64,000 nucleotides of DNA from a virus: IMG/VR virus record IMGVR_UViG_3300013005_003552, positions 64,001 through 128,000 of that record. The stretch is one strand, 5' to 3'. Every line of letters begins with the position of its first letter. The stretch's first letter is position 1. Of the stretch, positions 1 to 64,000 are shown in pieces. A program made the translations under genes and the position numbers. The notes beneath the pieces are model-generated. The model was not told the origin of the DNA and searched no databases. It saw only the letters and a program-made list of their open reading frames with translations.

Positions 1-3000
1 ACTGGCAATGTAAATGCAGGCAATCTCAATATTACCGGCAACTTGTTCAGCACCGGAACTGGTAGCTATGTACATGCAGACATTGGTGACTTCAGTACTC
101 TGAATGGTCTATTGTACATCAACTCACAGCCTTACATTACATCAGTTGGTATACTGACAGAACTGCGTGTAAACGGCCCAGTTGAAATATCAGGATCACA
201 ATTTGTTGCACAAGATTTTTATGTAACAGGCAATTTGTTTGTTAATGGTAATACCACCACAGTCAGTGCTGGAAATGTTACCACATCAGATCTAGATTTA
301 ACCTTGGCCAATGGCGCAGTGAGTGCCACTGCTGCCCGAGGATCAGGTATTTTAATTGGGCAAGGCGGAGCATTTGGTAATCTTACCATATATGATGGTG
401 TGTGGACTACTCCAAATGCATTTGCAATTGCAGGCAATGTCAACGCAGGCAATGTCACAGCCACCCAAGGTACATTTAACATAGTTGCAGGTACTCTGCA
501 AACTGCTGCACAACCTAACATAACCAGTGTGGGAGTATTAAATTCTGTAACAACCTCAGGTGCAATTCTTGGCGCCAATATTGATGTTGTTGGAACTACT
601 ACTCTTGACCTAAACGCTACCAATGCCAATCTTGGTGTGGTAAGATCTGCATCACATGTTTTTGCACAAGGCAATGTGCTTGGCACCGTTGGAGAATTCA
701 CTGGCCTAGTGGGTAGTTTACGAACCTCTCTGCAACCAAATATTACACAAATTGGCACACTAGCCAACCTAACCATAACAGGAAACTTAAACACAGGTAA
801 TGTAAGTGCTGTCACTGGTGCATTTACCGGCCTGGTAGGCACTCTGCTGACACCTGTACAAACTAATATTACATCTGTTGGTACGCTAGGCAATCTTAAT
901 GTTGCAGGCACAATTACTGCAAATGCGTTTGCTTTTGCTAGCATTGATGCTTCATTTACAATTAGTAACCTTGTTGTAACAGATTTTGGTACTATTAACA
1001 CGCTTATTGGTAACTCTGCAACATTTGGCAACATCACTGGTACCTTATTGACCAACAGTCAGCCCAATATTACCTCTGTTGGTACACTTGATGCATTGTC
1101 TGTGACTGGCAATGTCAGCACAGGTAATGTAAGCGGTGCCACTGGTACTTTCACTGATGTCACGGTGAGTGATGCATTGGCTGTATTGGGCAATGCCGCT
1201 GTTGGAAATATAACTGCCAGCACTGGAACATTTACAAATGTAGTTGGCACACTGTTAACTAATTCTCAGCCGTTCATAACTGAGATAGGCACACTACCGA
1301 GTTTAACGGTAACCGGAAATATCAGTTCAGGAAACATCAGTGGCAACACAGGATCATTTGCCAATGTAACTACAGTACAACTCAATGCAGACCAAGCTAC
1401 ATTTACTGCGAATGTTAGCACAGGTAATGTGAGTGGCAGCACAGGAACATTTTCAAATATAGTTGGTACACTAGTAACCACAGCTCAGACCAACATTACA
1501 TCAATTGGAAATCTAAGTTCATTGATTGTTACCGGAAATGTAACCAGTGCCAATATTTCAACATTCAAAGGTTCATTCTCACAAGTTGAAGGAACGCTGC
1601 TTACCAATGCACAACCATTCATAACCAGTGTTGGCACTTTGGGTAACCTTACTGTAAGTGGGTTGATAACTGGTAATATAAGTGCAACTCTATTCCAAAA
1701 CGGTTTCTTGACTCAGGCAATTCAACCAAATATCACGCAAGTGGGTCAGTTAAGCAGTCTTACCAGCGCAGGCAATATCACTACATTTGGCTGGGTGATA
1801 AGCCCAATTGTAAAAACAACCAGCATCGAAGGCAGTGTTGTAACACCAAGTCAAACGGCAATTACCACCGTTGGTAATTTGACTAGTTTAGAGGTAGCAA
1901 GCAATATTTCCACCATTGGTAATGTTATAAGCTCTGCAACTGTTTATGCTCAAGATGTTGTGGTTGGCAACAATATCAGTGCAAATAGTATCACTGTAGC
2001 AGCAGGCAACATTGTGGTTAGCAACGCCATTGTCAATAACAGCATCACTGTCGCTGGTAATGTGCTAGCAGGCAACATCAATGCCAATTCTACATTGACC
2101 ACAACCAATTTGACTGTGAATGGTGTTGGTGTAATTGTTGGCAATACATCAATTGGTAATCTAGAAATCAACAACAACCTTGTGGTGTCAAACGGCAATG
2201 TTGTTGCGCTTGCTGCAAACTTATTTGTTAGTGCAGCTAATATCACTTCTAACCTAACTGCTAATGTTGTTCGCATTACTAGCACTACTGACAGTTTTTC
2301 TCCTCTAGAAGGTGCATTACTTGTGGCCGGTGGTGTTGGTATTGGCGCTAACATTGCAGTGTTAGGCAATGTTATTTCTAATGAAAGCGGTTACTTTGCA
2401 AGCAATTTGTTTACATTTGGAAATGCTCATATAGGTGGAGACATCTATTTCAACAGCTCTCAAACCAGTGTAGACTTCAAGAGCAATGTTGGTAATATCA
2501 GTCTTTTCTCTAGTAATGTAACAGTGATTGAGATTGGTGGTGAAGCAACCACGGTCAACATAGGTGCATTAAGCGGATTTGGTAACACCACAATTCGAAA
2601 TGATCTGACTGTAAATGGCGGATTGTTCCTGACAGGTGGTTGGGGCGAAGTTGGAATTGGTAATGTTTACATCAACCACGATTTAACAGTTGCTAATGAT
2701 TTGTTTGCAAACAGTCTATTGGCCAATGGCAGCATAACAGCCAATGGCAGCGGGACATTCAATGGCAGCATAACAGCCAATGGAGATATTACAGGCACAG
2801 GTAATATCACAGCCAATGGAAGTTTAACTGGTATAACCAGTATTACTGCATTGAGCGCAAGCATTGCCAACAGTGTGGTAATTGGCGATAGGTTAGTGTT
2901 AGGCAACACATTTGCCAATGCTCACACAATTGGTAATGCAAACATAAACAGTGGTGCTTTACAAGTTCGTGGCGGCGCCAGTTTCCAAAGTAATGTTATC

Positions 3001-4590
3001 ATTGGCAAGGCAGTATGGGACACCGATCCTGTTCGCAGCACTAGATCAGAATGGGCTGGGTTGGCTAGCAATGCCAATGTGTATATCAACAGTACAACTC
3101 CAACCTTTAACTCCAACACTGGTGCTCTGCGTGTGTTAGGCGGCATTAGCACTGCTGGTAATCTTTGGGTCAATGGTGATGCTACTATTGTTGGTAATGT
3201 TAACTTTACAGCATTCTTGGCAGCATCTATTAACAACACTCCGATTGGTAATGCAACACCAAGTTCTGGTGTGTTTACTACCATCGGAATGGGCAATGTC
3301 AGACCTGCCAAACGACCAACTATGAATTTTGACTTTGGTAATAGTTCAGAATTACCAATGATATTAACTTTCAGCAGAACTAGCACAGCTACCTACTTTA
3401 CAAAAACTGGTATATTGAAACTAGCATTTGCCGAAGAACCAAGATTTACACATGACCCAAGCAACCTTACGCCCATGGGGATCATGATTGAAGAAAGCCG
3501 ACAGAACCTGCTGCGCGAAAGCAACAGTTTTGCCAATAGCACTGTGTATTTTACTCTTAACGGCAATGTAGACACTGTGAGCAATGCAACAACCAGTCCT
3601 GATAGTTTATACAACGCATTCAAGATCACTGGCGATACCAGCAACAGCATACACGGTATCTATCAAGATGCCACATATCACCCCACATTAGGCATTGGGC
3701 AAGAGGTTGTTGCCAGTGCATTTGTCAAGGCAGCTGAACTAGACCAAGCTACATTAATTTTTGAGAACGAAGGTTCTCCAACAATATTTGATTTGACCAA
3801 TGGCACCGTAGACACCGAAGGCCCAAGTTATAGAAGCAGTATTCAAACTCTAGCCAATGGTTGGTATAGAATTCAAAGCACAGTGACCAAGACCAATACC
3901 AGCGGCAATATATTGCTGGCGCTGGCAGACAGTGGATCTGAACAGTTTTGGGCCAATGGACAAGGCATTTATGGATTTGGATTGCAAATGGAACTTGGTG
4001 ATTTTGCAACCAGTTATGTTCCGACTACCACGGTGGCCAATACAAGAAGTGCAGATAGTTTGACTGTGAACAATTTTGATTTTGCTAGACTGTATGATTA
4101 TAGTGCCAGCACTGTGTTTGTCGATGCAGCACTAGACTACCGTCCAACCACTGCTGTAAATAACAATCGTCGCAGTACATTTGTAAGTTTTAACGATGGT
4201 ACTGTAAACAATAGAATAACAGTGTTGGCAGAAAACAAAAATGCACCAGTGGATCGCACAGCCAATTTAATAATTTACTCCGGTGGTGTGTTGCAAACCA
4301 ACACAAGTATATTGACCGCAAATGTGGCAACTGCTAACCTTAATACTGGCACAGACAAAATAGCGGTTTATTTCAAGAAAAACATGATAGGCCGAGCGTT
4401 CAACAACATTGCCAATGTTTTTGTAACCACCGGCAATATTCCTCAATCAGTTTCGCGTATTGAATTTGGTACAGGCCCAGGAACTGATTCATTGAACGGC
4501 ACAATTCGTAAGATACAGATTTATCCTGGCATCGTTGACGGCAACGAATTACGCACACTATCCATCAACAAGTCAGAAGGAACATTCTAA
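1..4590 (+). CDS. Giant virion fibre/tail protein, 5'-partial (frame open from base 1), with repeated QPNIT-VG-L shaft motifs and a C-terminal spike/lectin-like domain
   Basis: Frame 1 reads TGNVNAGNLNITGNL from base 1 with no stop. G/T/N/V-rich with repeats GTLxTxxQPNITxVGxL. The C-terminal segment FSRTSTATYF...EPRF...GIMIEESRQNLL is typical of phage fibre/spike ends. Confidence 0.8.
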   Translation, partial: TGNVNAGNLNITGNLFSTGTGSYVHADIGDFSTLNGLLYINSQPYITSVGILTELRVNGPVEISGSQFVAQDFYVTGNLFVNGNTTTVSAGNVTTSDLDLTLANGAVSATAARGSGILIGQGGAFGNLTIYDGVWTTPNAFAIAGNVNAGNVTATQGTFNIVAGTLQTAAQPNITSVGVLNSVTTSGAILGANIDVVGTTTLDLNATNANLGVVRSASHVFAQGNVLGTVGEFTGLVGSLRTSLQPNITQIGTLANLTITGNLNTGNVSAVTGAFTGLVGTLLTPVQTNITSVGTLGNLNVAGTITANAFAFASIDASFTISNLVVTDFGTINTLIGNSATFGNITGTLLTNSQPNITSVGTLDALSVTGNVSTGNVSGATGTFTDVTVSDALAVLGNAAVGNITASTGTFTNVVGTLLTNSQPFITEIGTLPSLTVTGNISSGNISGNTGSFANVTTVQLNADQATFTANVSTGNVSGSTGTFSNIVGTLVTTAQTNITSIGNLSSLIVTGNVTSANISTFKGSFSQVEGTLLTNAQPFITSVGTLGNLTVSGLITGNISATLFQNGFLTQAIQPNITQVGQLSSLTSAGNITTFGWVISPIVKTTSIEGSVVTPSQTAITTVGNLTSLEVASNISTIGNVISSATVYAQDVVVGNNISANSITVAAGNIVVSNAIVNNSITVAGNVLAGNINANSTLTTTNLTVNGVGVIVGNTSIGNLEINNNLVVSNGNVVALAANLFVSAANITSNLTANVVRITSTTDSFSPLEGALLVAGGVGIGANIAVLGNVISNESGYFASNLFTFGNAHIGGDIYFNSSQTSVDFKSNVGNISLFSSNVTVIEIGGEATTVNIGALSGFGNTTIRNDLTVNGGLFLTGGWGEVGIGNVYINHDLTVANDLFANSLLANGSITANGSGTFNGSITANGDITGTGNITANGSLTGITSITALSASIANSVVIGDRLVLGNTFANAHTIGNANINSGALQVRGGASFQSNVIIGKAVWDTDPVRSTRSEWAGLASNANVYINSTTPTFNSNTGALRVLGGISTAGNLWVNGDATIVGNVNFTAFLAASINNTPIGNATPSSGVFTTIGMGNVRPAKRPTMNFDFGNSSELPMILTFSRTSTATYFTKTGILKLAFAEEPRFTHDPSNLTPMGIMIEESRQNLLRESNSFANSTVYFTLNGNVDTVSNATTSPDSLYNAFKITGDTSNSIHGIYQDATYHPTLGIGQEVVASAFVKAAELDQATLIFENEGSPTIFDLTNGTVDTEGPSYRSSIQTLANGWYRIQSTVTKTNTSGNILLALADSGSEQFWANGQGIYGFGLQMELGDFATSYVPTTTVANTRSADSLTVNNFDFARLYDYSASTVFVDAALDYRPTTAVNNNRRSTFVSFNDGTVNNRITVLAENKNAPVDRTANLIIYSGGVLQTNTSILTANVATANLNTGTDKIAVYFKKNMIGRAFNNIANVFVTTGNIPQSVSRIEFGTGPGTDSLNGTIRKIQIYPGIVDGNELRTLSINKSEGTF

Positions 4591-5000
4591 TGGCAATCAA
4601 TATCATAGGTAACGCCCCAAACCAGATCCCAACAAATGCAGATTTGGGTTCTTTGGCATTTGAAGATCATGATCCATATGTTGATAACCGTAGTGTCCGA
4701 CGAACCGTGGCTGCTGCAACAACTACTGTGCTTGATCGTTTTTCCGTAGACAGATTTAGAACTGTAAAATATGTTGTACAGGCAACTTACAGCACATTTG
4801 TATTTGCCAGTGAAATCCTGCTTACTCATGACAGCAACTCTGTGTATTACACCGAATATGCTAGACTGAGTAATCAACCCAGTCTTTTGCTGGCAACTTT
4901 TGACGCAGTTATTGTGGGCACACAGGTTAACTTTAGATTCACTAACAATGTTGGCACCAATGTGGAAATCACTGTTACCAGAGCTGCATTTACAAGTTGA
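4590..5000 (+). CDS. Small virion structural protein (fibre-associated)
   Basis: Overlaps the upstream stop (TAATG). Begins GNAPNQIPTNADLGSLAF and carries a beta-rich FRTVKYVVQAT...SEILLTHD...YTEYA module typical of large-myovirus structural proteins. Confidence 0.65.
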   Translation: MAINIIGNAPNQIPTNADLGSLAFEDHDPYVDNRSVRRTVAAATTTVLDRFSVDRFRTVKYVVQATYSTFVFASEILLTHDSNSVYYTEYARLSNQPSLLLATFDAVIVGTQVNFRFTNNVGTNVEITVTRAAFTS

Positions 5001-5014
5001 CCAGAGTCGCACGA

Positions 5015-5021
5015 ATAAATA
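5015..5021 (+). promoter_or_regulatory. T4-like late promoter (ATAAATA)
   Basis: ATAAATA in the short intergenic gap before the 5040 ORF. The same motif recurs in many gaps. Confidence 0.6.
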
Positions 5022-5039
5022 TGACAAATAGGATTACAA

Positions 5040-5924
5040 ATGGCAATTTCTGAAATTAATGTTGGCGCAATACCCAATGATGGCACCGGGGATAGTATTC
5101 GCGATGCTTTCATCAAGGCCAACGATAACTTCACATTTTTAGATGAAGCTAGACAAAATTTAGTCACTGGTAATCTCACGGCGTCAGGAAACATTTCACT
5201 CACAGCAGTGCAACCCAGTTATCTCAGTGGTACTTTTTTCCTAAATGGTGTGCAGATAGCCACAGTGGGGACATTGTTCTCTGGTGGTGCTGTTGCCAAC
5301 CCAACCACATTTCAATCCACCACACCCAGCTCCAGTAATATTACAGGTGCAGTGGTAATTGCCGGCGGCCTGGGCGTTGGCGGTTCTGCCTATACCAGTG
5401 AGCTGTTTGCAAGAAGCTTTACCAGCGAAACCAGCATTGCCGGTGCTACACTTACCATTGGTGGTTTAACTCAGTTGCAAGCTGGTGTAGAAACCGGCAA
5501 TGTCACTACCACAGGATTCAACACCACCAGCGGCAATATCACAGGTGCAAATGTTGCAGGCTTCAAAGGATCATATACACAGCTTACTGGCACACTGTTG
5601 ACCAATGCTCAACCTCATGTGACCAGTGTTGGTAGTTTGACCACACTCAGTGTGGTTGGAAATATTACAGCGTCTAACCTTACGCTCACCTGGGGAAACT
5701 TAACGGCTGCTAATGCGTCGTTGTCTGGCAAATTAACCACAGCTAATCTCTTGGTAACTGCCAACACAACAATTCAGGCTAATCTCACAGCAGGAAATGT
5801 TATCTCAGGTATAGGCACATTTGGTAACTTGACGGTGACAACGATTCCTACACCAAAAAGCGTAACTACCAAAGAATATGTAACGGCAACCGTAGTGGGG
5901 TTCGCCATTGGATTAGGATCATAA
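5040..5924 (+). CDS. Baseplate/tail-fibre connector-like protein (T4 gp9/gp10-type N-terminus)
   Basis: N-terminal INVGAIPNDGTGDSIRDAFIKANDNF matches the DGTGD-x-R-xxx-K-x-N-x-NF motif of gp9/gp10-like proteins. It also has one QPHVTSVGSL shaft repeat. Confidence 0.7.
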   Translation: MAISEINVGAIPNDGTGDSIRDAFIKANDNFTFLDEARQNLVTGNLTASGNISLTAVQPSYLSGTFFLNGVQIATVGTLFSGGAVANPTTFQSTTPSSSNITGAVVIAGGLGVGGSAYTSELFARSFTSETSIAGATLTIGGLTQLQAGVETGNVTTTGFNTTSGNITGANVAGFKGSYTQLTGTLLTNAQPHVTSVGSLTTLSVVGNITASNLTLTWGNLTAANASLSGKLTTANLLVTANTTIQANLTAGNVISGIGTFGNLTVTTIPTPKSVTTKEYVTATVVGFAIGLGS

Positions 5925-5940
5925 TCGGAGTAATTTCTAA

Positions 5941-8900
5941 ATGGCAAAAAGACAAGTTCGAAAATATTTATTTGTACCAGGCGGCGTGGGTGCAGGACGC
6001 AGTGGTGGTGACGGGTTCAGCGGTTATATCGCGGTTGAAGGAAAACAGGATCTGTTCAAACTGCTGCTGATCACAAATGTCACTCGTGGAGTAATCTATT
6101 ATAACTTTGCTGACACACAAAACACAGGCGCAACTGTAACCTATAGGCCCGGTGGTATCAAAACCAACGATGCTGACAACACCGTGGTAACTTATGATAA
6201 CATACCTGCAGGCACAGGCACGGTTGGTACTGCATTACTACAAAATGCCATTACACTAGGCGAAACCTATATCTATATAACTGATATTGATACCAGCACA
6301 CACAACCCCAGCGATGAGATTAGTATTTTCATTGAAGAACAATACCAATTGGTACGAACCTGGAATGACTTTGGCACAGACGCCATTGAACGCCAGCGTG
6401 TGGCCAATCCTCAATCACAGATTGACGCTGACTTTGAATATGGTTTACAAGGTACCAAATGGCAAGGCTTTGAAACAGTAAACGCATATCCCAGCGTTTA
6501 TGAATTACCAGGTGCTGAACTGCCAGTTACTGCTGTGGAAACAAATGGTAGCAATCCAAGTTTAGTTACTGTGACATCTGTATTTCATGGACTAGTAGTA
6601 AACGATGCATTTACTTTACAGCAACTGGATGTGAATGCTCCTGGATTCACACGAGGTCAAGGAACTTCACTAGTATACTCTGTTACAGCCAACACGTTTA
6701 CATACTTTGCCAAAGGAGAGATCACTTCGTTCTGGGCAGGTACCAACAACAGTATTATTAGTCCTAGAACAATTGTGCGCAAAGGCGGTTTTTATTCTGG
6801 TGCTGATCTACCTGTTATTCAATTCAACAGCAACGGCGCAACTCCTAGTAGTATCACTATACATTTCAGTTCGCCGCATGGGTTCACGCCCGGTATGCCT
6901 TTAATGATTGGTGCAAATTCAACAGTTAGTGCTGGACAATTTGCTAATTTACCGGGCGGGTATTATGCCAACAGCATACCTACAGCTTATCAAGTAGAAT
7001 TTGCCGCTCGTGGACAAGTTATAACAGGGGGCAATATTGCTCCTGATACAAATACAAACCAGTTTAGAGTGTACACTCGCAATGACGGATTTTTCCTACA
7101 TAGACCAGGTGACGGCGGTGTATTACTTGGAACTGCCAGTGCTGTACATGGTGCGGCTGCAACTCGCCAAAGTAAAAAATATTTCCGATATCAGTCTGGT
7201 AAAGGATTTTTGTACACCACCGGTGTGCTGTTTGCTCCCAACTATGATGTAACAGATGTTCAGTCCAGTGGGGTTGGCATAGGCTCAACAATTACCATTG
7301 AGACTGCGGTACCGCATGGATGTCAAATTGGTGCAGTAATTAGACTACAAGGTATCGCTACCGGTGGTTACAATGCTCAATACACTGTGATTGCAGTGGA
7401 CAGCGATGTACAACTTAAGGTTATTGCGGTGCAATTGCTGGACAGTACTGAGGGCGATTTGAGCAAGGTGCCAAAACTCTATATGTTTAGATGGCATGGC
7501 TCAGTGATTAGAACAGGCCCGCATGATGATGCCAATGGCATGTTCTTGGAATATGACGGAAGTCAATTTAACGCAGTCAAGCGAACAAGCACACTTCAGC
7601 TGGCAGGTACTGCTACCTTTACTGTGGGGTCAAATACCATTTATGGTGCAAATACTCTGTGGGGCCAACAGCTTAAAATTGGCGACCGTGTGGTAATTAA
7701 AGGCATGGTCCACAAAGTAAACTTTATCACCACCGGCACAGAAATTTCAGTGACTCCGGATTTTAGAGGCAGTGTTACTTCAGACGGCAACTACATGTAC
7801 AAGGTGGAAGAAGTTCGAATAAAGCAAGAAGATTTTAATTACGACACTGTGGATGGCAGTGGGTCAAGTGGTTATAAATTTGATCCAAATCACATGCAAA
7901 TGATTGGTATTCAGTTTACATGGTATGGCGCAGGTTTTATGGACTTCATGATTCGTGGCACCGATGCAAACTTTATTATCATGCATCGTATGAAGCAAAA
8001 CAACATTAATGTTACCGCATCCATGCGCAGTGCCAACTTGCCAGTGCGCTATGAGGTTAATAATGAAGGTGCCGCAGGTGTAACTGCACTAAAAACAAGT
8101 GTTTTAGGAGCTTCTATAACAGCTACCATGGCTGTGGAAAATGCAGACTTCTTCCCAGACAGTGGTTTTGTGTACATGAACTATGAATTAATAAAGTATA
8201 ATTCGATTTCTCGTAACGACATACCGTGGCCAACATTGAACAGCCTAACTAGATGTGCCGGTGCCAATGTGTTCTTGGGAGGCGCATATAGAACTATTCA
8301 TGGCCGTCCAGTGCCGCAGAGTCACGGCGAAGGATCCGGCGTTGAGCTGGTTAGTCTAGTAGCAAGTCCAAACATGAGCCACTGGGGTAGTTCATATATC
8401 ATGGATGGCGGGTTTGATCTTGACCGGGGTTATGCGTTCTCATATTCACAAACGCCGACTCCAGTATACAGTAATCTTCAGGCATACTTTGGTATTAGAC
8501 TAGCACCAAGTGCAAGTAATGGATTGACCGGAGATCTAGGAGTAAAAGAACTGCTCAATCGAGCTCAGCTGTTACTGCAAGACATTGATGTTACTGTGGG
8601 CAATGTACAAGTAGCAGTAGGAGCAGGAGATGCACCAGGCCTGGCTAGAGTCCAAACTGGAGCTAACACCAGCATATTAGTTCAGGGTATTCTTAACCCT
8701 GCAAACTACAGCGAAAACGAAACCTGGACATCTTTGAATGCCACAACATATGGTAATCAGCCGAGTTTTACACAAATAGCAACAATTCCAACTTTTGCCC
8801 CTACTACAGGAAATGCAGCGATAGCAGGTGAAAAAATATTTGAATTTGTGTCTAGCCCCGGGCAGTCGAATCAATTGGATTTGAGCGGAATTAAAGAATT

Positions 8901-9051
8901 GACTCAAAGTGCCATTGGTGGGCGCGGTACATTCCCAAATGGATCAGACACACTGTATATTAATATGGCGCTATATCCAACTGATAGCACAGGCGACCGC
9001 ATTATTGGCAATGTAAGTGCAACGCTTCGTTGGAACGAAGCACAGGCCTAA
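5941..9051 (+). CDS. Large virion structural protein (1036 aa)
   Basis: RBS GGAG upstream. Contains RVANPQSQIDADFEYGLQGTKW and RQSKKYFRYQSGKG motifs. Beta-rich and embedded in the structural module. Confidence 0.7.
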   Translation: MAKRQVRKYLFVPGGVGAGRSGGDGFSGYIAVEGKQDLFKLLLITNVTRGVIYYNFADTQNTGATVTYRPGGIKTNDADNTVVTYDNIPAGTGTVGTALLQNAITLGETYIYITDIDTSTHNPSDEISIFIEEQYQLVRTWNDFGTDAIERQRVANPQSQIDADFEYGLQGTKWQGFETVNAYPSVYELPGAELPVTAVETNGSNPSLVTVTSVFHGLVVNDAFTLQQLDVNAPGFTRGQGTSLVYSVTANTFTYFAKGEITSFWAGTNNSIISPRTIVRKGGFYSGADLPVIQFNSNGATPSSITIHFSSPHGFTPGMPLMIGANSTVSAGQFANLPGGYYANSIPTAYQVEFAARGQVITGGNIAPDTNTNQFRVYTRNDGFFLHRPGDGGVLLGTASAVHGAAATRQSKKYFRYQSGKGFLYTTGVLFAPNYDVTDVQSSGVGIGSTITIETAVPHGCQIGAVIRLQGIATGGYNAQYTVIAVDSDVQLKVIAVQLLDSTEGDLSKVPKLYMFRWHGSVIRTGPHDDANGMFLEYDGSQFNAVKRTSTLQLAGTATFTVGSNTIYGANTLWGQQLKIGDRVVIKGMVHKVNFITTGTEISVTPDFRGSVTSDGNYMYKVEEVRIKQEDFNYDTVDGSGSSGYKFDPNHMQMIGIQFTWYGAGFMDFMIRGTDANFIIMHRMKQNNINVTASMRSANLPVRYEVNNEGAAGVTALKTSVLGASITATMAVENADFFPDSGFVYMNYELIKYNSISRNDIPWPTLNSLTRCAGANVFLGGAYRTIHGRPVPQSHGEGSGVELVSLVASPNMSHWGSSYIMDGGFDLDRGYAFSYSQTPTPVYSNLQAYFGIRLAPSASNGLTGDLGVKELLNRAQLLLQDIDVTVGNVQVAVGAGDAPGLARVQTGANTSILVQGILNPANYSENETWTSLNATTYGNQPSFTQIATIPTFAPTTGNAAIAGEKIFEFVSSPGQSNQLDLSGIKELTQSAIGGRGTFPNGSDTLYINMALYPTDSTGDRIIGNVSATLRWNEAQA

Positions 9052-9068
9052 TCCAGTTTTGCAGTTCC

Positions 9069-9075
9069 ATAAATA
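9069..9075 (+). promoter_or_regulatory. T4-like late promoter (ATAAATA)
   Basis: ATAAATA 18 nt upstream of the 9093 ATG. Confidence 0.6.
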
Positions 9076-9092
9076 CATAAAATGGAACAGAC

Positions 9093-12000
9093 ATGGCAAA
9101 ACTACGCTGGATAACACCTGAAGGCAATTTAGGTACCTACGCAGAAAACACAGAAGTAAGTCTGCAACTGGATGTAGAAAATCCAGTTGCACCTGCCCCT
9201 TCTGCAGGCTTTGACCCCAGGGACAGTATCACAGGAAATGGTATTGAAAATGCTGTGCAAACCAGTATCCTAACAGACAAAACCACATGGCGTATTCAAA
9301 CAAATAATCTCACTGGACTGGTCACAGTTGGGGCATTTCCAAATGACAAAAATCTCAACAGAATAGCTGCACAGTCAATCGACTTACTTACCCCTTACCG
9401 AGGCGGCCTAAATCGAGTGGCATTGGTACAAACTCCGGTCAGCACTGGTGTGATTGGTATTAGCGCAGTTGGCATTGTGCTGTTTGCGCCTGCATCTGAA
9501 ACAACAATCACATCATTTGATTCAAATTGGACTGTGAATGCAGTAGCAGCTGGAGTACTAGGAGAAGATGCCAGTGGAGGTCAGCCAGCAGCAAATGGTA
9601 CCTATAACTATCGTACCAGTCAATTTATAAATGCAGATGCTTGGCAAAACTTGCTTGCATGGAAATCAGGATATCGACACACCGACGGTCATAGCAAAAT
9701 ACTAGGATGGGCCATTGATGGTTATCCTATTTACGGTCCGTATGGATATGATAACCCAAGCACCATTGGTGGTGTGGTAAGAATGCGTTCAGGCTATACT
9801 CTTGTTGAAAAATCAGGGCGCCCGTTGCCCGCAAGTGTAAGTGTATTACCAGGCCGGTATCCCGGTACTCAAATTCCAGTAAGCACCACACAAGGATTGT
9901 ATCCTGGTATGGAACTGCGCGGCCCCTGGCCAGCAAAAACCTATAAAATTGTGCGGGTGCTTTCAAATGCAATACAAGTGAACGCAGAAATAAATTATGA
10001 GTTCAGAACTGATACCAGGGTGCAAGGTATCTGGCCATTGGGTATCTTTGTACAAGATTATGAATATACCGCTCCTAGCGGTACAACATTAGATCAAAGC
10101 AATGGAAGATTTTGTGTAACTCCAGAATTTCCCAATGGCACCTATGCCTATTTCATGTCACAAGATTTGGATGATCAGCCAACATTTCCGTACATAGTTG
10201 GAGCCAGATTCTACGGCAGTCTCAGTAGTGACGAAGTTTCCGGTGTGGCAAACATTGAACCTCAAGCAAGCAATTTAACCTATAGTTTGCTCAGTGGACA
10301 ACTTCCTCCAGGACTACAGGTAGTACCAAGCGGTAGAATTTATGGTTTTCCTCAGGTTGTAACCTCCGGCGATCCTGTGGCTAGAGAATTCCGTTTTACT
10401 ATAAGAGTCAAGAATACCGTAAATCAAATTGCCGACAGAACATTTAGCATATTTGTAAATCAGATTGTGCTTCCTACGATTTTGCCAACAGGAGTGCGCG
10501 GCGAAGGAGTTGGTCAAACACGAGGTAACATTAATTTAAGTTTCACCAACAGAGGCAGTGGGTATTTTGCTGCAAATGTAGCTGTAAGTATAAGTGCGCC
10601 CGACCTCCTAGACAGTGAATCGGCTTTGCCGGGCAAAATATTTTTATTTGCCAATGGTGCAATCAAAAGCATTGGGTTGACCAAGGCCGGCACCGGATAT
10701 ACCTCTATTCCTACAATCACATTTAGTGGTGCCAATACAACCACAGCCAGTGCCACCATCGACAATCTTACCAGCTTTGGTATCGAAGATCTAGGGTACT
10801 TCTTTGACAGTGACCCAGTGGTACTTCAAATCAACGCTCTAGAAACCAGCCCAACTGGCAAATTAGAATGGAGTGTGAGTCAAGGCAGATTACCTCCAGG
10901 ACTTGCACTCAGTCAATCAGGGTTGATCAGTGGGTTTGCACTAGCTCCGTCGGCAGCCGGAGAAGCAGGCACTTCAGCATATGATGTTGGCGGTTACGAT
11001 CAATATGTATGGGATTTTGAAGGCGCTGCCGACAGTCGTAGATACCAATTTACCATTCGAATCTATGATGGAATAAATTATTCTTATCAAAGATATTCCA
11101 TTGGAATTTATGCTAGATCATTTTTCTTGGTTGACAATGAATTAATTACTGCTGATAGCACATTATATTCTGTTGATCGAGATGGGTACTTGTATCCAAG
11201 TATTATAACAACCTCGGTTGAGTTGCCGCCTGTACGACAATTGCAAAGTTATGCCTATAGATTTCAGGCCTATTATGCAAATCCAAATGGCCAAGTAAAG
11301 TGGTCAGTTAATGCATCTGGGCCTGCTAGGTTTGATCAAGGTGCCGCACCATCCCCTGACGATCAGGATAATGTGTATACTATTGTTCCATTTGACAACA
11401 AAAGTTTTGATCAATCTGATCTAAGCCTGCCGGGTGGTATTTTTCTTGATCTTAATACTGGCTGGTTACTAGGTACACTAGGTACCAGTACATCATACGA
11501 ATCCACTTATGAATTTATAGTGACAGCTTATGTTGATGTTCCTATTAGTGAATCTGTTACCAGTCGACGCAGTAGTCAGCCTGTTAAATTTACCCTAAAA
11601 GTGCTGAGTGCAGCCCAAGACCTTGTAACTTGGAACACACCAACTAATTTAGATTCCATTGACAACGGTGCTATAAGCACTTTACAAATTGAAGCTACCA
11701 GCAGAAGTAATACTAGTTTGACTTATAGAGTCAAGAGCGGACAATACCTACGAATTCCACAAGGTCTACGACTGTTACCTAATGGACTTATCAGCGGTAG
11801 AACATCATTTGATTTTTTTAGCATAGACAGGAACACTAGTCAAATACAGTTTGATACAGGTACAAATACCTATGATAGTAAATTTACATTCACAGTCATT
11901 GCAGAAGATGTTACAGGACAAATTTACAGTGAAAAAGAATTTTCACTAGTGGTGAAAAATATAAATCAACGACCTTTTGAAAATTTATATCTCAAGGCTT

Positions 12001-15000
12001 TGTTACCAGCTGGCCTTAGACAGGTGTTTAGATCTATTGTAACTGACGCAAATCTAAGCAGCAATGATTTGATATATCGTCCAAATGATCCATATTTTGG
12101 AGTACATCTTGATCTGACTATGCTGGTTCAGGCAGGGCTACGAGCAGAAACAGCAGCACATTATGTGGATGCAATGAGTGATCATCATATCAATAAAAAA
12201 ATAAACTTTGGCACTATTCGCAAGGCTGTGGCTAGAAACATAGATGGATCTATCAAATACGAAGTATTGTATGTAGATGTACTGGATTATAACTCAGCCA
12301 ATCGTCCAGGAGAAATAATCAGTGTGCGCAGAAACACAGGTATAGATTATGGAACCTTGATTTCTCCTGGTCTGGACATTGATGATTATCACAGTGTGGA
12401 CGATAGAATAACACGAACTGACGATTTTGGACTTATTACCAGCGACGATCTCACAGGCGAAAACACAGTATATACCAATAGCTTTGCCAACATGGCAAAA
12501 GACATTGAGCGTATTGGGTACGAATTTCAAGGAGCATTGCCAGACTGGATGTTGAGTGTCCAGCCAGAAACCAATCAGCCACTGGGCCTGACTAGAGGGT
12601 TGGTTCTGGCTTATGCTAATCCCGGCGAAGGTGATAAATTGCTGTATCGTTATCAAGCGGCTTTGGAGCAAAGCGGATTCAGTGTCGGCGATATCATGAA
12701 CTCGTTCAAATTTACTGCCGACAGATATCAATGGGATAGAACTCTGAGCGAAAACTACAACGCAGATTCAAACTCTTTTGTGCGTAGTCAGACCACAACT
12801 TTTAATAGGATTCCCAGTGTTGGTATAGTAGATAAAGGAGCATGGCTGATTGAAACCAGTGGCACAGGCAACCAACTTACCAGTATAGCATACAAAGTTG
12901 GCGCAGGCTATCTTGCCATTGGTGCCAACAGTGCCATACTTCAAAGTCGTAGTGGAGAAAAATGGGCTGCTGACAATGCAAGAATAAACTTTACATATAC
13001 TTTGGGAATATTGAACAGTCTCACTGCTGGCAGCACAAGCGTGATAAGATTTCCGTCTACCTCGGTAGTAAAGATCGGTGACGAAATTGCACAGTCAAGT
13101 ATTTTTGTATCCAACGCAAGAAGTTTTGTTACAGCAATTGAAAACAGTATTCGGGTGAGTAGTAATATAGCCAATACCATTGTGTCAGGCACTGCGTTAG
13201 AATTTGTGTCATGGCAAGATGGTACTAAATTTTACGCTAATGTTACTCGTACAGCCGCCGCCGGCCATAGCGAAGTGTATATTGACACAGCAACAAATAT
13301 TCAAACAGGGTATGCTGTGTATACCAAAGGCATTGACTTGGCCAATGCAGCAGTAATTACAGCCAATGTTGGCAACACTCTGTTTCTTAGCAATGTCACT
13401 ACCAATGTTATACCCACAGGCACTAGTATTACCTTTGACGACCTACGAGGAAATATAGAGGTATTGGTCACAGCAAATACTACACCGGCTTTTGTCAACA
13501 ACATAACTTTTACCAGTGTTGGCAATGTATCTGCTAACTACTATCCAAGATTAACTGCTATCAATGCTGGTGCTACAGTTCTAACCAAATACATTTATGC
13601 CAACATCAGTGTGCCACCAAGTGCAAATATTCAAGCTGGGTCAGACCTAACGCTGGTGCATCGAATCACAACCACGGCTATGGCAGGCAACTCTGTGATT
13701 AATGTTAGTGACACAACCTTGTTGCCAATTGGTAGTCAAATTTTCAATGTTACAGAAATTGCAAACAGCGATAATACTGCGGCCTGGGCCTCAGTAACAC
13801 CTTTTGGGACCAGCATGTACATCACAGTTCGCACAGCTGGCATTAATGGTAGCATCTTTAGAGGAATGAATGTGGTTGGCCCTGGGATTCCAATTACTGC
13901 TAGAATAGCAGAAATATCTGCCAATGCCACTTATAGTAATTTGACTGTGGTGTTTGCTAATTCAACAGTAGCAGCGCAAAGCAATGTTTCAATCAACTTC
14001 AGTACACCAGAATCAGTGTTGGAAAATACTTCTATCATTGCAAAAACAGATACTTCCATTACACTGAGCAACCCATTGACTGCAAACATAAATGTTGGAT
14101 ACGACAATGTAATAACATTTGGTCTTACTGGGGTGGTATTGAATAAAGTTATTAGTGTGGCAGATCGTTGGTTAGCAGTAGGCGATCGAGGATTAATTAT
14201 TCAAAAATCTGTTGCAGATCGTGCATGGAGTCAGCAGTTTGGTTTGTTGTACGGCGATTTGAAGTCAGTCGGAGTGCGTAGTTACACCAGCGGCGTAAAC
14301 ACATTGTATACCTATGTTGCAGTTGGAAATGAGGGTACTGTGATCCGCAGCACCAATGGCGAAATTTGGAGCTTGCCAATTATTACTCTGGCCAATAGAA
14401 CACTAACTGCTGTGTATCACAATGTTGATACATGGATTGCAGTGGGGGAGGGTGGGCAAATTATTACCAGTGTCGACGATGGGCTGACTTGGACCTTAGA
14501 TAATTCTACCACTAGCCTAAACTTGTATGATGTTTATTATGCAGGCCAGTGGGTGATAGTAGGGCAAAAGGGCAGTGTATGGTTGAAAAATCAGGAAGAT
14601 ACAGTTTGGCAACGTTACACAGCCGGTGTTACAGACACCTTGAGATCTGTGGCTTTTGTAAACAATCAATATGTTGCAGTAGGCGATAGAGGTTCTATTG
14701 TGTACAGCACCGATGGCACCAGCTGGCGCCAGTCCGATCGTTTTGTGAACAATCAATTGAATGCAGTAAGTAGAGACACGGTAATACCAGTGGCAGTTGG
14801 CACAGCAGGTGTTGTACTGCGCGAGTCTCCAAACTTTACAGTGACCTGGGCCATACGCAATGTGCGATTTGATCAAATTAATCTCAACACAGTTCAATCT
14901 GTGACACAGCGTGGATACAGCTTACAAACTGGAGACACCTTGATTTTTGCACAACAAGAAGGGTTTGGCGGTGTAAATGATGGTTGGAACTTGTTTAACG

Positions 15001-15419
15001 AAACATTTGGTTCAGAACCCAGTTCTGGTTCAGGATTTGATACAGGTGCATATGATGAACTCACAATTATTCCAGGATATCTAGACAGTATTAATACCAA
15101 CATCAGCAACCAACGAGCAGGTATTTGGCAAGTGGAAATTGCCAACGATTTGGTTGTCCTGACTTTTATACGACAAATTCTGCTTAACCAAGTGGTTACA
15201 GTAATTAGAGAAACAACCAAGCTGTTTTATGACCCGTTGATCAAGACGGGTAAAACAGTACCAGAGTATAGTTTGATCAGTACTAACCTGCCAGATAGCA
15301 CTCAAAACACCAGTTTTGACACCGAAGGCACCCGTTTTGTTAGCAACAGAGACAACTATACCGAACCAGGAGCTCTGGATAAATATATCAAGTTCCCTAA
15401 AACCGGAGTATTTAGATAA
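9093..15419 (+). CDS. 2108-aa baseplate/tail protein with YHYH-like domain, putative Ig repeats and BNR-like beta-propeller
   Basis: HSKILGWAIDGYPIYGPYGY...LDQSNGRFCVTPEFPNGTYAYF (YHYH family). LPPGL...G.I.G Ig-like repeats. Repeated VAVGxxGxIxxSxDGxxW blades. Confidence 0.75.
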   Translation: MAKLRWITPEGNLGTYAENTEVSLQLDVENPVAPAPSAGFDPRDSITGNGIENAVQTSILTDKTTWRIQTNNLTGLVTVGAFPNDKNLNRIAAQSIDLLTPYRGGLNRVALVQTPVSTGVIGISAVGIVLFAPASETTITSFDSNWTVNAVAAGVLGEDASGGQPAANGTYNYRTSQFINADAWQNLLAWKSGYRHTDGHSKILGWAIDGYPIYGPYGYDNPSTIGGVVRMRSGYTLVEKSGRPLPASVSVLPGRYPGTQIPVSTTQGLYPGMELRGPWPAKTYKIVRVLSNAIQVNAEINYEFRTDTRVQGIWPLGIFVQDYEYTAPSGTTLDQSNGRFCVTPEFPNGTYAYFMSQDLDDQPTFPYIVGARFYGSLSSDEVSGVANIEPQASNLTYSLLSGQLPPGLQVVPSGRIYGFPQVVTSGDPVAREFRFTIRVKNTVNQIADRTFSIFVNQIVLPTILPTGVRGEGVGQTRGNINLSFTNRGSGYFAANVAVSISAPDLLDSESALPGKIFLFANGAIKSIGLTKAGTGYTSIPTITFSGANTTTASATIDNLTSFGIEDLGYFFDSDPVVLQINALETSPTGKLEWSVSQGRLPPGLALSQSGLISGFALAPSAAGEAGTSAYDVGGYDQYVWDFEGAADSRRYQFTIRIYDGINYSYQRYSIGIYARSFFLVDNELITADSTLYSVDRDGYLYPSIITTSVELPPVRQLQSYAYRFQAYYANPNGQVKWSVNASGPARFDQGAAPSPDDQDNVYTIVPFDNKSFDQSDLSLPGGIFLDLNTGWLLGTLGTSTSYESTYEFIVTAYVDVPISESVTSRRSSQPVKFTLKVLSAAQDLVTWNTPTNLDSIDNGAISTLQIEATSRSNTSLTYRVKSGQYLRIPQGLRLLPNGLISGRTSFDFFSIDRNTSQIQFDTGTNTYDSKFTFTVIAEDVTGQIYSEKEFSLVVKNINQRPFENLYLKALLPAGLRQVFRSIVTDANLSSNDLIYRPNDPYFGVHLDLTMLVQAGLRAETAAHYVDAMSDHHINKKINFGTIRKAVARNIDGSIKYEVLYVDVLDYNSANRPGEIISVRRNTGIDYGTLISPGLDIDDYHSVDDRITRTDDFGLITSDDLTGENTVYTNSFANMAKDIERIGYEFQGALPDWMLSVQPETNQPLGLTRGLVLAYANPGEGDKLLYRYQAALEQSGFSVGDIMNSFKFTADRYQWDRTLSENYNADSNSFVRSQTTTFNRIPSVGIVDKGAWLIETSGTGNQLTSIAYKVGAGYLAIGANSAILQSRSGEKWAADNARINFTYTLGILNSLTAGSTSVIRFPSTSVVKIGDEIAQSSIFVSNARSFVTAIENSIRVSSNIANTIVSGTALEFVSWQDGTKFYANVTRTAAAGHSEVYIDTATNIQTGYAVYTKGIDLANAAVITANVGNTLFLSNVTTNVIPTGTSITFDDLRGNIEVLVTANTTPAFVNNITFTSVGNVSANYYPRLTAINAGATVLTKYIYANISVPPSANIQAGSDLTLVHRITTTAMAGNSVINVSDTTLLPIGSQIFNVTEIANSDNTAAWASVTPFGTSMYITVRTAGINGSIFRGMNVVGPGIPITARIAEISANATYSNLTVVFANSTVAAQSNVSINFSTPESVLENTSIIAKTDTSITLSNPLTANINVGYDNVITFGLTGVVLNKVISVADRWLAVGDRGLIIQKSVADRAWSQQFGLLYGDLKSVGVRSYTSGVNTLYTYVAVGNEGTVIRSTNGEIWSLPIITLANRTLTAVYHNVDTWIAVGEGGQIITSVDDGLTWTLDNSTTSLNLYDVYYAGQWVIVGQKGSVWLKNQEDTVWQRYTAGVTDTLRSVAFVNNQYVAVGDRGSIVYSTDGTSWRQSDRFVNNQLNAVSRDTVIPVAVGTAGVVLRESPNFTVTWAIRNVRFDQINLNTVQSVTQRGYSLQTGDTLIFAQQEGFGGVNDGWNLFNETFGSEPSSGSGFDTGAYDELTIIPGYLDSINTNISNQRAGIWQVEIANDLVVLTFIRQILLNQVVTVIRETTKLFYDPLIKTGKTVPEYSLISTNLPDSTQNTSFDTEGTRFVSNRDNYTEPGALDKYIKFPKTGVFR

Positions 15420-18400
15420 TGGCCAGCTTAGTAAATCCGTTTAATATCAATGGTAATTACCCAATCGCAGGGCAAGACAATGACAGTCAAGGCTTCCGCG
15501 ATAACTTTACCAACATCAAAAACAACTTCATTTTTATCAAACAAGAAGTTGAAGACCTGCAATCCAAAGTTATTCTTAAGAGTGCGCTCAGCGGAAGCTC
15601 GTTGGATAACAACTTTTTGGGCAGTCAGGTAAAAAATATTCAAACCAAGAATCAAAGTGAAACAGTGTATGACTGGGGCGAAGTAGGCGCAGCCACCGCT
15701 ACAGAAATTCAGCTGGATCTGGCTCTTGGCAATATTCACAAACTTAATGCAACTGGTTCAATCAAGATCAACTCTGTGATCAAGAACTGGCCAGCGGCGC
15801 TTCAGTTTGCACGATTGTTATTTTATGTTAACATCAGCAGTGTAGAAAACACATTGGAATTACCAAGTACACTGACCACCGATTTGTCTGGAATTCCTGG
15901 TTTGCGCACAGTGAGTTCCAGTAGGCTGATTACCTTTACTGATCCTGGTGATTACATTTTTGAATTCTCCAGTGTTGACAGTGGTACAACTACTTTTGTT
16001 CGCGAACTCACTCGCGGCAACCCAGTGTTCCGTGATCCCAACTTCTACATGGCCGGCATTGGCGGTTATCCAACTCCTACGCTGAGACTGGGATGGGGCA
16101 ATTTGTTTGCCGTAAGTGCCAAGATTGACAGTAACACCAAGGCAGGCACAGACACTTTCAGTGTGCGCGGCGGAGTAACTTCATTCCAGAATTTTGCAGA
16201 TGGCGGAAATAATCCTGCCACAATGACACAGGCCGGTTTTAGCGTTGCTAAAAGTCGTACTGCTGACCCAGGTGCAGCAGGTGCTGCCAATCCAACTGAA
16301 ACTGTGGTCAACACTGGTGACTACATTGGTTATTTTAACGGCCTAGCTTTCACAAAGAACAAAGACGATAGCAACAACAGTTATCAACAGGTAGCAGCCA
16401 TTGGCATGTATGCCACTGGTAGTAATACTTCATACGGCCTAGGCGGCAACATTGTGATCAGCACCAAGCGCGATGGTGGTGTAATGACTCCTGCAGTTAC
16501 CATTGACAACGATCAAAATGTTATTATCACTGGCTGCTTGACTGTTAATGGTACCACAACAACTATCAATTCTACTGTGATGACAGTGGATGACAAAAAC
16601 ATAATTGTGGCCAGCGGTGCAGCATCAGCAACCTTGGCCAATGGCGCTGGTCTCAGCGTGGATACAGCGTTTGCAAACATTGAATATGTAAACAGTGGGT
16701 TAACTTTGGCCAGCGACGATCGTTGGAGTTTCAACAAAGCAGTGACCATTGGCATGCCTTCTACACTTTCAAACAGCACAGCAACTGGTGCTTTAGTGGT
16801 ACAAGGCGGTGTAGGTGTTGGTGGTGACTTGAATGTGGGTGGTACATTTGGCCTGGCCAGCACCACAGATGCTACTAGCTCAACCACAGGTGCGTTTTCT
16901 GTGGCTGGCGGTATCAGTGCTCAAAAGAATATAATTGCCGGGACAAACTTATACTCAAACGCGACTACCACTGCAAGTAACTTGAATGCTGGAGCTTTCC
17001 AGGTACAAGGTGGTGCAGCCATCAAAGGTAATTTGTATGTTGGCGGGCAAACTGTTGACGGAGCTCTCAAAGGCGGTATGTTTGTGTTGGCAGGCAGTAG
17101 AGCCACAGATGTTTCTACAGGTGCATTGGTAGTCAAAGGCGGGGTTGGTATTGCAGGTAATTTGTATGTTGGTGACGCAGGCGGTGCAAATGGCCTGGTA
17201 ATTACCAGTACACTGCGTACCAATGGTACTGCAATGATTAACAGCAATGCAGATGCAAGGAGTGCTACAGCAGCATTGCGAGTGATTGGCGGCACACTGT
17301 TTGAAAGCAATGTGGTCATTGGAATTGGTTCTGGCTCACAAGGTCGTGTGTTCATTGACAATTCTGAAAATGTCACAGCTGGAGATATTTCCACAGGCGG
17401 CCTAGTACTAGGCAACGGCTCGGCTCGTGTGGGCATGAGCGTAAGCGGTGATATCAATATTGGTACCAGTGACTCCGGTTCTATATTCATTCTCAATAGA
17501 GAAGCCGCCCGGGGCACTCCTACCACATCACCAATCAAGCCAAACGAAACTGTACTAACTGGCGGCAATCCAACTTTGGGTGCTATGACTGCGCTGGGTG
17601 GCGTAAATGTGTTTGGTAACCTACACATAGGACAACCACACGACGGCACATCGTATGATAACAATACCAATACATGGTCTGGCGTTTACAACGGTGCAAC
17701 TACAAAACCAGTTGGTGCGTGGAGTGGCAACCTGGTACTCAACAGCGGCGCCTGGGCCACAAACTTCAACAGTGGCGCACTACAAATCAAACAAGTTATC
17801 CTTGCTGACGGCAGCACCAGTGATGGCGGGCTAGGTGTTGCAGGTAATGTGTATGCCAATGGCGCCAGCTATCTGGGTGGTTTAGGGTTCAGCAGTTCTT
17901 ATGCTAACCTGGTTGCAGCAAGTTCAACCGAAAGTACCAAAGGCGGAACAGATCCAAACGGTAGTCTGACAGTGCTAGGTGGCGCTGGTATTCAAAGCAA
18001 ACTCAATGTTGGCGGTGTTATTGCAGCCAATGCTGGAATCAACAGTACATCCAAGACTATCGGTTCTATTGTTATAACCGGCTCAGGCGGTCTTGGTGTG
18101 GGCGGCGGCATTACTGCTGCAAACATCAGTCTAGATGCAGCAACCAACACTCAAGAAAGTTTGCTTGTTCCGACCGGCACGCTGCTAACCACACCAAAAG
18201 TTGGCGCAGTTGAATTTGCTAGTGGAGTTTGGTATGCTACCCCAACCACCAGCAGCCGTGCTGTTATTCAAACACCACACATGTACGTTATCAGTGGCAA
18301 TGCTGCATTTAACAATGGTAGCCTTATTCCTACTGCTGGAACAAATACTGCTTATGGTATATTTGGCGGTACTTCTGGCACAGCAGGGCAATTGACCGTG

Positions 18401-18856
18401 GCAGCATCAACCACATATGAATTTGAGATTCAACTCAACATTACTCATGCTCTTACTCCTTCCAGTGGTACACTGTTGTTTAATTTTGGAGGTACAGCAA
18501 CATATACCATGTATCATTATCAAGTGTCGGTAGTTCCACAGGTGTACACCGATGGAGTAGCCACAGCAGCAGCTCCTACAAGTCCAGTAGATACAGTATG
18601 GTCTGGCACAACAACATTGCCCAGTATATCAACTGGTCAAGCCATAATACTAACTGCAAATACACTTGCAAATAAATCTATTAGAGCTAAAGGTATCTTG
18701 GTTATAAATGTTGGCGGAACTGTAATTCCTCAGATTGGATTTGGTGCTCCTAATGCACCTGGTGTGATCACTAGGGCTCTACAAGGATCATACTGGAAGA
18801 TGTCACCTGTTGGTGGTGCATCCGACATCTCAACTGGTAATTTTGCTGCATCATAA
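15419..18856 (+). CDS. Tail fibre protein (1145 aa)
   Basis: N-terminal YPIAGQDNDSQGFRDNF followed by a coiled coil, then many STxTGALxVxGGxGIxGxLxV shaft repeats. Confidence 0.75.
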   Translation: MASLVNPFNINGNYPIAGQDNDSQGFRDNFTNIKNNFIFIKQEVEDLQSKVILKSALSGSSLDNNFLGSQVKNIQTKNQSETVYDWGEVGAATATEIQLDLALGNIHKLNATGSIKINSVIKNWPAALQFARLLFYVNISSVENTLELPSTLTTDLSGIPGLRTVSSSRLITFTDPGDYIFEFSSVDSGTTTFVRELTRGNPVFRDPNFYMAGIGGYPTPTLRLGWGNLFAVSAKIDSNTKAGTDTFSVRGGVTSFQNFADGGNNPATMTQAGFSVAKSRTADPGAAGAANPTETVVNTGDYIGYFNGLAFTKNKDDSNNSYQQVAAIGMYATGSNTSYGLGGNIVISTKRDGGVMTPAVTIDNDQNVIITGCLTVNGTTTTINSTVMTVDDKNIIVASGAASATLANGAGLSVDTAFANIEYVNSGLTLASDDRWSFNKAVTIGMPSTLSNSTATGALVVQGGVGVGGDLNVGGTFGLASTTDATSSTTGAFSVAGGISAQKNIIAGTNLYSNATTTASNLNAGAFQVQGGAAIKGNLYVGGQTVDGALKGGMFVLAGSRATDVSTGALVVKGGVGIAGNLYVGDAGGANGLVITSTLRTNGTAMINSNADARSATAALRVIGGTLFESNVVIGIGSGSQGRVFIDNSENVTAGDISTGGLVLGNGSARVGMSVSGDINIGTSDSGSIFILNREAARGTPTTSPIKPNETVLTGGNPTLGAMTALGGVNVFGNLHIGQPHDGTSYDNNTNTWSGVYNGATTKPVGAWSGNLVLNSGAWATNFNSGALQIKQVILADGSTSDGGLGVAGNVYANGASYLGGLGFSSSYANLVAASSTESTKGGTDPNGSLTVLGGAGIQSKLNVGGVIAANAGINSTSKTIGSIVITGSGGLGVGGGITAANISLDAATNTQESLLVPTGTLLTTPKVGAVEFASGVWYATPTTSSRAVIQTPHMYVISGNAAFNNGSLIPTAGTNTAYGIFGGTSGTAGQLTVAASTTYEFEIQLNITHALTPSSGTLLFNFGGTATYTMYHYQVSVVPQVYTDGVATAAAPTSPVDTVWSGTTTLPSISTGQAIILTANTLANKSIRAKGILVINVGGTVIPQIGFGAPNAPGVITRALQGSYWKMSPVGGASDISTGNFAAS

Positions 18857-18859
18857 TCA

Positions 18860-18888
18860 TTGACTCTTGGTCCAGTTAGTGTTAAACT
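18860..18888 (+). promoter_or_regulatory. sigma70-type promoter for the mazG operon
   Basis: TTGACT (18860-65), 17 nt spacer, TAAACT (18883-88) with TG extended -10. Confidence 0.7.
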
Positions 18889-18907
18889 AACTGGACTGGA
18901 GATCAAC

Positions 18908-19342
18908 ATGAACATTGACCTAAACAAATATTCCGAATTCGTTGGTGCAGTAACCAGCGAAGCTTCTCGTGACTTAACCACATTCATGAACCGTCTAGAC
19001 TACTTGGACGGAAATTTTGATTACGAAAAAGACGCTCACGGGCCAGACATCAATGTCCCGCTGCTGCTGACAGGTGCTCTGGGACTTGCCGCAGAAACCG
19101 GTGAATTTTGTGAAATTCCAAAAAAGATCTTTTTTCAAGGCAAACCACTTACCGAAGAAAATGTGTTTCACATGAAACGCGAACTAGGCGATATCATGTG
19201 GTACTGGATTAATGCATGTAGAGCTTTGAATCTAGATCCAAACGAAGTCATTGCTGAGAATGTAAATAAATTGAAAGCTCGTTACCCAGGTGGCGAATTT
19301 GATGTACATCACAGCGAACACAGACAACAAGGCGATATATAA
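18908..19342 (+). CDS. mazG: MazG-like nucleoside triphosphate pyrophosphohydrolase
   Basis: GLAAETGEFCEIPKK...KRELGDIMWY...ENVNKLKARYP. ATG 18908 follows GGAG. Confidence 0.85.
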   Translation: MNIDLNKYSEFVGAVTSEASRDLTTFMNRLDYLDGNFDYEKDAHGPDINVPLLLTGALGLAAETGEFCEIPKKIFFQGKPLTEENVFHMKRELGDIMWYWINACRALNLDPNEVIAENVNKLKARYPGGEFDVHHSEHRQQGDI

Positions 19343-19587
19343 TGGGATTTCATCCATTAGTTGACAGTGTGACTCATCTAAAAGACGAAGAACTGTACAA
19401 CAAAATAACCGAACTTACAAATAAGATGAATTCTGCTTATAGACTAGGATCCGGGGATGCTTTGCGGCAAATGCAAATGATCATGCAACACTATCAAGAC
19501 GAGCTAGCAAATAGAAATCGCAAGCGTCTTGAGGACATGGAAAAGAACAGTAAAAACTTTAGCAAAATCATAGATATCAAAAAATGA
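19342..19587 (+). CDS. Hypothetical coiled-coil protein
   Basis: Translationally coupled to both neighbours (TAATG, ATGA). Confidence 0.65.
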   Translation: MGFHPLVDSVTHLKDEELYNKITELTNKMNSAYRLGSGDALRQMQMIMQHYQDELANRNRKRLEDMEKNSKNFSKIIDIKK

Positions 19588-20096
19588 AATACGATCAATA
19601 CGGAGTAGCGTATGCCAGCTGTGACGAGCTTTGCGACCTATTGTATCAAAAACCTGCACTTGACCTAGGCAAGGTTCATGTTATAGATCCCACTATCTAC
19701 AACTATGCGGTAGCTGCTTTGTATGCAGAATTTCCATCTCTTCAGATTTATAATCCTGATGTTGTGGATATAGAATCTTTTGATCATACTAACCAACAGC
19801 AATGGCTCATGCCTGAATCTTATCAATCGTTGGATATTGCAGAGCATGTGTTGTCATTATGCACAAATGATGCAGAACTACAACGAGTTGGCACTGAGCT
19901 GCTGCTGTTTCAAGAACGCAACTTATTCAACTTGCTCAAATATCTAAAATATCTTGTGGACACCATGCGAGCACACAACATTGTGTGGGGTGTTGGGCGA
20001 GGTAGTAGTGTGGCTAGTTATGTACTGTTTCTGCTGGGTGTGCATAAGATTAACAGTTTATATTATGATTTAGATCCCAATGAATTCCTCAAATAA
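19584..20096 (+). CDS. Stand-alone fragment of the DNA polymerase III alpha (DnaE) palm/NTPase domain
   Basis: LQRVGTEL...YLVDTMRAHNIVWGVGRGSSVASYVLFLLGVHKINSLYYDLDPNEFLK aligns with DnaE GPGRGSxAGSLVxYxLGITxxDPxxYxLxFERFL. Only 170 aa. Confidence 0.8.
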   Translation: MKYDQYGVAYASCDELCDLLYQKPALDLGKVHVIDPTIYNYAVAALYAEFPSLQIYNPDVVDIESFDHTNQQQWLMPESYQSLDIAEHVLSLCTNDAELQRVGTELLLFQERNLFNLLKYLKYLVDTMRAHNIVWGVGRGSSVASYVLFLLGVHKINSLYYDLDPNEFLK

Positions 20097-20099
20097 ATA
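20093..20099 (+). promoter_or_regulatory. T4-like late promoter (ATAAATA)
   Basis: Overlaps the stop of the DnaE fragment and is followed by RBS AGGAG. Confidence 0.55.
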
Positions 20100-20118
20100 T
20101 CTACCTTAGGAGAATAAA

Positions 20119-20547
20119 ATGGCAAAACAAATTTATAGAACAGCACAAGGCAAACCCATTGATTTGGATGCGCTTAGAGTGCGCAACGAACAGTCAGTGG
20201 CTGTGGGCAATATGAAAACCAATGCCCGCGGCGACGAACTTGGTCCGGGCGGTATTGTGGTACGCACACGCGAACAAGTGATGAAAGAATACTACAATAC
20301 CAATGCTGTGTACACCAAAGAACGAGTAGAGCAGCAACGAGAAGATGCTCAAAATGCCAGAGCAAATGTGCCACCTGTGAATACTGGCATTCCAGACGAA
20401 ATACTAGAGCAAGATCAAACCATGGATGAAATTGAGCAACCAAAAATGCGCGGTGCACTTGCAGACGCAGTGGCCAAGAGTACCAAGGTTGAACAAAAAC
20501 TTCTTCAACCAAAAAAGAACAATGGCAACGGACCGTCGAGGATCTAA
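20119..20547 (+). CDS. Hypothetical phage protein
   Basis: Strong RBS AGGAGA. N-terminal YRTAQGKPID...AVGNMKTNARGDELGPGG. Confidence 0.7.
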   Translation: MAKQIYRTAQGKPIDLDALRVRNEQSVAVGNMKTNARGDELGPGGIVVRTREQVMKEYYNTNAVYTKERVEQQREDAQNARANVPPVNTGIPDEILEQDQTMDEIEQPKMRGALADAVAKSTKVEQKLLQPKKNNGNGPSRI

Positions 20548-20967
20548 ATGAGCGAATTACCAATTGGACAAGGATTATTTCCCACACAAGGAAGTTATCG
20601 ACATACTCATCACATAGAAAAACTTCGCCCATTGGGCAACAATGTCTTGATCAAGGACATGAATTTTAGTGGTAGAACTCTTTCCAGTGGTATAGTGTTG
20701 TTAGGAGACGATGCCACTACCACCGGTATTCGTCCGCGCTGGGCGCAGGTATATGAAGTTGGTCCAGAACAACAAGATGTTGTTCCAGGACAATGGATCT
20801 TGGTAGAACACGGTCGCTGGAGTCGAGGCATTGAGGTTGAAATTGATAATGAGCAATTCACCTTAAGGCGAGTTGACCCAAACTGTATCATTTTTGTAAG
20901 TGACCACGCACCAGACGCCGATGATACCATTAGCTCTGCCGTCCAGGCACATAGCAAAACAAGATAA
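20548..20967 (+). CDS. groES: Co-chaperonin GroES-like protein
   Basis: LRPLGNNVLI...RTLSSGIVL...VYEVGP...DVVPGQWIL matches the Cpn10 pattern. Confidence 0.75.
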   Translation: MSELPIGQGLFPTQGSYRHTHHIEKLRPLGNNVLIKDMNFSGRTLSSGIVLLGDDATTTGIRPRWAQVYEVGPEQQDVVPGQWILVEHGRWSRGIEVEIDNEQFTLRRVDPNCIIFVSDHAPDADDTISSAVQAHSKTR

Positions 20968-20971
20968 CCAA

Positions 20972-21214
20972 ATGGGATTCCGAAAGCCCAGCCTTGAGGA
21001 TGCTTACGCAGCTATCCGTACAAGTCTGTTAGAAATAAATTCTCCGTACAACGATGGTTTCACCGGAATAGCTTGCAAGCAAGAGCTATATCAGTTAAAA
21101 TGCTGGTTAGAGGACAACTATGATAGTTTACCAATCTTTGATGGAGAAGACAAATGGGAACAGGAACGGATGATTCAAATCTTAAAGAGGAAGCCAAAAA
21201 ACGCAGCCACATGA
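20972..21214 (+). CDS. Hypothetical protein
   Basis: ATG 20972 just after the groES stop. Coupled to the next gene by ATGA. Confidence 0.6.
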   Translation: MGFRKPSLEDAYAAIRTSLLEINSPYNDGFTGIACKQELYQLKCWLEDNYDSLPIFDGEDKWEQERMIQILKRKPKNAAT

Positions 21215-21609
21215 CGGCTCGTCTTTATCGAGGCTTGCTTGATATTCTCAAAACCAAAAACGAACATCTAAGCACTGCGTTGGTTGCGCATATTCGCAGT
21301 TTTGATCGCGGCGAAGAATCAGAATTTAGCTACACCGAAATGATGGGCTTCTGGCGCATGCTCATGGAGTTGATTTTTAATGTGTATGTTCAAACAGTAC
21401 ACTTTGTTGGCGTACTACTGGTTGCCACACTGGTGGTCGTTGCATGGCCGCTGCGGTGCTTGATAGAATTGTTCACAGGCAGTTGGTTTGGCAAAAATTA
21501 TCAACATCAGGATGAGCCAGGGCAAGAACCTGTGTTTGACAAATCAGAAGAATCAAAAAATGTTGTGCGCCGAGTGGTGTACGAAGAAGCCAAGGTTGAG
21601 AAAAAATGA
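21211..21609 (+). CDS. Hypothetical membrane protein
   Basis: ATGA overlap at both ends. Hydrophobic segment VHFVGVLLVATLVVVAWPL. Confidence 0.6.
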   Translation: MTARLYRGLLDILKTKNEHLSTALVAHIRSFDRGEESEFSYTEMMGFWRMLMELIFNVYVQTVHFVGVLLVATLVVVAWPLRCLIELFTGSWFGKNYQHQDEPGQEPVFDKSEESKNVVRRVVYEEAKVEKK

Positions 21610-22523
21610 AAGAACTATGGGTTGAAAAATATCGTCCTTGTACCGTAAAAGAGTATGTGTTCATTGACAACAATCAACGAGAACAAGTTGTACAATGGAT
21701 CAAGGAAGGCCACATCCCACATCTCTTACTCAGTGGCGGCCCCGGTACCGGTAAAACCACACTAGCTCGTATGTTAATTCACGAACTTAAAGTGGACGAG
21801 TATGATGTGTTGCAGGTAAATGCAAGCAACGAAACCAAGGTTGAGACCATGAGAGACAAGGTGCTGGGATTTGCCAGCACCATGCCGTTTGGTGAGTTTA
21901 AGATAATTCTATTGGACGAAGCAGATTATCTTAGTCAAAACAGCCAGGCACTGTTGCGCAATGCTATGGAAACATATCATGCCAGTGTGCGATTTATTTT
22001 TACTTGTAACGCACCGCACAAGATAATCCCAGCACTGCACAGTCGTTGCCAAGGTTTCCACATTGCCAAACAGGATCACACAGAGTTTACTGCACGAGTG
22101 GCCACTGTGTTGGTTAGTGAAGGCATAGAATTTGATCTGGATACCTTGGACAGCTATGTCAAAGCAACATATCCAGATCTGCGTAAATGTTTGAATCTTG
22201 TGCAATTAAACAGCAACGACGGACATCTGAACAAGCCTCGCGAGGGCGATAAAGCAGTTGGGGACTGGAAACTGGATGCTGTTGAATTGTTCAAAGCTGG
22301 CAAAATTCGTGAAGCTCGTGTGTTGTTATGTTCACAAGCAGCACCAGAAGAAATGGAAGATATCTTTCGATGGATGTATGACAACATCACTTTATGGGGT
22401 ACCACGCACGAGAAACAAGACGAAGCAATCAAGATCATTCGTACAGGTCTTGTGAATCATGTGAGTTGTGCCGACCCTGAGATCAATCTCAGCGCAACCA
22501 TTATTGAACTGTCACAGATCTAA
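21606..22523 (+). CDS. Clamp loader AAA+ subunit (RFC small / T4 gp44-like)
   Basis: LWVEKYRP, Walker A GGPGTGKT, NAS, Walker B ILLDEAD, and SRC motif. Confidence 0.92.
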   Translation: MKELWVEKYRPCTVKEYVFIDNNQREQVVQWIKEGHIPHLLLSGGPGTGKTTLARMLIHELKVDEYDVLQVNASNETKVETMRDKVLGFASTMPFGEFKIILLDEADYLSQNSQALLRNAMETYHASVRFIFTCNAPHKIIPALHSRCQGFHIAKQDHTEFTARVATVLVSEGIEFDLDTLDSYVKATYPDLRKCLNLVQLNSNDGHLNKPREGDKAVGDWKLDAVELFKAGKIREARVLLCSQAAPEEMEDIFRWMYDNITLWGTTHEKQDEAIKIIRTGLVNHVSCADPEINLSATIIELSQI

Positions 22524-23611
22524 TGCCGGTTTGTTTAGAGCCTCTTGCCCAGCCGGGTCATGCTCCTAGTTTTTTATTAGACTGGGAGCTTACCATGAAG
22601 TGTAATCTAGACTGTTCGTATTGTGGCACTGGATTGTATGGCGGGCATGATAATACCACTGCGCATCCACCCTTACAAGATTGTCTTAACACCATTGATT
22701 TCATGTATGCGTATGCTGATGCATATTTGGCATACAAGACACGAGGTTTACAAAAAGTAGTTTTGAATGTGTATGGCGGCGAAGCTCTCCATCATCCCCA
22801 CATAGTAAGCATCCTTGAGGCTGCAAAACAAAAGCATCAAGATTACGCATGGCCAATTACCATTACCACTACCACCAATGCTATTATTAGCGAAAAAAAG
22901 TTACAGTCGTTGCTGCCGTTGATTGATCAGTTTACTGTGAGCTATCATCCAGAGTCAACTGATAAACACAAACAACAATTTAGAAACAATCTACTTGTTA
23001 TAAAAAACAGCGGTCGAGCAATAAAGTGTGTGGTACTAATGCATCCTCAATATTTCGAAGACGCTCAACAGCAGGTACAGTGGTGTCAAGAACATGAAAT
23101 TGCCTGTCAACCCAAGGCCATTGACCATCCCAAAGAATGGCCACAGTTTAACTATGACCCCAAACAGGTTATTTGGCTTAATCAACTGTACAACACAGAT
23201 ATCTCTCCGGCTGCTAGCACAGATGTAAGTGAGCAAGGCAGGGCCTGTTGCGGAAGCAGGCAATTGTTTCATGACGAAAACTATAAACAATCTGTGTCGT
23301 TTGTTTACAATAAATTTCCAGACTGGTATTGTTCAGTCAATTGGTTCTTTGTATATGTTAAACAAGTCAACGGAGAAGTGTTTGTCAACAAAGATTGTAT
23401 GATGAACTTTGACGGCTCCGTGGGACCAATTGGAAATCTAAGCGAGTCTACACAGTTACTGGATAAATTAAAAACACAGTTACAAAACAATTCGCTACCT
23501 GTTATTCAGTGCAAGAAGCATAGTTGCTGGTGTGGATTGTGTGCGCCCAAAGCACAGACCATGGAAAAATACACAAGCATCATGCAAAAATATCAGAGGA
23601 GAATATCATGA
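22523..23611 (+). CDS. Radical SAM protein with Cys-rich C-terminal extension
   Basis: CNLDCSYC (CxxxCxxC), YGGEAL, TTN. Extra Cys in ACCG, YC, KDC and CKKHSCWCGLC. Confidence 0.85.
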   Translation: MPVCLEPLAQPGHAPSFLLDWELTMKCNLDCSYCGTGLYGGHDNTTAHPPLQDCLNTIDFMYAYADAYLAYKTRGLQKVVLNVYGGEALHHPHIVSILEAAKQKHQDYAWPITITTTTNAIISEKKLQSLLPLIDQFTVSYHPESTDKHKQQFRNNLLVIKNSGRAIKCVVLMHPQYFEDAQQQVQWCQEHEIACQPKAIDHPKEWPQFNYDPKQVIWLNQLYNTDISPAASTDVSEQGRACCGSRQLFHDENYKQSVSFVYNKFPDWYCSVNWFFVYVKQVNGEVFVNKDCMMNFDGSVGPIGNLSESTQLLDKLKTQLQNNSLPVIQCKKHSCWCGLCAPKAQTMEKYTSIMQKYQRRIS

Positions 23612-24012
23612 AAGAAAAAAGCATTTATCTGGTTGCAACCTATATCATGAAACCCAAGGATCATGTTAATACCAGCAAAAAAGGATGGAAGGATGATCCT
23701 GCAAACATCAGGTATGATGAAAAGATTGAGATAACTCGCGGAGTTAAAAAAAGAGACATGGATTCAGCCAATGTAATTTTAGATCTAAGCAACTTGCGTA
23801 TTGATCGTAATACTTTCAAAACTGAACGAACCTTTGATGAAATTTTTAGATACTATTTTAACAATTACAACAAATATTTGATTCCAGTAATGGGACAACT
23901 GCATCCAGACTATCTTGATCAAATGGCCAAAGAAATTGAACAAGAATTATCTGCCATACCCACAGATGATAATATCACGGAAGCAAAATATGAAGAACTG
24001 GAAACTAAGTGA
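23608..24012 (+). CDS. Hypothetical protein
   Basis: GAGGAG RBS and ATGA overlap at 23608. Confidence 0.65.
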   Translation: MKEKSIYLVATYIMKPKDHVNTSKKGWKDDPANIRYDEKIEITRGVKKRDMDSANVILDLSNLRIDRNTFKTERTFDEIFRYYFNNYNKYLIPVMGQLHPDYLDQMAKEIEQELSAIPTDDNITEAKYEELETK

Positions 24013-24310
24013 AACTGGCGCCCGCGGCTGGTTCATAGGAGATTTCCCTGAGGCTGTATGGCGTACTAAAGATTTTGAAGTGAACTGGCAGACCAACGAA
24101 CCTGGTCATGCCACCAGCCACTATCACAAGGTGGTACATGAAATACAATTGGTCACGCGAGGACGCATATTGGTCAATGGTCAGATATATGAGGCCGGGG
24201 ACATATTCATGTTTGAACCTGGTGATCTTTGCCAGGTAGAATTTCTAGAACAAACAGACACTGTGGCTGTGAAAGTTCCCAGTGTGCCCAACGACAAATA
24301 TTATCTATAA
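23990..24310 (+). CDS. RmlC-like cupin protein
   Basis: RGWFIGDF...HYHKVVHEIQLVTRG...GDIFMFEPG cupin motifs. Confidence 0.75.
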   Translation: MKNWKLSETGARGWFIGDFPEAVWRTKDFEVNWQTNEPGHATSHYHKVVHEIQLVTRGRILVNGQIYEAGDIFMFEPGDLCQVEFLEQTDTVAVKVPSVPNDKYYL

Positions 24311-24312
24311 AC

Positions 24313-25014
24313 ATGCACAGCTCTGCTCTCACCAATGCCAAAAAGTTCTTTGACACCTATTCAACTGCCATGCCCGATGGCGCCATTGTGGTAGATGTAG
24401 GCAGCATGGATATCAATGGCAGCATCAAAGATGTGTGTCCAACTCGATTCAATTATGTGGGCATAGATTTCGAGTCAGGTAAAAATGTAGATCTGGTCAT
24501 GTTGGATCCCTATGTTGTGCCTGTGCATGACGAAAAAGTCGACATCGTCACAGCCAGCAGTGTGTTTGAGCACAGCGAAATGTTCTGGGTGCTGTTCTTG
24601 GACATCATGCGCATACTCAAACCCAATGGATTGTTTTATCTCAATGTGCCCAGCAATGGTGCTTTTCACCGCCATCCAGTGGATTGCTGGCGTTTTTATC
24701 CGGACGCAGCCGAAGCATTGGTCACTTGGGCAGCTCGCAATGGACTCAATGTGGCTTTTTTAGAAAGCTGGTTCAGCAAAAAAGGTGACGATGACAGCGC
24801 ATGGAATGATTTTGTGGCAGTGTTTGTCAAGAACAAAGATTCGGCGTCAGAATATCCCAGTCGCATGGCCTACGATTTAGTGGACGGAAAATATCGTTGG
24901 AAGGTAAAAGCCGGCGAAATTTACAACGGCAGATTTTTTGGACAAGGAAGAGAATCTATTTTGGATTTGCAAGACTTCCCTGAAGGCGGACAGCCGCCAC
25001 GCACAAGAGCATAA
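24313..25014 (+). CDS. Class I SAM-dependent methyltransferase (type 11)
   Basis: VVDVGS, YVGID, DIVTASSVFEH, RILKPNG, HRHPVDCWRF. Confidence 0.85.
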   Translation: MHSSALTNAKKFFDTYSTAMPDGAIVVDVGSMDINGSIKDVCPTRFNYVGIDFESGKNVDLVMLDPYVVPVHDEKVDIVTASSVFEHSEMFWVLFLDIMRILKPNGLFYLNVPSNGAFHRHPVDCWRFYPDAAEALVTWAARNGLNVAFLESWFSKKGDDDSAWNDFVAVFVKNKDSASEYPSRMAYDLVDGKYRWKVKAGEIYNGRFFGQGRESILDLQDFPEGGQPPRTRA

Positions 25015-25021
25015 ATACTGT

Positions 25022-25261
25022 ATGAATCCAAAGTTTCTTAAAGCCATGAAGGCAAAGAAAAAGCGGGTGATGGATCCTAATATTCCACGCCCTAATTTGT
25101 TTTCGCATGACAAAGAAATTCGTGGAATTAAAACAACCAACGAAACAGTAGCACAACAAATCACGCATTTGCAGGATCAGGTGCGTAAGTTAGAACGCAA
25201 AGTGCAGGCACAAGCAGACTATATTGGTGCCCTGAATCAGCGGGTAGTGCTAAAAAAGTAA
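25022..25261 (+). CDS. Hypothetical basic coiled-coil protein
   Basis: ATG begins after a 4-nt spacer following ATAAATA (25011-17). No SD. Confidence 0.6.
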   Translation: MNPKFLKAMKAKKKRVMDPNIPRPNLFSHDKEIRGIKTTNETVAQQITHLQDQVRKLERKVQAQADYIGALNQRVVLKK

Positions 25262-25347
25262 CACTTTTTAGCTGATTTTGCTATTTTTGCAACAAAAAAC
25301 CCTGTAAAATCAAGCACTTACAGCATCTGAAATTGCTGCAAAAACGG

Positions 25348-25376
25348 TTGACCGTATTGGTCCATTTTGCTATACT
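25348..25376 (+). promoter_or_regulatory. Strong sigma70-type early promoter
   Basis: TTGACC (25348-53), 17 nt, TATACT (25371-76) with TG extended -10 and an A-tract upstream. Confidence 0.8.
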
Positions 25377-25406
25377 AGTGGCATAGTGATTAATAAGGAG
25401 CCCAAA

Positions 25407-25676
25407 ATGTCCACAGCAACATACGATGCACTCACCGAGCAACAAAAGCGCGAAGTGCGCATGTACGGATGCACTGAAGCGCAAATGCGCGAAGCAGTAG
25501 AGTCCAGCATTACATTCAAGCTCAGCGGTCCTGCTATGATAGCCGCCAGCATGATGTCGGATGCACAAGAGATGATGGCATACGAACAGCCCGATTTCAA
25601 CACCATTGAAGATCAGCGTCAACTGCTGAACCGTGCCAAATTTGTGTTGTTTACTTATGTTATGGAGAACAAATAA
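25407..25676 (+). CDS. Hypothetical early protein
   Basis: TAAGGAG RBS before ATG 25407. Confidence 0.7.
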   Translation: MSTATYDALTEQQKREVRMYGCTEAQMREAVESSITFKLSGPAMIAASMMSDAQEMMAYEQPDFNTIEDQRQLLNRAKFVLFTYVMENK

Positions 25677-25939
25677 TGTACACCGTTGAAATCTACAAAG
25701 CAGACAAGCGCAAGAAGTCAGGCGAGCGTCAGGTGCTCAAGCAGGACTACGACACCAACAACCTCAGCATGCTGGAGCACACTGTCAAACACACCTGGCT
25801 CAAGCGTGATGGCTATCGTTACGAAATCCACAAAACCTTTGTGACCAAGACTAACTTAATGAGTGGGCAGGAGTTCCAAGAGCGTTATGACCGTCCCTAC
25901 TACTGCTCACCTTCGAGCGAAACTTATTGGAGCATGTAA
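25676..25939 (+). CDS. Hypothetical early protein
   Basis: GGAG RBS and TAATG coupling. Ends PYYCSPSSETYWSM. Confidence 0.7.
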   Translation: MYTVEIYKADKRKKSGERQVLKQDYDTNNLSMLEHTVKHTWLKRDGYRYEIHKTFVTKTNLMSGQEFQERYDRPYYCSPSSETYWSM

Positions 25940-25941
25940 TC

Positions 25942-26097
25942 ATGACAAAATTTGCCAAACAGGTTTTGACCCTAGCCGAACAAATAGGTGACCCAACTGG
26001 CTTCAGCGAAGAAACCATAGACTACATTGCCTGTGAGTTACAGGTAAGCTATGATGATGTTGAAGAAGTTTTTGAAGAACTTAGTTTTACTGATTAA
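25942..26097 (+). CDS. Small acidic hypothetical protein (51 aa, not in ORF track)
   Basis: GGAG upstream. MTKFAKQVLTLAEQIGDPTGFSEETIDYIACELQVSYDDVEEVFEELSFTD fills the gap exactly. Confidence 0.6.
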   Translation: MTKFAKQVLTLAEQIGDPTGFSEETIDYIACELQVSYDDVEEVFEELSFTD

Positions 26098-26108
26098 CAT
26101 TGGAGCAC

Positions 26109-26801
26109 ATGAACATGGCCAAGACCTACAAGATTGAATCTCGCGAACTGGTTGCCCTGGCCTTTGCGGCTCAGCGTGTGAACGGCGCCATGTACAAAGA
26201 CACCTCGTTCTTTGACACCGAAAAGGACGCGGTTGTCGAAGTGGTGCCAAACAAGACGCTGATGTTCAACAGTTTTGCCTTTGAGCCTGGTAGCAATCCA
26301 GAACTGGTACCCACAGACGAAGACCGTGCTCAAGCAGATGCTGCCATCACTGCAATCCAGGGAGATGTGCTGATCAAGAAGCTGGCAGACCGTCGTGTGA
26401 GCGATTTCATATTTTCACTCAGCGAAGCCATCAGCCAGCCCACTTGCACCCAACGTGACTGCGGCTTGGTTGCGTTTGTGCCCAAGACCTATGCTGGCAT
26501 GCTAGAGCGCCAGGAAAAAGATGAAGCCAAAATTGGACTGGCCAGTACCAGCGAATACCTGGGCCGTGTGGGCGAAAAGATCCAATTGGACTTTGCCCTG
26601 ATTGACAGCAGATACCTTCAGCAGTATAATTGTTACAGTGTAACTGGGCATGACGGCTGCGGCAACATGGTCAGCTTCTTGACCGCGCATCAAAATTTGG
26701 CAGTCAGCGGGCGCATACAGGGCAAGGTCAAGCGCACCGAAGTCAGCCAGTATCACAATGGTGCTAAGACCACCCAACTGAATTTTGTAAAAAGGGTTTA
26801 A
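26109..26801 (+). CDS. Hypothetical protein, possible C-terminal OB-fold
   Basis: GGAG RBS. C-terminal SEYLGRVGEKI...GKVKR...YHNGAKTTQLNFVK resembles phage OB-fold tails. Confidence 0.65.
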   Translation: MNMAKTYKIESRELVALAFAAQRVNGAMYKDTSFFDTEKDAVVEVVPNKTLMFNSFAFEPGSNPELVPTDEDRAQADAAITAIQGDVLIKKLADRRVSDFIFSLSEAISQPTCTQRDCGLVAFVPKTYAGMLERQEKDEAKIGLASTSEYLGRVGEKIQLDFALIDSRYLQQYNCYSVTGHDGCGNMVSFLTAHQNLAVSGRIQGKVKRTEVSQYHNGAKTTQLNFVKRV

Positions 26802-26806
26802 TAGTA

Positions 26807-27199
26807 ATGGAATTTGAAAAAAAAGTACATTGGCAAACTCACACTGGTGATGTAAACGGTCTGTGGAGCAATGCGGCCAAGGCTGTTACCATCCTTGAGG
26901 TATCGTTACGCAATGTCAATGACGAGGGTGATTTTGGCGAACTGTGTGCAAGATTTGACACCAAAACCTGGAACTGCAATCAGGACGGTTTAATCTACAC
27001 AGATGGTATCTGGATCAACGAGTTCCGTGCGCTCATGCGCTCGTTGGGTTTTACTCGCAACGCTGTGAACGACATCAACTACAGTGAGCAGGGCATGCAA
27101 GGCTACAACTTTGTGAGCATGGATGTGGGCCCAGAATTCCTGCGCGAAGTAGAACCCATGTATCGTTTTACCATCAACAAAGAGGCTATCAATGCTTGA
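26807..27199 (+). CDS. Hypothetical protein
   Basis: Contiguous ORF in the early island with GLIYTD...YSEQGMQG motifs. Confidence 0.65.
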   Translation: MEFEKKVHWQTHTGDVNGLWSNAAKAVTILEVSLRNVNDEGDFGELCARFDTKTWNCNQDGLIYTDGIWINEFRALMRSLGFTRNAVNDINYSEQGMQGYNFVSMDVGPEFLREVEPMYRFTINKEAINA

Positions 27200-27479
27200 T
27201 TTTAGTGGTTATCATGTTCCCAATCATACACAAACTGCGCTGACAGACTATATTGAGCGTGGTATTCCTGTGGGCGGATTCTTGCATGCTGTACTCAGCA
27301 ACGATCTTTTTGGTGCTGTGGGTCGTGCTGACGCACAAAATTTGCCCGCACTCAAGGACATCACCGGCTGGATTTTTATGCAGGCTCCACAGGGCAGTTG
27401 GGGTAGTGAAGCCCTGGTACTTCGTTGGATACAAGAACATCCTTCAACGAAGTCAAGAGGTCCAAAAGATATTGCTTAA
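27192..27479 (+). CDS. Hypothetical protein
   Basis: GAGG RBS. YIERGIPVGGFLHAVLSNDLFGAVGRAD...APQGSWGS. Confidence 0.65.
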   Translation: MLDFSGYHVPNHTQTALTDYIERGIPVGGFLHAVLSNDLFGAVGRADAQNLPALKDITGWIFMQAPQGSWGSEALVLRWIQEHPSTKSRGPKDIA

Positions 27480-27503
27480 TTTGCGGTTATCTGTTAAACT
27501 TGG

Positions 27504-27546
27504 TATAAATATTTGCATGTGGGTGCCCTCGGGGCCCACATGCAAA
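27504..27546 (+). promoter_or_regulatory. Late promoter TATAAATA followed by a 12-bp stem-loop in the dnaK leader
   Basis: TATAAATA 27504-11. TTTGCATGTGGG (27512-23) pairs with CCCACATGCAAA (27535-46). Confidence 0.65.
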
Positions 27547-27570
27547 ACCATTTGTTTAAGGAGATAAAAA

Positions 27571-29496
27571 ATGGCCAAAATCATAGGTATCGACCTAGGT
27601 ACCACCAACTCTTGCGTCGCCGTAATGGAAGGCGACAAACCCAAAGTAATTGAAAACTCAGAAGGCGCCCGTACTACACCTAGTATCGTGGCCTATGCCA
27701 ACGATGAAATACTGGTGGGTGCCAGTGCCAAGCGCCAGGCAGTGACCAATTCAAAGAACACCATCTACGCTGCCAAGCGCCTGATTGGTCGTAAATTCAA
27801 AGAAGAAGCTGTGCAAAAAGACATCAACATGATGCCTTTCAAAATTGTTGAAGCCAAGAATGGCGATGCATGGATCAATGCAAACAACGAAGACCTAGCA
27901 CCACCGCAAATCTCTGCTGAAGTCCTGCGCAAGATGAAGCAAACAGCAGAAGCCTATCTTGGCCACGAAGTCACAGAAGCTGTGATCACGGTGCCTGCTT
28001 ACTTCAATGACAGCCAGCGTCAAGCAACCAAGGATGCAGGTAAGATTGCAGGTCTAGATGTCAAGCGCATTATCAATGAGCCCACTGCGGCTGCACTGGC
28101 CTATGGTATGGACAAGGCCACAAAGAAAGACGCCAAGGTTGCTGTGTACGACCTAGGCGGTGGTACCTTTGATATTTCAATCATTGAAATTGCCAACATT
28201 GATGGTGACAAACAGTTTGAAGTGCTTGCCACCAATGGTGATACATTCCTAGGCGGTGAAGACTTTGATCAACGCATTATGGACTTCCTGGTCGACGAAT
28301 TCAAGCGTGAGTCAGGTACAGACCTTGCCAAGGATACTTTGGCACTACAACGACTCAAGGATGCAGCCGAGAAGGCAAAAATTGAACTTTCGTCAAGTGC
28401 GCAAACTGAGATTAATTTGCCATATATCACTGCTGACGCCAGTGGGCCAAAACACATGGCTATTAAACTAAGTCGTAGCAAACTTGAAAGTCTTGTGACA
28501 GATCTGGTTGAGCGCAGTATAGAGCCGTGTCGTACTGCTCTCAAGGATGCAGGGCTGGTTGCTGCCGACATCGACGACATCATACTTGTGGGTGGACAAA
28601 CTCGCATGCCCATGGTGCAAGGCTATGTGGAAAGTTTCTTTGGCAAGGCTCCACGAAAGGATGTTAATCCAGACGAGGCAGTTGCCGCAGGTGCTGCCAT
28701 TCAAGGTGCTGTGTTAGCAGGAGACAAGAAGGATGTGTTGCTACTAGATGTTACACCATTGTCATTGGGTATTGAAACACAAGGTGGCATCATGGCCAAG
28801 GTAGTTACCAAGAATACAACTATTCCAACCAAACAGACACAGGTGTTTTCAACTGCGGACGACAACCAACCAGCAGTAACCATCAAAGTATACCAGGGTG
28901 AACGCGAAATGGCACAGCATAACAAACTGCTGGGCGAGTTTAACCTAGAAGGTATTCCAGCGGCACCACGCGGTACACCACAAATTGAAGTGGCGTTTGA
29001 TATTGATGCCAATGGTATTCTCAAGGTTAGTGCCAAGGACAAAAACACAGGCAAGCAAAACAACATCACAATCAAGGCCAACTCAGGTTTGAGTGAAGAA
29101 GAAATACAGAAAATGGTTGCGGATGCCGAAGCAAATGCAGAAACAGATGCCAAAGCCAAAGAACTTGCAGAAACCAAGAATGCTGCCGAACATCAGATCT
29201 GGGGTGTGGAAAAGAATCTCAAAGAGCACGGCGATAAACTGCAAGATGAACAACGCGAAGCAATCAAAACTGGCTTGCATGATCTCAAAGAGCTGTTGAA
29301 AACAGAAACTGATCCAGATAAAATTACCGAGGCGTTACAAGCATTTGTGCCAAAGAGTATGCCTTTGTTTGATCTAGTAGGTCAAGCTGAAGCAGAAAAA
29401 CAAACAGCTGACGCCGAAGAAGTCAAAGCCAAGAAAACTGGCAATGATGAAACAGTGGTAGATGCTCAGTTCACCGAAGTCAAAGACAACAAGTAA
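27571..29496 (+). CDS. dnaK: Chaperone DnaK (Hsp70)
   Basis: [39 protein letters not shown] and DVTPLSLG. Full length, with AAGGAG RBS. Confidence 0.98.
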
Positions 29497-29502
29497 ACTC
29501 AC

Positions 29503-29527
29503 TAAGGGGCTTCGGCCCCTTACTTTT
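29503..29527 (+). terminator. Rho-independent terminator with UUCG tetraloop
   Basis: TAAGGGGC-TTCG-GCCCCTTA followed by CTTTT, just after the dnaK stop. Confidence 0.75.
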
Positions 29528-30010
29528 ATGAAAACACTATATTTAGACATGGACGGCGTGGTAGCCGATTTTGATGAATATGCTGCACGGACTCTTGGGG
29601 TACCACCTAGTGCAGGAATCTATCCTGATCAAGTATGGTACAATCTGGCCACGAATGCTAGACTCTATAGAGATCTTGTCAAGACACCCTATGCCGATGA
29701 ATTAGTCAACAACTGCAAAGCCATATGTGCCGTTCAGGGCTGGGAACTGATGTTTTTAACTGCGGTACCTAAAGGCAACGATGTTCCGTGGGCATTCTAC
29801 GATAAGGTTGTCTGGGCGCAGAATTACTTCCCGGATATTCCAGTTATGTTTGGTCCTTTTAGCAAGGACAAATGGACACACTGTAAGCCTGGCGATATAC
29901 TGATTGATGATCGCAAGAGCAATATTGCTGAATGGCGAGCAGCAGGCGGTAACGCAATACATCATGTGGATTACGAAACCACCTTGGCTGCGCTGAATCA
30001 ATTTAGTTAA
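29528..30010 (+). CDS. HAD-family 5'(3')-deoxyribonucleotidase-like protein
   Basis: LYLDMDGVVADF, FLTA, K, and ILIDDRKSN motifs. Confidence 0.85.
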   Translation: MKTLYLDMDGVVADFDEYAARTLGVPPSAGIYPDQVWYNLATNARLYRDLVKTPYADELVNNCKAICAVQGWELMFLTAVPKGNDVPWAFYDKVVWAQNYFPDIPVMFGPFSKDKWTHCKPGDILIDDRKSNIAEWRAAGGNAIHHVDYETTLAALNQFS

Positions 30011-30738
30011 ATTTCTTTGTAAATTTTCAACACCTCCAAGACTGCAGGATGTCTATGAATGTCCCTGCCCGACAATTCAACACCAGCGACATACTGGCTT
30101 TGTTTGTACTGTTCAACCAAACGCCTAAAATCCAGTAGTCCGTTGTCTGGATCAGCGCGGTCGGCCTGACGAGTGTCGCCAGTAACCACAATTTTAGAAC
30201 CTTCACCTAAACGAGTAAGCAGCATCTTCATTTGCCCTGGTGTGGCGTTTTGCATTTCATCTGCGATGATCCATGCGTTCTTAAATGTTCGCCCTCGCAT
30301 GTATGCCAGTGGAGAAATCTCTATCAATTGGTCTTCTAGCATACGGGTGATTTCTTGTGGTTTATAGTACTCCTTTAGAATATCAAAAATAGGTCGAGTC
30401 CAAGGCTCCATCTTGGCATTTATATCGCCGGGTAAAAAACCATGTTTTTCGTCATCTACACCCACAGCTGGACGAGTGATTATCAACTTGTTTACCTGCC
30501 CTGAACGCAAAGCTCTAACCGCTGCTACAACTGCCAACATGGTTTTACCTGTGCCGGCAGGGCCTGTGGCAAACACGATTTTACGCTCATCGTCTTTGAG
30601 TAGATCAATGTAGATTTCTTGATTACGACTTTTTGGAATTAATACCGGATCTTTTCTTTGATAACTGTATTCTTTGAAACTTATTGTGTTATCTGCATGG
30701 ACTGGCTGAAGGGCTAGTCTATTTTTCCTTTTACTCAA
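30007..30738 (-). CDS. phoH: PhoH-like ATPase
   Basis: GPAGTGKT, ITRPAV, GFLPG, AYMRGRTF, DEMQN, LTRLG, GDTRQAD. Likely TTG start at 30738 after GGAGA; alternative ATG at 30777. Confidence 0.93.
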   Translation of the reverse strand: MSKRKNRLALQPVHADNTISFKEYSYQRKDPVLIPKSRNQEIYIDLLKDDERKIVFATGPAGTGKTMLAVVAAVRALRSGQVNKLIITRPAVGVDDEKHGFLPGDINAKMEPWTRPIFDILKEYYKPQEITRMLEDQLIEISPLAYMRGRTFKNAWIIADEMQNATPGQMKMLLTRLGEGSKIVVTGDTRQADRADPDNGLLDFRRLVEQYKQSQYVAGVELSGRDIHRHPAVLEVLKIYKEI

Positions 30739-30953
30739 GGGTAACTCTCCTGTGATTGATGTTGTAGAGTTTGTCATATTAGCAAGTTAGACTTGCTACA
30801 CAAGTCTACACAAATATTTACGGACATTCTCTTCACTGGATAAGTGTACTGTTTCTTTTGATAAAATAAAGCTAAGTATTAGGCTACCACTGATTTTTTG
30901 GTAGATCCAACAACACCTGCGTTCGTTGATAAATACCCGTAGAGGGCTTTATC

Positions 30954-31706
30954 ATGACACCTAACAGCAAGTATCATATCATAGTTTGTGCACCGCCAGG
31001 CGGACTGGCAAAACAATTAAGTCTGTTGATTGATTACGCAATAAATCGCGCATCCGAAACACCAGACTGGGCTGTTCCGGTGTTGCCAGACTACGCAGAT
31101 AAACAGGATATTTTATTTGCCCAGTCTGTACTGGATGTTAAACAATTACTTGGTTTATTGCATGCAGAATCTGACATACCAGTTAGATTTTCCAGTTTGC
31201 CAGCAGAGACCATTAGACAACAATACAGTAATTGCAAAATCATACAGGTAGTTTGCGACAGACAAGACTACTTGCAAATGGCCTGGAATCATGTGTACGA
31301 AGATCAATTCAAAAGTATGGGGCATTTGTTTGTAGATGATTATTTCATCAACTTTGTAAAAAATGCTCATAATGATCCAGATTTAGACTTCATTGAGCTA
31401 CTAAAAGACCCCCAAAGTTACTCAGATCCTAGACTTACTTTATTACTGAACCTGTTGAGTAGAGGACACAACATATGGCCCTATGCCATCAGTTATTATC
31501 ATAATGAAGTGTTTGAAACAGCAAGCCAATCATTCTTACCAATCAGTTTCAAAGAGCTGTGCATTCCAGAACATGGCAACACTGATGATGCCATTGTTAA
31601 AGTTATAAATTTCCTAGGCAATGAAGTTTTACGCAACAATGAAGTTGTAACCAACAGCTGGCGCCAATTGATGAAGCGTTTGAGCAGCATCGAAAAAACA
31701 AAATAA
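30954..31706 (+). CDS. Hypothetical protein, possible P-loop/sulfotransferase-like fold
   Basis: ATAAATA at 30929-35. N-terminal IIVCAPPGGLAKQL and C-terminal ISFKEL...VINFLG loosely resemble sulfotransferase-like proteins. Confidence 0.55.
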   Translation: MTPNSKYHIIVCAPPGGLAKQLSLLIDYAINRASETPDWAVPVLPDYADKQDILFAQSVLDVKQLLGLLHAESDIPVRFSSLPAETIRQQYSNCKIIQVVCDRQDYLQMAWNHVYEDQFKSMGHLFVDDYFINFVKNAHNDPDLDFIELLKDPQSYSDPRLTLLLNLLSRGHNIWPYAISYYHNEVFETASQSFLPISFKELCIPEHGNTDDAIVKVINFLGNEVLRNNEVVTNSWRQLMKRLSSIEKTK

Positions 31707-31725
31707 ATATACTACGGAGATAAAA

Positions 31726-32274
31726 ATGCCAGCTTCACTCAAGGACATCATTGAAAATACCAAGGACATCTATATGACAGATAGTGCCCTTAATATCTTG
31801 CTGGACTTTGAGCGTGTGCTTGATGAATTAGATTTATATGCATTCCGCAACTGGAAAAAAGGCGAGTTGGTAGAAGGTCCCACTATTGAAAAATATTTTG
31901 TAACTTGCATTTTTATGTGGCCTTACAAACTCATGCCAGATCCTCGCGGTGCAGAGCGATTGACAGAATATGATATTGAAATCCGTTACAAGCGTGAGAG
32001 ATTAGAATCTCCTCGCCGAGTAAAAAGCCCAGACGACTACGAACCAGGGACCAAATATCCACGCATGGATAGCAAACCAATTTGGTTAGTTGAAATGGTC
32101 ATGCCCAAGAGCCTGATTACAGAAATAAATCAAGGCAGTTTAGAACTAGAAGATGATGTGATTGACATGCAGGACGTTGATCAGGCCTACGAAGCAGGTA
32201 CCGACGATGATGTAAATCGTACAGAAGAAAATCAGAGCAGTGCAGAACAACCTGCCACTGGAGGACAAGTATGA
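31726..32274 (+). CDS. Hypothetical late protein
   Basis: ATAAATA 31703-09 and GGAG RBS. LLDFERVLDELDLYAFRNW...MPDPRG. Confidence 0.7.
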   Translation: MPASLKDIIENTKDIYMTDSALNILLDFERVLDELDLYAFRNWKKGELVEGPTIEKYFVTCIFMWPYKLMPDPRGAERLTEYDIEIRYKRERLESPRRVKSPDDYEPGTKYPRMDSKPIWLVEMVMPKSLITEINQGSLELEDDVIDMQDVDQAYEAGTDDDVNRTEENQSSAEQPATGGQV

Positions 32275-32801
32275 GTCTTGAATACGGCGATCTAAAACGA
32301 CTGGTACACGACGAGCTACACATTGACGAGTTTTCAAGCAAACTAGGCGACAACAAAGATGTGGTAGTAGTGAGCCTTAAGGTAGCAGGTAAAGAACCAT
32401 GTCAAGATATCTGTGCGTTTGTAGAAAAAGGTTATGACTGGGTGCTTGACGCAGATGTAAGTCCAGGCGAGTTGGAAGACGGCGCCCATGTAGTGTTTAT
32501 AGAATTGCCCAGAGACAACAACTGCGTGAAGCATATCTTAGAATTCATGACCGATCTTATGAATCTCACTGAACAAAAGTTAGAGGACTATAGAGTGAAA
32601 TACCGTCATCAATCAATAGAGTATCCTCTAGAATTAGAAACACTTGAAAGAGTTATTCCATGCAGTGCTAAAGAATACAAACGCATGTATAGCAAGCAAG
32701 AAATTGACCAATTAAAAACTGCCGCTGGTATCGATGTCGACACCAAGGCACCTAAGAACGATTTTACCGAAAGCCTGCGAGTAGCAGCAGGCATACTTTA
32801 A
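32271..32801 (+). CDS. Hypothetical protein
   Basis: GGAGG RBS and ATGA overlap. Confidence 0.7.
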   Translation: MSLEYGDLKRLVHDELHIDEFSSKLGDNKDVVVVSLKVAGKEPCQDICAFVEKGYDWVLDADVSPGELEDGAHVVFIELPRDNNCVKHILEFMTDLMNLTEQKLEDYRVKYRHQSIEYPLELETLERVIPCSAKEYKRMYSKQEIDQLKTAAGIDVDTKAPKNDFTESLRVAAGIL

Positions 32802-32810
32802 GGAGCAATT

Positions 32811-33440
32811 ATGAGTTTCAAATTTGAATTCACTGAAGCAAAACTTAGACAGATACTGGTTGGAGCCCCACATGTGGATCAATGGTTCTTGGCCATTCAG
32901 GCCATTCTACCTGACTATGAAATTGACACGCCCGAGCGTGTGGCATGCTGGATAGGGCAGACTGCCCACGAAAGCGGCAACTATAGATTCCTGAGAGAAA
33001 ATCTAAACTATTCAGCAGAAGGCTTGAACAAAATATTTAAGAAGTATTTCCCCACAGTAGAAAGTGCCAAGCCTTATGCTCGCAATCCAGAAAAGATTGC
33101 CAATAGAGTTTATGCTAGCCGCATGGGCAACGGTGATGAGCGATCAGGCGACGGGTGGAAATACCGTGGCCGTGGATTGATTCAACTCACTGGCAAAGAC
33201 AACTACGAAAACTTTGCAATGAGTATTGAAGAAACAGTTGAAGAAACTGTCAAGTTCCTGGAAACATATGAAGGCTCTGTGCAAAGCGCCTGCTGGTTCT
33301 GGGAAGCAAACAACCTCAACAACCAAGCTGACAAGATGGATGTGAAACTGTTGACTAGAAAAATCAACGGCGGTTTCATTGGACTTGAAGATCGTATCAA
33401 ACACATCACCCATGCCATGCATGTGCTGAAAGGGCACTAA
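32811..33440 (+). CDS. Glycoside hydrolase family 19 endolysin
   Basis: QTAHESG, ENLNYS, IANRVYASRMGNG, YRGRGLIQLTGKDNY, SACWFW, KINGG. Confidence 0.92.
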   Translation: MSFKFEFTEAKLRQILVGAPHVDQWFLAIQAILPDYEIDTPERVACWIGQTAHESGNYRFLRENLNYSAEGLNKIFKKYFPTVESAKPYARNPEKIANRVYASRMGNGDERSGDGWKYRGRGLIQLTGKDNYENFAMSIEETVEETVKFLETYEGSVQSACWFWEANNLNNQADKMDVKLLTRKINGGFIGLEDRIKHITHAMHVLKGH

Positions 33441-33442
33441 TC

Positions 33443-33976
33443 ATGAGCTGGTCAGCCATAAGTTGGATGGTCAACTGGTTACCAGATAGTCTGCTCATGT
33501 TGGTTTTTTACGGCTGTTTCTTTCTAGGCATTGCTCTAATATTGATCAGCTGGTTTGTAAGTTTCATTCCATTCATTAATCAATATCGCTTTCCTACTCA
33601 AGTGGTTGGTATTCTAGCCTATGGTCTAGGTGCTTTCATGATTGGTGGTCTGGGCACAGAACTAGGCTGGCGCGAGCGTGTGGCTGAACTGGAGAAAAAG
33701 GTAGCCGAAGCTGAAGTAAAATCTCAACAGGTCAACACTGTGATTCAAACCAAGATAGTGGAAAAAGTCAAGGTCGTCAAAGAAAAAGGCCAGCAACAGA
33801 TAGAGTACATTGATCGTGTGGTCAAAGGCGACACAACAGAAATCATCAAAGACATGAGCGATGAAGAACGCCAAAAGTTCTTGGTCAAACAAAAGGAATT
33901 GGAAGATTCTATCAAGAATTTCTCAGTTCCGCAAATTATAGTGGAAGAACTCAATAAGGCCGCTGAATCAAAATGA
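33443..33976 (+). CDS. Probable inner-membrane spanin (Rz-like)
   Basis: N-terminal TM helices then a coiled coil. Follows the endolysin and precedes a lipoprotein. Confidence 0.65.
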   Translation: MSWSAISWMVNWLPDSLLMLVFYGCFFLGIALILISWFVSFIPFINQYRFPTQVVGILAYGLGAFMIGGLGTELGWRERVAELEKKVAEAEVKSQQVNTVIQTKIVEKVKVVKEKGQQQIEYIDRVVKGDTTEIIKDMSDEERQKFLVKQKELEDSIKNFSVPQIIVEELNKAAESK

Positions 33977-34239
33977 AAACATATTCAATCGTATTTGCCA
34001 TGTTGCTCACAGGATGTTCCACCACAGTGCCTGTGGTAATGAAATTTCCTGATATTCCCCCTTCGTTAGATCAAAGCTGTGTCACCTTGGACAAAATCCA
34101 AGGTGAAAAAGTCAGCATAGTTGATTTACACAAAACTGTACTAGACAATTATACCAAATATCACGAGTGTTCAATCAAGGTCGAAGGTTGGTTAGAGTGG
34201 TATACCACCCAGAAAAAAATATATGAAAGTTTGAAATGA
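33973..34239 (+). CDS. Probable outer-membrane spanin lipoprotein (Rz1-like)
   Basis: Signal peptide with lipobox LLTGC, Pro-rich segment and NYTKYHEC. Confidence 0.7.
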   Translation: MKTYSIVFAMLLTGCSTTVPVVMKFPDIPPSLDQSCVTLDKIQGEKVSIVDLHKTVLDNYTKYHECSIKVEGWLEWYTTQKKIYESLK

Positions 34240-34640
34240 AAAAAGTTCTTGCTGTGATATTGTTGACCAGTGCGTTATCAGGCTGTGCTGTTTGGGATGC
34301 CTATTTCATGGCCAAGTTTGATGTCAATGAATACCAATACATAACTCGGATACGCACACATGCTCAGCTGGGGATACCAAAATGTGGAACAGATGCTGTG
34401 GTTGAACATGTGAAGTACATTCATGTGGTGTCTCAAGAGTACAAGAACTATGCAGAAATGATTCCACGCAATGAAAACAGTTTTCAATTGGCCGACACCT
34501 TGACAACAATTACTGATGAGTTTTATAAAAGATATCAAGGCGACAAACCGCCCAGTACTGTTTACTGCAAGGCAAAATTTGCAGCCATTGAACGCAGTGC
34601 AGAAAACATACAAAAAGTAATAGGAGCCAAGCCAAGATGA
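34236..34640 (+). CDS. Hypothetical lipoprotein
   Basis: MKKVLAVILLTSALSGC lipobox. Confidence 0.7.
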   Translation: MKKVLAVILLTSALSGCAVWDAYFMAKFDVNEYQYITRIRTHAQLGIPKCGTDAVVEHVKYIHVVSQEYKNYAEMIPRNENSFQLADTLTTITDEFYKRYQGDKPPSTVYCKAKFAAIERSAENIQKVIGAKPR

Positions 34641-34900
34641 AAGCACAAGACATACTAGACAGTGTGCATGGTACTGAAACACAGGATCCTCGTATGGCGC
34701 AGGCTGCTGCCATGCTATCCGAGTATACCATGGAGTTTCAAGCAGGTAGAATGAGCAGCGACGAGTATCAAGAATTGGTCGCTGACCTGCAGGTAGAAAA
34801 CTTGATCAATGCACAATGCGACGATCTGGCTGCCAAAGAAAGATTAAATAGTATTTGTTCAGCTGTGCTAAATGCAGCCAGCTTACTATCCAGCGTATAA
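34637..34900 (+). CDS. Hypothetical protein
   Basis: AGGAG RBS and ATGA overlap. Confidence 0.6.
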   Translation: MKAQDILDSVHGTETQDPRMAQAAAMLSEYTMEFQAGRMSSDEYQELVADLQVENLINAQCDDLAAKERLNSICSAVLNAASLLSSV

Positions 34901-34912
34901 GGTAAAATAATT

Positions 34913-35167
34913 ATGATTACATCATCTCACAAAGACAACCTAGACATGTACCACAACATGGGCGGGTGGTTAGGCGACATTGGATTCAAGGCAAAGAATC
35001 TTGTACGCCTGTTTGAAAGCAAAGAAATGCCAGAACCGGCACTTACTCACATGTTCACAGAAATGATGAAAATGACCAGCGTGAATGCCACACCAGACGA
35101 AATTCTAAAGAAGGATGATCTCAATGGTGTGTTGTCTGCTATTATTGCAGAAGCACAAACAGTTTAA
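34913..35167 (+). CDS. Hypothetical protein
   Basis: TAAGG RBS. Fills the gap. Confidence 0.55.
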   Translation: MITSSHKDNLDMYHNMGGWLGDIGFKAKNLVRLFESKEMPEPALTHMFTEMMKMTSVNATPDEILKKDDLNGVLSAIIAEAQTV

Positions 35168-35178
35168 GGAGTTTAACA

Positions 35179-35742
35179 ATGGCAATACAAGATTCTATTC
35201 TCAAATTAATTAACAAAGAACCCAAAGACGACAATGCCCCAAAGCCAGCTCCGGGCAGTCGCAGCGAGCGCGAGGCAAAAATCAAAGACAAAGCAGGTAT
35301 GGTTATTTCTGTATTTGCTTTATTTCTGGCAGTGAATTCCTGGTATGGTGGTAAGTTAAGTTCAACAGTGCTTAACAATACCCTGGGAGCCAACAACACC
35401 TGGGCCCAGTATCAAGCCAAAGCAAGTCGCGGTGTCAGCTACGAAATCGCTGCCAAAACAACTAGTGATCCAAAAATCAAAGCACAGTTCATGGCAGAGA
35501 AAGAGCGCATGGATGCTGACAAGAAAGAAATTGCTGTCAAAGCAAGAGAAATGGAAGCGGCTCGTGAAGAAGCCAAGAAGTCTAGTCCATGGATAGGATA
35601 CGCATCAACTGCATACCAGCTGGCTATTGTGGTGTTGTCTGCTAGCATTTTGGCTGTGAGCACGCCCATGTTCTGGGGCAGTTTTGTAGTGGCCGCAGCT
35701 GGGTTGGCTCTAAGTGCCCAGGGTGTATTTTTATTTCTATAA
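35179..35742 (+). CDS. DUF4337-like membrane protein
   Basis: TM helix, ANNTWAQYQAK, coiled coil, then YQLAIVVLSASILA and further TM helices. Confidence 0.7.
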   Translation: MAIQDSILKLINKEPKDDNAPKPAPGSRSEREAKIKDKAGMVISVFALFLAVNSWYGGKLSSTVLNNTLGANNTWAQYQAKASRGVSYEIAAKTTSDPKIKAQFMAEKERMDADKKEIAVKAREMEAAREEAKKSSPWIGYASTAYQLAIVVLSASILAVSTPMFWGSFVVAAAGLALSAQGVFLFL

Positions 35743-35754
35743 CGGAGGAGTATC

Positions 35755-35871
35755 ATGCTTGAAACATTATTTTGGTTAGCTATTGGTGCATTCATTGGGT
35801 GGAATTTTCCTCAGCCCGAATTTGCCAAAACCATACAGACAAAAATTTTAGCAGCATTCAAGAAAACATAA
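35755..35871 (+). CDS. 38-aa membrane peptide (not in ORF track)
   Basis: GGAGGAG RBS. MLETLFWLAIGAFIGWNFPQPEFAKTIQTKILAAFKKT. Confidence 0.65.
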   Translation: MLETLFWLAIGAFIGWNFPQPEFAKTIQTKILAAFKKT

Positions 35872-35884
35872 AGGAGCAATCAAA

Positions 35885-36373
35885 ATGGCAGCATTTGGAA
35901 AAACGCCAATTGGCGATCTAGGCGACACAGGCGATGCAGACGGAAGAATTCCTGCAGGCTTACCTAGCAACAGTTTTGGTGCAGTAACTCCGGGCTTTGG
36001 TGCATCACCAAGTCCAACACCAGCATCAGTACCACAAGCAGCACCACAGGGTCATGCACCAGACCGCACAGCCAGTGCAGCCGCGGCAGTGGCCGGCGGC
36101 GCAGAAAGCACCGTGGCCAACACCAACACAGATTGGATCAATAACAAGTGGCGTCCAGCAATGGGTTGGTTGTACATGCTTACCTGTTTCTTTGACTTTG
36201 TTATCTTTCCAATTCTTTGGAGTATTTTGCAAACACTACAAGGCGGGCAGGTTACAAGTCAATGGCAACCACTGACACTACAAGGCGCAGGCCTGTATCA
36301 TATTGCCATGGGTGCTGTGCTTGGTATTGCCGCATACGGTCGTACCAAAGAAAAACTCGGCGACAAGCAGTAG
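35885..36373 (+). CDS. Holin of the 3TM (gene-transfer-agent release) family
   Basis: WINNKWRPAMGWLY...FDFVIFP...MGAVLGIAAYGRTKEK, with a long low-complexity N-terminus. Confidence 0.75.
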   Translation: MAAFGKTPIGDLGDTGDADGRIPAGLPSNSFGAVTPGFGASPSPTPASVPQAAPQGHAPDRTASAAAAVAGGAESTVANTNTDWINNKWRPAMGWLYMLTCFFDFVIFPILWSILQTLQGGQVTSQWQPLTLQGAGLYHIAMGAVLGIAAYGRTKEKLGDKQ

Positions 36374-36430
36374 TCAAATAAGTAATTGCATAAACAAGTC
36401 AGCGGAAATTGCCTAACAAGGGATTTCCGC

Positions 36431-36459
36431 TTGACACATGGTTAATTAACGTGTAAACT
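36431..36459 (+). promoter_or_regulatory. sigma70-type promoter of dnaJ
   Basis: TTGACA (36431-36), 17 nt, TAAACT (36454-59). Confidence 0.75.
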
Positions 36460-36465
36460 ATGCGC

Positions 36466-37302
36466 ATGGACTACTATTCAATACTGGGTGTTCCCCGAGG
36501 GGCATCTGACGAAGATATCAAAAAGGCTTATCGCAAACTAGCGATGAAGCACCATCCGGATCGCGGCGGCGATCAAAATCAATTTCAAAAAATTCAAGAA
36601 GCGTATGCTACTCTAGGCGACTCACAGAAACGCCAGGAATATGATAACCCGCAACCGCAGCATCAAGGATTTCATTTCCATTTTGGTCAAGGAAACCCCC
36701 TTGATGAAATTTTTGCTTCGTTTGGGTTTGGTGGCGCCGGCGGCCCAGATCCATTTGCTCATATGCGGCAACAGCATCGAAAAAATAAAGATTTAAGAAT
36801 TCAAATTGAACTAGAGCTAGAAAGCACACTAAGCGAACAAACCAAAACTATCAGTGTACAAACTACCACCGGCGAAAGACAAACTGTTGAAGTAAAAATA
36901 CCGCGTGGCATAGCAACAGGACATCAAATGCGTTATGCCGGCTTAGGCGATAACATGTTTGCTACTATCCCAAGAGGCGACTTGTATATAAATTTTTTGG
37001 TCAGAGAGGATGTTAGATTTCAACTTGAAGGCATTGATCTTGTGTACAAGGTCAATGTAAACTGTTTAGATGCAATGACTGGTACAGATATAGATGTTCC
37101 TAACATTGAAAACAAAGTGTTTAGACTTTCTATACCAGCCGGTGCTAAACATGGTGCAAGACTAAGACTGCCAAATCAAGGCTTGTATGACATCAACACC
37201 ATGCGTCGTGGTAATCTGATTGTAGAAATCGCTCTGACTGTGCCGGTGATTACAAATCCACAAGCAGTTGACCTGATTGAACAATTAAAGCAAGTTTTAT
37301 AA
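36466..37302 (+). CDS. dnaJ: DnaJ/CbpA-type co-chaperone (no zinc finger)
   Basis: MDYYSILGV...[19 protein letters not shown]-domain, G/F region and C-terminal domain. No CxxCxGxG repeats. Confidence 0.9.
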
Positions 37303-37325
37303 ATATCTTTATCTAAAGGCAAAGC

Positions 37326-39626
37326 ATGATACAGGCTAATCCTGAAATTGAACTCATTATTTCTGCTGCTGGCGATAATGCTAAAAGGCACAAACACGAA
37401 TATGTAACCTTGGAGCATCTATTGTATGCCATACTTAATTACCGTCCATTTGGTGATCTTCTCAAGAACTTTGGCACAGATGTTGACGCGATATTAAACG
37501 ATATTGACAGTTACAACAATAGATTTGACAATGGCAATCAAGCCAACGACGAAGATCTGCAACCAAAAAAAACTCATGCGTTAGAGCGTGTGTTTAATCG
37601 TAGTCTAACACAAGTTCTGTTCAGTGGTCGCAATCACATGCAGGTCATGGATTTATTTTTGAGCATCACCGGCGAACAAAACAGTCATGCTGCTTATTTT
37701 ATTATTAAACACGGCATTGACAGAGCCAAGATAATTGAATTCTACAATGAAAACTACAAAGAAGGCAACAGTAGGAAAAATGCCTCTAAGCAACGAGCAA
37801 TCGAAGTACTAAAAGAATACTGCGATGATCTTAACGAATTAGCCACTGAAGGCAAAATTGATCCTGTAATTGGTCGCGAGCACGAGCTCGACGAAATAGC
37901 GCATGTGCTTGCCAAACGAAACAAAAGCAACATTCTCATGGTAGGCGACGCAGGGGTTGGTAAAACAGCTATTGCCGAAGGACTGGCTCGACGCATTGTT
38001 GAAGGAGATGTTCCTGACTATTTGAGAGACTATACTGTTTACAATCTTGACATTGGCAGTTTGCTAGCAGGTAGTAAGTACCGCGGAGAGTTTGAAGAAA
38101 AACTCAAAGATGTAATCAAGGCGCTGAACATTCGTGGCAAAACAATTTTGTTCATTGACGAAGCACATCAAATGCGTGGTGCAGGCTCAGGGTCGGGTAG
38201 CAATGTTGACTTTGCAAACATGATCAAACCTGCATTGACCAAGGGTCGTATCAAAGTGATTGCGTCTACTACTTGGGAAGAATACACTCAAACTTTTGAA
38301 AAAGATCGTGCGCTCATGCGCAGGTTCTATAGACTCACAGTAGACGAACCCACACCGGCTGTGGCCAAAGATATTCTATTTGGCCTCCGTGTTCACTTTG
38401 AAGAATTTCATGGCGGTAATATTTCAGACGATGCAATTGAAAGCGCCGTGGACCTCAGTGTGCGCTATCAAAGTGACAAAAAATTGCCAGACAAAGCAAT
38501 TGATTTGATTGATACTGCTTGTGCCAAAGCCAAGATCTATCAAACAAATTGGACAGTAAATCGTAAAAACATCATTGAATGTTTGAGTAAGTTTACAAAA
38601 ATTCCAGTTGAGCAACTCACCGGCGATGTTGAAGGCGATGGCAGCAACATTCAGAATCTTGAACCAAAAGTAAAGAGCAGACTTTACGGACAAGACAGTG
38701 CAGTTGAAATGGTGCTTGAAAAGATTTATGTAAGTCGTGCAGGACTAAAACCATTGAACAAACCAGTTGGCACATTTTTGTTTACTGGTCCCACAGGCAC
38801 TGGTAAAACTGAGCTTGCCAAGTTGTTGGCTGAGTTTTTAGGCATGAAATTGTTACGCTACGACATGAGCGAGTATCAGGAAAAACACAGTGTGGCCAAA
38901 CTAATTGGCGCACCACCTGGCTATGTTGGATATGATGACAGTAATCTAGGCGGGGGCTTGTTGATCAGTGACATTGAAAAGAATCCCAATGCTATTATTC
39001 TTTTTGACGAAATTGAAAAAGCTCACCCTGATGTCAGCAACATCATGCTCACTGTTATGGATGAAGGCACTGTTACCAGCAGCAATGGCAAAAAAGCAGA
39101 TTGCCGTAATTGCATTGTGATAATGACCAGTAACCTAGGTGCAGCAGACAACGAAAGAAACAATATTGGCTTTGGACGCGACTTGCAAAAGTCAGGTGAA
39201 GACGATAAAGCAGTGAAAAATTACTTTAGGCCAGAGTTTAGAAATAGACTAGATGCAATATGCAAGTTTAACAAGCTAGAAAAGAACAGCATGCGCCTTA
39301 TTGTGAACAAGTTCATCAATGAAATGAATGACTTGTTGATTGACAAAGGCATCAAGGTAAAATTATCTGACTCAGCGATTGAACACATTATTGACCAAGG
39401 CTTTGATCCCAAGATGGGTGCCCGCCCGTTGGGTCGTAAGATTAATGATCTGATAAAGGTTCCGTTAAGTCGTAAAATTCTTTTTGATCGCCTAGGGGCA
39501 AATAACACGGTGTCAGTAGACTATCGTAACGACAAGCTAGAATTTGATATCACCACAACCAATTTGGCAGTAATTCCTTCTATAGACAGCAATGGATACA
39601 TCGTTCTGGACGGCATTAAATCCTAA
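37326..39626 (+). CDS. clpA: ClpA-type AAA+ unfoldase
   Basis: Clp-[11 protein letters not shown], two Walker A motifs ([16 protein letters not shown]), ClpP-docking IGF loop, no ClpB middle domain. TATAAATA at 37298-305. Confidence 0.9.
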
Positions 39627-40317
39627 TATCCAAATCTTGGATGCTAAGAAACTGCTCCACGGTCAGTACATGTACCGTTTGAGCATGTTGAGCTTTGGCA
39701 GTAGATTACTGCGTGATCTTTCGAGACTAGATTATGAGATTACACATTACAATCAACGAGCCTACAGCTATGGAGGCAGTTGGCGTCAAACTAGACAGTT
39801 AACCGATGAAGATGTTCAACTGTTAAAACTTATTAAGAACATAGTTTATGCAGATGATCTCAGTCACCCTGGCAACTTAAAAGTTAGAATCGAAGACCCG
39901 CATATTCAATTCTACAGCGTTGACGCTGCTGTGCTAAAAGATCTTGCATTGAAGTTAAGACACACAGACAACAGTCATTTTGTAAGTTTCATGTGTCCAG
40001 AATCTGAACAAAATGCAGATCTTCTGAAGCAAGGCTTTGTACTCAAAAAGAAAAAGATTGATTGGCCCTATAGAATTGTTATTCGTGACGGACGGTACAA
40101 TACAGAGTCAAAAACAAACTTAAAAAATTATCTTTTACAACTAGGCGACGAAGTTAAGGCTCCCCGGAATCTTTGGGAACAATTGGAAAAAGGAGGCTGG
40201 ATTTGGGGAGGATACATTTATGTCAAAGACAAACAAATGGCTACCATGTTCAGCATGATAGATGCCAACATGATTGGTCGACTAGAAGAATTTAGAATAA
40301 GCTCTAACACAAAATAA
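39592..40317 (+). CDS. Hypothetical protein
   Basis: 241-aa ORF overlapping the end of clpA. Confidence 0.65.
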   Translation: MDTSFWTALNPNIQILDAKKLLHGQYMYRLSMLSFGSRLLRDLSRLDYEITHYNQRAYSYGGSWRQTRQLTDEDVQLLKLIKNIVYADDLSHPGNLKVRIEDPHIQFYSVDAAVLKDLALKLRHTDNSHFVSFMCPESEQNADLLKQGFVLKKKKIDWPYRIVIRDGRYNTESKTNLKNYLLQLGDEVKAPRNLWEQLEKGGWIWGGYIYVKDKQMATMFSMIDANMIGRLEEFRISSNTK

Positions 40318-40344
40318 ATACATATATTATGTTAGGAGCCCAAA

Positions 40345-40512
40345 ATGGCCACAATCCATGAAGAAATATTAATTATCAAAGTAAGTAAATTGGTTAAGGA
40401 CAACAGCAATACGCCCCAACTGATCACTACTGATACAGCTATCGCATTAGAACAAGTAGCACAAGAACTAGTAGGTGACGGTGTAATTGTTGAAGTTGAA
40501 GAAGCAAAATAA
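40345..40512 (+). CDS. Small hypothetical protein (55 aa, not in ORF track)
   Basis: ATAAATA 40314-20 and AGGAG RBS. MATIHEEILIIKVSKLVKD...ALEQVAQELVGDGVIVEVEEAK. Confidence 0.7.
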   Translation: MATIHEEILIIKVSKLVKDNSNTPQLITTDTAIALEQVAQELVGDGVIVEVEEAK

Positions 40513-40567
40513 AACGGCATCTGCAATGCCAAAGTAAATACAAAACTGTTTTTCAAAGAGGACCTAA

Positions 40568-41506
40568 ATGTCAGATCAAAACCCACCCCACAAGGGCAAA
40601 AAAATTGTTATCCCTGGGCCTACAACGGCCCAACCTGCTGCGCCCAACGGCGGCACCCCACCTGGTCAACCAATGACTGGTGTGCCAGGTGCTGCTGAAC
40701 AACGCCGTGTGCTGGACGAAATTGCCAAAGTTCAACAACAACAAACTACTACACAACAACAAGGCACACCTTTTGATTTTTCAAAATGCCATTTACACAT
40801 TGGTATTCCTTGCTACGGTGGTATGGTCAGTGAGCCTACAATGACCAGTTTCCTACGCTTTGTGCTGTTAGCACAACAAGTTGGATTAAACTGGAGTTTG
40901 GACACAATGGTCAACGAAAGTTTGATTCCTCGTGGACGCAACAACTTAATGGCCAAGATGATGACCAATCAAAGTGCCACGCATTTTATGTTCATTGACG
41001 CAGACATTCGCTTTCAGCCTGAAAGCATTTTGCAAATGATAGCCTATGACAAAGAAGTTATTGGCGGCTTGTATCCTAAGAAAAGCCTGCCTATCAACTA
41101 TGTTATTAATTTGAAACCACAGGTTACTGTGCAAGGTGACATCTACACTGTAGATACCATGGGCACTGGATTCTTGTTGTTCAAACGACAGGTATACGAG
41201 AAATTGATCAAGGCTCACCCAGAAACCAAATATGTAGACGACATCGGACTAGGCAAACAGTACGAACCCATGATGTACGCTATTTTTGATACTGAAATTG
41301 ATCATCGTGGTCACTATTTGAGCGAAGACTGGACTTTCTGCCGTCGCTGGCAAGCACTAGGTGGCGACATCTGGGCACACAGCAAAACATTGTTGAATCA
41401 TATTGGTCATTATGAATTCCAGGGCGACATTGCAAAACTGGATATTAATACTATGGCTCAACAGGCCCACGCTCAGACCAATCCTACACCAAGTGAGCAA
41501 CGATAG
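40568..41506 (+). CDS. GT-A fold glycosyltransferase
   Basis: IGIPCYGG, ESLIPRGRN, FMFIDADI (DxD), GTGFLL, SEDWTFC, LNHIG. P/Q-rich N-terminal extension. Confidence 0.8.
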   Translation: MSDQNPPHKGKKIVIPGPTTAQPAAPNGGTPPGQPMTGVPGAAEQRRVLDEIAKVQQQQTTTQQQGTPFDFSKCHLHIGIPCYGGMVSEPTMTSFLRFVLLAQQVGLNWSLDTMVNESLIPRGRNNLMAKMMTNQSATHFMFIDADIRFQPESILQMIAYDKEVIGGLYPKKSLPINYVINLKPQVTVQGDIYTVDTMGTGFLLFKRQVYEKLIKAHPETKYVDDIGLGKQYEPMMYAIFDTEIDHRGHYLSEDWTFCRRWQALGGDIWAHSKTLLNHIGHYEFQGDIAKLDINTMAQQAHAQTNPTPSEQR

Positions 41507-42017
41507 TATTCAAAAGCTAGATTTTGAGATTACCCTAAGTGGCACCTACTGGGGTAATCGTAATCCAGCATTTGAAATATTAATAAATGATCAGATTGTG
41601 ATCGACAGTGTTATTGCAGCACCTCCAAGCAAAAAAGGAATCCCAGAACAGGATTTTATGACTGCTGCCCAGGTGCTGCAAACTCTACATACTGAAAAAT
41701 TTAGTGTGGATCTGGCCCCAGGATCACATGTGCTGGGCATACGACTCAAGAACAAACTCCCAACTGACACCTGCGGGTTCAATGACGACGGTACTTACAC
41801 AAGAGATGTGTTACTAAACATTGAAAAAGTCAAAATTGACAGCATGGATCTTGGTAATTTGATCTACGAAGAGTCAATCTATGAGCTTGATTCTCCTACA
41901 CAAATCAACGGAACAGAACTAGAGATATTGGAACGCTGTATAAATCTTGGGTTCAATGGTGTGTACAAGCTGCGTTTTAGCATACCCTTTTACATTTGGT
42001 TACTGGAACGCCTGTAG
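41493..42017 (+). CDS. Hypothetical protein (start uncertain)
   Basis: GTG at 41493 overlaps the GT stop. Ends NLGFNGVYKLRFSIPFYIWLLERL. Confidence 0.6.
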   Translation: MSNDSIQKLDFEITLSGTYWGNRNPAFEILINDQIVIDSVIAAPPSKKGIPEQDFMTAAQVLQTLHTEKFSVDLAPGSHVLGIRLKNKLPTDTCGFNDDGTYTRDVLLNIEKVKIDSMDLGNLIYEESIYELDSPTQINGTELEILERCINLGFNGVYKLRFSIPFYIWLLERL

Positions 42018-42058
42018 TCTAAATCAGCATAAATAAGTGATCTAGAGTAAAGATTACT

Positions 42059-43228
42059 ATGTTTATTGCGCAACTGTTTGAAAATAAAGCCAAAAGGATT
42101 GTTGTAACATATCCTGGGCGTTTTCAGCCTTTTCATAAAGGGCACCGTGAAGTTTTTGCCAGTCTGCAACGCAAATTTGGCAGCGACAATGTTTTTATTA
42201 TCACCAGTAATAACACTGACGGTGTAAAAAGTCCATTCAACTTCAGTGATAAAATACGCTTCATGCATGCCATGGGTGTTCCTGACAACCAGGTGATTGA
42301 AAGCAGCAATGTGTATAATTTGCCTGCTCAATTTGAACCAATCAAAGATCAAGTAGTTTTTATTACCGCAGTAGGTCAACCAGACGAAAAAAGACTTCAA
42401 CCAGGGCGTGTAAAAAAAGATGGTAGCCCAGGTTTTTTTCAACCAGTACCCAATGACAGCAAAGATTTCAAAACAGCCGACGAGCACGGATATGTAATCA
42501 TTGCACCCGAATATCCGCAAAGCATTAGCATAGGCGGTAAGAATTACGACGCCAGTCACGGCACTCAAACTCGAGAACTGTGGAATCAGGTGCGTGACAA
42601 CCCAGAACAACGCAAAGAATTTTTACAACAACTGTACGGGCGCACTGATCCAGAACTAGGACACATACTTGACAAAATTCCACATGGCGCCCTAGAACCT
42701 GTAGAGCCTCCCGCGGCTAAAATGAAAAATGCAAAAAAAGATCTTGTGCAAGTGCCTGCTGTCAAGCCCAAAAAACTCAAAAAGGATACTGTGTCTGCTG
42801 ATGATGCTCCATTGGCCGAAGACGAGTTTGATGAAGGCAGTTATAAAAATCTGCATCTTAACTACAAGAAAAATAGATTCCGCTCATTGAAAAAACTTGA
42901 CCCGTTTGCTGAAAGTGATGTAGAGGAAAGCATGTATCAATATGATAAGGATGACCCTTACAACAGCGAATTTGCTCCTGATGTGGGCATGGGCAGAATG
43001 ACTCTACGAAGTTGGAAGTTGAGCATGATTCGTCGAGTAAAAGAATTTGCAGCAGAGCTAGAACGCAATGGTCAAGATCTTGACAGAGCAGCGTTATGGG
43101 ATCATATTCACAAAAAACTCAAAAGCATGAATCTTGATCCAATAGCGCAAGAAATTGAATTGGCACATCAAGAGCTTGAAAACATCAGGCGTCGTGGTGG
43201 TGTAAGATCAAGGGCGTTCAAGAAATGA
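42059..43228 (+). CDS. HxGH (cytidyltransferase-like) nucleotidyltransferase domain protein, putative internal head protein
   Basis: VVTYPGRFQPFHKGH and KSPFNFSDK motifs. N-terminus MFIAQLFE. ATAAATA at 42029-35. Confidence 0.75.
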   Translation: MFIAQLFENKAKRIVVTYPGRFQPFHKGHREVFASLQRKFGSDNVFIITSNNTDGVKSPFNFSDKIRFMHAMGVPDNQVIESSNVYNLPAQFEPIKDQVVFITAVGQPDEKRLQPGRVKKDGSPGFFQPVPNDSKDFKTADEHGYVIIAPEYPQSISIGGKNYDASHGTQTRELWNQVRDNPEQRKEFLQQLYGRTDPELGHILDKIPHGALEPVEPPAAKMKNAKKDLVQVPAVKPKKLKKDTVSADDAPLAEDEFDEGSYKNLHLNYKKNRFRSLKKLDPFAESDVEESMYQYDKDDPYNSEFAPDVGMGRMTLRSWKLSMIRRVKEFAAELERNGQDLDRAALWDHIHKKLKSMNLDPIAQEIELAHQELENIRRRGGVRSRAFKK

Positions 43229-43551
43229 AACAGCCAATAAAATTAGAATACGAAGTGCATTGGACTTTGAATACAGAAAAAATGCTCAAGGATCCAATGG
43301 GTAGAGGACTGAGAGCCCTTGGTAAACAGGTACCTTATCGAATCTATCTGGAGCCTAGCAATGAACTGCTGAGTGATAGAATGTTTGATATTTTTAATCC
43401 ATTCTTTATATATGAAACGCACCATCTGAGTCTTGACCACGGCAGTTATAAATTAACAGTTCAGGACCCAAGTGGCTGGCTGGATATATCATTAAAAAAT
43501 ATTAAACTTAACACTGTGGGCATATCCCAGGCACAATTTTCACTTGAGTAA
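43225..43551 (+). CDS. Hypothetical protein
   Basis: ATGA overlap with the upstream gene. Confidence 0.55.
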   Translation: MKQPIKLEYEVHWTLNTEKMLKDPMGRGLRALGKQVPYRIYLEPSNELLSDRMFDIFNPFFIYETHHLSLDHGSYKLTVQDPSGWLDISLKNIKLNTVGISQAQFSLE

Positions 43552-43559
43552 ATATTATA

Positions 43560-43739
43560 ATGAAAATAAAAGAAATAGTTTCTAGACCGTTGCAAGAATT
43601 TGCTACCAGTGGCAGTTCCAGTGCCGGCGGCATGGCCAGTTTTATTAAGCCAGGTGCCGGCACTTTGTTTGGCGGAGAATATCAACAAAGAGATAATCCT
43701 TTTCGACAGCCGGCAAAAAAAACAAGGAAGAAAAAATGA
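43560..43739 (+). CDS. 59-aa basic protein, putative internal head protein (not in ORF track)
   Basis: TAAATA 43549-54 then MKIKEIVSRPLQEFATSGSSSAGGMASF...AKKTRKKK. ATGA overlap with the next gene. Confidence 0.65.
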   Translation: MKIKEIVSRPLQEFATSGSSSAGGMASFIKPGAGTLFGGEYQQRDNPFRQPAKKTRKKK

Positions 43740-44404
43740 GTAATATGCGCAAGCTGTTAGAAAGTATTGATAAATTTTCTGGCGAACCAAAACAAAAGCC
43801 TGGGGATCAGGTACGCGGCCATGAAAAGGCCAAAAGCAGCAACAGTAAAAAACATCCTTTTGCAGGACGCCTGGTTGGCGCCAATGAAAGCAAAGAAGAC
43901 CACGATGATGACCTGGTCCAAAGTCTTATGTTAGAATATAAAATGTTTGAAGTTGGTAATCTTGCACAGAACCAAACCAACTCAGATCAACCTAATAGTC
44001 CTGTAGCACAGATCAATCCACCAGGAATGGGTACTGCTAATACCAATCCTGCTTTACAAGCACAGGATGATCAAAAATCTAGTTTGGCCAGCAAAGCCAA
44101 TGATCAACCTGGTCAACCACAACAAAACCAGCAACAACCAGCAACAAGTCAACAAGCTGCGCAAAAAATGAAACAGTCAGCTGACTTAACAAAAAATATA
44201 ACAGGCTTAAAAAGTTTAGATCCAACACTGAACATTCAAAAAACGGTAGATGCGATTGAAAAAGATCCACAACATGTTACTGCCGCAGACGCCGAAGCTC
44301 TTGCTCATGTGGTAAATGCTATTGAACCAATGTTAAAAAATAATCAGGCAGCAGCAGGACTAACCAGCAATCTCAAACGCATGATGACAAAAGGACCACA
44401 ATAA
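43736..44404 (+). CDS. Hypothetical Q-rich protein, putative internal head protein
   Basis: MSNMRKLLES..., KPGDQVRG and HPFAGRLVG modules. TAATG coupling to the next gene. Confidence 0.65.
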   Translation: MSNMRKLLESIDKFSGEPKQKPGDQVRGHEKAKSSNSKKHPFAGRLVGANESKEDHDDDLVQSLMLEYKMFEVGNLAQNQTNSDQPNSPVAQINPPGMGTANTNPALQAQDDQKSSLASKANDQPGQPQQNQQQPATSQQAAQKMKQSADLTKNITGLKSLDPTLNIQKTVDAIEKDPQHVTAADAEALAHVVNAIEPMLKNNQAAAGLTSNLKRMMTKGPQ

Positions 44405-44763
44405 TGTTTATATACGAATTGTTTGAAGGCAAGGAGTATAAATGTACTTGTTTGCCAAACGACAAGGATCCAGATTGTCCCAAGCACGGGTTAGAGCCAA
44501 TGGATGTTGGTGATGCATTGGATGTAAAAAATGAAGCCAAACAGCGTCTTGACCCCAAGTGCTGGACTGGTTACAAAAAACAAGGTACTAAAATGAAGGG
44601 CGATGTTCGCGTGAACAACTGCGTGCCTATAGAAGAAGAAAACAAAGGACTGTACTACAATGTGAACAAGCGCAAAAAGGCCGGCACAAGTAGAGACAAA
44701 GATCATCCCAAAGCACCCACAGCACAGGCCTGGAAGGACGCTGCTAAAACTGCGAAAAAATAA
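44404..44763 (+). CDS. Hypothetical modular basic protein, putative internal head protein
   Basis: MFIYELFE, CWTGYKKQGTKMKG...NNCVP and GLYYNVNKRKKAG...AAKTAKK modules. Confidence 0.7.
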   Translation: MFIYELFEGKEYKCTCLPNDKDPDCPKHGLEPMDVGDALDVKNEAKQRLDPKCWTGYKKQGTKMKGDVRVNNCVPIEEENKGLYYNVNKRKKAGTSRDKDHPKAPTAQAWKDAAKTAKK

Positions 44764-44765
44764 TC

Positions 44766-45812
44766 ATGCCTTTGTACAATTTCACATTTGCTTCTCGCGC
44801 ACAACGAATAACAATACCCAGTGGGTTCCAGCCACAGGCTACCATTTATCTATGGGGCGCAGGTGGTGGTGCAGGCGGTGACGATAGTCCTGGGGCAGGT
44901 GGTGCAGGAGCCTGCGGTAATGCAATTAAAATTGTTCTTAATCTTTCTGCAGGAGATGTACTAGAATTTGGTATTGGTAATAAAGGCACAGCAGGCACCG
45001 GTGGTAAACGCACCGCAGGAGGCGCAGCAGGTGAATCTTACATTGATACCAGTAACAATCGTTACGGTGGTGGCACAGGCGGGCCTTGCGGAGCTAGAGG
45101 CAGTTCCGGCAGTGGCGGTGGCGGTGGCGGCGCAACAGTGCTGTTGCTCAATGATACCATAGTTGCTATTGCAGCCGGTGGCGCTGGTGGCGGTGGCGGT
45201 GGCAATGTTGGCACTACACCAGGCGAAAATGCAAGTGCAACGCCTTCCACTGGTGCAAATAGCAGTAGCACTGGGCAAAACGGTCAAGGAAAAGACGGAG
45301 ACGGTGGTGGCGGTGGTGGCGGCGGTGGCGGAAAGTTTGGCGGAGTGTTTGGCGGACTACGCAGCGGTGACCAAGGTGCTTTAGCTGGTGGAACTGGTGC
45401 AAGTTTTGTAGCCTCTGTTGGTGGAGCAGTTGTAAGCGCAACCACATATACAGGCAGTGGCAGAACTCCTCCTGCGATTGATGGATACACAGTAACACCC
45501 ACTTTTGCCACTGGCGGAGTATCAGGAAGAGTTGCAGCAAGTGGCACAAGTGGCACTCCTGGGCATATGATTGTATCACTGGAGCCAGTTGCCATGCCTT
45601 ATGTAAAAGTAGATGGTGTATGGAAGCCAGTTACCAACGCCTATATCAAAACAGATGAATCTACTTGGGTTGAACTTGACGAAACTTACATTAAAGTAGC
45701 AAGTACATGGCGTCGACTTAGTCAAGATCAATCATTGTCGTCAACTGAGTTGGCGGAAAATCTCAGATATGGCAGTGGCGGCACTAGAGCTGCACCTGCA
45801 GACGACTCTTAA
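44766..45812 (+). CDS. Glycine-rich virion protein
   Basis: LWGAGGGAGG, GGGGGAT...AIAAGGAGGGGG, and C-terminal YVKVDGVWK repeats. Confidence 0.7.
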   Translation: MPLYNFTFASRAQRITIPSGFQPQATIYLWGAGGGAGGDDSPGAGGAGACGNAIKIVLNLSAGDVLEFGIGNKGTAGTGGKRTAGGAAGESYIDTSNNRYGGGTGGPCGARGSSGSGGGGGGATVLLLNDTIVAIAAGGAGGGGGGNVGTTPGENASATPSTGANSSSTGQNGQGKDGDGGGGGGGGGGKFGGVFGGLRSGDQGALAGGTGASFVASVGGAVVSATTYTGSGRTPPAIDGYTVTPTFATGGVSGRVAASGTSGTPGHMIVSLEPVAMPYVKVDGVWKPVTNAYIKTDESTWVELDETYIKVASTWRRLSQDQSLSSTELAENLRYGSGGTRAAPADDS

Positions 45813-45828
45813 GTATTAGGATATTACA

Positions 45829-46266
45829 ATGGAACAACTACACAAAGCATTAAAAATAGCTTTTGCAAGCGAGTTTAGCTTTTACCTAAAAGCTCACAAC
45901 TATCACTGGAATGTGACAGGCCCGTTCTTTAGCCAACTGCATGACTTGTTTGGAAAAATTTACGAAGAAGTGTATGGCAGCATTGATCATTTTGCAGAAG
46001 AAATTCGCAGTGCTGGGGCTTTTGTTCCTGCCAGCTACACTAGATTCAGTATGTTGAGTCAGATTGAAGATGAGACCAGTATCCCTGACGACGGCGACAT
46101 GGTTGCAGAATTATTAGCCGATAGTGATAAAATGGTGAAAATTTTGAAATATGTGTTTGATATTGCAACAGAACTAGGCGAAGAAGGTCTGGCAGATTTT
46201 GTTGCACAGCGCATGGATGCACATCGCAAACACTCCTGGATGTTGAGAGCAACAATCTCACAATGA
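45829..46266 (+). CDS. dps: Dps-family ferritin-like protein
   Basis: KAHNYHWNVTGPFFSQLHDLFGKIYEE...DHFAEEIR...HRKHSWML. Confidence 0.92.
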   Translation: MEQLHKALKIAFASEFSFYLKAHNYHWNVTGPFFSQLHDLFGKIYEEVYGSIDHFAEEIRSAGAFVPASYTRFSMLSQIEDETSIPDDGDMVAELLADSDKMVKILKYVFDIATELGEEGLADFVAQRMDAHRKHSWMLRATISQ

Positions 46267-46583
46267 AAAAAACTTGTCCTAAACAAACCAGAACTCAGTG
46301 TGTCTGGTGGGAAGTTGCAGGCATAAGTTTGCTGGTGTTTCTTGCGGTGTATTCTATTGTGACACATGTGCCAGGATACACACTGAGCAAAGAATTGGTA
46401 ATTGCAGCTGGGGCCAGTTTTTCTGTGCTTTGGTGTCTTTGGATAGTGCGCACATTTAGAAATATAATGACCTGGTGGGTGGATCTTCAGCTAAGTATTG
46501 ATCATGCTACCAAACTATTAGAAGAAACCAAACAAGACCTTAAAGAAATAAAATCGATCAAACATGAGTTTTCTAGTCGCTAA
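46263..46583 (+). CDS. Hypothetical 2-TM membrane protein
   Basis: Two hydrophobic helices plus a coiled coil. ATGA overlap. Confidence 0.6.
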   Translation: MKKTCPKQTRTQCVWWEVAGISLLVFLAVYSIVTHVPGYTLSKELVIAAGASFSVLWCLWIVRTFRNIMTWWVDLQLSIDHATKLLEETKQDLKEIKSIKHEFSSR

Positions 46584-47199
46584 CATCCCCCCTGTACACT
46601 GTTATATTTGCAAAGAATTTTTGTATGACTTTGAAAAAGGCCACGGCGAATATGAACCATGTATATGGGTATCAATTAAAAGTATTCGTGGACAAGCATT
46701 TAGAATAGAGGCATACTTACCCAACTATGGCGCACTTTATGACAAACTACCTCTCCATGCGTTTGTATCACGCACAGAGAATCTTGACCCTAAACTGTTT
46801 TTACCTTTAGACACACTGCAAATTTGGGACTGCTTTGATTACAACATAGCAGTCATTCAAAAAGCATTTTTACGAAATCTCAGCTGTCAATTCTATGCCA
46901 AAGACAAAAACATGTATTCTGGCAACTACATGTTTACAGTAGACAATGCACATCCAGATCACAACTTGATAGATACGGGATACAGTGAATGGCCCGAAGA
47001 TCACAAAAGTTTTAACTTTATAGAATTGGATAATGGTCAATACGCTGCGCAGCCTAATAATCGTTGTTTGTTCTTTGATGCAGCAAGTAATCCTCGAGAA
47101 ATGAAGTTTCCAGACTTCAAGGTTTGCACCAAAAAATATGTAGTAGAACAAAATCCCAAATGGCGACTAGGTGATTCTGATTTAGTCACTTACGAGTAA
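46564..47199 (+). CDS. Hypothetical phage protein
   Basis: YGALYDKLPLHAF...LQIWDCF...LDNGQYAAQPNNR. Confidence 0.7.
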   Translation: MSFLVANIPPVHCYICKEFLYDFEKGHGEYEPCIWVSIKSIRGQAFRIEAYLPNYGALYDKLPLHAFVSRTENLDPKLFLPLDTLQIWDCFDYNIAVIQKAFLRNLSCQFYAKDKNMYSGNYMFTVDNAHPDHNLIDTGYSEWPEDHKSFNFIELDNGQYAAQPNNRCLFFDAASNPREMKFPDFKVCTKKYVVEQNPKWRLGDSDLVTYE

Positions 47200-47225
47200 A
47201 CAAACACCTAGAGAGAACAATTCCA

Positions 47226-47930
47226 TTGATTGAAATACTATACACTCTGATTGCAACACACATTACTATAGCCTGTGTGACACTGTATCTACATCGTAGT
47301 CAGGCACATCGTGGAGTGACATTTCATCCGGTGGTAGCACATGCCATGCGTTTTTGGTTATGGCTTACCACAGGTATGGTTACCAAGCAGTGGGTGGCTA
47401 TACATCGCAAACATCACCAACATTCTGATCATGCCGGTGATCCACATTCACCGCATGTGTTTGGTATTTTCAAAGTAGTAACACAAGGAGCATTGTTATA
47501 TCATGCAGCGTCAAAAGATAAAGTCATGGTTAATTCATACGGTGCTGGTACTCCTGATGATTGGATTGAGCACAACTTATACAGTGCTCACTCCAGACTT
47601 GGCATTGGCATTCTCTTTTTGTTCAACATCATCGTCTTTGGTTGGGTTGGCGCCATAATATGGGGCATACAAATGTTGTGGATCCCATTCTGGGCCGCAG
47701 GTGTGATCAACGGCATCGGACATTGGTGGGGGTATCGTAATGGCACAACACGAGATCAATCTAGAAATATTGCTCCATGGGGTATTGTTATTGGCGGCGA
47801 AGAGCTGCACAATAATCACCATTTGGACCCTGCTAACCCAAAGCTATCGTTAAAGCCCTGGGAATTTGACATTGGTTGGTTTTATATACGCATATTACAA
47901 CACATGCGACTTGCACACTTACGATCCTAA
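47226..47930 (+). CDS. Delta-9-type fatty acid desaturase (OLE1/DesA-like)
   Basis: His boxes HRSQAH, HRKHH and HNNHH. TM segments. TTG start. Confidence 0.9.
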   Translation: MIEILYTLIATHITIACVTLYLHRSQAHRGVTFHPVVAHAMRFWLWLTTGMVTKQWVAIHRKHHQHSDHAGDPHSPHVFGIFKVVTQGALLYHAASKDKVMVNSYGAGTPDDWIEHNLYSAHSRLGIGILFLFNIIVFGWVGAIIWGIQMLWIPFWAAGVINGIGHWWGYRNGTTRDQSRNIAPWGIVIGGEELHNNHHLDPANPKLSLKPWEFDIGWFYIRILQHMRLAHLRS

Positions 47931-48007
47931 ATAAATACTCTAGAGCTCAATTAAGTTACAAACTCTGATTCCGTCAATTAAAATGAAAAACCGGGAATCA
48001 AAGAGGA

Positions 48008-48781
48008 ATGGATCCGTTAACGCTGTTTGCACTGGCCAATGGTGCGGTCAAGTTAGTCAAAGAAGGGTGCAAACTTTATAAAGATATAAAAGGCGCCGCT
48101 GGGGATGTCAAGGACATCCTCAAGGATCTTGATGACCAATTTCACAACAGATTCCGAGACCGTGCTCCTACAGTAGCAGAAAAAAATCAGTACATTAGCG
48201 AAAAAAATCGCATCATTGACCTAAACAAGCGCGATGGCGAAACCACCAACATCTACACAGAGATTGGCAATCATTTGGGCACATACTTTGACAACTACCA
48301 CAAGTGCTTTGCTATTTTCGAAGAAGAAGAGCGCCGCAGCAAAACTGAAGTTTACACCGGAGAAGCCAGTCTAGGCAAGCGAGCACTGCAACGAGTGCTG
48401 ATGAAAAAGCAGCTGGAGCACATGGGCGCCGAACTGCGCGAAATCATGGTGTACCAAAGCCCACCGGAACTAGGCGCCTTGTGGACGGATGTCAACGATA
48501 TGATGCAGGTCATGGGCAAAGAGCAAAAGGTTGCCATTGCCAATCAAATGCGTCGTGCCACAGAAGCTGCTAAAGTTGCCCGTAGAAAGCGCAAGAAGTT
48601 AATGTACAAAATCACCTGCTGGAGTTTGGTTTCCATGTTCGTCGCAGGAATAGTTTTAATCTTTGGCATAGTAGTTCAAAATAGAATTGAACGCTTTCCG
48701 GAACTGGGCAACTGCATTCCGCCCAAGGGATCATGGCTGTACAAAAAGTGGACAAACTTGATATGGGCCACTTGCGAATAA
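48008..48781 (+). CDS. Hypothetical membrane-anchored protein
   Basis: ATAAATA 47931-37 and GAGGA RBS. MDPLTLFALAN N-terminus and C-terminal TM helix. Confidence 0.7.
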   Translation: MDPLTLFALANGAVKLVKEGCKLYKDIKGAAGDVKDILKDLDDQFHNRFRDRAPTVAEKNQYISEKNRIIDLNKRDGETTNIYTEIGNHLGTYFDNYHKCFAIFEEEERRSKTEVYTGEASLGKRALQRVLMKKQLEHMGAELREIMVYQSPPELGALWTDVNDMMQVMGKEQKVAIANQMRRATEAAKVARRKRKKLMYKITCWSLVSMFVAGIVLIFGIVVQNRIERFPELGNCIPPKGSWLYKKWTNLIWATCE

Positions 48782-48794
48782 TCGCTCATAGGTG

Positions 48795-48823
48795 TTGCGG
48801 TATGCGTAAGTAAAGTGTATAAT
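48795..48823 (+). promoter_or_regulatory. sigma70-type promoter
   Basis: TTGCGG (48795-800), 17 nt, TATAAT (48818-23). Confidence 0.65.
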
Positions 48824-48846
48824 GTGTTTTTCAATCAGGAGATATC

Positions 48847-49107
48847 ATGTCAACTAGAATGTTTGGTTCCGCCGAAAAGGCCAAGCTCACTCAATTAATC
48901 AACGAAGGCATGCAGGTCATGCAAGAAGTTGAAACACTACAAGAAGGTCTCAAAGACACAGTAAAGGCCATTGCTGAAGAATTAGAAATCAAGCCTGCTG
49001 TGTTGAGCAAGGCCATTCGCATTGCTCACAAATCCAAGTTGGGAGAAACCAACAAAGAAAACGAAGAATTAAATACCATTCTTGAAACTGTAGGAAAAAC
49101 CCTGTGA
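48847..49107 (+). CDS. Small dsDNA-binding protein (T4 DsbA/GapR-like)
   Basis: Helical 86-aa protein LQEGLKDTVKAIAEELEIKPAVLSKAIRIAHK. AGGAG RBS. Confidence 0.6.
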   Translation: MSTRMFGSAEKAKLTQLINEGMQVMQEVETLQEGLKDTVKAIAEELEIKPAVLSKAIRIAHKSKLGETNKENEELNTILETVGKTL

Positions 49108-49391
49108 ACAATGTAGTATCCGGCACAGTAGAGTGGATCAAAAGTGATTACAAAAGTCATAGAATTCGTTTTTGTTTTGAGGTCCTTGCTTGGGCTATAT
49201 CTATTGGCTGTTCTATCACTATGGCCCTCACCGTGCCTACTCCACCCCTTATTATCTTGTACCCAATCTGGATTGTTGGTTGTGCTATGTACGCTGGGTG
49301 TGCTTACAGTCGTGGTTCCTTTGGTATGTTGGCTAATTACCTACTGCTTACCACAATCGACACCATTGGGTTAGTGCGGATGCTCACATGA
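49104..49391 (+). CDS. Hypothetical 3-TM membrane protein
   Basis: GTGA overlap and hydrophobic helices. Confidence 0.65.
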   Translation: MNNVVSGTVEWIKSDYKSHRIRFCFEVLAWAISIGCSITMALTVPTPPLIILYPIWIVGCAMYAGCAYSRGSFGMLANYLLLTTIDTIGLVRMLT

Positions 49392-49516
49392 CTCTTGTGG
49401 CTCTAGAAATCTTTGGCTACTGGATTGGCATGGGAGTGGCCATGTGGGTCATAATGTACACAGCACTAACATTTGCTAGATTATGTGAATACATTACTGC
49501 TCATTTGTTTCGTTAA
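49388..49516 (+). CDS. 42-aa membrane peptide (not in ORF track)
   Basis: ATGA overlap. MTLVALEIFGYWIGMGVAMWVIMYTALTFARLCEYITAHLFR. Confidence 0.5.
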   Translation: MTLVALEIFGYWIGMGVAMWVIMYTALTFARLCEYITAHLFR

Positions 49517-49590
49517 ATATTTTTGTCTCGCCGGACACAAAACGGCATGAAGAGTAGGCACCAGCTAGAAGTGGTGCATGGAGAATATAA

Positions 49591-52248
49591 ATGAGTTATG
49601 TAGACGCTCTGTTTGACAGAGACAAAGACCGTATTCATGTTGTTGAGCGCAATGCCAGCGGCAGAGAGTACAGAGAATTTCCTGCAGAATATATTTTTTA
49701 CTACGACGATCCCCGTGGTAAATTTCGAACCATATACGATACTCCAGTAAGCAGATTTGCTACTCGTAACAGCAAAGAATTTCATAAAGAAATTAGAATC
49801 AACTCTGGCAAACGCATATGGGAAAGCGATATTAATCCCATTTTCCGATGTTTAGAACACAACTATTTGGGTGCCAAGTCACCCAAATTACAAACTGCGT
49901 TTTTTGACATTGAGGTAGACTTTGATCCTGTACGAGGGTTCTCCAGACCAGAGGACCCCTTTAATGCGGTGACTGCTATCAGCATTTATCTAGACTGGTT
50001 AAACAAACTGGTAACCTTGGTTGTTCCGCCCAAGAACATGAGCTGGGAGACCGCACAAGAAATTGCAACCAAATACGATAACTGTTTCTTGTTTGAACAA
50101 GAGGCAGAGTTATTAAACACTTTTCTTGACATCATCGAGGACGCTGATGTACTAAGTGGATGGAACTCCGAGGGTTTTGATATTCCGTATCTGGTCATGC
50201 GTACCACTCGTGTGCTGAGCAAAGATGATTGCCGGCGATTTTGCTTGTGGGGTCAACTGCCAAAAGAAAGACACTTTGAACGCTTTGGGGCTGAAAATTT
50301 AACTTTTGATTTAATTGGCCGTGTGCATCTTGACTATATGCAACTGTACCGCAAGTACACATATGAAGAACGCCATAGTTACAGTTTGGATGCAATTGGC
50401 GAGTATGAACTAGATGAGCGTAAGGTTGCATATGAAGGTACCTTGGATCAGCTGTACAACAAAGACTTTGAAAATTTCATCGACTACAATAGACAAGATG
50501 CCATGCTGGTGGCTAAACTAGATAAAAAATTGCGTTTCCTAGATCTAGCCAATGAACTGGCACATGACAACACTGTGCTGCTGCAAACCACCATGGGTGC
50601 AGTAGCAGTCACCGAGCAGGCTATTATCAACGAAGCACATCAACTGGGATTAATTGTGCCTAATAGGAGAAGAGATGATCAAGGAGATACGCAAGCAGCA
50701 GGTGCCTATGTTGCTTTCCCCAAAAGGGGCATGCACGACTGGGTTGGCGCCATCGACATCAACAGTCTCTACCCGTCAGCGATCCGTGCTCTTAACATGG
50801 GACCGGAAACAATTGTTGCTCAACTTAGACCGATAATGACAGATCGGCTCATTGCCGAACGCATAGCGACAGGAACTACCTTTACAGATGCATGGGAAGG
50901 TTTGTTTGGTACACTAGAGTACACGGCTGTGATGGAAAATCAACCAGGCACAGAAATTACCATTGATTGGGAGGATGGTAATACTACCTTGCACTCCGCA
51001 GCAGAAGTCTGGCGGTTGATCTTTGACTCAAATCAGCCGTGGACACTGAGCGCCAATGGTACTATCTTCACTTACGAAAAGAAGGGCATTATTCCTGGAT
51101 TGCTAGAACGCTGGTATGCAGAACGGAAAGAAATGCAGGCCAAAAAGAAAGAAGCAGACACCGACGAAGACAAAGCCTTTTGGGACAAACGACAGTTGGT
51201 TAAAAAGATTAACTTGAACAGTCTATACGGAGCTATCCTCAACCCAGGTTGTCGTTTCTTCGACAAGAGAATTGGTCAGAGCACTACTCTGACAGGAAGA
51301 ATTATTGCTAGGCACATGGATGCATATATCAATGAGTGCATCATGGGCACATACGACCATGTGGGTGATGCCATTATCTATGGAGACACTGATAGCTGTT
51401 ATTTCACAGCCTGGCCTGCTATTAAAGACGAAGTTGCCGCAGGACACATGGAATGGAGCAAGGAAACTTGTGTTCAGTTGTACGACACTATTGCAGAACA
51501 GGTTAATGCCAGCTTCCCAGGATTTATGGAACGGGCATGTCACTGTCCACGCAGCATGGGCAGTTTAATCAAAGGCGGACGAGAACTTGTAGCAGAAAAA
51601 GGTCTTTATCTTAAGAAAAAGCGTTATGCTGTGCTAATTTTTGACATGGAGGGCAACAGGTTAGACACTCATGGCAAACCAGGCAAGGTCAAAGCCACTG
51701 GTCTAGATCTCAAACGCAGCGATACCCCCAAAATAGTTCAAGATTTTCTTAGCAGTCTGCTGTTGGATGTGCTGACAGGTTGTAACAAAGAACATGTGTA
51801 TGACAAAGTGCGGGAATTCAAATACTCCTTTCAAGATCGTCCTGCCTGGGAAAAAGGTACCCCCAAGCGTGTTAACAATTTAACAAAATACACAAGAGAC
51901 GAAGAAAGGTTAGGCAAGGCTAACATGCCAGGACATGTTCGAGCTGCCATGAACTGGAATAATCTGCGACGCATGCATAGCGACAATTACAGTATGTCAA
52001 TCGTGGATGGTATGAAAACCATTGTGTGCAAGCTCAAAGACAATCCTTTAGGATTTACCAGTGTTGGTTATCCAACTGATGAATTACATATCCCAGCATG
52101 GTTCAAAGAACTTCCATTTGATGATGCATTAATGGAAACTACCATTGTGGATCAAAAAGTAGAAAACTTACTGGGTGTGTTGAACTGGAAGATTCCTGAA
52201 AACACAGAAATCAGCACCACATTTGAAGCATTGTTTACATTCGAATAA
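49591..52248 (+). CDS. polB: Family B DNA polymerase with 3'-5' exonuclease
   Basis: Exonuclease motifs FDIE, GWNSEGFD and YNRQD. Polymerase motifs DINSLYPS, KINLNSLYG, YGDTDS and KKRY. No intein. Confidence 0.97.
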   Translation: MSYVDALFDRDKDRIHVVERNASGREYREFPAEYIFYYDDPRGKFRTIYDTPVSRFATRNSKEFHKEIRINSGKRIWESDINPIFRCLEHNYLGAKSPKLQTAFFDIEVDFDPVRGFSRPEDPFNAVTAISIYLDWLNKLVTLVVPPKNMSWETAQEIATKYDNCFLFEQEAELLNTFLDIIEDADVLSGWNSEGFDIPYLVMRTTRVLSKDDCRRFCLWGQLPKERHFERFGAENLTFDLIGRVHLDYMQLYRKYTYEERHSYSLDAIGEYELDERKVAYEGTLDQLYNKDFENFIDYNRQDAMLVAKLDKKLRFLDLANELAHDNTVLLQTTMGAVAVTEQAIINEAHQLGLIVPNRRRDDQGDTQAAGAYVAFPKRGMHDWVGAIDINSLYPSAIRALNMGPETIVAQLRPIMTDRLIAERIATGTTFTDAWEGLFGTLEYTAVMENQPGTEITIDWEDGNTTLHSAAEVWRLIFDSNQPWTLSANGTIFTYEKKGIIPGLLERWYAERKEMQAKKKEADTDEDKAFWDKRQLVKKINLNSLYGAILNPGCRFFDKRIGQSTTLTGRIIARHMDAYINECIMGTYDHVGDAIIYGDTDSCYFTAWPAIKDEVAAGHMEWSKETCVQLYDTIAEQVNASFPGFMERACHCPRSMGSLIKGGRELVAEKGLYLKKKRYAVLIFDMEGNRLDTHGKPGKVKATGLDLKRSDTPKIVQDFLSSLLLDVLTGCNKEHVYDKVREFKYSFQDRPAWEKGTPKRVNNLTKYTRDEERLGKANMPGHVRAAMNWNNLRRMHSDNYSMSIVDGMKTIVCKLKDNPLGFTSVGYPTDELHIPAWFKELPFDDALMETTIVDQKVENLLGVLNWKIPENTEISTTFEALFTFE

Positions 52249-52249
52249 C

Positions 52250-53215
52250 ATGACACATGATCAACTGAGTAGATTTCCAAGGTTGGCAGAACTACGCAAT
52301 CTACTGAAAAACTTTGGCAACGCAACTGATATTACGCCACAAATACAAAAAACTCAAGAGCTCATGGCACTGTTGCCTGATGTGGACCAATTGGTTGAAA
52401 AAGAGTTAGATAGTCTAGCACAGTGCAAAGATCTGCTGTTTGCTGGCCACACACGATTGATGGATCTTAAACAGCAGGTAGAAAATGAATACCAACAGAT
52501 CTTGGACCATGTGAGTGATTGTGTATGGTTCAAACAACATCTTGAGATTGCAGATCATCAACGAGATAAATGGCTGTGCAATCCTAATCAAGTTCAAGAT
52601 TTGTTGTTGGTATGGAGTCGCACCAACGACGCATGGAAATACCCTGTGACCATGATAAATGCTCAACACGACGAAGTAATAAAAATATTAATCAGTTACT
52701 ATCTGTTGTACATGGTTGACACAGATAGAGATCTATTAATTAAAAAATACAACAGCATCGAGAACAGTGTGCAACCTAGAGTAAAATTTCACACAGTACC
52801 AAGTTGGAATGATTTAGATTGGGCTACTAAACTTGGTTACAACGAACATCAAATGCACTGGGGCGTGCCTATGGGACAAATGGGTCTTGTGGTGGTGTGG
52901 AATCTATTTGAAAGATTCAATTTGTATGCAGCTGAAAATTTCTTAACTCAGGTAAAACCACTGTTACGACCTGGAGGACAAGTTTTTTTCAACATGTTTG
53001 ATGCTGACAGTAGTAACGCTGCTGCCTTCATCAGTGATGGCAAAATTGGAGGCATGAACAGAGCACAAATAGATGCTCTGGCTCTCAAACTAGGAATGGA
53101 AATATCTATGTGGGTCAATCGCGGATCTGACTTGATTTCAGTGTCACTGAGTGTGCCCGGTGTTTTACAATCTGACAAAACTAAATGGCCAATGGGCATA
53201 GTAAAAAAGTCCTAG
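52250..53215 (+). CDS. Hypothetical protein with degenerate class I methyltransferase-like C-terminal domain
   Basis: N-terminal coiled coil. GQMGLVVVWNLFE...FLTQVKPLLRPGGQVFFN. Confidence 0.55.
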   Translation: MTHDQLSRFPRLAELRNLLKNFGNATDITPQIQKTQELMALLPDVDQLVEKELDSLAQCKDLLFAGHTRLMDLKQQVENEYQQILDHVSDCVWFKQHLEIADHQRDKWLCNPNQVQDLLLVWSRTNDAWKYPVTMINAQHDEVIKILISYYLLYMVDTDRDLLIKKYNSIENSVQPRVKFHTVPSWNDLDWATKLGYNEHQMHWGVPMGQMGLVVVWNLFERFNLYAAENFLTQVKPLLRPGGQVFFNMFDADSSNAAAFISDGKIGGMNRAQIDALALKLGMEISMWVNRGSDLISVSLSVPGVLQSDKTKWPMGIVKKS

Positions 53216-53220
53216 TACTG

Positions 53221-53249
53221 TTGACGATCTAAATAGATCATGTTACAAT
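53221..53249 (+). promoter_or_regulatory. sigma70 promoter with nested TAAATA late motif
   Basis: TTGACG, 17 nt spacer region containing GATCTAAATAGATC, then TACAAT. Confidence 0.7.
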
Positions 53250-53271
53250 CAATTAACTCAAAGGAGAATCT

Positions 53272-54000
53272 ATGAAAGACTACTTACACGACATCGTGCA
53301 ACACACGCACAGCCTTGGTATTATTGACCTAGTGAAGATTACTGGCAATGACCAAGAAACCTGTATTGACAGTATCGCCGAAGATCGCAGTGTGATCGTA
53401 CAAGCCAAATTCAAGAACCCAGTTCCTGAATTTGTTGGAGTATTTGGCATGCCCAATCTTGGCAAACTAAACACTATCCTTAACATTCCTGAATACAAAG
53501 AAGATGCAAAACTGACCATACTAAGCCAAGATCGTAACGGCAATCAGGTACCAGTTGGTATCCACTTTGAAAACAAAAATGGCGACTTCAAAAACGAGTA
53601 TCGTTTTATGGCCAGCGAAATCATTAGCGACAAATTAAAAAGCGTGAAGATGAAACAGGTCAAATGGAATGTGGAATTCAATCCCACTGTGTCTAATATT
53701 CAAAGACTCAAGTTCCAGGCCAGTGCCAACAGTGAAGAGCCCACATTCATTGCTAAAACCGACAATGGAAAACTAAAGTTTTTCTTTGGGGATCACAGCA
53801 GTCATGCAGGAGATTTTGTTTTTCAAGATGGTGTAGGTACACTGAGCAAGCCTTGGAACTGGCCAGTGAATGCAGTGATTGGCATCCTGGGCTTGGCGGG
53901 TGACAAGAGTATGAAGATCAGTGATGAAGGTGTTATGCAGATCACTGTTGATTCAGGTATTGCAGAATACAACTATCTCTTACCAGCACAACAAAAATGA
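53272..54000 (+). CDS. Probable DNA sliding clamp (gp45/PCNA-like)
   Basis: 242 aa with a two-domain alpha/beta pattern. Ends in QITVDSGIAEYNYLLP. Located near polB, and a clamp loader is encoded in the window. Confidence 0.6.
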   Translation: MKDYLHDIVQHTHSLGIIDLVKITGNDQETCIDSIAEDRSVIVQAKFKNPVPEFVGVFGMPNLGKLNTILNIPEYKEDAKLTILSQDRNGNQVPVGIHFENKNGDFKNEYRFMASEIISDKLKSVKMKQVKWNVEFNPTVSNIQRLKFQASANSEEPTFIAKTDNGKLKFFFGDHSSHAGDFVFQDGVGTLSKPWNWPVNAVIGILGLAGDKSMKISDEGVMQITVDSGIAEYNYLLPAQQK

Positions 54001-54353
54001 TAACCAGTCTTACAGGCACCGCTGGAGTGACAATATACGGAGGATTAAGTCCTCCGTATATTAACATGACACAGCCCAGCGCAGGTATGGTGCGCTACAA
54101 TGGTTCCAGTCAGCTCATGGAGGTGTACGATGGTACTGTTTGGTTACAGATGGGAAGTCATCCTACCATACAACTGGATGCCCGTGTGCAAGAAATATTG
54201 TACTGGGCAGAAAAGAAAATGCGTGAGGATCAAGAACTAGAAAAGCGCATGGAGCAGCATCCGGGTCTTAGAGATGCCTATGAAAAATTCAAGGTAATGG
54301 ATGTTCTCACACAAGAGAATGATAATAAAAAAGGAATCTATACCCGTGCTTGA
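53997..54353 (+). CDS. Hypothetical protein
   Basis: GMVRYNGSSQLMEVYDG..W and HPGLRDAYEKF. ATGA overlap. Confidence 0.65.
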   Translation: MITSLTGTAGVTIYGGLSPPYINMTQPSAGMVRYNGSSQLMEVYDGTVWLQMGSHPTIQLDARVQEILYWAEKKMREDQELEKRMEQHPGLRDAYEKFKVMDVLTQENDNKKGIYTRA

Positions 54354-55938
54354 ACAAGACAATCTAACTGCCAAGCAAAGCGACTATGCTGTGTTCTTGC
54401 CGGCTATTTCAGGATTCTATGCAACCTTTATAGGAAAACAGCGTGTTAACAATGACTATGTTGATCCTGCTCGTATGCCTGCGGGCATGCAGGACATGGA
54501 ACAGATGAACTGGTTGAACAGCCAAAAAAGTTTGTTTCCTTATCGGTGGAGTCTTTATTCAGGCGGTCACGCTAATCTCAATCTTGACAAGGATGATGCC
54601 AGCGAAGACATGGTTCGCAAGCGTGAGCCAGGTACATTCATGCTTGGTGACTCTGGTGGATTCCAGATTGCCAAAGGCCTATGGGAAGGTGACTGGAAGG
54701 CCAATTCGGGTTGTGCCAAAGCACAAAAGAAGCGAGACGCAATTCTCAAATGGCTCGACGGTATCGCTGACTATGGCATGATCCTAGATATTCCAACCTG
54801 GGTCATTCACGACAAGAAGGCCAGTGCAGCCTGTCAGATTACCACGCTGGAAGAAGCAGTAGACGCTACCAAGTTCAATAATGATTATTTCATGCAGCAC
54901 AGAAAAGGCAAACGCAATGGTGGTGCCAAGTTCTTGAATGTGCTACAAGGTGACAATCATGCCAGTGCCGAAGAATGGTACCAGATCATGAAACACTACT
55001 GTGATCCTGTTCAGTATCCCGACACGCATTTTGACGGGTGGGCCATGGGCGGACAGAACATGTGTGATGTGCATCTTGTGCTCAGACGCTTGGTGGCTTT
55101 GCGACATGACAATTTACTACAAGAAGGTGTGCATGACTGGATGCATTTCTTGGGTACCAGTAAACTTGAATGGGCACTGTTACTCACTGACATACAAAGA
55201 GCAATTAGAAAATATGTTAACCCTGCTTTTACCATTAGTTTTGATTGTGCAAGCCCGTTTCTTGCCACTGCCAACGGGCAGATGTATCATCAGATAGATT
55301 TGCCGCATAATGACAAATGGTGTTATCGCATGGGGCCCAGCGCAGACGATAAAAAGTATGCTCTGGACACCAGACCGTTCAAGGATGTGGTTCTAGCAGA
55401 CAAGGTGTTCAATCACTTTGACGAAAGTCCTATCAGTCAACATCTTCAGATCAAGGATGTGTGCATATACAAACCCGGCGATTTGAACAAAATTGGCAAG
55501 GAAGGCAAGACCTCATGGGACAGTTTCAGCTATGCACTCATGATGGGTCATAATGTTTGGATGCACATTGAAGCTGTGCAGAGAGCCAATCGTGAATATG
55601 ATTCAGGCACTTGGCCCAACATGCTGTGGAATCAAGGCACCAAAGGTCGTACTGGCGATCATGCAAAATTTAGAGACATTGTTGATGCTATATTTGCTAC
55701 CAGTGACAAACAAGAAAGTTTAGACATTATCGAGCACTACAGTAGATATTGGATGGATATCATTGGCACTCGCGGTTTCAAAGGCGACAAAACCATGAAT
55801 GCTCATAGTCAATTTAATTCACTGTTTGAATTTGTAGAACCAGAGGCTGAGGAGACCGAACGCGATGAGAAAATGGCAGAAGATGCAGCAGAAGATCGAC
55901 TTGAACAACTTGCAAGAATCGAACGAGGAGGAGACTGA
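54346..55938 (+). CDS. TGT-fold guanine transglycosylase, DpdA-like (7-deazaguanine insertion); start uncertain (54301-54346)
   Basis: TGT motifs in order: LGDSGGFQ, MILDIP, NVLQG, GWAMGG, HFLG, SFDCAS. Lacks the CxCxxC zinc site of tRNA TGTs. QueD-like and FolE genes lie nearby. Confidence 0.8.
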   Translation: MLEQDNLTAKQSDYAVFLPAISGFYATFIGKQRVNNDYVDPARMPAGMQDMEQMNWLNSQKSLFPYRWSLYSGGHANLNLDKDDASEDMVRKREPGTFMLGDSGGFQIAKGLWEGDWKANSGCAKAQKKRDAILKWLDGIADYGMILDIPTWVIHDKKASAACQITTLEEAVDATKFNNDYFMQHRKGKRNGGAKFLNVLQGDNHASAEEWYQIMKHYCDPVQYPDTHFDGWAMGGQNMCDVHLVLRRLVALRHDNLLQEGVHDWMHFLGTSKLEWALLLTDIQRAIRKYVNPAFTISFDCASPFLATANGQMYHQIDLPHNDKWCYRMGPSADDKKYALDTRPFKDVVLADKVFNHFDESPISQHLQIKDVCIYKPGDLNKIGKEGKTSWDSFSYALMMGHNVWMHIEAVQRANREYDSGTWPNMLWNQGTKGRTGDHAKFRDIVDAIFATSDKQESLDIIEHYSRYWMDIIGTRGFKGDKTMNAHSQFNSLFEFVEPEAEETERDEKMAEDAAEDRLEQLARIERGGD

Positions 55939-55939
55939 T

Positions 55940-56113
55940 ATGGAAAGCACCAGCAATCGAGTCCGTCATTTGGAAGAAATGCATAGAGTTTTGGACTTAA
56001 AAATAACAGAAATGCAACAGCATCCACATGTGGACGAACAAAAGGTTGCAGAATATAAGAAACAGAAGTTACAATACAAGGACGAAATTTCTAGACTTAG
56101 GTGTCAAGAATAG
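55940..56113 (+). CDS. DUF465/YdcH-like small coiled-coil protein
   Basis: GGAGGAG RBS. HLEEMHRVLDLKI...KKQKLQYKDEI. Confidence 0.7.
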   Translation: MESTSNRVRHLEEMHRVLDLKITEMQQHPHVDEQKVAEYKKQKLQYKDEISRLRCQE

Positions 56114-56147
56114 AAACAACAACACAAACAATTGTCCGAGGACTACA

Positions 56148-56471
56148 ATGATCACTAAAGGTTTTTACAAGTGGCTGGCCCAAAAAATTTCTTCTGCACA
56201 AGAGGACAACCAAGACGAGCTGCGGCATAATCTATCAAAGTTTGGACAAGGCATTCCGGCAGGGCATACCAGAGTGTATGATGAGGTGGATGCCACTTTG
56301 GATTTGCACTTCCGCATGAGCAAAGCCGAAAACGGTTATGTAATGTCAGTTAGACACACTGATCGTAAAACTGAAAGATCAAATAATACACTGTATTTGA
56401 TAGCAGATCATGAAGATCTTGGTCAAAGTATTTCTCATATAATCACTGTTGAAAGTTTGAAAATCAAATGA
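56148..56471 (+). CDS. Hypothetical protein
   Basis: GAGGA RBS before ATG 56148. Confidence 0.6.
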   Translation: MITKGFYKWLAQKISSAQEDNQDELRHNLSKFGQGIPAGHTRVYDEVDATLDLHFRMSKAENGYVMSVRHTDRKTERSNNTLYLIADHEDLGQSISHIITVESLKIK

Positions 56472-56983
56472 ATCGTCAAGGACATGAAACTGTGAAATTC
56501 TTTGTTGGCCAAGAAGTTGAGCACTCGCCTGCTTACGGCATGCGCACACTGTTTGTGATTGGTTTGCAAAACCCAACTGATATAATTGGATGGGCTCAGC
56601 AGTGTGAATGTCAGCACATCTATTTTGGTGCCAATCAAACTTTTCCCAATCCTGGCATCAATGACAGTGACACATGGCGACCTTGGGAAAACATGATCAA
56701 GGCTGCACTGGACTCTGGTGCATGGTGTACGCTGGATCTTGATGTGAGTGCAGTCGAAGCCTTGCACGAAAGTGGCTTGTGCGAATATGCTAGATTCATT
56801 CCCATGATCAGTGTTAAACTGCCCTACATTAGTTTGCTCAATTACAATACCACAATTAAACTAGATGACCGAGACTTTGAATCAACCAACCCTGGCGTGT
56901 GGTGCCATAGTCTACATGATTTGAAAAATCGTGCAGTGTTCACTGACTGGTCTAAATATTCTCAAGATGAGGTGATAACATGA
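56468..56983 (+). CDS. Hypothetical enzyme-like protein in the deazaguanine cluster
   Basis: FFVGQEVEHSPAYG.RTLFVIG, HIYFGANQTF, KLDDRDF..TNPGVWCH, FTDW. Confidence 0.7.
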   Translation: MNRQGHETVKFFVGQEVEHSPAYGMRTLFVIGLQNPTDIIGWAQQCECQHIYFGANQTFPNPGINDSDTWRPWENMIKAALDSGAWCTLDLDVSAVEALHESGLCEYARFIPMISVKLPYISLLNYNTTIKLDDRDFESTNPGVWCHSLHDLKNRAVFTDWSKYSQDEVIT

Positions 56984-57183
56984 AAGAGTTTTTAATAAGA
57001 GACGAACCTGCATTTAGATTAAAAGGGCGAATGAGCCAGTGTCTGAGCCCAGAGAATCTTTGGTGCGTGGAATTCACTGGGCAAAGTCTAAATGACAAAG
57101 GTGAAGTGGTTAATAATAGTACCTATCAGTTTTTCCTTGAGGACGCACATATACAAAACATGGTAAAAGGATTACTGTCATGA
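56980..57183 (+). CDS. Hypothetical protein
   Basis: GAGGT RBS and ATGA overlaps. Confidence 0.6.
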   Translation: MKEFLIRDEPAFRLKGRMSQCLSPENLWCVEFTGQSLNDKGEVVNNSTYQFFLEDAHIQNMVKGLLS

Positions 57184-57332
57184 CCTGCGAAACCTGTGGC
57201 AAAGACTACTCCCCAGCCTGTGACTTTCAGCAAGGTCGCTGTCCGTTGCATCCACCCATGTGGAACTTGACACCATATCATTTTCGCTATCTCACACTTG
57301 TCAACACTATCAAAGGTTGGTTTCGCTCATGA
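57180..57332 (+). CDS. 50-aa Cys-rich (putative Zn-binding) peptide (not in ORF track)
   Basis: MTCETCGKDYSPACDFQQGRCPLHPP... with ATGA overlaps on both sides. Confidence 0.6.
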   Translation: MTCETCGKDYSPACDFQQGRCPLHPPMWNLTPYHFRYLTLVNTIKGWFRS

Positions 57333-57769
57333 ATACACAAATGGACAGATCACAAACAGACATAAACAGTGAAGTTGCAGATCGCATGATATGGGTGCGT
57401 TTTGAAAAAGAGGGTATTCATAAATATCCAGCAGCACTGGAGGATCCTAAACTTGCGGATGTATCTTTTCTTGGCTTTCCTCATCGCCATATTTTTCACT
57501 TCCGGGTGTCAATCAGTGTGTTCCATAATGACAGGGACATCGAATTCATCCAGTTCAAACGATGGCTGGAGAGTCTGTATAGCGATTCCACTCTAGAACT
57601 CAATTATAAATCCTGCGAGATGATTGCAGACGACTTATATATCCAAATTAACTTGCGTTACCCCGGCAGGCATGTTATTATCTCAGTTAGCGAAGACGAC
57701 GAAAACGGTTGCGAAATTGTTTATCGAGATCCCCGCACCCCAGAAAAAACTTTTTACCATCCAGTATAA
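57329..57769 (+). CDS. QueD/PTPS-like T-fold protein
   Basis: GIHKYP...HRHIFHFRVSI...IEFIQFKR...SCEMIA...VSEDDENG parallels QueD H..., HGHxY, xDFxxLK, TxExxA, VxET. Confidence 0.7.
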   Translation: MNTQMDRSQTDINSEVADRMIWVRFEKEGIHKYPAALEDPKLADVSFLGFPHRHIFHFRVSISVFHNDRDIEFIQFKRWLESLYSDSTLELNYKSCEMIADDLYIQINLRYPGRHVIISVSEDDENGCEIVYRDPRTPEKTFYHPV

Positions 57770-57783
57770 TAGGAGAAATCAAG

Positions 57784-58092
57784 ATGGCGCACCCAAAGTG
57801 GCTTACCAAATACTTTGTTATGAAGTCCGAAGTTAATCAAATCTATGATGACTTAGAAAAATATCGTGAGTTCTGTGTTTCACACGGTCGTGTGTTCAAT
57901 GAAGCGGCACTGTACAATGAACGCGACAGAGATTTTTCTGATTTCATGCGTTTCAAAGAACGAGGATATAGCAAGAATCATTGGAACTGGGCCAACAAAG
58001 ATCCTAACGAACAGCGTAAACCCTTCAACAAAGACAACCGAGGCCCTCGTGGTTTTAACAACTATCGCTCAGGATACAATCGCAATGCGTAA
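57784..58092 (+). CDS. Hypothetical protein with N/R-rich tail
   Basis: AGGAGA RBS before ATG 57784. Confidence 0.65.
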   Translation: MAHPKWLTKYFVMKSEVNQIYDDLEKYREFCVSHGRVFNEAALYNERDRDFSDFMRFKERGYSKNHWNWANKDPNEQRKPFNKDNRGPRGFNNYRSGYNRNA

Positions 58093-59275
58093 GTTATACT
58101 ACATGGGTCTTGAAAGTTACAAAGCTCGGTACACACTACAGCTAACAGAATGGAATCGTCGTGTGTTCGAACGACGCGGACTTGATGTTAGTTATGTACC
58201 AGGACTTACTCTGGACAATGGAGAAAAGATTGTGGTTGGTCAGGTGCTGGATGCACATGGTCGCACATACTTTGGCATGAGCCAGCTGATGAATCTAGTT
58301 AGACTAATGCAGCAAGGAGAAGTAACCAGTGAAGATGTTATCTACTTTGAAGACATGTTTCAGCCCGGTATTGAGAGCTTACCTTATATTCTCAATCAAG
58401 TGCCTGCTAATCTGCGTCCTCGCATTTTTGTCCGTTGTCTTGCTCAAGCCATTGATCCTGATGACTTCGTACATGTATGGGGCATGTCTAAGTGGATGGG
58501 CTTGTATGAAAAAATGGTATGCGAACTTGTCCGGGACTCAGGAGGCGCAGTACTAGCCACCAATGAAGAAATGGTCATGCACATGAAGATTGCAGGATGG
58601 GATTGTCCTATCTACAACATTTCAGGCCTGGCCTTTGGCAAGGATGAAGTGCGTGAGCGTGTACCTGGCGAACTCAAACCATTCCTTGAACGCAGTATGC
58701 GTGTGGGCTTTGCAGCTCGCTGGGATCAAGAGAAACAGCCCAACTTTTACATGGACTTGATTGAACTCTACCATGAGCGCAATCCCGGCAACACAGTAGA
58801 GTTTGCTGTGTTCTCTGGTGCGCCATTGCGTACCAACAATGACAGCTACATGGCTCGTACACGACAAATGCAAGCCGAAGGCAAACTGACAATCTATGAA
58901 GATCTAGAAAAGAACGACTACTATGCTCTTCTTGCTGACACTCGGGTGTTGTTCAATTGTGCTTTACAAGACTGGGTTTCTAACACAGTGAGCGAAGCAG
59001 ATACTCTTGGTTGCAATGTACTTTATCCTGCTTACCGTAGTTTCCCCGAGTCCTTTGGCAATGATCACACTAGATTGTATGTGCCTTGGTCATTGAAAGA
59101 CGCTTGTAAGAAACTGGAGAAACTTTTGTACCTGGAAAGTTCTCGTATGGGCAAGATCAGTGACTGGACCAATGGCACTGTAGATCGTATTGTCGACATC
59201 ATCGAAGGCCAAGGCGAGCAATGGTTGCGCATGAGTACAGACTATCGTAAACACACTCACGAAAGTAAATTCTAA
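58085..59275 (+). CDS. GT-B fold (GT4-like) glycosyltransferase
   Basis: VGFAARWDQEKQP...LEKNDYYALLADTRVLFNCALQDWVSNTVSEADTLGCNVLYPAYRSFPE. Confidence 0.8.
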   Translation: MRKLYYMGLESYKARYTLQLTEWNRRVFERRGLDVSYVPGLTLDNGEKIVVGQVLDAHGRTYFGMSQLMNLVRLMQQGEVTSEDVIYFEDMFQPGIESLPYILNQVPANLRPRIFVRCLAQAIDPDDFVHVWGMSKWMGLYEKMVCELVRDSGGAVLATNEEMVMHMKIAGWDCPIYNISGLAFGKDEVRERVPGELKPFLERSMRVGFAARWDQEKQPNFYMDLIELYHERNPGNTVEFAVFSGAPLRTNNDSYMARTRQMQAEGKLTIYEDLEKNDYYALLADTRVLFNCALQDWVSNTVSEADTLGCNVLYPAYRSFPESFGNDHTRLYVPWSLKDACKKLEKLLYLESSRMGKISDWTNGTVDRIVDIIEGQGEQWLRMSTDYRKHTHESKF

Positions 59276-59277
59276 TT

Positions 59278-59382
59278 ATGATTTATGTCATTGGAATCCT
59301 TTTGGTGGTCGCCATGTACTTTTTCATCTGCATGGTAGACAGCGAAACCAAACATCACGACCAGGATTCCAATGGACTTTGA
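59278..59382 (+). CDS. 34-aa membrane peptide (not in ORF track)
   Basis: MIYVIGILLVVAMYFFICMVDSETKHHDQDSNGL fills the gap. Weak RBS. Confidence 0.4.
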   Translation: MIYVIGILLVVAMYFFICMVDSETKHHDQDSNGL

Positions 59383-59611
59383 GCTGTGGCATCAATTGTT
59401 AACTGAAACTGTGTATTGGCAAGACATCAACCCTCACAGGTCTCTTGATATTTTGCAACGCACTGCTGTGGCCTGGGCACATGATCAGAAGTATTTTATG
59501 CAATCTGGTCCTGACCGGGTGGATTTGACAAAACTCTACGAACAATATAAACTACTAGAAACTCTCAAAGGAACTTATCATGGCGAAGAAATCGGATCAG
59601 AACACTGCTGA
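59372..59611 (+). CDS. Hypothetical protein
   Basis: AGGA RBS. Ends LYEQYKLLETL. Confidence 0.55.
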   Translation: MDFELWHQLLTETVYWQDINPHRSLDILQRTAVAWAHDQKYFMQSGPDRVDLTKLYEQYKLLETLKGTYHGEEIGSEHC

Positions 59612-60656
59612 ACCAGTGAACCCAGAACATGAACATCTAATCGAGGTACTAAAGTTCACTCCGCGTACTTACAAAATCCAGCTATGGGGTTACGGCGGTG
59701 AGTACGCCATGGGCACTGTGGACCGAAACATATATGATTACTTTCGTAGGCGTAGATTGAGCGTGGCTGATTTTGCCTGGGACAGTGACTATGCTGAAAC
59801 TCATAACATACCAGAATCCATGTGGCCATTTGTTCCAGGATCTTGGTATGAATGCGAAAACATGGGACATGTGTACGGAGTAGACCGAGCATCTGGCACC
59901 ATGCAGATTTTGGATGAAAATGGCGAAGTGGTGTATGAACGCAGCTTGGAAGAACTTGATGGTTGTGATGTAGAGCTTAACACTCGCGACGAAATTTGGA
60001 TTGATAGTCAACCCAAAGATACTGTTGTATTTTTTGGTTACACCGCTGACAAAGGAACCTTCTTTGAAGCTGACATAGAGCTTGGTGCTCCTTTTGATCC
60101 AGAAAAACTATGCTTGGTTATTGATGATTTTGATTCAAATGAGATCATCACAGGTGCAGAGTACGATGGCGAAGAACTGTGCAACGACGGCGGAGATACC
60201 AATGGCAAAGGATCTGATTTTGCATTCTACATTGCAGGCAGTAACAAAGGCCAGGGCTATGAGAGATATCGCGACATGGACGATATCAAATACAATCTTA
60301 CCAATTGGTTTCCTAGCAAAATCAAGCCTGTAGTTGCAGGTATATATGAAGTGGAAGCCAAACAAGGACATATCTATCATGCTGTGTGGTCTGGCGAGTT
60401 CTGGCACAATGAATGGAGTGATACAAAAGAACCATTGAAAATCAAGCAATGGCGAGGCATCGCCTATGATCCAGACGAGCAATTTCTTCGTGATGAGTTA
60501 GATCAAATATACTTGTCGCTTGTTGTTGAAGACCAAGATGCTGAAGTACTAAATTGCGAACATTGCGGCTGGAGCGGCAGTGCCAACAACACCAATGACT
60601 GGGATGGCCAAATGTGTTGCCCTGACTGTGGCGAACCTGTACAATCTATCAATTGA
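59580..60656 (+). CDS. Acidic hypothetical protein with C-terminal zinc ribbon
   Basis: AAGGA RBS. GYGGE motif, WFP...P...G.YEV module and CEHCGW...CCPDCG. Confidence 0.7.
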   Translation: MAKKSDQNTAEPVNPEHEHLIEVLKFTPRTYKIQLWGYGGEYAMGTVDRNIYDYFRRRRLSVADFAWDSDYAETHNIPESMWPFVPGSWYECENMGHVYGVDRASGTMQILDENGEVVYERSLEELDGCDVELNTRDEIWIDSQPKDTVVFFGYTADKGTFFEADIELGAPFDPEKLCLVIDDFDSNEIITGAEYDGEELCNDGGDTNGKGSDFAFYIAGSNKGQGYERYRDMDDIKYNLTNWFPSKIKPVVAGIYEVEAKQGHIYHAVWSGEFWHNEWSDTKEPLKIKQWRGIAYDPDEQFLRDELDQIYLSLVVEDQDAEVLNCEHCGWSGSANNTNDWDGQMCCPDCGEPVQSIN

Positions 60657-60666
60657 GAAAAATAAA

Positions 60667-61647
60667 ATGATCAAAGTATTTGTTACAGGAGCAACTGGCT
60701 ATATTGGTAGCCATGTATGCAAGAAATTAAAAGAAGATGGCTATGAAGTAATTGGTCTTGACCGTGTGCGCAGAGAACACACCCTGCAATACATGGATCA
60801 ATTTATAGAAGCAGACTATCATAGTCAAACCTGCATTGATGCACTGGTGCAGCATGCACCCCAAGCAGTTATTCATCTAGCAGGTACTAGTCTAGTAGGA
60901 CCCAGTGTGAGTGATCCTGGCGAATACTATACAAACAATGTGGCCAAGACTGCTGCATTGCTAAATGCCATACGGTTTCTAGAACACATGCCAGTGGTAG
61001 TTTTTTCTAGCAGTGCCGCGGTGTATGGTGCACCAGAAAAAGACCTGATACACGAAAACGATCCTTATAGCCCACTGAGTCCATATGGACAAAGCAAGGC
61101 CATGATTGAAATCATGCTAACGGATTTTTTCAAGGCCTACGGCATGTGCAGTGCCAGTCTGCGTTACTTCAATGCCTGTGGTGCTGACGAGTCTGGAACT
61201 CTTGGTCAAGCACCTGGTGCAACACACATTGTGGCTAGATTATTAGAAAGTGCTAGAGATAAAACAAAATTTACTCTTTACGGTAATGATTATAATACCG
61301 CAGATGGTACTTGTGTGAGAGATTATGTGCATGTGAGTGATCTAGCCTCGGCTCATAGCCTAGCAGTGTCGTACCTAATGAGCGATATGGATCCTTGCTT
61401 TGCTCTAAATCTTGGCACAGGCCAAGGATACAGCAATCAAGAAGTCATTGACACAGTTATCCAAACTGTTGGGTCTGTTGACATTTCTGTTGGCCCACGA
61501 CGAGCCGGAGATCCTGATCAACTGGTAGCAGGAAATGTGTTAGCCAAAGCAAAACTAGGTTGGCATCCAGAAAACTCTAATTTGTCCAATATTGTAACTT
61601 CTGCATGGAAGTGGTATAATAACCCATCAAATCAAGTTGACAACTGA
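60667..61647 (+). CDS. galE: UDP-glucose 4-epimerase
   Basis: VTGATGYIGSH, FSSSAAVYG, YGQSK (YxxxK), LRYFNACG, DGTCVRDYVHV. Confidence 0.92.
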   Translation: MIKVFVTGATGYIGSHVCKKLKEDGYEVIGLDRVRREHTLQYMDQFIEADYHSQTCIDALVQHAPQAVIHLAGTSLVGPSVSDPGEYYTNNVAKTAALLNAIRFLEHMPVVVFSSSAAVYGAPEKDLIHENDPYSPLSPYGQSKAMIEIMLTDFFKAYGMCSASLRYFNACGADESGTLGQAPGATHIVARLLESARDKTKFTLYGNDYNTADGTCVRDYVHVSDLASAHSLAVSYLMSDMDPCFALNLGTGQGYSNQEVIDTVIQTVGSVDISVGPRRAGDPDQLVAGNVLAKAKLGWHPENSNLSNIVTSAWKWYNNPSNQVDN

Positions 61648-61665
61648 TCTAAATAAGTTTACAAT
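61637..61665 (+). promoter_or_regulatory. sigma70 promoter with nested TAAATA, upstream of folE
   Basis: TTGACA (61637-42), 17 nt spacer containing GATCTAAATA, TACAAT (61660-65). Confidence 0.75.
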
Positions 61666-61703
61666 ACACAACTAGCCATCCTCGGCTATAACTCGGAGAG
61701 CAA

Positions 61704-62471
61704 ATGGTTTACAACAAAGCATACATTAGCAATGACGAAGAAACCGCACTAGACGCCATGGCAGGCGATGGCGGTTATGCCCTGGGGCAAGCACACAAAC
61801 AGATTGCAGCAAAAATGCGCCGTGAAGGCAAGCGATTCTGGGCAGGCGATAACATCAGCGACTATGTTGACGATAAGGCCAAAGAACAACTGATTGACGA
61901 AGCGCGAGCTGCATTTGAACTTGTGCTAGACACACTGCTAATTGATCGACACAATGATCCTAACAGCCACGGCACAGCACAACGCTTGGCCAAGATGTAT
62001 TACAACGAAATAATGGCAGGACGATATGAATCAGCACCAGACGCAACAGCATTCCCAAACAACACCACAGACCGATACGAAGGTATGCTGGTTGTGCGTT
62101 CTGAGTTACGCAGTATGTGTAGTCATCACCATCAGCCTGTCAGTGGCGTTGCTTATATTGGAATTATCGCTGCCGAAAAACTAATTGGTCTGTCTAAGTA
62201 TACTCGTATTGCTCAGTGGTGTGCTCGTCGTGGCACTCTCCAGGAGGAACTGGCCAATGACATTGCTAGGGAGATCAGCCGAGCCACCGGAAGCAAAAAT
62301 GTAGGTGTTTACATACAGGCCACGCATGATTGCTGTGAGAATCGCGGCATCATGGCACACAGTTCATTGACCCAGACCACTGTGCTGACAGGTGCATTCA
62401 AAGACGATCACAGTGTGAAGAAAGAGTTCATGGACAATATTAAACTACAGCAAGAATTTGCTCCGAGGTAA
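61704..62471 (+). CDS. folE: GTP cyclohydrolase I
   Basis: TAQRLAKMY, SMCSHH, IGLSKYTRI, ARRGTLQEEL, ATHDCCENRG. Confidence 0.93.
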   Translation: MVYNKAYISNDEETALDAMAGDGGYALGQAHKQIAAKMRREGKRFWAGDNISDYVDDKAKEQLIDEARAAFELVLDTLLIDRHNDPNSHGTAQRLAKMYYNEIMAGRYESAPDATAFPNNTTDRYEGMLVVRSELRSMCSHHHQPVSGVAYIGIIAAEKLIGLSKYTRIAQWCARRGTLQEELANDIAREISRATGSKNVGVYIQATHDCCENRGIMAHSSLTQTTVLTGAFKDDHSVKKEFMDNIKLQQEFAPR

Positions 62472-62474
62472 AAA

Positions 62475-62642
62475 ATGGAGATACAACCCAAAGATCCCAG
62501 TCGCGGACATTTTTATGTGAGCCTTGCAAAAAGTGCGATTAGAATATTTGCTGGTGGTGTATTGATGGCCGGAAATATTTGGCTAGCCGGTGTATGCATT
62601 GTACTGGCTGAAGGATTGGGTATTATTGAGGAACTGGTATGA
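62475..62642 (+). CDS. 55-aa membrane protein (not in ORF track)
   Basis: GAGGT RBS. MEIQPKDPSRGHFYVSLAKSAIRI...AEGLGIIEELV. ATGA overlap. Confidence 0.65.
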   Translation: MEIQPKDPSRGHFYVSLAKSAIRIFAGGVLMAGNIWLAGVCIVLAEGLGIIEELV

Positions 62643-62878
62643 CCACTGCCAAAGAACTCAGTGATAATCTCATAGCTAGAGCCAAGGCCATGCAGTCTTT
62701 TCGCATTGTCAAACAATTGGACGATGCTGACATTATTTTCAGCGCAGGCGTAGTACCATTTGATCTTAAAATAAACAAAGACGGGCGCATGACAGTCACA
62801 GTGTATGCCCTGACACTGGAAGAAGCCAACGACCAAGTTGATGCTTGGATAAAACACTTAGAAGAGGGAGATGATTAA
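62639..62878 (+). CDS. Hypothetical protein
   Basis: GAGGA RBS. Coupled on both sides. Confidence 0.6.
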   Translation: MTTAKELSDNLIARAKAMQSFRIVKQLDDADIIFSAGVVPFDLKINKDGRMTVTVYALTLEEANDQVDAWIKHLEEGDD

Positions 62879-63081
62879 TGAAAAAAGATATTATCAAGGC
62901 AACACAGGCATACCTAGAAGCAGGCATTGAAAAGCATAAGGCCAACATCAATATCATGTTGAACAATCCCATGGGCATCCATGATCATACAGATTTCATG
63001 GGCGCACTTGACGCCGAACTTGGTAAAATGAGCGAATACAGAGACAAACTGGAAACACTCAATTCGTATTGGAAAGGCTAA
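62878..63081 (+). CDS. Hypothetical protein
   Basis: TAATG coupling. KHKANINIMLNNPMGIHDH. Confidence 0.65.
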   Translation: MKKDIIKATQAYLEAGIEKHKANINIMLNNPMGIHDHTDFMGALDAELGKMSEYRDKLETLNSYWKG

Positions 63082-63083
63082 TC

Positions 63084-63623
63084 ATGAGTGCAGTACGAGA
63101 AAAAGATTCTGCAGATTTTGATCTAGAAGCGTTTGTTGACTTGTTTGACGAAGCACTGACCAGTGATGATCCCAGTGTTCAAAAAACTCTACAGCATCTC
63201 ATGGTTATCTGTGCGCTAGCTCGTAATCATGCTAGACACGATTCTCGTAACGGCCCATTGCGAAGACTGTTTGAAGATATAAAACATCTTAATTCAAGAT
63301 TAAACAATCTAGAGAGTCAACGTGGCATGCATCATCCTGGCTACGGTCCTGTTCCGCCAACTAACCCAACTATCTGGCCACCTGTTGTTACTCAGCCAGG
63401 AACAGCTAGCCCAAATTGGCCAGGCCCAAATCAAATCTGGTGCGGCACTGACACCACCGCTGTCTGGTGCGGCACTGACACCACCGCTGTCAGCGTGAGT
63501 TTGCCTGAGAACAGTGCAGTTGCTCAAAGTGTAAGTGCAACTATTGCAGAGCGAGTGGATGATCTGTTAAAATCAAACTACAAAGGCTCCAGTGTTGGGA
63601 CTGTAAATGTTAAAATTGCTTGA
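63084..63623 (+). CDS. Hypothetical protein with Pro-rich region
   Basis: AAGG RBS before ATG 63084. Confidence 0.6.
   Translation: MSAVREKDSADFDLEAFVDLFDEALTSDDPSVQKTLQHLMVICALARNHARHDSRNGPLRRLFEDIKHLNSRLNNLESQRGMHHPGYGPVPPTNPTIWPPVVTQPGTASPNWPGPNQIWCGTDTTAVWCGTDTTAVSVSLPENSAVAQSVSATIAERVDDLLKSNYKGSSVGTVNVKIA
63436..63491 (+). repeat. Perfect 27-bp tandem duplication
   Basis: TCTGGTGCGGCACTGACACCACCGCTG x2 plus TC. Encodes WCGTDTTAV twice. Confidence 0.9.
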
Positions 63624-64000
63624 ACGACTAGGTAGAAAACGCATTATCAACGATAGGCTCAACGATGAGCCATATCTTGAACGCTATTATCTTTTTCTTA
63701 AAGAAAGAAAGAAATTTCCGTTCAATGTATTTTTACACAAGTTCTTAAAAGGAGACCCAGACGATGTACATGATCACCCATGGCCGTATTGCACTTTCAT
63801 ACTTGCGGGAGGTTACTACGAGTGGATTCCGGAGTTTAATGACTCAGGTACCAAGGTCAGTGAAACACGGCATTGGCGTGGGCCTGGCCATTTCCGCTTT
63901 TGCAGGGCTGGTAGCTTTCATCGTATTGAACTTAAAGATGGTGTAACTGCATGGACTTTATTCATGCCAGGACCTCATCAACGAGAATGGGGATTTTTAA
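63607..64000 (+). CDS. Cupin-like protein, 3'-partial (not in ORF track)
   Basis: MLKLLERLGRKR...PYLERYYL...LHKFLKGDPDDVHDHPW...GGYYE...FHRIEL...WTLF. Open to the window end. Confidence 0.75.
   Translation, partial: MLKLLERLGRKRIINDRLNDEPYLERYYLFLKERKKFPFNVFLHKFLKGDPDDVHDHPWPYCTFILAGGYYEWIPEFNDSGTKVSETRHWRGPGHFRFCRAGSFHRIELKDGVTAWTLFMPGPHQREWGFL

Follow-up and report, generated by a model that had tools for sequence, protein, structure and literature searches.

The gene at 19584 to 20096 of the window, by which we mean the whole stretch of 64,000 nucleotides of viral DNA analyzed here, encodes a protein that carries the GRGS palm motif of DnaE and stops just short of the catalytic aspartates, in a phage that also encodes a family B DNA polymerase. 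The locus raises the question of whether such a protein is a remnant of a larger gene, a decoy directed at the host, or one chain of an enzyme whose other chain is encoded elsewhere. We conclude that the gene, hereafter piece A, most probably encodes the N-terminal chain of the minimal DNA polymerase III alpha that jumbo phages of the T4-related group 2.2 divide between two genes, a reading to which we assign a probability of about 0.85. The features on which the argument draws are as follows.

19342..19587, + strand: 81-aa ORF (phrog_15348), translationally coupled to piece A, which it precedes in 75 of the 81 related loci
19584..20096, + strand: ORF of 170 aa, piece A, probable N-terminal NTP-binding chain of a split minimal DNA Pol III alpha
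19584..19793, + strand: piece A residues 1-70, a family-specific N-terminal region with no DnaE counterpart
19794..20093, + strand: piece A residues 71-170, first half of the C-family palm, equivalent to E. coli DnaE ~279-393
19995..20006, + strand: GRGS (G138 R139 G140 S141), the hG[GS] nucleotide-binding motif of Pol-beta-type palms
20082..20096, + strand: EFLK and the stop codon TAA, the conserved break point, equivalent to DnaE ..RFL392
20119..20547, + strand: 142-aa ORF (phrog_14844), the downstream neighbor in 76 of 77 loci, at a distance of 12-71 nt
20548..20967, + strand: GroES/gp31-like co-chaperonin (PF00166, E 3.8e-5; phrog_931 and phrog_3188), downstream in 72 of 73 loci
21606..22523, + strand: RFC/gp44-type clamp-loader AAA+ subunit (PF00004, PF13177)
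49591..52248, + strand: intact family B DNA polymerase of 885 aa (PF00136, E 1e-32; PF03104, E 2e-18)

The ORF list and the sequence agree with what an earlier, sequence-only reading of this DNA had described, namely an ORF of 170 aa at 19584..20096 that is coupled to the gene before it, contains GRGS and ends at EFLK. The start codon shares an ATGA at 19584-19587 with the TGA that ends the 81-aa ORF before it, and the protein closes with ...NEFLK (sequence end GVGRGSSVASYVLFLLGVHKINSLYYDLDPNEFLK), followed by the TAA stop at 20094-20096. A Pfam search matched residues 97-169 to positions 22-94 of the 260 positions of PF07733 (DNA_pol3_alpha), scoring 30.8 bits (cut-off 23.9) with an E value of 2.9e-7. 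The same search detected no PHP, intein or Hint domain and no second Pfam domain of any kind in piece A, so the earlier statement that it lacks a PHP domain and an intein motif holds, with PF07733 as the sole domain. The protein contains none of the catalytic aspartates. Residues 1-70 have no Pfam match and fall outside the structural match to DnaE, and residues 71-170 are laid out as helices, the GRGS strand and two further helices.

We compared piece A with DnaE and PolC by sequence and by structure. In family HMM alignments residues 100-169 correspond to E. coli DnaE 323-392 and residues 95-169 to Taq 380-454. An AlphaFold model of the protein (pLDDT 85.5) superposed through residues 71-170 on DnaE 279-393 with Z scores of 8.4-10.5 and an rmsd of 2.2-3.0 A over 91-96 residues in VIA-align, and it also superposed on Mycobacterium tuberculosis DnaE1 307-413 and PolC 825-965. 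C-family polymerases took the first 14 places of the VIA-align ranking, and the chain after them had a Z score of 2.1. Foldseek returned nothing at E <= 0.001 for the models of piece A or of its partner described below (best E ~1e-2), and the top ranks for both models were filled by C-family polymerases. The alignment with DnaE places the end of piece A at the L of FERFL, ~9 residues before D401 and D403, in keeping with the earlier expectation that FERFL is followed by the catalytic aspartates within about 10 residues. The invariant E167 of piece A lies at the position of DnaE R390. Judged by the PHP domain, thumb, full fingers, clamp-binding region, OB domain and three aspartates of a full-length C-family replicase, piece A is not such an enzyme; it is a short independent protein confined to the N-terminal, GRGS-containing part of the Pol III alpha palm.

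The same short form recurs throughout a very large family. The PHROGs profile phrog_11127, which has 171 positions, matches piece A at profile positions 11-171 with an E value of 8e-41, and its homologues in a large protein collection, grouped at 90% identity, make up at least 8000 clusters, almost all of which measure 169-175 aa. All 28 aligned members end 0-1 residue past EFL[KRE], the residues invariant in the alignment being G136, G138, R139, G140, S141, S145, E167, F168 and L169, and GRGS is invariant in three family alignments. The proteins of 121Q, Atu_ph07 and MIJ3 are 35-40% identical to piece A and have the same ends, and the one longer relative returned by a word-based search (P0124, 360 aa) carries its extra length at the N-terminus and shares the C-terminal end of piece A. 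Against a relative of 80% identity dN/dS was 0.21, and nearly all substitutions fell in residues 1-83, most of them in 1-70, leaving 84-170 almost unchanged. A tblastn search of 50,697 phage records found piece A in 93 cultured phages, all of them giant T4-related myoviruses (the 121Q/RaK2/GAP32/CBB group, PA5oct, Atu_ph07, SCTP-2 and Xoo-sp13), and every match stopped at residue 169 or 170. The break point is thus invariant across the family and the gene is under purifying selection. The sequence-only reading had argued against decay from the character of the next gene, and a length and end shared by at least 8000 clusters and the dN/dS of 0.21 speak against it as well. Piece A is a real gene and not a decayed fragment.

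The surroundings of piece A are also fixed. The order small ORF, piece A, ORF of 115-140 aa, GroES-like gene, small ORF and clamp loader is common to 121Q, Atu_ph07, MIJ3 and the window, with the clamp loader at the equivalent position in the three cultured phages, and the order is kept in 76 of 77 uncultured loci. These loci came from an alignment-based scan of viral contigs, used in place of a single-protein query that had given 2 loci. The gene that follows piece A had been described as unrelated and as having its own promoter motif and ribosome binding site. An AGGAG lies 6 nt ahead of the ATG of 20119..20547, as fits a ribosome binding site, and hhalign gave a probability of 0.1% for a relationship between this gene and the partner of piece A. 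The octamer AATAAATA at 20092-20099, which overlaps the stop codon of piece A, matches the T4 late consensus at 7 of 8 positions and is a putative promoter; the exact consensus TATAAATA is found at just two places in the window, as many as chance would predict, and a scan of 18700-21700 detected no sigma-70-like site or terminator in the 22-nt gap after piece A. The 20119..20547 protein, which has KPIDLDAL near its N-terminus, was considered as the source of the missing DxD strand and was rejected, as the first Asp of IDLD is Asn in many homologues; the hhalign result likewise excludes it as the second half, and the true partner lies elsewhere. There is no further DnaE-like sequence downstream of piece A in any frame. 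The family B polymerase that had been noted at 49591 was confirmed by its two Pfam domains and is presumed to be the main replicase.

The sequence-only reading had predicted a separate ORF that begins near PDIDID, and we found such a gene in every complete relative examined (8/8). A search of the complete relatives for other Pol III domains showed that PF07733 matches piece A alone, once per genome and at profile positions 16-98, and that PF17657, the finger domain, has weak matches (E ~0.007) in two small and remote ORFs, which open with MKNIPDIDIDF in Atu_ph07 and with ...RTDIDIDF in 121Q. This separate gene, hereafter piece B, encodes ~190-200 aa and starts with M(x)2-7-DIDIDF. It is present in all three cultured jumbo-phage genomes examined (121Q, Atu_ph07 and MIJ3), in all five IMG/VR genomes that are at least 90% complete and carry piece A, and in three further partial IMG/VR genomes, at a distance of 35-260 kb from piece A. 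The only IMG/VR records with piece A and without piece B are 33-80% complete. Among the 50,697 phage records tblastn detected piece B in 96 and piece A in 93, with genus tallies that are nearly identical. A profile search of 1.84 billion representatives collected 493 clusters of piece B, almost all of 185-215 aa, in which the profile begins at protein residues 2-11.

Piece B is located between UvsW and the primase/gp41 helicase. A gene for a C2H2 zinc-finger protein, which is translationally coupled to piece B, precedes it in 10 of 11 relatives, and a DnaB-type helicase lies within a few kb. The usual annotation of piece B is 'hypothetical protein'.

The sequence of piece B retains the three catalytic aspartates, the strand with K-x-D and, in the fingers, the motifs RPG and KSH. 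In 76 diverse members D8, D10 and D12 of DxDxD, K71, D73 and P142 of RPG are invariant, and H39, G42, R141, K144, K171 and H174 (the last two in FKKSH) are nearly so; K71 and D73 correspond to E. coli K553 and D555 of the K-x-D strand. The piece B profile did not match PDB sequences significantly (E ~0.4), and short collinear matches to E. coli DnaE were found at 403-422, 540-559, 615-641 and 742-767. The model of piece B (pLDDT 96.8) aligned 190 of 195 residues with PolC 966-1296 in VIA-align (Z 9.8, rmsd 3.4), with further matches to Taq 457-838 (Z 9.5) and E. coli DnaE 395-781 (Z 8.0); the top 13 chains were all C-family and the next chain had a Z score of 3.2. By these structural alignments to E. 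coli DnaE piece A ends at residue 393 and piece B starts at 395, two residues further on.

What piece B has lost is equally specific. E. coli residues 423-539 are reduced to ~30 residues and 642-741 to ~13, so that the thumb and ~100 finger residues are missing, and the PHP domain and everything beyond E. coli ~781 are absent as well. The E. coli thumb was reportedly placed at residues 433-510 by Lamers and colleagues in 2006, and in DnaE structures residues 642-741 include arginines that hold the dNTP. A Pfam search found no intein or Hint domain in piece B. Taken together, motifs and models indicate that piece B is the remainder of a miniature DnaE.

Several observations suggest that the two halves belong together. 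The co-folding proposed in the sequence-only reading was performed with piece A and piece B of one complete genome (G001; 59% identity between its piece A and that of the window) and gave ipSAE values of 0.92, 0.92 and 0.91 against 0.00 for the best control, a mark that 58 of 80 solved complexes and 2 of 110 mismatched pairs attain. Contact agreement between runs was at least 93% and the pLDDT of the partner was 91. The tightest predicted contacts are those of W135 and G136 of piece A, in the GRGS strand, with residues 11-13 of piece B, in the DxD strand, a pairing that is the arrangement of a Pol-beta-type palm, and the N-terminal region of piece A (G001 equivalents 1-9, 19-32 and 63-76) is placed on piece B 45-53 and 67-70. 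The most conserved surface of piece A, W74 and W135-S142, coincides with the predicted interface with piece B. Solved structures exist for relatives of the fold that the two chains make up, so the score may reflect memory of DnaE and PolC; the co-fold shows that the modeled halves fit as one palm, which is a statement about fit and not about binding in the cell. The motifs of Pol-beta-type enzymes (hG[GS], [DE]h[DE]h and a third acid) are complete only across both chains, with GRGS in piece A and D10-x-D12 and K71-x-D73 in piece B. As support independent of the co-fold, one natural fusion was found on an ENA contig (P0287, 375 aa), in which piece A, the linker DNKEGIYNIA and piece B form a single ORF with the junction ...KEFIK-DNKEGIYNIA-DFDIDT..., and the downstream neighbor of this gene resembles the usual convergent neighbor of piece B.

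The virus record that contains the window is 144 kb long and ~39% complete, and queries with the protein sequences of two piece B members and with a DNA pattern for DIDIDF did not find piece B in it. It has one PF07733 match and no PF17657 match; PolB and the RFC-type clamp loader, together with the lack of further Pol III domains, fit the group 2.2 type. Neither the zinc-finger neighbor of piece B nor any DnaB-type helicase was found in the 144 kb, and their joint absence fits a position of piece B outside the record. Most simply, the entire primase/helicase module, piece B included, would lie in the missing part of the genome, and we infer the two-chain state of this phage from its relatives.

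We suggest the following mechanism. Piece A would supply the first half of a Pol-beta-type palm, a strand and helix with the GRGS motif that in DnaE and PolC holds the phosphates of the incoming nucleotide. Piece B, which opens 2-11 residues before DIDIDF and is encoded in the primase/helicase module tens to hundreds of kb away, would supply the two metal-binding aspartates, the third aspartate of K-x-D and pared-down fingers with RPG and KSH. With no intein involved, the two chains would together complete a single beta-sheet, in which the GRGS strand of A runs next to the DxD strand of B, and so form a non-covalent heterodimer of ~365 residues that would be an active nucleotidyltransferase lacking PHP/exonuclease, thumb, clamp-binding and OB modules. 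The gene neighborhoods and the invariant catalytic residues point to action on phage DNA beside the PolB replicase: piece A and piece B form a conserved two-gene system under purifying selection, both genes lie in replication modules, and the classic catalytic residues of the C-family palm are all kept and are divided between the two chains. Most likely the pair would serve as a template-dependent auxiliary polymerase in repair, in gap filling or on one strand, which we favor because the finger motifs that face template and primer are conserved. The loss of the thumb and ~100 finger residues, together with E167 at the position of R390, means that templated and processive synthesis is not assured. 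The central proposal of the sequence-only reading, an intein-less and two-chain minimal C-family nucleotidyltransferase, is thus supported at the level of the family by the partner, the fixed break point, the dN/dS and the co-fold.

Two explanations would leave piece A on its own. That it is what remains of a decaying full-length dnaE, or the product of an assembly error or frameshift, could be argued from its coverage of ~100 of ~1160 residues and from an end that falls right before the active site. However, thousands of homologues have the same length and end, residues 84-170 are almost unchanged under a dN/dS of 0.21, the gene is translationally coupled upstream in a neighborhood kept in 76 of 77 loci, no more DnaE-like sequence follows in any frame, and none of the relatives carries a full-length DnaE at this position, which the sequence-only reading had named as an outcome that would speak against it; the family data thus refute this explanation, to which we give a negligible chance of being correct. 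The same reading had also offered a decoy or inhibitor, which would resemble part of host DnaE and interfere with the host replisome; a small lone protein homologous to a component of that replisome, in a phage that encodes a replicase of its own, would agree with this role. The region of DnaE matched by piece A is nevertheless buried palm and is not known to be a docking site for epsilon, beta or tau. A and B moreover co-occur essentially one-to-one, the best-conserved surface of A is the predicted interface with B, GRGS is invariant where a decoy would have no need of it, and a natural A-B fusion exists. Since piece A is always accompanied by a partner with all the catalytic residues, a decoy acting alone has no support and is very improbable.

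A further alternative accepts the pair as an active nucleotidyltransferase and denies that it copies a template, the product being, for example, a 3' tail, a short primer or patch, or a nucleotide signal. The losses described above fit such an activity, as the thumb, part of the fingers (423-539 to 30 residues and 642-741 to 13), the clamp contacts and proofreading are gone, no PHP, clamp-binding or OB domain occurs anywhere in the complete relatives, the phage already holds a complete PolB with an exonuclease domain, and template-free addition is seen in many other enzymes of the Pol-beta fold. It is opposed by RPG and F-K-K-S-H..Y, which lie on template and primer in DnaE and are kept nearly invariant, by the position of both genes in DNA-replication modules, and by Iyer et al. 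(PMC7824862), who read the C-terminal unit as Mg2+- and template-binding. We consider this alternative rather unlikely. Somewhat less unlikely, although still doubtful, is a broader view in which the pair is a stripped-down template-independent or short-patch nucleotidyltransferase within a larger assembly, or else a surviving core of the ancestral C-family polymerase. As part of an assembly, it might have the missing thumb and finger parts replaced by additional subunits, for which the 70-residue N-terminal region of A, the 142-aa protein of 20119..20547 and the C2H2 zinc-finger protein are candidates; as an ancestral core, its unsplit state would be represented by the rare fused P0287. The template-dependent auxiliary polymerase remains our preferred reading of the pair.

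If the pair is active, it would reveal the minimal parts of DnaE that catalysis requires and would provide a natural split-enzyme pair, and it would lead one to ask why giant phages retain two polymerases from different families. At ~365 residues in two chains the split mini-Pol III is the smallest known form of the bacterial replicative polymerase core, and it occurs in phages that replicate with a PolB of the archaeo-eukaryotic type. Piece A is very common in metagenomes, as its at least 8000 clusters at 90% identity indicate. We suggest that 19584..20096 be annotated as the N-terminal chain of a split mini-Pol III and neither as 'DNA polymerase III alpha subunit' nor as a pseudogene.

Compared with DnaE and PolC of known structure (PDB 2HNH, 2HPI, 3E0D, 5LEW and 3F2B), piece A has the same palm fold and GRGS, and piece B has the same DxD, K-x-D, RPG and KSH in the same order. 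DnaE, however, is one chain of ~1160 aa, whereas the phage system consists of two chains of ~170 and ~195 aa, which lack the PHP, thumb, beta-clamp-binding, OB-fold and tau-binding parts and ~100 finger residues and which have E in place of R at the FERFL arginine. Cyanobacteria also encode the C-family catalytic subunit in two distant genes: their DnaE-N and DnaE-C carry the Ssp and Npu DnaE split-intein halves and are spliced to a full-length DnaE, with the break in the fingers. The phage split, in contrast, is intein-free, falls inside the palm and yields a miniature product. As A ends 0-1 aa past EFLK and the profiles of B start at residues 2-11, there is no room for an intein, and the phage mini-enzyme presumably stays as two chains. 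An intein is discussed in the MIJ3 paper only for PolB.

A literature search found no experimental work on any member of the split mini-Pol III. The two-chain idea has already been published on computational grounds by Iyer, Anantharaman, Krishnan, Burroughs and Aravind (Viruses 2021, PMC7824862), who independently arrived at this reading: group 2.2 jumbo phages have a minimal Pol III alpha in split form, which in their proposal works together with PolB, either in repair or on one of the strands, and which they suggest may preserve the core of the ancestral C-family polymerase. To the accessible text of their paper our analysis adds the exact junction at E. coli 393/395, the A-B fusion, the co-fold, the family sizes and the fixed neighbors. 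Piece A agrees with the N-terminal unit described there as a lone protein of ~170 aa that forms the NTP-binding half of the palm, the phage is of the same T4-related giant type with PolB and an RFC-type clamp loader, and the locus has the synteny of 121Q, Atu_ph07 and MIJ3/PA5oct, with a partner that lies far off in the relatives. The copy in the window comes from an uncultured phage and would have its partner outside the fragment; nothing essential differs, and the gene adds a further member, from an uncultured phage, to a family already known from computational description.

Of 493 piece B representatives with E <= 0.001, 150 were listed, and within these 150 the sole natural single-chain form of the split polymerase was P0287, in which piece A (the N-terminal, NTP-binding chain) and piece B (the catalytic partner chain) are joined. 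It is encoded on a short ENA contig:

L104:1066-2193 (contig of 2.4 kb), + strand, P0287, fused A-B protein of 375 aa

The source genome is AT-rich and Asn-rich, and the gene downstream of P0287 resembles the usual neighbour of piece B. We suggest that P0287 could either preserve an ancestral form that predates the split or have arisen by later fusion of the two genes. A second elongated protein, P0124 (360 aa, from a JGI metagenome), is a piece A homologue with an N-terminal extension of 190 residues and the same C-terminal end as other piece A proteins; this extension may be a genuine added domain, or gene calling may have fused piece A with the ORF upstream of it.

Most records give piece B the label "hypothetical protein". 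In the cultured jumbo phage Atu_ph07, the piece B ORF read from the sequence is as follows:

MF403008.1 58304-58879 (L103), piece B, start MKNIPDIDIDF at 58879

The deposited protein (AUZ94883.1, 58304-58798, 164 aa) begins at an internal codon, and thus the catalytic DIDIDF motif is lost from the annotated piece B. The genes around piece B were located in G001, a complete uncultured relative, and in the cultured jumbo phage MIJ3:

L096:749-1486 (G001), + strand, and L092:786-1493 (MIJ3), protein of ~240 aa with a C2H2-like zinc finger at its N-terminus (weak Pfam hits)
L096:2059-2748 (G001), - strand, ORF of 229 aa with the HNH-like motif ..HHIIPRS..GN..L..REH..

In 10 of 11 loci the zinc-finger gene immediately precedes piece B, and in G001 and MIJ3 it is translationally coupled to piece B through an ATGA-type overlap. 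Directly downstream is a convergent gene of ~139 aa (11/11 loci), which in G001 only is separated from piece B by the HNH-like ORF, probably a homing-endonuclease insertion.

Two genes near piece A in the window were also considered:

15419-18856, + strand, ORF of 1145 aa
20119-20547, + strand, protein of 142 aa, phrog_14844

No Pfam domain was found in the 142-aa protein. Its first ~55 residues are conserved (G..[IV][DN].D...NE..[IV]AVGNM..NARGDELGPGG), followed by an acidic, variable middle region, and the C-terminal motif LRG.LADAVAK...V.QKLL.PKK is kept among close relatives. The mini-polymerase may have this protein as a third partner, or the two may simply share core synteny. Of 77 related loci, 76 have this protein encoded next after piece A, as do 121Q, Atu_ph07 and MIJ3.

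The 1145-aa ORF, with the MazG gene (18860-19342) directly downstream, is rich in G/A/S/T/N with fibre-like repeats and probably encodes a protein of the tail fibre or a decoration protein. The equivalent place is annotated "structural protein" in 121Q and "hemagglutinin protein" in Atu_ph07.

Follow-up and report, generated by a model that had tools for sequence, protein, structure and literature searches.

In the viral contig IMGVR_UViG_3300013005_003552, the window analysed here (the whole stretch of 64,000 nucleotides, positions 64001-128000 of the contig) carries at 54346-62471, on the plus strand, genes for a TGT-fold enzyme, DpdL, a GT4-type glycosyltransferase with a GT-B fold (GT), a true GalE, and FolE, together with several accessory genes (Table 1). 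In the ORF list, all five named genes are encoded on the same strand and the spacing consists of overlaps of 4-8 nt or gaps of at most 96 nt, which bears out the description of this region in an earlier note as a co-oriented, tightly packed run. Directly upstream of FolE, at 61637-61665, is the region's best sigma-70-like match.

Table 1. Features of the gene run, with window coordinates.
Feature	Position	Strand	Basis
Divergent TGT-fold DNA transglycosylase candidate (DpdA-like, PA5oct type)	54346..55938 (start possibly 54319)	+	AF2, Foldseek, invariant motifs
147-aa ORF, no family match, poorly conserved	56028..56471	+	
g171, 171-aa conserved protein, recurrent GT companion	56468..56983	+	
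Pair of short, overlapping ORFs (67 and 50 aa) with translational coupling to adjacent genes	56980..57332	+	ORF list
DpdL, T-fold QueD paralogue, proposed 7-carboxy-7-deazaguanine decarboxylase	57329..57769	+	LxxxHRHxF, phrog_17812, tblastn
102-aa protein with basic Gly/Asn/Arg-rich tail; 8-nt overlap with GT start	57784..58092	+	Translation
GT4-family GT-B glycosyltransferase	58085..59275	+	AF2, Foldseek, family PF00534
Two accessory ORFs (79 and 358 aa)	59372..60656	+	Translations
UDP-glucose 4-epimerase GalE	60667..61647	+	TIGR01179, Pfam Epimerase
GTP cyclohydrolase I FolE, first deazaguanine-pathway step	61704..62471	+	PF01227, phrog_2197

No Pfam, NCBIfam, or PDB sequence match was obtained for the TGT-fold protein; PF01702 was absent even at an E-value of 10, and a PDB profile search was also empty. 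When its AF2 model (pLDDT 86) was compared with the PDB by Foldseek, the top 50 matches were all tRNA-guanine transglycosylases (E-value approximately 2e-7, TM-score on the target approximately 0.5), and the Atlas feature lead (score 0.93) pointed to a cluster with PF01702 on 17% of its members. The motifs DSGGFQ, LDIP, and SFDC are invariant across 33 homologues, as are D102, D148, and D300 (numbering of the 530-aa protein), which we take to be the two catalytic aspartates and the substrate-binding aspartate (LDxP) of Z. mobilis TGT. The zinc motif CxCxxC..H is absent from the sequence, no Cys cluster could be detected among the invariant columns of the 33 homologues, and the earlier view of a TGT-fold protein devoid of a zinc site is consistent with both fold and motifs. 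The protein also possesses an acidic, disordered C-terminal tail. It shares 34.5% identity with PA5oct EST35_0316 and aligned with ACP17 DpdA at a probability of 58% in hhalign. Membership in the DpdA3 subfamily was rejected, since no homology to phiST CGPG_00065 could be detected (hhalign probability 0.5%) and the protein is closer to the PA5oct/Phosso type and remotely related to the ACP17/X1 type. With both catalytic aspartates retained, this enzyme is a candidate for swapping a modified base into DNA.

The gene previously described as QueD-like does encode a T-fold protein, but its identity is DpdL and not QueD: it carries LGFPHRHIF, which matches the signature LxxxHRHxF that defines DpdL in place of the CxxxHGH of QueD (PMC10516641). 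L48, H52, R53, H54, and F56 are invariant among 21 sequences, the protein matches phrog_17812 (E-value 1e-35), and tblastn detected it in 28 phage records, including those of phiST (CGPG_00067, 4e-9) and ACP17 (6e-37). DpdL has been proposed to decarboxylate 7-carboxy-7-deazaguanine (CDG) to 7-deazaguanine. FolE was recognized, as the earlier note had it, by PF01227 (E-value 1.3e-39) and also by phrog_2197, whereas the true QueD and QueE are located outside the run, 1.7-4.4 kb past the window end, in the neighbourhood of genes for a purine phosphoribosyltransferase (PRTase), a sugar-phosphate nucleotidyltransferase, a second epimerase, and a HIT protein. QueC was not found in the 144-kb record (approximately 39% of the genome), and none was above cut-off in four related records. 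DpdL together with FolE, QueD, and QueE, and with no QueC found, indicates a QueC-less DpdL-type system, the type that yields plain 2'-deoxy-7-deazaguanosine (dDG) in phiST, and it follows that the expected base is 7-deazaguanine, a base without a side chain on which a sugar could be placed. The contig is best read as a fragment of an uncultured, very large T4-like environmental phage that carries a QueC-less DpdL-type 7-deazaguanine DNA-modification module.

The glycosyltransferase was modelled by AF2 with a pLDDT of 94.6 as a GT-B fold of two Rossmann domains, and its best Foldseek matches in the PDB were the GT4 enzymes MshA and BshA (E-value 5e-12), with PimA also matched; its earlier assignment as a GT-B enzyme therefore stands. 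Although the query itself has no match to PF00534 (Glycos_transf_1), 40 of 60 aligned family members do (best E-value 4.5e-10). In the family alignment, conservation is complete at R210, E214, and K215 and at least 90% at D294 and E302; R210/K215 and D294..E302 presumably represent the NDP-sugar-binding R/K and D/E-x7-E positions of GT4 enzymes. Among viral models, the closest folds are ACP17-type proteins, and DNA alpha-glucosyltransferase ranks 14th. Thousands of homologues are present in metagenomes.

GalE is the true UDP-glucose 4-epimerase that had been named from the outset (TIGR01179 at 326.4 bits versus a cut-off of 262.3; Pfam Epimerase 2e-53), and four sampled relatives from subclade 1, in which a true GalE directly follows the GT, also exceed the cut-off (289-302 bits). 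In subclade 2, the cluster retains a GalE-like gene of shorter length, along with a conserved sugar-phosphate nucleotidyltransferase. The suggested co-occurrence of GalE with the module holds within the source phage's clade, to which GalE after the GT is restricted, and fails outside it: no GalE was found in the clusters of PA5oct, ACP17, X1, and Phosso, nor in those of the other cultured GT-bearing phages compared, which leaves the sugar donor uncertain. Elsewhere in the source phage, a second, classical GT4 gene lies beside OMP-like genes, and its product could use GalE instead.

The remaining genes of the run differ in how widely they are kept. The best conserved are the 102-aa protein, found in 46/80 relatives with DpdL on one side and the GT on the other, and g171 (39/80). 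Neither a Pfam nor a PDB identity could be found for g171; its profile matches ACP17 ASD50402 (E-value 2e-20) as well as ORFs directly upstream of the GT in six distant contigs (L103-L106, L109, and L110), and a weak Atlas lead (score 0.83) pointed to glycoside-hydrolase-like clusters. A homologue of the 147-aa ORF was seen in only 2/80 related loci, while the 67-aa and 50-aa ORFs are kept in 3-5/80. The 79-aa and 358-aa ORFs, the latter with a C-terminal Cys4 zinc-ribbon-like motif, have only a weak match to phrog_26541 and are present in 4-6/80 relatives.

Evidence on the role of the GT comes from its distribution. In 76 of the 80 close viral contigs, a member of the GT family has DpdL only a few genes away, and close relatives with full flanks show the order DpdA-(g171)-DpdL-(g103)-GT. 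In two distant GT branches (approximately 33% identity), DpdL adjoins the GT in all 19 loci (17 distinct contigs), in either order and with FolE alongside. Among cultured phages, the GT is 0-4 genes from DpdL in six lineages (PA5oct, ACP17, X1, BCSR5, Phosso, and BUCT-ZZ01), whose hosts belong to Pseudomonas, Acidovorax, Xanthomonas, Burkholderia, Sinorhizobium, and Synechococcus. Every GT-bearing locus that retains the DpdL-side flank has the GT beside DpdL, and in no such locus was the GT found apart from it. The co-occurrence that the earlier note had wished to see checked is thus upheld for this pair of genes. The GT is absent from six other DpdL phages, including phiST, and in the DpdL tree GT-less lineages are nested among GT-bearing ones with at least three changes, so that the GT behaves like an optional addition to the module, downstream of DpdL. 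The TGT-fold gene is less tightly linked, being far from the GT and DpdL in Phosso, and in the distant GT branches no copy was detected up to 8 kb away. These data strongly support the notion that the GT4 enzyme is part of the deazaguanine module and not of a surface-sugar pathway.

FolE, QueD, and QueE make up the route from GTP to CDG, and on this basis a pathway may be proposed in which DpdL would decarboxylate CDG to 7-deazaguanine. After this step, the GT would add a sugar from a UDP-hexose interconverted by GalE, its acceptor being either the free base, later inserted by the enlarged transglycosylase, or the base already in DNA, and the product in virion DNA would be hexosyl-7-deazaguanine rather than plain dDG. 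The simplest role for the XPRT-like PRTase would be to recycle released guanine into GTP. We give an even chance to the reading that this is a QueC-less DpdL-type module with a dedicated, built-in GT and with hexosyl-7-deazaguanine as the predicted constituent of virion DNA; a sugar-bearing deazaguanine in DNA is in itself plausible, at even or slightly lower probability. A more specific version, in which the DNA of the source clade and of PA5oct, ACP17, X1, BCSR5, Phosso, and BUCT-ZZ01 contains hexosyl-7-deazaguanine because the GT glycosylates the free base and the enlarged TGT-fold enzyme inserts it, is tentative and falls somewhat short of an even chance. Two published observations are counted in favour of a GT-added sugar: PA5oct DNA resists enzymes with G-containing sites and its G is modified, with the chemistry not identified (PMC12191111), and expression of ACP17 dpdA and dpdL alone in E. 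coli gave no dDG, the authors noting that other enzymes may be needed (PMC10516641).

Several considerations weigh against glycosylation of the base. At C7, 7-deazaguanine carries neither a hydroxyl nor an amine side chain nor a carboxyl, so that an acceptor site would be without precedent, and GT4 enzymes are not known to us to form C-glycosides. In addition, phiST fully replaces G with dDG (PMC10516641), and its genome has no GT. These points would suit an arrangement, which we consider unlikely, in which the DNA contains plain dDG as in phiST, a base offering no obvious acceptor, while the targets of the GT and GalE lie elsewhere, for example in a virion or replication protein or a component of the host envelope, and the module is just a convenient early or middle operon for them. 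Phages often carry a GT4 enzyme and GalE for surface glycans (PMC7824862), and the source phage has a second GT4 beside OMP-like genes. However, adjacency of the GT and DpdL persists among GT members only approximately 20-33% identical, across changes in gene order and in six host genera, which is hard to explain without a shared function, and no locus with its flank retained was found to have the GT away from DpdL; moreover, the diversity of hosts among the cultured phages with the GT speaks against a role at the host surface.

It is also conceivable, if quite unlikely, that the GT has a small-molecule target whose glycoside never becomes part of DNA; examples would be a transient CDG glycosyl ester processed by DpdL or the transglycosylase, or a pterin derived from the FolE product. 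The closest link of the GT is with DpdL, a T-fold enzyme for small molecules, and not with the TGT-fold gene; pteridine glycosyltransferases of cyanobacteria provide a precedent for the pterin option, and BUCT-ZZ01, one of the GT-bearing phages, infects the cyanobacterium Synechococcus. UDP-glucose:tetrahydrobiopterin glucosyltransferase appears at rank 15 among the structural matches of the GT, but it is no closer than many other GT4 folds. Furthermore, GT clusters always include QueE-route genes, whose only viral use known to us is DNA modification, and GT-less phages demonstrate that DpdL does not require the GT. An improbable scheme would have the base enter DNA before replication, the XPRT-like PRTase making a nucleotide that is reduced, phosphorylated, and polymerised, and the TGT-fold enzyme having a secondary or different role. 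The PRTase is conserved in the clusters of the source phage, BUCT-ZZ01, and PA5oct, the pathways of the deazapurine antibiotics toyocamycin and tubercidin attach a base to PRPP, and a G replaced throughout, as in phiST, would be in keeping with incorporation by a polymerase. Yet the TGT-fold enzyme keeps both catalytic aspartates under strong conservation, in the published view DpdA acts after replication in all phages of this kind, salvage of released guanine explains the PRTase equally well, and this gene was seen in only 19/80 related loci, a set in which many are truncated.

To our knowledge, no deazaguanine base so far described from DNA bears a sugar, and those DNA bases with sugar decoration that we know of or met in the searched literature are pyrimidines. 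No paper linking a glycosyltransferase to deazaguanine DNA, and none describing a sugar-bearing purine in DNA, was found in that literature. The dDG-type module itself is already known from phiST; what is new is a glycosyltransferase that accompanies DpdL, and its presence in abundant environmental phages and in six or more cultured ones predicts a DNA base of a new class. If the prediction is true, DNA would for the first time be seen to contain a purine with a sugar, attached to the deazapurine by a new kind of glycosidic linkage. The role proposed for the GT could also explain the missing product of ACP17 dpdA and dpdL in E. coli and the modified G of PA5oct, a therapy-relevant jumbo phage, and would be relevant to evasion of restriction and CRISPR, to defence systems that sense modified G, and to bias in virome sequencing.

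Among known systems, the closest is the DpdL/DpdA3 dDG system of phiST (PMC10516641), which shares FolE, QueD, QueE, a DpdL with LxxxHRHxF, a TGT-like transglycosylase, the lack of QueC, and a location beside replication genes. It has neither a GT, GalE, PRTase, nor g171, and contains a MazG-like gene instead; its DpdA3 is 259 aa long and has no detectable profile similarity to the 530-aa enzyme of the source phage. In phiST, plain dDG was measured as the product. The clusters of PA5oct, ACP17, X1, BCSR5, Phosso, and BUCT-ZZ01 have the same GT family beside DpdL, along with FolE, QueE, and a long TGT-like gene, and differ from the source phage in having no GalE. PA5oct has the same TGT subtype as the source phage, the PRTase, g149, and the pol...RNaseH frame, while four of the six cultured phages carry a second TGT-like subtype. 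Beyond the modified G of PA5oct, the searched literature gave no DNA chemistry for these six phages. In five of their records the GT gene is annotated as hypothetical; the Phosso record calls it 'glycosyltransferase', and UniProt lists the ACP17 protein as a glycosyl transferase family 1 protein.

The alpha- and beta-glucosyltransferases of phage T4 are likewise GT-B enzymes that transfer a UDP-hexose onto an already modified base as a second anti-restriction layer, although they belong to other GT families and their acceptor is the hydroxymethyl group of a pyrimidine (5-hydroxymethylcytosine). Hydroxymethylpyrimidine glucosylation of the T4 type is not supported for the source phage, as the thymidylate synthase family (PF00303; hydroxymethylase) was not found in its record, a genome fragment; two relatives have a high-scoring ThyA-like gene. 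In mannosyl- and galactosyl-queuosine of animal tRNA, the acceptor is a cyclopentenediol hydroxyl, whereas here the target would be DNA and the expected base lacks that side chain. The synthases of these nucleosides, including the GT4-type enzyme QTMAN/GTDC1, nevertheless resemble the system proposed here in that a GT-B-type enzyme places a hexose on a 7-deazaguanine derivative in nucleic acid.

The glycosyltransferase (GT) of the module adjoins DpdL, a proposed decarboxylase of 7-carboxy-7-deazaguanine (CDG), in close, distant and cultured viral lineages, and the co-occurrence and synteny of GT with deazaguanine genes anticipated in the earlier note are thereby borne out. The structural model of GT has the GT-B fold previously read from its sequence (pLDDT 94.6), with the GT4 enzymes MshA and BshA as nearest relatives, and among viral structure models it comes closest to an unnamed 370-aa protein and one from ACP17 (TM 0.71-0.86). 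Pfam Glycos_transf_1 is matched by 40 of 60 members of the GT family but not by the GT of the window. Because the residues that GT4 enzymes use for holding the NDP-sugar are retained, GT is expected to be catalytically active.

Among GenBank phages, tblastn detected GT in a single record, that of Synechococcus phage BUCT-ZZ01, directly behind its DpdL. Using a more sensitive profile of the GT family, which comprises 754 clusters at 50% identity, we located GT 0-4 genes from DpdL in half of the 12 DpdL-bearing cultured lineages, namely BUCT-ZZ01, PA5oct, ACP17, Xanthomonas X1, Burkholderia BCSR5 and Phosso, whose record already annotates it as a glycosyltransferase. The family is absent genome-wide from the other six (phiST, RHph_I1_18, Ahp1, Bakedbeans, D479 and MA9V-3), according to a search that detected GT in positive-control genomes. 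DpdL was also detected in 76 of 80 close viral contigs bearing GT, and close relatives with full flanks share the order pol - clamp - TGT-fold - (g171) - DpdL - (g103) - GT - ... - FolE - ... - QueD - QueE - g149 - RNaseH, where g171 is a conserved 171-aa protein, g103 a small protein of the DpdL/GT interval and g149 a conserved cluster gene. Two distant GT branches, approximately 33% identical to the GT of the window, were sampled at 19 loci (17 distinct contigs), in all of which DpdL adjoins GT, on either side, with FolE alongside. That the adjacency has outlasted such divergence, rearrangement of the genes and a spread over six host genera speaks strongly for a function shared by GT and DpdL, and it argues against a role of GT in host-surface glycans.

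The distant loci (L095-L106 and L109-L115, several of about 80 kb) have the arrangement QueD-QueE-FolE-DpdL-(g171)-GT, with ORFs of 346-638 aa downstream of GT. With the profiles used, neither a TGT-like gene within 8 kb nor a phiST DpdA3 homologue was detected at these loci, and no further loci came from scans that took P0374 and P0361 as seeds.

Features of the module and of related loci (window coordinates unless prefixed; L001, the 16 kb that follow the window end; L107, same record, upstream of the window; L004, PA5oct)
Feature	Coordinates	Genome coordinates	Remarks
Sigma-70-like match	53221-53249		10/12; directly before clamp-like gene
TGT-fold protein	54346-55938
g171	56468-56983
DpdL	57329-57769
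GT	58085-59275
Accessory protein	59580-60656		358 aa; between GT and GalE; C-terminal CxxC...CxxC zinc-ribbon-like motif
GalE	60667-61647		NCBIfam equivalog, 326 vs 262 bits (cut-off)
Sigma-70-like match	61637-61665		11/12; directly before folE
FolE	61704-62471		clear Pfam match
Sugar-nucleotide genes interleaved with queD, queE	L001:356-4438 and L001:4872-6041	128356-134041
QueD	L001:1679-2224		just past window end
QueE	L001:3545-4438		just past window end
XPRT-like phosphoribosyltransferase (PRTase)			beyond window end, interleaved with queD/queE
HldE-domain-II-like nucleotidyltransferase			beyond window end; resembles heptose-1-phosphate adenylyltransferase; 72 bits, below cut-off
HIT protein			beyond window end, among queD/queE
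HldD-like epimerase			beyond window end, among queD/queE; 178 bits, below cut-off
NanM-type sugar O-methyltransferase candidate			beyond window end; 43.5 vs cut-off 44 bits
Methylase-like protein	L107:5982-7283	31982-33283	433 aa
Second GT4	L107:12619-13623	38619-39623	Glyco_transf_4 + Glycos_transf_1, E 2e-24
PA5oct EST35_0320	L004:13416-13934		172 aa

The gene described earlier as QueD-like is real, but its identity has been corrected to DpdL, a T-fold paralogue of QueD: it carries LGFPHRHIF, in agreement with the LxxxHRHxF signature that defines the proposed CDG decarboxylase (Cui, Hutinet et al., PMC10516641), and is homologous to the DpdL proteins of phiST and ACP17. The predicted FolE was confirmed, and true QueD and QueE genes are present outside the window. 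This QueD has CSLMHGY in place of the usual CxxxHGH, the second zinc-binding His being replaced by Tyr; its Pfam PTPS match is nonetheless clear (E 6e-15). Since a search for QueC found none in the record and nothing that exceeded the cut-off in four related ones, the pathway would end at CDG or 7-deazaguanine (DG), as in Cellulophaga phage phiST.

The TGT-fold protein proposed in the earlier note is also real. By sequence it has zero matches in Pfam, PHROGs, NCBIfam and PDB (sequence and profile), and a genome-wide search with PF01702 did not recover it; its identification came only from a fold search, in which the top 50 PDB matches of the AF2 model (33 homologues, pLDDT 86) were exclusively tRNA-guanine transglycosylases (E ~2e-7). 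The motifs DSGGFQ, LDIP and SFDC are invariant among its homologues, and, as had been claimed, it lacks the zinc motif known from tRNA TGTs. The TGT-like enzymes linked to GT form two long subtypes that are only remotely related to each other, one in this phage, PA5oct and Phosso and the other in ACP17, X1, BCSR5 and BUCT-ZZ01; the 259-aa DpdA3 of phiST is similar to neither.

The record is a 144,265-bp IMG/VR viral sequence with an estimated completeness of ~39% (CheckV), and is therefore a fragment of a larger phage genome, perhaps 350 kb in size. For the family-B DNA polymerase the nearest matches are jumbo-phage enzymes, from Phosso, Atu_ph07 and Vibrio 2.275.O, at 45-50% identity, and a near-identity DNA search with the record gave zero matches in GenBank phages. 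All credible genes of 53272-62471 lie on the + strand, with overlaps of 4-8 nt or gaps of at most 96 nt. The number of sites in a promoter and terminator scan of this region was not above chance; between its best two sigma-70-like matches there is no noteworthy + strand terminator-like site, which fits a single transcript that starts with the clamp gene, takes in dpdA, dpdL and GT and extends to galE. No RNA family was found in the window and the 16 kb beyond it at Rfam gathering thresholds. The accessory protein behind GT occurs in only six of 80 relatives. Upstream of the window, the C-terminal part of a 433-aa protein weakly matches N6/N4 DNA methylases (E 9e-5, below the cut-off) and could represent a second DNA-modification activity.

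GalE is genuine and a cluster member in this clade, but it does not hold as the general partner of GT. True GalE lies behind GT in one subclade (289-302 bits in the four sampled), and the other has a shorter GalE-like gene behind QueE and retains the nucleotidyltransferase of the cluster at 67-76% identity. No GalE was found inside the clusters of cultured GT-bearing phages, and the BUCT-ZZ01 epimerase is encoded elsewhere in the genome; GalE is therefore a clade-specific supplier rather than a core part. PA5oct EST35_0320, two genes behind DpdL within the deazaguanine cluster, aligns with no more of the NAD-dependent epimerase family than its N-terminal Rossmann part. Together, the products of the sugar-nucleotide genes located among queD and queE could synthesise an NDP-sugar donor different from UDP-Gal and modify it further. 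The g171 gene is also found beside GT in ACP17 and several distant contigs; its Pfam search was empty, PDB profile matches to designed 'Cake' repeat proteins were judged spurious, and the one lead from Atlas, to glycoside-hydrolase-like clusters, stayed below threshold.

FolE, QueD and QueE are established as the enzyme families leading to CDG. In the mechanism proposed here, they would produce CDG, DpdL would strip off its carboxyl group, and GT would serve as a second-tier decoration downstream of DpdL. In the DpdL tree, which is only indicative given a short protein and some long branches, GT-less RHph_I1_18 and Ahp1 nest within a GT-bearing clade of good support, and GT must have been gained or lost no fewer than three times; this nesting suggests that DpdL works without GT, which fits such a downstream role. 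We lean slightly towards GT acting on the free base, with the bulky glycosylated base then being inserted, as GT is tied more tightly to DpdL than to the transglycosylase and the TGT-fold enzymes of GT-bearing cultured phages are enlarged. Equally open is a T4-like order of events, in which GT would glycosylate 2'-deoxy-7-deazaguanosine (dDG) once it is part of the DNA. For the PRTase, also present in the BUCT-ZZ01 and PA5oct clusters, the simplest role would be to salvage the guanine that base exchange sets free; its use in a pre-replicative nucleotide route is a minority alternative.

In the earlier note, GalE was thought to supply a sugar that GT places on the deazaguanine in DNA, of which the membership of GT in the cluster has stood. 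Judged from gene content, a glycosylated deazaguanine base in the DNA of GT-bearing phages is quite possible, if somewhat short of probable. It is doubted because 7-deazaguanine is without a conventional acceptor group and because phiST, in which all dG is replaced by dDG (PMC10516641), achieves this without GT. Moreover, a second, classical GT4, flanked by two OMP-beta-barrel-/porin-like proteins and a metallophosphoesterase, is an alternative user that could consume the GalE product instead of the GT of the module. A hydroxymethylpyrimidine acceptor was dropped, as no synthase gene was found in the record.

When the literature was searched for sugar-bearing deazaguanine in the DNA of phages, only studies of glycosylated pyrimidines came up, and within the literature searched DpdL is named only in a 2023 NAR paper, the main text of which is without a glycosyltransferase (PMC10516641). 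PA5oct DNA is resistant to restriction at G-containing sites (PMC12191111), one of two published observations that fit a missing component. The other is that ACP17 dpdA and dpdL, expressed in E. coli without further genes, yielded no dDG, for which the authors proposed that additional enzymes may be required. The glycosylated-base reading is directly testable in cultured phages.
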